Origin: Pseudomonadota bacterium
GTDB lineage: Bacteria; Bdellovibrionota_F; JAHFAK01; JBDREC01
Direction: 5' to 3'
Assembly (NCBI GenBank): GCA_043820105.1
Contig: JBDREC010000012.1
Span: forward strand, 58,078-78,077
Length of the DNA stretch: 20,000 nt
The position numbers were made by a program, and so were the translations under genes. Every line of letters begins with the position of its first letter. Position 1 is the first letter of the stretch. The notes under the pieces are model-generated. The model saw only the letters and a program-made list of their open reading frames with translations, had not been told where the DNA came from and made no database searches. Positions 1-20,000 of the stretch are shown in pieces.

Positions 1-120
1 GTAAATATTAATATTTATAAATAATTTTACTTAAAAAATCCAGTATTAATTAGTAAAATCTGCAATAAACGAGCCAAGAGACAGGGATTAAGGACTTTTC
101 CGCGGATTTGCATGTGAAAA

Positions 121-169
121 TGGTATTCGGTATTTGGTATTCTGTATTCAGTATTTAGTATTCAGTATT
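121..169. repeat. Degenerate heptamer tandem array (NNGTATT)x7
   Basis: Units read directly: TGGTATT CGGTATT TGGTATT CTGTATT CAGTATT TAGTATT CAGTATT. Confidence 0.9.
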
Positions 170-235
170 TTTTTAAGTTCAGTTTTAATTTATTATTATT
201 GAAATGAAATTATTTTCAAATGTAAAATATTTTGA

Positions 236-264
236 TTGATTATCAATTTTAATTTTGCTATAAT
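236..264 (+). promoter_or_regulatory. Putative sigma70 promoter (extended -10) for the lipoprotein gene
   Basis: TTGATT (236-241), 17-nt spacer, TATAAT (259-264) preceded by TGn. RBS AGGAG at 282-286 before ATG 293. Confidence 0.65.
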
Positions 265-292
265 TAACACATTGCATTAACAGGAGACCAAT

Positions 293-961
293 ATGAAGAA
301 AATATTTATTTTAAGCTTATCATTTATCTTTATTTTTGCTATTTTATCTTGCTCTTCTAAAAAGTCCTCAAAGGCTTCAAAAGGCGCTATTACAGACAAA
401 GACACAGCGATTAAAAAAGTTAAAACAATTCAAGGCAAAGAATTTGAAAAATATAGTGCTATAAAATCAGGCTGTGATAAAGGTAAAACAAAAGATGCCT
501 TTATTGAAGGCTTTTCTAGCAGTCCCCATGTTTCTATTTCTAAAGACCTAAAAGATAAAATTAGCGATGATGTTGCTGATGCTTTTGGCATTTCAAAAGA
601 ATGGTCTGCTGATCAGATTGTTGCCTTATGTGAACAAAACGATAAGAATCTAGCTGGTATTTTAATTAAAAGTAATAAAGAAGTTTTGCAAGTTATCGCT
701 GCCTATTGCATTGAAGCTGGAAATAAAAATGCATCTATTACAAATGAAGATATTGCAACTCGCTTAATTTCAGGAAACAATAACTTTACAAATATTAGCA
801 AGGAAAATATAATCGAAGCTCTTGGCAAGAACGGATATTCTGATCCAAAAACTGGTTGTGATAATAATCCTGAACTGGAAACAGTTAAACAGGGCAAAGG
901 CATGGCAGATGCAGCAGATGGAACTACACCAGATTGCACAGGTGGTTGTCCAAATCCCTAG
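293..961 (+). CDS. Hypothetical lipoprotein (222 aa)
   Basis: Basic N-terminus MKK, hydrophobic stretch and lipobox-like ILSC (Cys20), followed by a Ser/Lys linker. Good RBS. No recognisable family. Confidence 0.8.
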   Translation: MKKIFILSLSFIFIFAILSCSSKKSSKASKGAITDKDTAIKKVKTIQGKEFEKYSAIKSGCDKGKTKDAFIEGFSSSPHVSISKDLKDKISDDVADAFGISKEWSADQIVALCEQNDKNLAGILIKSNKEVLQVIAAYCIEAGNKNASITNEDIATRLISGNNNFTNISKENIIEALGKNGYSDPKTGCDNNPELETVKQGKGMADAADGTTPDCTGGCPNP

Positions 962-964
962 AAA

Positions 965-2431
965 TTACTTCTTCCAATAAACTGGAATAAATAAAAGTAT
1001 AAGCGTATAAATTTCAAGCCTACCAAGTAACATACACATAATTGAAATCCATTTTACAATAATTGGCAAAGCTGAGTAATTATCATGTGGACCAATAACT
1101 CCAAAACCAGGGCCTATGTTACCAATACTTGCTGCTACAATGCTTACTGAGCTTAAAATATCTATACCGTAGAATGAAATGATTAAGGCACAAAACATAG
1201 AAATCGCAAAATATAGAAAGAAAAATCCATATACTGATTCAATAACATCTTTTGAAACCATTTTATTATCTATCTTTACAGGAAAGACTCCATGTGGATG
1301 TATAAGTTTTTTAAGCTCTCTATATGCGAGTTTCAACAAGAGTAAAATTCTCAAACATTTTATTCCACCACCTGTTGAACCAGCACTTGCTCCTACAAAC
1401 ATCAGGGCAAAAAGAATAAACTTTGCAGAAGAACTCCATTCCTCAAAGTTTGCTGTAGAAAAACCAGTAGTTGTTAATATAGTAAGCACTTGAAACAAAC
1501 CATATCTTAAAGAGTCTGTAATAGAATTATAAATTCCATTAGTAAATAAAGATATTGTAATTAATAAAGTGAAAAAAAGTGTGATTCCAGTATAAAATTT
1601 AAACTCTTCATTATTTTTAAAAGGTTTTAAACTCCCTCGCAAAAGACTAAAGTGCAGTGAAAAGTTAACACCTGCCAAGTACATAAATGCTATTATTACA
1701 TAATGAATATATGCAGAATTATAATGTTCAATGCTTAGATTCTTTGTTGAAAAACCTCCTGTAGCTAGAGTTCCAAATGTGTGGCAAATTGAATCAAAGA
1801 TCTCCATGCCACCAAGGCTTAATAAAACTATTTCAGCTAAGGTTAAAAATAGATATATTAACCAAAGAACTTTAGCAGTATCTGCTATCTTTGGGAAAAG
1901 TTTATCAGTCACAGGAGAAGGGACTTCAGCTTTGTAAAGCTGCATGCCACCAACACCTAAAAGTGGCAAAACACACATTGATAAAAGAATGATGCCCATG
2001 CCACCTAGCCAATGAGTTAAACTTCTCCAAAACAAGATACCATGTGGCAGGTTTTCTATGGAGCTTATAACAGTAGCTCCTGTTGTAGTAAATCCTGAAA
2101 TAGATTCAAAAATAGAGTCAGTAAGGCTCATAAAAATGGAATCACCTGGAAAGATATTAAAAAGAAAATATGGTAATGAACCAAAAAATCCAGCTACAAA
2201 CCAGGCAAAGGCTACAAAAATAAAACCTTCTTTATGAGAAACCTCTCGTTTTTTGGTTCGTGTTATTAAAAAAAGAAGAATTGATAAGACTTCTGTAATC
2301 CCAATTGAATAAGCAAAAGCCCGGGCATCCCCTTCTCCATAAATTAATGAAACAATAAGGGGAATAATCATTACAAGTCCAAAAAAGAGGGTAAAGACTG
2401 ATAATAAATTTAATAAAAATTTTAATCTCAT
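965..2431 (-). CDS. trkH: Trk potassium uptake membrane protein TrkH
   Basis: Polytopic membrane protein with TrkH pore/filter motifs FESISGFTTTGAT, ATGGFS, TTTGF, GASAGSTGGGIK, IGNIGPGFG and LGRLE. Lies directly downstream of trkA. Confidence 0.97.
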   Translation of the reverse strand: MRLKFLLNLLSVFTLFFGLVMIIPLIVSLIYGEGDARAFAYSIGITEVLSILLFLITRTKKREVSHKEGFIFVAFAWFVAGFFGSLPYFLFNIFPGDSIFMSLTDSIFESISGFTTTGATVISSIENLPHGILFWRSLTHWLGGMGIILLSMCVLPLLGVGGMQLYKAEVPSPVTDKLFPKIADTAKVLWLIYLFLTLAEIVLLSLGGMEIFDSICHTFGTLATGGFSTKNLSIEHYNSAYIHYVIIAFMYLAGVNFSLHFSLLRGSLKPFKNNEEFKFYTGITLFFTLLITISLFTNGIYNSITDSLRYGLFQVLTILTTTGFSTANFEEWSSSAKFILFALMFVGASAGSTGGGIKCLRILLLLKLAYRELKKLIHPHGVFPVKIDNKMVSKDVIESVYGFFFLYFAISMFCALIISFYGIDILSSVSIVAASIGNIGPGFGVIGPHDNYSALPIIVKWISIMCMLLGRLEIYTLILLFIPVYWKK

Positions 2432-2436
2432 ACTAG

Positions 2437-3789
2437 TTAACGCTTTTGGATAATTTTTTCAATTAAAGATACAGCAGAAGTTAAGGCTATAATAAACACT
2501 TTATCTCCTGACCTAATAATATCATTTCCAGTTGGTATGATAATTTCTCCATTTCTTTCAATAGCTCCGATTAAGGAACCCTTTGGAAATTTTATTTCCA
2601 TTAATGGTTTATTAATAATTGGAGAATCATCAAGAGCTACAAATTCAATAGCTTCAGCCATTTCACCTCTTATTTCCGTTACAGATAAAATAATACCCTT
2701 TCTTACAAATTGCAATATACTTGAAGCTGCCATCATTCTTGGACTAATGATTACATCAACACCAGCTGCAGAAATTACTGGAGCAAATTCCATTCTATTA
2801 ACAATTGAAATAACCCTTTTAACTCCCATATTTTTTGCCTGCATTGAAGAAAGAATATTAGTGCTTTCATCATCAGTAGCTGCAACAAAAACATCTACAT
2901 CCGCAATGTTTTCTTCTTCTAAAATTGACTTGTCAGTAGCATCAGCACAAATAACAACGGACTTATTTAAATATTCAGCGGTTGTTGCGCATTTTTCATA
3001 ATCTTTTTCAAGCATCTTAACATCAATGTTTGCTGCTTCAAGTTTGCGAGCTAAGTTAATCGCCATATTTCCTGTTCCTGCTATCATTACTTTTTTAGTG
3101 ACAGGATAGTCTTCATACCCAAAAAAGGACATTATTTTTTTAAGTTTTGAAGGCTCCAAAACAATATAGATTGTATCGTGTTTTTTTATAACAGCATCGC
3201 CTCTTGGAATGATGACTTTATTACCACGAACGATTGAAGTAATTAATATTTTTTCTGTTCCAGCTTGCTTGAAAAAGTCAGAAAGTTTTTTGCCAATTAT
3301 TTTATTATTAGGTTGAATGTGAAAAGCAACCAGCTTAATTTTACCTTTTGCAAAATCAACTACTTCAGTTGAACCAGGGATTTGAATTATTTTAAAGATA
3401 CTTTCAGAGGCTACTTGCTCAGGATTAATGCAAAAATCAAGACCATAGCTTTGTTTTGCTGAATCAAAAACCTTTGCAAGTTCATTGTTTCTAATTCTTG
3501 CAATTTTTATGATTTCAGGATTTGCAATATGGGCTATAAAAGATGCAACAATGTTAACTTCATCTGAGTTCGCAACGCAAATAAGCATTTCCGCGGACTC
3601 AATTCCTGCTTCTTTTAAAACTGCAGGATTGGAACCACTTCCTAAAATTATTTGAGCATCAATTTCTTCAGCAAATTTTTTAACTTTTTCAGGATCAAAT
3701 TCCACAATTACAACATCTTTATTTTCCTGAACAAGCCTTTTTGCAATGTTGAAGCCTACTTCGCCTCCTCCAACGATAACAATTTTCAT
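2437..3789 (-). CDS. trkA: Trk potassium uptake NAD-binding subunit TrkA (two RCK modules)
   Basis: N-terminal MKIVIVGGGEVG Rossmann motif, second nucleotide-binding motif MIAGTGNMA and TrkA-C domains (IIPRGD, IIPTGND). 450 aa is typical. Confidence 0.97.
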   Translation of the reverse strand: MKIVIVGGGEVGFNIAKRLVQENKDVVIVEFDPEKVKKFAEEIDAQIILGSGSNPAVLKEAGIESAEMLICVANSDEVNIVASFIAHIANPEIIKIARIRNNELAKVFDSAKQSYGLDFCINPEQVASESIFKIIQIPGSTEVVDFAKGKIKLVAFHIQPNNKIIGKKLSDFFKQAGTEKILITSIVRGNKVIIPRGDAVIKKHDTIYIVLEPSKLKKIMSFFGYEDYPVTKKVMIAGTGNMAINLARKLEAANIDVKMLEKDYEKCATTAEYLNKSVVICADATDKSILEEENIADVDVFVAATDDESTNILSSMQAKNMGVKRVISIVNRMEFAPVISAAGVDVIISPRMMAASSILQFVRKGIILSVTEIRGEMAEAIEFVALDDSPIINKPLMEIKFPKGSLIGAIERNGEIIIPTGNDIIRSGDKVFIIALTSAVSLIEKIIQKR

Positions 3790-3803
3790 GTATTTTCCTT
3801 ATT

Positions 3804-4352
3804 TTATTCGTAAGTAACTGAAATCCCTAAATCATACTTTTCATTCCATTTTTCAAGATCTTGTTTTATCTCATTATAAACAGTTCTGTCATAGGTAATG
3901 AAAATTAGGGTAGGAATTTTATTTGTTTCTGATTCTAAAAGCAAATTAGAAGTTAACCTACCTACAGAATCTACAACTTTTGATACATCAACATGAGCAG
4001 AAAGAAATTGCTCAGGTGCTATGGCCACTGAGGTTTTCATAATAGATGGAAGGGATTCGTTTAGTATATCAAATACATTTTTCAAAGAACCTGTGCCAAA
4101 ATTTTTCTTTAAACCAAGGCCAATTAAAATAATATTTTTCCCTCCAATTTTGGAGATATTTCCAAATAACAGCTTTTCACCAAGTTCACCTGAAAAACTA
4201 TTTTTTTCAATAAGCTTTGAGATTCTTCCACTTAGCTTCCAGTCAATTAGTCCTGTGATGCGAGAAAGGGGTCGTTCATCTTTGAAAACTGGGACTATAA
4301 AAACATCACAGTTAGCAGCTCTCAAGGCTTTATGAATTATTTTTACTTTCAT
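3804..4352 (-). CDS. Stand-alone peptidase M17 (leucyl aminopeptidase) N-terminal-domain-like protein, no catalytic domain
   Basis: Motifs VPVFKDERPL, IDWKLSGRIS..I....FSGELGEKLL and IILIGLG resemble the M17 N-terminal domain. Only 182 aa, with no M17 catalytic motifs (KG.TFD, NTDAEGR). Overlaps the nusB 3' end by 23 bp. Confidence 0.7.
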   Translation of the reverse strand: MKVKIIHKALRAANCDVFIVPVFKDERPLSRITGLIDWKLSGRISKLIEKNSFSGELGEKLLFGNISKIGGKNIILIGLGLKKNFGTGSLKNVFDILNESLPSIMKTSVAIAPEQFLSAHVDVSKVVDSVGRLTSNLLLESETNKIPTLIFITYDRTVYNEIKQDLEKWNEKYDLGISVTYE

Positions 4353-4752
4353 TTTCTTTGTTTTTTCTTATTGAATCTAATATGCCATTAATAAAATTTG
4401 GGGACTCATCAGGTGAATATCGTTTTGCAATCTCTACTGCTTCGTTAATAGCAACCTTGGCTGGAATACTAACATCAAAACAAATTTCGTAAGTTGCAAT
4501 TTGAAGAATAATCCTATCTGTAGCAGGCAATCTTTCAAGTTTCCACTTCCTTAAATTCACTTTAATTAGTTCATCAATCTCAGCTTTATTAGAGATTATA
4601 CCTTTTAAAAGGGATTCTAAGTATTCCTGATCAAGCCTTATTTCCTGGAAATGTTTGATATGATCATTAATCACCTCTTTAATTTCCTGTTTATTAGTAT
4701 CTAAAGAATACAATATTTTTAAAGCTATTTCACGGCTTTTTCTTCTTAGCAA
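4330..4752 (-). CDS. nusB: Transcription antitermination factor NusB
   Basis: RRKSREIALKILY, WKLERL...DR.IL, P.KVAINEAVEIAKRY and FINGILD motifs. TTG start with AAGGA RBS. Canonical position after ribH. Confidence 0.96.
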   Translation of the reverse strand: MLRRKSREIALKILYSLDTNKQEIKEVINDHIKHFQEIRLDQEYLESLLKGIISNKAEIDELIKVNLRKWKLERLPATDRIILQIATYEICFDVSIPAKVAINEAVEIAKRYSPDESPNFINGILDSIRKNKENESKNNS

Positions 4753-4766
4753 AATTCTTTCCTTTT

Positions 4767-5237
4767 TTAGATCTTTTTAAATAGATCCGCCATTTCGATT
4801 GCACTCATTGCAGCTTCAAAACCTTTGTTTCCATGTTTTGAGCCAGCTCTTTCAATAGCCTGTTCAAGTGTATCAGGAGTTAGAATACCAAAAGAAACAG
4901 GAACACCAGTTTCAAGCATTATTTGAGCTACACCCTTTGTAACTTCAGAACTAATATACTCATTGTGCGATGTATTACCTTTGATTACTGAACCAAGACA
5001 AATAATAGCATCAAGTTCACTTGTTGTCGCCATTTTCTTTAAAGCAACAGGTATCTCAAAAGCTCCGGGAACCTTAACAATTTTAATATCACTTTCGATT
5101 ACTCCAGTTCTTTTAAGTGCATCTAAGGCTCCTTCCAAGAGTTTATCAGTAATGAATGAATTAAACCTTGAAAAAACTATACCAATTTTTTTTCCTTTAC
5201 CTTGTAAAGAACCTTCATATATTTTTAGGTTTGACAT
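4767..5237 (-). CDS. ribH: 6,7-dimethyl-8-ribityllumazine synthase
   Basis: [28 protein letters not shown] and [15 protein letters not shown] motifs. RBS AAGGAG at 5244-5249. Confidence 0.97.
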
Positions 5238-5251
5238 AGGGTACTCCTTAA

Positions 5252-5286
5252 CAGCTATCAGCCTTCAGCTATCAGCCTTCAGCTTA
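5252..5286. repeat. Heptamer tandem array CAGCTAT/CAGCCTT x5 in the ribB-ribH gap
   Basis: CAGCTAT CAGCCTT CAGCTAT CAGCCTT CAGCTTA read directly; it has a 14-bp higher-order period. Confidence 0.9.
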
Positions 5287-5295
5287 TTATTTTAA

Positions 5296-6438
5296 TCAAA
5301 TAACACCTTTTGCTTCGCTTGCCTCATGGTCTTTTGCAATGTGCAGAAGTGGTGATCTTTTTTCTATTTTTATTCCATAGGCATTTAAGCCAACAATCTT
5401 TCCTGGATTTGATGATAATAAATGCATCTTATGCACATTAAGATCAAGTAATATTTGTGCTCCAATTCCAATTTGCCTCATATTACTTGTTTGAAAGTCT
5501 GCATCATTAAAAGTCTGAGGCTTTAAAGAAGCACATTCAAAATTAGTTTTTTCATTTAAGCCTTTAGGTTTTCTAAGATAAATTATTACTCCCTGACCGT
5601 GCTGGGAAATATATTCCAAAGATCTTTTTAGCCTTCTTCCACAGCTACAACTTTCATCACCAAAAACATCGCTTAATAAACATTCTGAAGCAACTCTGAC
5701 TGGCACAGTATCATTTGAATTAATTTCTCCTTTAACAAAGGCAAGATGGTCGCATTCATCGATCAAATTTCTATAAGTAAACATCTTAAAAGAACCTAAA
5801 TTATTTAGTATGAGTTCTTTTTCATTTATCCTTTTTATTAGAATTTCAGTTCTCAAACGATATTCAATAAGCTGTTCAATGGTAACAATTGGAATATTGA
5901 ATTTTTTAGAAAACTTTTGAAGATCAGGCATTCTAGCCATTTCTCCATCATCATTCATTATTTCACAAATTACAGCCGCCTCTTTTAAACCTGAAAGTCT
6001 AGCTAAATCAACTGAACCCTCTGTTTGACCTCCACGAACTAAAACTCCTCCTTCTCTGGCAATTAAGGGAAAAACATGGCCAGGTCTAGCCAAATCAGAA
6101 GCTTTAGCATCATCATTAATAGCAGTTAAAATCGTAGTTGCCCTGTCTTTGGCTGAAATGCCTGTTGTTACACCTTTTTTTGCTTCAATTGAAACAGTAA
6201 AAGCGGTTTTAAAACTTGAGGTGTTGTCTTGTACCATTGGTTTAAGATCAAGCTTTTCACATTTTGCTTTTGTCATAGCGAGGCAGATTAAGCCCCTGCC
6301 ATGCTTAGCCATAAAATTAATTTTTTCAGGGCTTGTTTTTTCAGCAGCAAAAACAAGATCTCCTTCATTTTCACGATTTTCATCATCAACAAGTATGAGC
6401 ATATTTCCTATGGCGAAATGCTTAAATATTTCTTTCAT
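5296..6438 (-). CDS. ribB: 3,4-dihydroxy-2-butanone-4-phosphate synthase fused to a degenerate GTP cyclohydrolase II-like domain (RibBA/RibBX type)
   Basis: Intact RibB motifs DDENRENEGDL, GLIC, TAFTVSIEA, TTGISA.DR, RPGHVFPL and CEIMNDDG.MAR. The C-terminal RibA-like domain has RVASEC..CSCG and GIGAQIL but lacks QEGRGIG. Confidence 0.93.
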   Translation of the reverse strand: MKEIFKHFAIGNMLILVDDENRENEGDLVFAAEKTSPEKINFMAKHGRGLICLAMTKAKCEKLDLKPMVQDNTSSFKTAFTVSIEAKKGVTTGISAKDRATTILTAINDDAKASDLARPGHVFPLIAREGGVLVRGGQTEGSVDLARLSGLKEAAVICEIMNDDGEMARMPDLQKFSKKFNIPIVTIEQLIEYRLRTEILIKRINEKELILNNLGSFKMFTYRNLIDECDHLAFVKGEINSNDTVPVRVASECLLSDVFGDESCSCGRRLKRSLEYISQHGQGVIIYLRKPKGLNEKTNFECASLKPQTFNDADFQTSNMRQIGIGAQILLDLNVHKMHLLSSNPGKIVGLNAYGIKIEKRSPLLHIAKDHEASEAKGVI

Positions 6439-7094
6439 TACATAAACCCGTTTTCTTTTAGAAATGAATTAGTAATCTTTGTTTCATAATTATCTTTTGA
6501 ATTAATCTTTTTACGAAGCATGTTTTCAACATATTTACCTAGAATGTCGAATTCTATATTAAAAAGATCGCTAATTTTTTTATTTTTTAAAATAGTTTTT
6601 TGATATGTGTATTTTAAAATAAAAACATTAAACCAATTTTCTTGGTTTTCATTAATTGTAAGTGAAATTCCATCAAGAGCAATGGATCCTTTATCAACTA
6701 TATATTTAGTAAATTCAATCGGAACTTCAATTTTTAAAATAAATCCTGAACCAACTTTTTCAAAATTGATCAGTTTTCCAACACAATCAACATGGCCTAG
6801 AACAAAATGACCTCCAATAGGCTTTGAAGCAGTAAGACTTTTTTCAAGATTCACTTTATCATTAGACTTAATAGATAAAAGAGTTGTTTTTGATAAAGAT
6901 TCAGATGAGACTTCAAATAAAGCCTGATTTTTAGTCTTTTCAATAATGGTTAGACAAATTCCATTAATAGCAATTGAGTCACCATTGTTTGAATCATCAA
7001 AAAAACCTTCAGCTTGTATTGAAATCTTTAGAGCATCTTTGTTTTTTCCAGTGCTGTTTATTGTTCCAATATTTTCAACTAAACCAGTAAACAT
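6438..7094 (-). CDS. ribE: Riboflavin synthase (alpha chain; RibE/RibC nomenclature)
   Basis: Canonical N-terminus MFTGLVE places the start at 7094 rather than the ORF-track 7103. Motifs GDSIAINGICLT, VNLEKS, GGHFVLGHVD, KGSIALDGISLT and NIEFD. Stop overlaps the ribB start. Confidence 0.96.
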   Translation of the reverse strand: MFTGLVENIGTINSTGKNKDALKISIQAEGFFDDSNNGDSIAINGICLTIIEKTKNQALFEVSSESLSKTTLLSIKSNDKVNLEKSLTASKPIGGHFVLGHVDCVGKLINFEKVGSGFILKIEVPIEFTKYIVDKGSIALDGISLTINENQENWFNVFILKYTYQKTILKNKKISDLFNIEFDILGKYVENMLRKKINSKDNYETKITNSFLKENGFM

Positions 7095-7170
7095 AAAATT
7101 CATCCATTGTATTTTCTATATCACAATTACAGTGATGTTTCTTGAGGTACAGCCTTTAATACTATTAAAA

Positions 7171-8217
7171 CTAAAAATCAATTTTTATTTCTTTATTTTC
7201 GTCTTTAGCCATAGATATATATTTGTTTTTATTAACATTATCCTCAATGGCTGCATAACACCTTGCAATACCTATAAGACTTTCAGCTCGTCTTTCATTA
7301 CTTTTTGATAGCTTTAAAGATAAATCATAATAATTCTTAGCACTCTGATAGTCTTTTTTAGTAATTTTGATCTGGGCCATTATTGCATGTGCCTTATACT
7401 TTTGGGGATCAATTTTGAGAGCTTCATTTATATAGACTTCTGCTTTATCAAGTTCATTTTGGGCTAAATAAATTCTTCCAAGCATTAGTCTTGAAATAAG
7501 ATTCTTTGGATATTTTTCTTTTATTAAATTAAAATGAATTTCTGCTTGTTTGTATTTTTCCTCGCAGAAATATAAATATGCAAGCATTAAGCGTGAAGGA
7601 TCCTTTGCCATGAGACTCATGTTTGTAGATGACCTCAGCTGATCAAAACCTACATCTCTGTTGCCTATTTGAAATGGAAACCACCATGTTTTACTTGAAA
7701 GCGTGTCACTATAATAATTATATATTCCAAGCCCTAATAAAGCATCAAATTTCTTTGGATCAAGCTTGTGAGCTTCCTTTAAAAGCTCAACACCATGATA
7801 GCCGACTTTTAAAGCTTCAATATTTTCATGTTTTCTTAGGTAATGAAGCCCCTTTATTCCATAAAAGGCGCCAGCAAAAAGTTTTGTCCAAAAATATTTT
7901 TTTGTTTCGATTTTTTTAGTAATCTTTTCAGCTCTTTTTAAATATGCATTAAATACATCATCTAAATAAAAATCATCATTATCAACCATTTGAGATTCAA
8001 AAATAATTAAAAAACAAAGATTTCCAATTGGAGATTTTGGATATTTCTTATTAATTTCCTTGCAAATAAAGCCAGCTTGTTCATATTCTAGATCAAAAAC
8101 ATACTTTTCAGCGCTAAGTACTTTTTGAACAAGATCATCAGGCAAATTAATTAAATAATCTTGAGCAATAATATTAAAAGAAATAAGGGTAATGATCAGA
8201 AATATAATTTTTTTCAT
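7171..8217 (-). CDS. Exported tetratricopeptide-repeat (TPR) protein
   Basis: Signal peptide MKKIIFLIITLISFNIIA. TPR-like helices (A.KLDP...DALLGLG, LGRIYLAQNELDKAE..INEALKIDP, A..YY..SL.L). Confidence 0.8.
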   Translation of the reverse strand: MKKIIFLIITLISFNIIAQDYLINLPDDLVQKVLSAEKYVFDLEYEQAGFICKEINKKYPKSPIGNLCFLIIFESQMVDNDDFYLDDVFNAYLKRAEKITKKIETKKYFWTKLFAGAFYGIKGLHYLRKHENIEALKVGYHGVELLKEAHKLDPKKFDALLGLGIYNYYSDTLSSKTWWFPFQIGNRDVGFDQLRSSTNMSLMAKDPSRLMLAYLYFCEEKYKQAEIHFNLIKEKYPKNLISRLMLGRIYLAQNELDKAEVYINEALKIDPQKYKAHAIMAQIKITKKDYQSAKNYYDLSLKLSKSNERRAESLIGIARCYAAIEDNVNKNKYISMAKDENKEIKIDF

Positions 8218-8313
8218 ATAGATTAATTTTTTGAAATAAATTTTTCATAGAAATCAAGATTTTAAGTATAATGTCAAGGATTTATTAATAATAATACAAA
8301 TTAGAATATTTTT

Positions 8314-8337
8314 TCATTCCCGTTACCGTTACCGATT
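8314..8337. repeat. Short degenerate hexamer array (CCGTTA-like)
   Basis: TCATTC CCGTTA CCGTTA CCGATT, relatively GC-rich within an AT-rich intergenic gap. Confidence 0.5.
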
Positions 8338-8384
8338 TCTTACATTGATTATTGAGAATTGATTGGGGAGGAAGAAGAAAAGAC

Positions 8385-8858
8385 CTAAATATTTATAACT
8401 TCTGGATTACCCACAATTGTATCTAAGATAACTGCTGTTGATTTGCCGCCTACCCATGCTGATAAATCACCTGGGTTTATTAAAAATCCAAAAGGTGTGT
8501 CTTTTACTTCAAGTTGATGTGTATGACCGCAAATTATAAAGTCTGATTTAATTCCAATAGAGTTTACATTTGAATAATCATGAGTTAATAAAAACTTTTT
8601 ACCATCTAAATCAAACCAATGTGGGGCTTTGTATACTTTTCCTGGAGCCATTAATGATAAAGCAGCTTTATCACCATCATTATTTCCAAAAACTCCTACA
8701 AATCTAAAATCTTCATTAATGAATTTTGAAAGGGCAAAAGGTGAAATAAAATCACCAGCGTGTAAAATTGTTTCAACGTTTCTTTCTTTAAAAATTTGCA
8801 AAACTTTTCTAATATTATCTAAATGATCATGTGAGTCAGCAACAATACCAACAATCAT
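8385..8858 (-). CDS. Metallophosphoesterase, YfcE/MJ0936 family
   Basis: Calcineurin-like motifs DSH, HAGD, GNND, TH, GHTH and INPG. 157 aa. Confidence 0.92.
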   Translation of the reverse strand: MIVGIVADSHDHLDNIRKVLQIFKERNVETILHAGDFISPFALSKFINEDFRFVGVFGNNDGDKAALSLMAPGKVYKAPHWFDLDGKKFLLTHDYSNVNSIGIKSDFIICGHTHQLEVKDTPFGFLINPGDLSAWVGGKSTAVILDTIVGNPEVINI

Positions 8859-8937
8859 AGTGTCTTCCTTTTTCCTTAGTGCAATTTATTCATAATTAAC
8901 TTAAACAAATTGAATGTCAAAATAATTAAAAAAGATA

Positions 8938-8966
8938 TTGTCAAAAAGATAAGTTTAAATTATTAT
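8938..8966 (+). promoter_or_regulatory. Putative sigma70 promoter for the M28-POP pair
   Basis: TTGTCA (8938-8943), 17-nt spacer, TATTAT (8961-8966). The AT-rich background lowers specificity. Confidence 0.5.
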
Positions 8967-8997
8967 TATGAAAATAAAATAAAAGGAAAAAGAAAAA

Positions 8998-11217
8998 ATG
9001 ATGAATAAATATTTTATAAGAATTTTGATATTATTATTATTTATAACCTTATTATATGCTGAAAAAGAAGAAGTAAAACTCGGCAAAGTTATTTCTCCAA
9101 AAGAACTGAAAATATTAAAACGAATAAATCTTACAAATGCAGTTGGAATTGCAAACTGGGTTTCTCAAAGAGCCGCCAGAAATGAATCAGCAGCTGGTGC
9201 ACAAACAGTGATAGCTGGCTCTTCTGAAGAAGAGAAATTAACAGAGTATTTAACTGAACAACTTACAAAATTGGGTTATAAAGTTAGTGAGGAAAGATTT
9301 CCAGCTCTCATGTATTCTTATGAAAAATGCAATCTTAGATTTGGTGGAAAAAAAATTACAGGATATATTTATGGTGACTCACCTGGGACCATGGGAACAT
9401 ATATTGGCAAAAAATATAGAAAAGGAAATTTTTCAAGCGGTGAAAAAATTGTTGGAGACTTAGTTAATATTGGCAGAGGAACAAAGGAAGAAATTTCCCG
9501 CGTTGGTTCAATTAATCAAAAAGTAGTCCTTATAAAGAGGGATGACTCAGTCACATACTTTCCCAGAGCAGCCATTCAAGAAGCCTATGAAGAAGGAGCC
9601 ATCGCTGCCATACTCTATGGTTATTCAAAAGACTCCATTGAAGTTGATGCGATCAGGCAAGATTCTATTCAAAGCCCTATTCCAGCTATAACAATTAGCA
9701 AAACAAGCGCACAATATATTCAAAAAGAACTTGCAGCAGGAATCACAAGAATCGATATTGAAAGTCTTGTTAAAATAAACCAAAGCAAAGGTCGAAATCT
9801 AGTTGCAATTTCAAGAGGAAAACAGATACCAGATGAATATATTATAATTGGAGCCCACCTTGATAGATGGTTTGAAGGTTGTCACAAATCAGCAGCTGGA
9901 ATCGCAGCATTGCTTGAATTAGCAAGATTATTCAGGCCAGGATATTATGATAATAATCGTTCTATAGCATTTGTGATATTTTCCGGACATGAAACCGCTG
10001 GCCCAGGATCTTTTGTAAATTATAATGCAGGCTCTGCTGATTTTATTTACAAACACAGTGAAGTTAGAAAAAATGGTATAATCTATTTAAATCTTTCATC
10101 TATTGGCGGAAGAAGCAAAACAGGCTATTTAAATACTGACATGCTTATAAATAATTACTTTAAGGAAATATATACTGACCTGGAATTATTGGGAAAATAT
10201 GATTTGATTTCAGAAATAAAGCCTAAATCTGATGCATATATTTTTTGGGCAAAAGCAGGTGTCCCTACTTTAGATCTTTTTAGAATGGGCTCTGAAACAT
10301 TAACTGATAATACTAACAAAGATATCCTGGAAGAATTATCAGAATTCAATTACCTGGCAGATATTAAAATTGCTGCTCTAACATTATACAGATTCGATAA
10401 TAAAATTTCATTGCCATATAAATTAAGCACTTTCACAAAATGGCTTATTGATAAAATATCTGATGCAAATGCTTATATTGTCAATTCTTCTCACAAACAA
10501 ATGGATTCTCTCACTGCCCAGCTTAAGCTTTTACACAAAAACCTTTCAAAATTTGAAACAATTATGGAAAAAACATTTCCAAAAGCAGAACTTGGAAATA
10601 TTATTACAACTGAAAAATATGACAAAAATCTCTATGCCTGGGCAGTTGATTTTAATATGACAATGAGAAAACTTTCTAATCAACTAATTCCTGAAAGTTT
10701 AAGCTCTTGTGGGCATTATCCCTATGAATCTTCATGTGCTTATATTGAACAGGAATTAAATGACATTGCAAATCTTAAAAAAGTGGCTTATCATCTTAAA
10801 ATTGACGATGTAAAGGGAGCAAAAGCATTTTTAGAAAAGATACCTACTCTTGGATGGGGAAAACTTTTCAGTAAAAAAACATATCTAACCCTAAGAACAT
10901 GGATGGATACCAGAACCAGCTTCTGGTATAATGAAACAAGAGGAAAACAATACTTTCTGCCTGTTGAGCTTTTTGACTTATATGAAAAATTAAATCAATT
11001 CACAGGAATTCAAACTCCTTTAAAAAGTAAGGGAGAAGCATTTAAAAATGAAATAAATCAGCTTCTTGCTTTCACAAAAATCTTAAATGAAACTATTGCT
11101 AAAAAGAATGAAAATTTTGAAATTGTTGTAAAAAATTGCAATTCAATTTTAGATGAATTCTTTATCAAATATAAGGATAAATTCGAAGCAAAAAAAGCAT
11201 GGGAAACATATAATTAA
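8998..11217 (+). CDS. Exported M28-family peptidase-like protein with PA domain and helical C-terminal domain; active site degenerate
   Basis: N-terminal signal/anchor. PA domain (LVNIGRGT, KVVLIKR, A.EEGAIAAILY, IPAITIS). M28 scaffold (N.VA...G...PDEYIIIGAHLD, AGIAALLELAR, RSIAFVIFSG, SD...F..AGVP). Helical C-terminus starting LPYK. Confidence 0.85.
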   Translation: MMNKYFIRILILLLFITLLYAEKEEVKLGKVISPKELKILKRINLTNAVGIANWVSQRAARNESAAGAQTVIAGSSEEEKLTEYLTEQLTKLGYKVSEERFPALMYSYEKCNLRFGGKKITGYIYGDSPGTMGTYIGKKYRKGNFSSGEKIVGDLVNIGRGTKEEISRVGSINQKVVLIKRDDSVTYFPRAAIQEAYEEGAIAAILYGYSKDSIEVDAIRQDSIQSPIPAITISKTSAQYIQKELAAGITRIDIESLVKINQSKGRNLVAISRGKQIPDEYIIIGAHLDRWFEGCHKSAAGIAALLELARLFRPGYYDNNRSIAFVIFSGHETAGPGSFVNYNAGSADFIYKHSEVRKNGIIYLNLSSIGGRSKTGYLNTDMLINNYFKEIYTDLELLGKYDLISEIKPKSDAYIFWAKAGVPTLDLFRMGSETLTDNTNKDILEELSEFNYLADIKIAALTLYRFDNKISLPYKLSTFTKWLIDKISDANAYIVNSSHKQMDSLTAQLKLLHKNLSKFETIMEKTFPKAELGNIITTEKYDKNLYAWAVDFNMTMRKLSNQLIPESLSSCGHYPYESSCAYIEQELNDIANLKKVAYHLKIDDVKGAKAFLEKIPTLGWGKLFSKKTYLTLRTWMDTRTSFWYNETRGKQYFLPVELFDLYEKLNQFTGIQTPLKSKGEAFKNEINQLLAFTKILNETIAKKNENFEIVVKNCNSILDEFFIKYKDKFEAKKAWETYN

Positions 11218-11230
11218 TGGAGGGTTCCAG

Positions 11231-13354
11231 GTGGAAAATTTTTTATTTAAGGCGATTTTTCTTATCATTTGCCTTTTTGGATTCGTGGGATGTATGAAGA
11301 ATCTTCACAAATCAAATATATATTATCCTCAGGCAAGAATGGATTCAGAAGTTGTGGATAACTTTCATGGCACCTTAGTTAAAGATCCATATAGGTGGTT
11401 AGAAGATCACGATTCAGCTGAAACAAAGGAATGGATTGAAAAACAAAATCAAATAAGCAAAAAATTTATTGAAGATGGAGATACCAAAGAAAAACTTACA
11501 AAAAGGCTTTCTAAAATTTGGAACTATCCAAAATATTCTTCGCCTATCAAGAAAAATGAAACCTATTTTTATTTTAAAAATAATGGCCTTCAAGATCAAT
11601 CAGTAATGTATATGACAAAAGATTTTGTAAATGAAAAAATCCTTTTAGATCCTAATGCTTTAAGCAAAGATGGCACAATTGCACTCACTGAATTTGCAAT
11701 TTCACCTGATGCTAAATATATTGCATATTTAACAAGTGCTTCTGGCTCTGATTGGCAAACATTATATCTTATAAATACAGAAACTTTGCAGGATGAAACT
11801 GATCTATTAAAATGGTGTAGGTTTACTGAAATTGCCTGGACACATGATAATAAAGGCTTTTTCTATAATAGATATTTAAAATCTGAAGATAAAACCTTTG
11901 ATTATAATGCGATTTTTTATCATGTGCTTGGCACAAATCAGGATCATGATAAATTAATTTATTCTGACCCTAAAAACAAAGATTTAGTTTATTCCCCTGA
12001 AATTTCATCTGATGGTGAATATATTTTAATTAATGCTGAAGCTGGAACTGATCCTAACAATATGTATTTCATCAAAAAAATTGCTTTAGAAGGCGATTTT
12101 AGGCATTTGCTAGGAAAAGGCAGAGCCTTATATCATTTTTTAGGAAATGATGCTGAAACCTTTTATTTTGTAACTAACTTAAATGCTGACAGAGCAAAGG
12201 TTATAGCAGTAGATCTTAATAATCCTGATCCCAAGAATTTTATAACAATTATTCATGAAACTGAAGATGCAATTGATGAAGAATTTTCAAAAATAATTAA
12301 TAATAAATTTGTAATTACATATAAGCATCATGCTTATCATATCATTAAAATCTATGATAAAAATGGAAAGTTTGAAAATGAAATTGCACTTCCTGCAATT
12401 GGTTCAATCACAGCTTTAAATGGCTCTGAAAAAGATGAGGCCGCTTATTTAACCTTTGAGTCCTTTTTATTGCCTGAAACTATTTATAAATATGATTTTA
12501 CTAAAAATGAGCTCTCTGTGCACAAAGAAGTAAAAATCGACTTTGACTCAGATAAATTTGAAACAAAGCAGGTTTTTTATAAGTCAAAAGATGGCACAAT
12601 AGTGCCAATGTTTCTAACGTATAAAAAGGGAATCAAATTAGACTCTAGCAATCCAACATTATTATATGGTTATGGTGGTTTCAATGTTAGCAAAACACCT
12701 ATTTTCAAAGCAGGTCACTTGGTTTTTTTAGAAGCTGGTGGCATTTATGCACAAGCCAGCATCAGAGGTGGCGACGAATATGGAGAAAAATGGCATACAG
12801 ATGGAATGCTACAAAATAAGCAAAATGTTTTTGATGATTTTATAGCTGGAGCTGAATTTCTTATTAAAAACAATTATACAACAATGGAAAAATTAGCAAT
12901 TCTAGGCGGATCAAATGGCGGTTTGCTAACAGCTGCATGCATGCTGCAAAAACCAGAATTGTTTGGGGCAGTTATTTCTAATGTTGGTGTCTTAGATATG
13001 CTGAGATATCATAAGTTTACCATTGGATATTACTGGATTCCAGAATATGGAGATCCAGATAATCCCGAGCATTTTAAATTCTTATATAAGTATTCTCCCC
13101 TGCACAATATAAAAGAAAATGTAGCTTATCCACCCTTGCTTGTAATGACAGCAGATCATGATGACAGAGTTGATCCCGCTCATTCTAAAAAGTTTATAGC
13201 AACTCTCAATGAAAAATATAATGGCCCAAATCCAATTTTATTAAGAGTTGAGTTCAAGGCAGGTCATGGTAAAGGCAAACCAACTTCAAAAGCAATTGAA
13301 GAATATGCTGACATGTATTCGTTTATCTATAAGACCCTAGATATCGATTATTAA
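11231..13354 (+). CDS. Prolyl oligopeptidase (S9A), probable lipoprotein
   Basis: DPYRWLED, beta-propeller region, YGYGGF, RGG.EYG..WH and KQNVFDDF. Triad GGSNGG (Ser), DHDDRV (Asp), AGHG (His). Start revised to GTG 11231 (RBS GGAGG at 11219-11223), giving a signal peptide that ends in lipobox-like FVGC. Confidence 0.95.
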   Translation: MENFLFKAIFLIICLFGFVGCMKNLHKSNIYYPQARMDSEVVDNFHGTLVKDPYRWLEDHDSAETKEWIEKQNQISKKFIEDGDTKEKLTKRLSKIWNYPKYSSPIKKNETYFYFKNNGLQDQSVMYMTKDFVNEKILLDPNALSKDGTIALTEFAISPDAKYIAYLTSASGSDWQTLYLINTETLQDETDLLKWCRFTEIAWTHDNKGFFYNRYLKSEDKTFDYNAIFYHVLGTNQDHDKLIYSDPKNKDLVYSPEISSDGEYILINAEAGTDPNNMYFIKKIALEGDFRHLLGKGRALYHFLGNDAETFYFVTNLNADRAKVIAVDLNNPDPKNFITIIHETEDAIDEEFSKIINNKFVITYKHHAYHIIKIYDKNGKFENEIALPAIGSITALNGSEKDEAAYLTFESFLLPETIYKYDFTKNELSVHKEVKIDFDSDKFETKQVFYKSKDGTIVPMFLTYKKGIKLDSSNPTLLYGYGGFNVSKTPIFKAGHLVFLEAGGIYAQASIRGGDEYGEKWHTDGMLQNKQNVFDDFIAGAEFLIKNNYTTMEKLAILGGSNGGLLTAACMLQKPELFGAVISNVGVLDMLRYHKFTIGYYWIPEYGDPDNPEHFKFLYKYSPLHNIKENVAYPPLLVMTADHDDRVDPAHSKKFIATLNEKYNGPNPILLRVEFKAGHGKGKPTSKAIEEYADMYSFIYKTLDIDY

Positions 13355-13440
13355 TTCTATTTATCTTTTAATACTAAAAATATTTTTTCGAATCCACTTT
13401 ATTGCACTAAATTTGTGAATTTATGTTTTTTTTTTTGAAT

Positions 13441-14586
13441 TTATATTTTTTCTAAAGAACAAAGTATTTTTTCGGTAATAATAGTTTCATTATAACTTTT
13501 TCTAATAATATTTTGCAATTCTTTTGCTTTTATTTTTGCTTCATTAAAATTTTCATAGACCTCTTTTAATAAATATGAAGCATGATTTCTGTCAGCTACA
13601 GCCCACTTTTGATCTCTTGAATAAATCTTTTTTGCCCTTTTATCTATAACTTGTGAAAGCTTATAATCTACTAAATATGATAAATTACTGTCCAAATAAT
13701 CACATTGCCCACCCCAAGCAGTCATTATTACAGGATTAGCATAGTTTGCAGCCTCAAAAGGGCACATTCCAAATCCTTCGGATCTTGCAAGTGAAATAAA
13801 ACAGTCTCCTCTTTTGTGAAGAGATGAAATATGTTCATCTGGTATTTCTTTATCAATTAATATTATTTGGGCCGGATTTTTATATTTCTTTTGGATTTTT
13901 TTCACAGCCTTTTTAACAGTAAAAATATTTTGAAGTCTAGGGTGTACGGTAAAATCTTTATCACTAGTCTTAATAAGTAAAGTTACAGGATCATCTTTTG
14001 TAAATGTTTGCAAATAAGATTCAATCAGATCATAAATAGCTTTTCTAAAGGTCCATGTCCCTATAGAATAAAAAAGAAATTTATTTTTAGGAATTTGATA
14101 TAAATCTTCAAAAGTATCATCTGTATCCATGTCATATTGACCAATGATATGGGGAATAACTTCTATAGGTTTGTTAATTTTGCAATTTTTAAAAACTCTA
14201 GCTGTAAACTCACTTGGAACAAAAATAAGATCAGGTATTTGCAGTAATTTATACCAGCTTTGAGGAATTTTATCGGTTTCCCAGACTGTATAGCCAATTA
14301 TCTTTTTTCCAGCCTCATATTTTTTTATTATAGGAAAATATTCTGGTACAGTGTGTACAATAACAGTATCATAATTGATCCTTTTATTACAAAAACCAAG
14401 CATATTTTCAATTTCCAGGTTCTCACCAGAATAAGGCTCATAGCCATAGCCTAATCCAGGTCCAACTACAAGGGGTGTCCACGTTAAGTCTATCTTTTGG
14501 CTTTTTGCCAAGCCTTTAAAATACCTGGATCCTGAAATACCATATCCTGACTTTTCATGGAATGATATATACTTTAATCCTCTCAT
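13441..14586 (-). CDS. Glycosyltransferase, GT-B fold, family 4
   Basis: SGYG N-terminal motif, YTVWETD, D.IFVPSEF, RK donor-binding motif and DCFISLARSEGFGMCPFEA (EX7E) followed by PVI.T..GG..D. Confidence 0.9.
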   Translation of the reverse strand: MRGLKYISFHEKSGYGISGSRYFKGLAKSQKIDLTWTPLVVGPGLGYGYEPYSGENLEIENMLGFCNKRINYDTVIVHTVPEYFPIIKKYEAGKKIIGYTVWETDKIPQSWYKLLQIPDLIFVPSEFTARVFKNCKINKPIEVIPHIIGQYDMDTDDTFEDLYQIPKNKFLFYSIGTWTFRKAIYDLIESYLQTFTKDDPVTLLIKTSDKDFTVHPRLQNIFTVKKAVKKIQKKYKNPAQIILIDKEIPDEHISSLHKRGDCFISLARSEGFGMCPFEAANYANPVIMTAWGGQCDYLDSNLSYLVDYKLSQVIDKRAKKIYSRDQKWAVADRNHASYLLKEVYENFNEAKIKAKELQNIIRKSYNETIITEKILCSLEKI

Positions 14587-14684
14587 TTTTATCTCAATCT
14601 TATGAAATACATCATAAGTATTTATATCATTTATTTTAAGTTGATAGCAATCATAATTTCAGATATATATTTAAGGTACAGGAA

Positions 14685-17600
14685 TTATTTTACTAAACTA
14701 TTAATAAAAAGCATTTTGATTAACTTCATAACCTTATCCACCAAAGCCATTTCAGGATAAATCTCATGTGATATCTTTAAAACATCACCTTCAAGTTTTT
14801 GTGCAACTCTATTCTTACCTGCGAGTAATTCAAGCAAAAATTCTGCATTAATTGCTGAAGTTTCATGATATTTGATGAAAATTGCTTCTTTTGTAGAATC
14901 TATTTTGAATATTGCATATTTTTTTGCAAGCATCTTGAGTTTTACTAAATCAGCCATATTTGAAACAGGAACTGGAACTTTTCCCATTCTATCTATTAGC
15001 TCTGAAATAATATTCTCAACATCTTCATTATCCTGGCAATTTGCAAATCTACGATAGTATAAAATCCTCATATTTTGGTCTGACATGTAATCTGAAGGAA
15101 TAAAGGCTGGGATGTTTAGTTTTATATCAACATCAATTTCCTCATCAATTGTTTCACCTTTCATTTGGCGAATTGTATTTTCAAGCATTTTTACAAAAAG
15201 TTCAAGACCAATGGCATTAATGTGACCTGATTGCACTTCACCCAAAATATTTCCACCACCGCGTATTTCAAGATCATGCATTGAAACTTTAAAACCTGAG
15301 CCAAGGTCTGTATATCTTTGAATAACTTTTAAACGCTTTTTAGCATCATCAGTGATCAGTTCAATATCTGGGATCAATAAATAGGCATATGCTATTCTAT
15401 CTGACCGTCCAACTCTTCCTCTTAGTTGATAAAGTTGAGCAAGTCCAAATCTATCTGCTTTATTTATTATCATAGTATTTGCATTTGTAATATCAAGACC
15501 TGATTCAACAATCGTACTGCAAACAAGGCAATCAATTTTTTGACAAACAAAATCAACCATGATTTTTTCAAGTTGATTTGGTGACATTTGTCCATGTGCA
15601 TAAGCAAAACTTACATCCGGGCAAAGCTTCTGAAGATAGTTTGTCATTGCCTGAATAGTTCTGACCGTATTATGAATAAAATAAACCTGACCAGACCTTC
15701 GTACTTCATTATAAATTGCCTCTTTTATCAATAATTCATCGAATTTAGAGACAAACGTTTTAACAGCCTTTCTAGACGCTGGAGGTGTATTAATAACAGA
15801 AAGATCCCTTAACCCCATCATGGAAAATTGAAGAGTTCTTGGAATTGGAGTGGCAGTTAATGTTAGAACATCAACCTTTGATTTCATTAACTTTAGTTTT
15901 TCCTTATGCTGGACTCCAAAACGATGTTCTTCATCAACTATTATTAAACCAAGGTTTTTGAATTTTATTTTTTCACCAAGAAGTTTATGCGTTCCAATAA
16001 CTATATCAATTAAACCTTCACTTAATTCTTTAATAATTTCCTTCTGTTTTGGAATTTTTTGAAGTCTTGATAGAAACTCAACTTTAAGGGGGTAGTTTTT
16101 TAATCTTTTTGTGAAAGTTTCATAGTGCTGCAAGACAAGTACAGTGGTTGGAGCAATAATAGCAACCTGATATCCTTCCATTGAAGCCTTAAAAGAAGCC
16201 CTAATCGCCACCTCCGTCTTGCCAAAGCCAACGTCACCACAAACAAGTCTGTCCATTGGAACATCTTTTTCCATGTCTTCATATACATCTTCAATCGTTC
16301 GAAGTTGGTCCTGGGTTTCATCAAAGGTAAAAGTAGCTTCAAATTGGTCAAGCAGACTGTCTCTTTTTGCAAAAGCATGCCCTTTTATGATTTTTCTTTG
16401 AGCATAAAGAGCAACCAGTTCTTTGGCCACCTTTTCTATCATTTTCTGGGCTTTTGATTTTTTTGCCTCCCAGGCTTTTCCACCCAGTCTATCAAGAGCA
16501 GTTTCAGAATCCTTTGATTTAATAAACTTTTGCAAATAAAATATCTTATCAACAGGTAAGTACAAAAGATCATTGCCTGAATAAGTTATTGATAAATATT
16601 CAGATTCAAGATTCCCATGTTTCAAATTCACAAGGCCATCAAAACGACCTACTCCATGATCAAGGTGAACTACATAATCTCCAACAGATAAGTCACTAAT
16701 ATCAAAAGCTGATTTTTTAGATTTTAAAGCTTTTCTATAAGTCCTTGCTTTTTCACCAAATAAATCTTCAGTAGTAATCAGTGCAAATTTATTCTTATAT
16801 GAAATAAAGCCTTTTCCAATATCACTAATTAAAATTGGAAAAACACTTGGGCTTTCATTAACAAGATCAATGTGATCCTTTTCTTTTAGTATCACAGTTT
16901 TCAAATTATGAGCAGACTCTAAATACTTACTCATCTTCTCAGCTTGGAACAAATTTCCCGCAACAAAATATAATTTAAAATTAGAATGTTGCAAAACTTT
17001 CTCAAGTAATTTTTGAATATCATCATTGGGATAAACCAAGGCAAGTTCTAGCACCTCTTTCAAGTCAATCGTTTTAACAGAGTTTTCAATTTTGAATTTT
17101 GAATTTTGAATTTTGAATTCAGAAGTTTGACTCTGGCACCTTGTTTCTGTTGAATTTTCAATTTTGAATTTTGAATTTTGAATTTTGAATTCATTTCTAA
17201 GTTCGTCTGAAACTGAATCTGATGAATAAAACTCTGAAAAAGAAATTTCACCAAATGAGTTCAGTGTTTTTTTAAACTCTTCAATTCTAGTGAAAATCAT
17301 TTCAGGTGGAAAGATTGCCCTATTTTGATCTTTTACCTCAGTATATTTCTTGCTTAAGGAATTTTCAAATATTTCAATTTTGCTATAAATATCTTCAGAA
17401 TAAGCCAGAATTGGATTTTGCTTTCTATTTTGAAAATATTCTAAAATATTTGATAAATTGTCGTAAAATAATGGGCCATAAAAATCAATCCCTGGAAAAT
17501 ACATGCGATTTTCAAGTTTTGCTGCAAATTTTTTCTGTTCTTTTCGTGAAAAATCTAGACTCTCAAACAAGTCTTTGGTTTTTTTGAGCATTTCAGCTTT

Positions 17601-18320
17601 GTTATCTTGTAGATAGGCAAATTCTCTTTCAAAGGTAATAATATATTCATCAAGTTCCTTGCTTGAAAGCTGAGTATCAATATTAAATTGCTTAATGTTT
17701 TCAATTGTATCACCAAAAAAATCAATCCTGGCTGGATGTTTGTAAAGGCAGGAAAAAATATCTAAAATACTGCCTCTTTTTGAAAACTCCCCTGCTTCAT
17801 AAATTAGCTCTTGTCTTGCATAACCAATGCTAATAAGCTTGTTTAAAAGCTCTTCAATATTATATTCTTTTTCTTTTTCCAGTCTTATAATTGATGAATT
17901 TAAAGTTTCACTAGAAGCTGTTTTAAAAAGAAATGATTCCAAGGGACTGATAAAAATTATGGGCTCTTTTATATTATTAAGCTCATGTAAAGATCTAACT
18001 CTATTAGCTAATATATCATCACTAACTGAAACTTCTGAATAAATAGGAACATCAAGCCAGGGCATTACAATAATATTTTCAGATCCAATTTTACTATTAT
18101 TATTTGAAGCTTGTGAAATTTCTTCAGGTAAGACATTACTTAAATTTATATCAAATTTTTTAAGTACGTCTAGATAGAATTTGCAAATTTTCTGTATCTT
18201 ATAAGCTTCATCATTGTTTTTTGCAACTATTAAAAGGTCTTGGTTAGAAGTCCTAAACAGATATGTTAAGAATAAAAGTAAGGCAGAGTTTACTTCTGAT
18301 TCTACTCTAAATTTTTTCAT
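14685..18320 (-). CDS. mfd: Transcription-repair coupling factor Mfd
   Basis: UvrB-homology region (GEFSKRGSILDIF, RIDFFGD.IE.I..F...TQ.S), CarD/RID (GDYVVH.DHGVGRF), helicase motifs CGDVGFGKTEVA, DEEHRFG, TATPIPRT and QLRGRVGR, TRG motif DLEIRG.GNILG..QSG and TRCF C-terminal domain. Confidence 0.98.
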   Translation of the reverse strand: MKKFRVESEVNSALLLFLTYLFRTSNQDLLIVAKNNDEAYKIQKICKFYLDVLKKFDINLSNVLPEEISQASNNNSKIGSENIIVMPWLDVPIYSEVSVSDDILANRVRSLHELNNIKEPIIFISPLESFLFKTASSETLNSSIIRLEKEKEYNIEELLNKLISIGYARQELIYEAGEFSKRGSILDIFSCLYKHPARIDFFGDTIENIKQFNIDTQLSSKELDEYIITFEREFAYLQDNKAEMLKKTKDLFESLDFSRKEQKKFAAKLENRMYFPGIDFYGPLFYDNLSNILEYFQNRKQNPILAYSEDIYSKIEIFENSLSKKYTEVKDQNRAIFPPEMIFTRIEEFKKTLNSFGEISFSEFYSSDSVSDELRNEFKIQNSKFKIENSTETRCQSQTSEFKIQNSKFKIENSVKTIDLKEVLELALVYPNDDIQKLLEKVLQHSNFKLYFVAGNLFQAEKMSKYLESAHNLKTVILKEKDHIDLVNESPSVFPILISDIGKGFISYKNKFALITTEDLFGEKARTYRKALKSKKSAFDISDLSVGDYVVHLDHGVGRFDGLVNLKHGNLESEYLSITYSGNDLLYLPVDKIFYLQKFIKSKDSETALDRLGGKAWEAKKSKAQKMIEKVAKELVALYAQRKIIKGHAFAKRDSLLDQFEATFTFDETQDQLRTIEDVYEDMEKDVPMDRLVCGDVGFGKTEVAIRASFKASMEGYQVAIIAPTTVLVLQHYETFTKRLKNYPLKVEFLSRLQKIPKQKEIIKELSEGLIDIVIGTHKLLGEKIKFKNLGLIIVDEEHRFGVQHKEKLKLMKSKVDVLTLTATPIPRTLQFSMMGLRDLSVINTPPASRKAVKTFVSKFDELLIKEAIYNEVRRSGQVYFIHNTVRTIQAMTNYLQKLCPDVSFAYAHGQMSPNQLEKIMVDFVCQKIDCLVCSTIVESGLDITNANTMIINKADRFGLAQLYQLRGRVGRSDRIAYAYLLIPDIELITDDAKKRLKVIQRYTDLGSGFKVSMHDLEIRGGGNILGEVQSGHINAIGLELFVKMLENTIRQMKGETIDEEIDVDIKLNIPAFIPSDYMSDQNMRILYYRRFANCQDNEDVENIISELIDRMGKVPVPVSNMADLVKLKMLAKKYAIFKIDSTKEAIFIKYHETSAINAEFLLELLAGKNRVAQKLEGDVLKISHEIYPEMALVDKVMKLIKMLFINSLVK
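17083..17193. repeat. Two identical 39-bp heptamer blocks [TTTTCAA(TTTTGAA)4TTCA] 72 bp apart, in frame within mfd
   Basis: Blocks at 17083-17121 and 17155-17193 with a 33-bp spacer. They encode EFKIQNSKFKIENS twice. Confidence 0.95.
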
Positions 18321-19657
18321 TTTAGATATTCATCAAGCTTTCTATAAATTGTACGTTCAGCAACACCTAGCATTTTGGCAGTAAGATTTTTATCCCCACC
18401 TGAAAGTTTTAAAGTATCAAGAATTACCACTTTTTCAATGTCTTTCAGTGGTGTTCCATATGGAATTTTATAAACCTTTTCAGGATCTTTGCCTGAAATT
18501 GATTGAGGCAAATCATCAAGGTCTAAATGACCAGCTTTAGCTAAAACAACAGCTCTTTCAATTATATTTTCAAGTTCCCTGATATTTCCAGGCCAATCAT
18601 GTTTTTGCAGGGCCTCTAAAGCTTCGTCACTTATCCCATGGATTTCTTTATCATTTCTTTTTGAGTATTTTTCAATAAAAAAATTCACTAACAAGGGAAT
18701 ATCATCCATATGCTCTTTTAAGGCTGGAACTTTTATGTTTATTACATTGAGCCTGTAAAATAAATCTTCCCTAAATTCACCATTTTTAACAGAATCCTCA
18801 AGTTTTTTATTAGTGGCTGCAATAATTCTAACATCTACCTTAACTGTATCCACTCCACCAACTCTTTCAAATTCGCCTTCTTGTAGAACTCTTAAAAACT
18901 TAGTTTGTACCTTAAGGCTCATTTCTGCAACTTCATCAAGAAATAAGGTTCCTTTATCAGCAAGCATAAAGCGACCTTCTTTTCTGTTATCAGCTCCAGT
19001 AAAAGCGCCCTTTTCATAACCAAAAAGCTCAGTTTCAAGCAAGGACTCAGGAAGGGCTGCACAACTTAGTTTAATAAAAGGTTTTTGTTTTCTATGACTG
19101 TAAGTATGAACTGCATCTGCAACAAGCTCTTTTCCAGTGCCAGATTCACCTTCAACAAGTATTGTGGATGTGCTAGGAGCGACTTGCCTGATTATATCAA
19201 GCAGATTCTGCATAGGCTTTGAATTTCCAATTAAAAATCTTTCACTTTTAATTCTGTTTAATTCTTCTTTTAATAAGATATTTTCTTTCTTAAGTTCAAG
19301 TTTTTCAATGGCTTTTTTGATGGTCTTAACAAGCATTACCCTTTTAATTGGTTTTGTAATAAAGTCATATCCGCCGTTTTTCATAACATCAACGGCTATT
19401 TCAATAGTTCCATAGGCTGTCATCATTATAACTTCTATTTCCGGATAGAGTTTTTTAATAATTGATAAAAGCTCATCCCCAGCTATCCCTTCCATAACTA
19501 AGTCAGTAAGCACAACATCAACTTGTTGCTTTCTTATAATTTCTAAGGCTGCATTCCCAGATTGAGCTTTAAGAACAGACATGCCCTCTTTCTCTAAAAT
19601 TGTCGCAATTGAATTTAGATTCTCAATCTCATCCTCAACAATAAGGACATTTATCAT
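18317..19657 (-). CDS. Sigma54-dependent two-component response regulator (NtrC/AtoC family bacterial enhancer-binding protein)
   Basis: Receiver domain (LIVEDE, VVLTDLVM phospho-Asp, MTAYG, KP). AAA+ domain with GESGTGKE, ELFG.EKGAFTGA, LFLDEV, RIIAATN, FREDLFYRL and WPGNIREL. Fis-type HTH (A.MLGV..RTIYRKL). RBS GGAG. Confidence 0.97.
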   Translation of the reverse strand: MINVLIVEDEIENLNSIATILEKEGMSVLKAQSGNAALEIIRKQQVDVVLTDLVMEGIAGDELLSIIKKLYPEIEVIMMTAYGTIEIAVDVMKNGGYDFITKPIKRVMLVKTIKKAIEKLELKKENILLKEELNRIKSERFLIGNSKPMQNLLDIIRQVAPSTSTILVEGESGTGKELVADAVHTYSHRKQKPFIKLSCAALPESLLETELFGYEKGAFTGADNRKEGRFMLADKGTLFLDEVAEMSLKVQTKFLRVLQEGEFERVGGVDTVKVDVRIIAATNKKLEDSVKNGEFREDLFYRLNVINIKVPALKEHMDDIPLLVNFFIEKYSKRNDKEIHGISDEALEALQKHDWPGNIRELENIIERAVVLAKAGHLDLDDLPQSISGKDPEKVYKIPYGTPLKDIEKVVILDTLKLSGGDKNLTAKMLGVAERTIYRKLDEYLK

Positions 19658-19690
19658 ATATTTCTCCGAATGATTTTTTATTTGATTGGA

Positions 19691-19719
19691 AGCTTATATT
19701 TTAAGACTAAAAATTACAA
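19691..19719 (-). promoter_or_regulatory. Possible sigma70 promoter for the regulator-mfd unit
   Basis: Minus strand TTGTAA, 17-nt spacer, TAAGCT, located between the terminator and the regulator RBS. Confidence 0.4.
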
Positions 19720-19737
19720 TGGAAATATTTGGATTTC

Positions 19738-19769
19738 CCCTTGTTCCCTTGCGCTCTTGTTCTCTTGTC
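19738..19769. repeat. Octamer tandem array (CYCTTGNN)x4
   Basis: CCCTTGTT CCCTTGCG CTCTTGTT CTCTTGTC read directly. Confidence 0.8.
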
Positions 19770-19776
19770 ATTTTAC

Positions 19777-19805
19777 AAAAAAAAAGGGGTCCTAATCAGG
19801 ACCCC
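19777..19805 (-). terminator. Rho-independent terminator
   Basis: Minus strand GGGGTCCT-GATT-AGGACCCC (perfect 8-bp GC-rich stem) followed by T9. Confidence 0.93.
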
Positions 19806-19881
19806 AAGCAACTTTGCTTATGGCTAAAAATACAGGGATATGGTTTTTTGTTGACTTTGACTTGCGTCAGCGTCAACTATA
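19777..19881 (-). ncRNA. Candidate sigma54-dependent small RNA (~105 nt)
   Basis: Bounded by a sigma54 promoter and an intrinsic terminator. Contains a 5' hairpin with GCAA tetraloop, an unpaired middle and a small second hairpin. No ATG-initiated ORF on this strand within the unit. The 5' end is inferred from -12 spacing. Confidence 0.65.
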
Positions 19882-19890
19882 ATGATGATA

Positions 19891-19908
19891 TTGCAGGGTA
19901 TGTGCCAG
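19891..19908 (-). promoter_or_regulatory. Sigma54 (RpoN) -24/-12 promoter
   Basis: Minus strand CTGGCACATACCCTGCAA: TGGCAC at -24, exact GG-N10-GC spacing, TGCA at -12. Confidence 0.8.
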
Positions 19909-20000
19909 ATATATCATAGAACCATTGCTTATAATTTCAGGATGTTATGAATTAATGAATTTTCTATAAATTAAAAAGCGGCATTTGGGGTCTAAAAGGT

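Follow-up and report, generated by a model that had tools for sequence, protein, structure and literature searches.

Close to one end of the DNA analysed here (a stretch of 20,000 nt, henceforth the window), the minus strand carries what is probably a gene in its own right, encoding a small RNA (sRNA) of ca. 105 nt that would act in trans. The reading as a sigma-54-dependent sRNA, put forward in the original prediction, is supported by the presence of rpoN, by the heavy use of this promoter class throughout the genome, by a second copy of the unit on another contig (C68) and by the absence of any Rfam family at this place. It is mainly because of the C68 copy that we accept it.

The genome was assembled from a metagenome (3.81 Mb in 113 contigs, 32% G+C, ca. 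93% complete) and represents a deep-branching groundwater lineage with almost no sequenced relatives. Contig C12 (78,077 bp), to which the window belongs, terminates at window position 20000, and just 93 bp are known 5' of the sigma-54 promoter, so that an enhancer farther out, or a transcript coming in from there, would lie outside the available sequence. Past the RNA, the genes on the minus strand are, in this order, a 446-aa activator, mfd and a GT4 glycosyltransferase. The sequencing linked to the source amounts to three DNA runs from one groundwater study, with contig fragments that give no coverage of 19809-19942. Immediately past the terminator (window 19768-19737) there is a tandem array with a period of 8 nt and units of the GGAACAAG / AGCGCAAG type. 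This repeat is found at 127 places in the genome, intergenic and in many cases next to tandem arrays of other 7- to 8-nt units, and some of its copies begin right behind sigma-54 promoters.

In the mechanism that we propose, RNA polymerase carrying sigma-54 would bind the -24/-12 promoter and an enhancer-binding ATPase would open it. Transcription would start near 19881 and halt at the strong terminator at 19777, releasing an RNA in which a stretch of some 40 nt without pairing separates the 5' hairpin from the terminator hairpin and its U tail. A block of 23 nt within the unpaired part would act as the seed for pairing with mRNAs. One such mRNA would be that of a lipoprotein-like gene on contig C27, where the pairing would extend over ca. 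29 bp of the leader, ending ca. 10 nt before the ribosome-binding site, and should alter the translation or the stability of the message.

Sigma-54 promoters and the predicted transcript

The sigma-54 promoter of the GG-N10-GC type that had been claimed for the minus strand is indeed there (19892-19907). It consists of TGGCAC at 19907-19902 and CTGCA at 19896-19892, with the GG at 19906-19905 and the GC at 19894-19893, that is, with the canonical -24/-12 spacing. Scored with a position weight matrix built from other sites, it comes out rather low, at rank 14 of 100 training sites, owing to a C in place of the T at -14; judged by its letters, it would be a weak-ish promoter, yet one within the range of the sigma-54 sites of this genome. 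The absence of rpoN had been named beforehand as an argument against the whole proposal, but a profile search found the gene in the genome (a 481-aa frame whose DNA-binding domain scores 211 bits). The Sigma54_activat profile gave 33 matches, 31 of them above 98 bits, which corresponds to about 31 activator genes.

The promoter class as a whole is strikingly frequent. The pattern TGGCA[CT]-N5-[TC]TGC[AT] occurs 169 times in the genome against ca. 5.4 expected from the base composition, an enrichment of about 30-fold, and 136 of these matches (80%) lie outside our ORF map, a crude one that covers 87% of the genome and thus leaves only 13% as non-ORF sequence. Where a match is followed by a gene, this lies on the same strand in 116 of 131 cases. 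The enrichment, the intergenic bias and the common orientation together point to the use of sigma-54 promoters on a large scale. From promoter to ORF the genome-wide median is 66 nt; at this locus the distance amounts to 235 nt, and a terminator intervenes. A terminator ahead of the next gene was found for 14 of the 136 intergenic promoters, and four of these 14 form a second short family.

The members of this second family are four units of ca. 60 nt (C98:6182 on the plus strand, C105:542 and C10:21458 on the minus strand and C90:46304 on the plus strand), each with a sigma-54 promoter, then a 5' part that is unstructured and includes a common C-rich stretch resembling an anti-Shine-Dalgarno sequence, and finally a terminator. 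Three of the four have a 'TTTAACATAAAA'-like motif 5' of the unit. By eye we also noticed, on the minus strand at C49:19285, a sigma-54 promoter followed by a short lysine-rich frame behind AGGAG and then by a terminator; this promoter is located ca. 300 nt 3' of a giant activator gene.

The transcript predicted for the window would extend from 19881 to 19777 on the minus strand (ca. 105 nt), its start being placed from the -12 element and its 3' end at the end of the U tract. The architecture of the original prediction, with a first stem, an unpaired segment, a second stem and an 8-bp terminator with U9, was found at the very positions given for it, both by reading the sequence and by RNAfold. 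The 5' hairpin (19850-19877) has 6 + 4 pairs and a GCAA loop, stem 2 (19806-19819) has 5 pairs, and the intrinsic terminator (19777-19805), identified by RNAfold and by a terminator scan, has an 8-bp stem at 19805-19786 with a 4-nt loop and six of its eight pairs G-C, followed by nine T at 19785-19777. Exactly these three helices make up both the minimum free energy (MFE) and the centroid structure, with -33.3 kcal/mol and z = -4.2, and not one of 200 dinucleotide shuffles folded as well. Stem 2 is probably not functional as a helix, as it overlaps the 23-nt block, which is conserved in the C68 copy, and has no equivalent there.

One might argue that there is no RNA gene here at all, the promoter site being silent or a product of chance and the hairpin with its U tract simply the terminator of a gene that lies beyond the contig end. 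The contig stops at 20000 and would leave room for such an upstream gene on the minus strand, and the promoter is low in rank. Besides, the scan of 18000-20000 detected this terminator as the sole one, when 1.7 are expected per shuffle, so that one terminator in 2 kb is by itself at chance level. However, no minus-strand frame of at least 20 codons comes in from the contig end, and a gene that did so would have to stop at least ca. 135 nt before the terminator. The ca. 30-fold enrichment of the promoter pattern and its 80% intergenic placement also speak against a chance site, as does the joint recurrence on C68 of promoter, upstream box, block and terminator. It is the combination of features, and not the terminator alone, that exceeds chance, and we hold this explanation to be improbable.

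A second copy of the unit

When all intergenic sigma-54 sites were screened for terminators located ahead of the next gene, a paralogue of the unit came to light at C68:26514-26670 (plus strand). Its upstream box is the same, and it too has a sigma-54 promoter, a 5' hairpin, the block and a terminator of its own. The block (19812-19834, minus strand, in the window) is identical in 22 of 23 positions between the two copies and is unpaired in the predicted folds of both, which suggests it as the seed. A search of the whole genome allowing up to five mismatches gave 13 matches to it, only two of which, those on C12 and C68, have a sigma-54 promoter ahead. The C68 RNA is predicted to fold like that of the window, with a terminator after the 5' hairpin and the unpaired block (-26.0 kcal/mol, z = -3.6, none of 200 shuffles as good). 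The 5' hairpins occupy the same place, but in sequence they are unrelated, as are the terminators and the flanking genes, and a MAFFT alignment of the two copies misaligned the hairpins. The persistence of box, promoter and block while hairpins, terminators and flanks differ indicates selective conservation rather than a recent duplication. For covariation as a support of the structure, the comparison comprises just the two copies, whose 5' hairpins and terminators have no sequence in common.

The surroundings of the C68 unit are informative as well. On one side is psd, the gene for phosphatidylserine decarboxylase, in divergent orientation, and on the other a convergent FG-GAP gene. A role as a leader or as the 3' end of an mRNA is thereby excluded, and the unit stands alone. 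This bears on a different interpretation of the window, in which the promoter would be the autoregulated sigma-54 promoter of the regulator-mfd operon, the 105-nt RNA its attenuated form and the operon would be reached by conditional read-through of the terminator. The short RNA would then be a by-product, or would have a second role, as in the glmY-qseEGF operon. The RNA does lie upstream of the regulator and in the same orientation, 120 nt before its start codon, and there is a precedent in the glmY-qseE-qseG-qseF operon of Proteus mirabilis (PMC8745638). In addition, the weak sigma-70-like promoter that was said to serve the regulator separately exists as a match (9 of 12 positions, 19725-19698), but matches of this quality are at chance level (13 found, 8.1 expected), and it is the only one between RNA and regulator. 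Against read-through, the C68 unit has the same architecture with a convergent gene next to it and so works without a downstream gene. The terminator is strong, neither the MFE nor the centroid structure shows an anti-terminator fold as an alternative, and the conserved part is single-stranded and not a switch helix. We therefore regard a terminator-gated leader, the foremost of the rival readings, as unlikely.

Could the unit code for a small protein instead? The predicted RNA had been described as free of ORFs, which is nearly right. There is a minus-strand frame of 26 codons with a TTG start (19876-19796), which has no Shine-Dalgarno sequence and no counterpart in the C68 unit, where no sense-strand frame of at least 20 codons is contained. 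A plus-strand frame of 22 codons (19814-19882) starts in the block, and the corresponding plus-strand frames of the two copies agree in six of their first seven residues, an agreement that follows from their reading the complement of the conserved block. Past residue 7 they diverge wholly (22 against 48 codons), and they have neither a ribosome-binding site nor a promoter, the sequence upstream being only the complement of the terminator. In spite of the existence of both frames, a small-protein gene seems to us hardly credible, and we retain the reading as an sRNA.

Outside this genome we found no further copy. The remark that the RNA was not recognisable as a known Rfam family was borne out: at gathering scores the whole window gave no match, Qrr, GlmY, GlmZ and Pxr included, and the 14 matches below threshold were all far under their cut-offs, the best being Hrs1 on the other strand (22.7 against 56.4 bits). 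A DNA search of 40 other genomes, among them two that share the order of this genome and one that shares its class, gave only two short matches (23 and 36 nt, E 0.001-0.004), both in unrelated families. The RNA was not found in the three nearest genomes (G001-G003; 45-49% protein identity), where a 17-mer of the seed, with up to two mismatches, had one match, inside coding-like sequence and with no promoter. A scan of metagenomes for the promoter plus a 13-mer yielded 11 loci, of which five were aligned to both copies and had in common with them only the letters that the search had demanded; the same scan of species genomes gave three loci (in a Prevotellaceae, a cyanobacterium and a member of the Flavobacteriales), which we judged to be due to chance.

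The regulator-mfd arrangement, for which the original prediction had looked to relatives, is absent from the two of them in which it is readable: upstream of mfd there is a divergent gene in G002 and G003, while in G001 mfd is at the start of its contig. Mfd itself is 47-49% identical to that of the relatives. The best foreign match of the regulator (45%) is no better than its best paralogue within the genome, and for this reason no orthologue of the regulator can be named. Since no copy was found elsewhere, the comparative support consists of two copies in one metagenome-assembled genome.

Candidate activator and predicted targets

Upstream of the promoter there is an 18-nt box (19934-19951, minus strand) that recurs before other sigma-54 promoters and is a candidate site for the activator or for a co-factor. 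It precedes TGGCA by 26 nt on C12, 27 nt on C68 and 26 nt on C54, with two mismatches at most among the three, and by 17 nt, about one helical turn less, on C99, where the copy has four mismatches. Allowing up to four mismatches, the box has 73 matches in the genome, of which four are followed by the sigma-54 pattern, against 0.07 expected; as the motif was derived from the C12, C68 and C54 sites, only the C99 case is independent. The third box promoter, at C54:21347-21560 (plus strand), is followed by ca. 150 nt and a terminator. This unit contains a 32-codon GTG frame behind AGGGGG that runs through the terminator, and a gene for an activator of 1661 aa is 1.8 kb away. On C99 (6053-5830, minus strand) the sigma-54 promoter with the four-mismatch box drives a 956-aa gene, whose GTG start region is, by eye, complementary to the core of the seed over ca. 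12 nt.

Which protein might act at the box? The gene that follows the RNA (18317-19657, minus strand) encodes a sigma-54 activator of the response-regulator type (446 aa; Pfam Response_reg, Sigma54_activat, AAA_lid_14 and HTH_8), in the translation of which the GAFTGA loop, the Walker A motif and the receiver-domain aspartate are visible. Its 3' end and the start of mfd have 4 nt in common (18317-18320), suggesting translational coupling. Two activator genes are close to a box promoter, this one and that of the 1661-aa activator on C54. By analogy with GlmY and GlrR, activation of the RNA by the adjacent response regulator is plausible and makes this protein the first candidate, although we would place its chances somewhat below even. 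No activator gene is found within ca. 7 kb of the C68 copy. This is no argument against the adjacent regulator, because in the GlmY/GlmZ case, too, only glmY adjoins glrK-yfhG-glrR.

As for targets, the 39 unpaired nucleotides of the window copy were compared by RNAduplex with 3022 start regions. The best duplex, with a site on C27 (C27:4910-4942), reached -37.4 kcal/mol and the next one -28.9; the best values of ten shuffled seeds ranged from -23.9 to -29.2. Among 20,836 intergenic windows, taken from both strands, this site was again the best non-self match, by 8.5 kcal/mol. In silico it forms 29 pairs with one bulge. The site is located just 3' of a sigma-70-like promoter (10 of 12 positions) and ca. 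10 nt ahead of a GGGAG followed by ATG, and the leader has no significant structure of its own (z = -0.9). The gene thus preceded encodes a 498-aa lipoprotein-like product with no Pfam family, and the next one a protein of 1956 aa that combines an integrase-SAM-like N-terminus with Ser/Thr kinase, AAA_16, TPR, GAF, sigma-54 AAA+ and HTH_8 domains. In a genome-wide scan for ungapped complementarity the C27 site scored 40, within the null distribution (mean 38.9, maximum 45, 40 shuffles), and is accordingly not significant without the one-base bulge. A Gumbel fit to the duplex energies was discarded, as it predicted 49 windows below -30 when one was seen. Weighing all this, we propose the C27 leader as an RNA target tentatively, at not quite an even chance.

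A sequence of 11 nt that separates the -12 element from the predicted transcription start in the window (19891-19881) recurs in the same orientation at C27:4901-4911, directly ahead of the complementary site; about six such copies of an 11-mer are expected per genome. Sigma-54 activator domains are also found in eight open frames of 1670-1993 aa (on C27, C54, C10, C88, C49 and C64, and two on C90), and on C27 and C64 the gene of the giant activator comes after a lipoprotein-like gene, the two lipoprotein-like genes being paralogous. A lipoprotein-like gene on C54 was considered as a relative of the C27 target protein and rejected, the relationship being undetectable (E = 1.4).

The C68 copy could pair with a second site in the C27 leader, over the ribosome-binding site (-21.7 kcal/mol). 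Its top match among the 3022 start regions (-24.0 kcal/mol, a value that shuffled seeds also reach) lies on C64, at the start codon of a gene for a giant activator, and this gene is preceded by a lipoprotein paralogue 30% identical to that of C27. The odds that the first-ranked match of the C68 copy would fall in the lipoprotein-activator operon family are ca. 5 in 3022, a coincidence that was spotted after the fact. From these matches one could construct a scheme in which the two paralogous sRNAs link sigma-54 activators post-transcriptionally, from the response regulator through the RNAs to the mRNAs of operons made up of a lipoprotein and a giant Ser/Thr-kinase-STAND-TPR-GAF activator, acting on the C27 leader and on the C64 start codon. 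We would call this scheme speculative and rather unlikely as it stands. The sRNA, its C68 copy and the proposed C27 target are on different contigs of one bin, and Hfq was detected only below threshold (25.6 against 27 bits).

Significance and known systems

What the locus contributes is of local value: hardly any relatives of the lineage have been sequenced, and in this genome ca. 31 activators appear to be accompanied by over 100 likely sigma-54 promoters and by two or more predicted families of short sigma-54-driven RNAs. The locus described here offers a concrete circuit, composed of a promoter, a box, a seed and one outstanding predicted target, and hints that small RNAs connect the regulons of different activators. 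If this were true, one branch of an unusually large sigma-54 network would control another branch by means of RNA. On our models, the particular interest lies in the pair of paralogues and in their predicted link to the giant kinase-activator operons; if confirmed, the circuit would give a first access to regulation in this group.

Several sigma-54-dependent small RNAs provide a frame for comparison. CrcZ of Pseudomonas and Pxr of Myxococcus both belong to this class. The crcZ gene adjoins cbrB, and CrcZ acts by sequestering a protein, with no pairing to mRNAs. The RNA of the window would share with them the dependence on sigma-54, but has no Rfam match to either. The Qrr1-5 RNAs of Vibrio are short, depend on sigma-54, end in an intrinsic terminator and exist as several paralogues with a conserved single-stranded seed, and qrr1 adjoins luxO. 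The two genes are divergent, and the Qrr RNAs need Hfq. Our RNA resembles the Qrr1-5/LuxO system in the sigma-54 promoter, the terminator, the paralogues with a proposed single-stranded seed and the adjacent activator; it differs in giving no Rfam match to Qrr, in its orientation with respect to the regulator and in that Hfq is not clearly present. Control of a Qrr by sigma-54 and an enhancer-binding protein has been shown (PMC10162802).

In the sigma-54 regulome of Desulfovibrio vulgaris Hildenborough (PMC4641369) there are four non-coding RNAs, each assigned to the neighbouring activator, with entries such as "ncRNA downstream of DVU0653" and "ncRNA upstream of DVU2357". As in our case, the RNA gene adjoins the gene of an activator. 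The lineage and the sequences are unrelated, and most of those RNAs are downstream of their activator, unlike the one described here.

A close parallel in gene arrangement comes from the Enterobacteriaceae, where sigma-54 and GlrR drive both GlmY and its homologue GlmZ, and where glmY is always directly upstream of glrK-yfhG-glrR and glmZ elsewhere (PMC3045617). The operon of Proteus mirabilis cited above (PMC8745638) joins glmY to qseE, qseG and qseF. There are differences: our RNA gave no Rfam family at threshold and no match in sequence or structure to GlmY or GlmZ, the gene beside the regulator is mfd and not a kinase, and a single upstream box is visible where the GlmY/GlmZ system has three sites. 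GlmY functions as a protein decoy (PMC7073468, PMC4152352), while base pairing through the common seed seems more likely here. Sigma-54-dependent sRNAs beside activators are established through GlmY, Qrr and the Desulfovibrio RNAs, and so no new principle is involved. To judge from its letters and predicted fold, the RNA of the window would lie outside every curated Rfam family and yet work like the known sigma-54 sRNAs. As with GlmY/GlmZ and GlrK/GlrR (QseE/QseF), one copy is upstream of an activator gene and co-oriented with it and the other copy is elsewhere in the genome, both, in our case, behind a common box.
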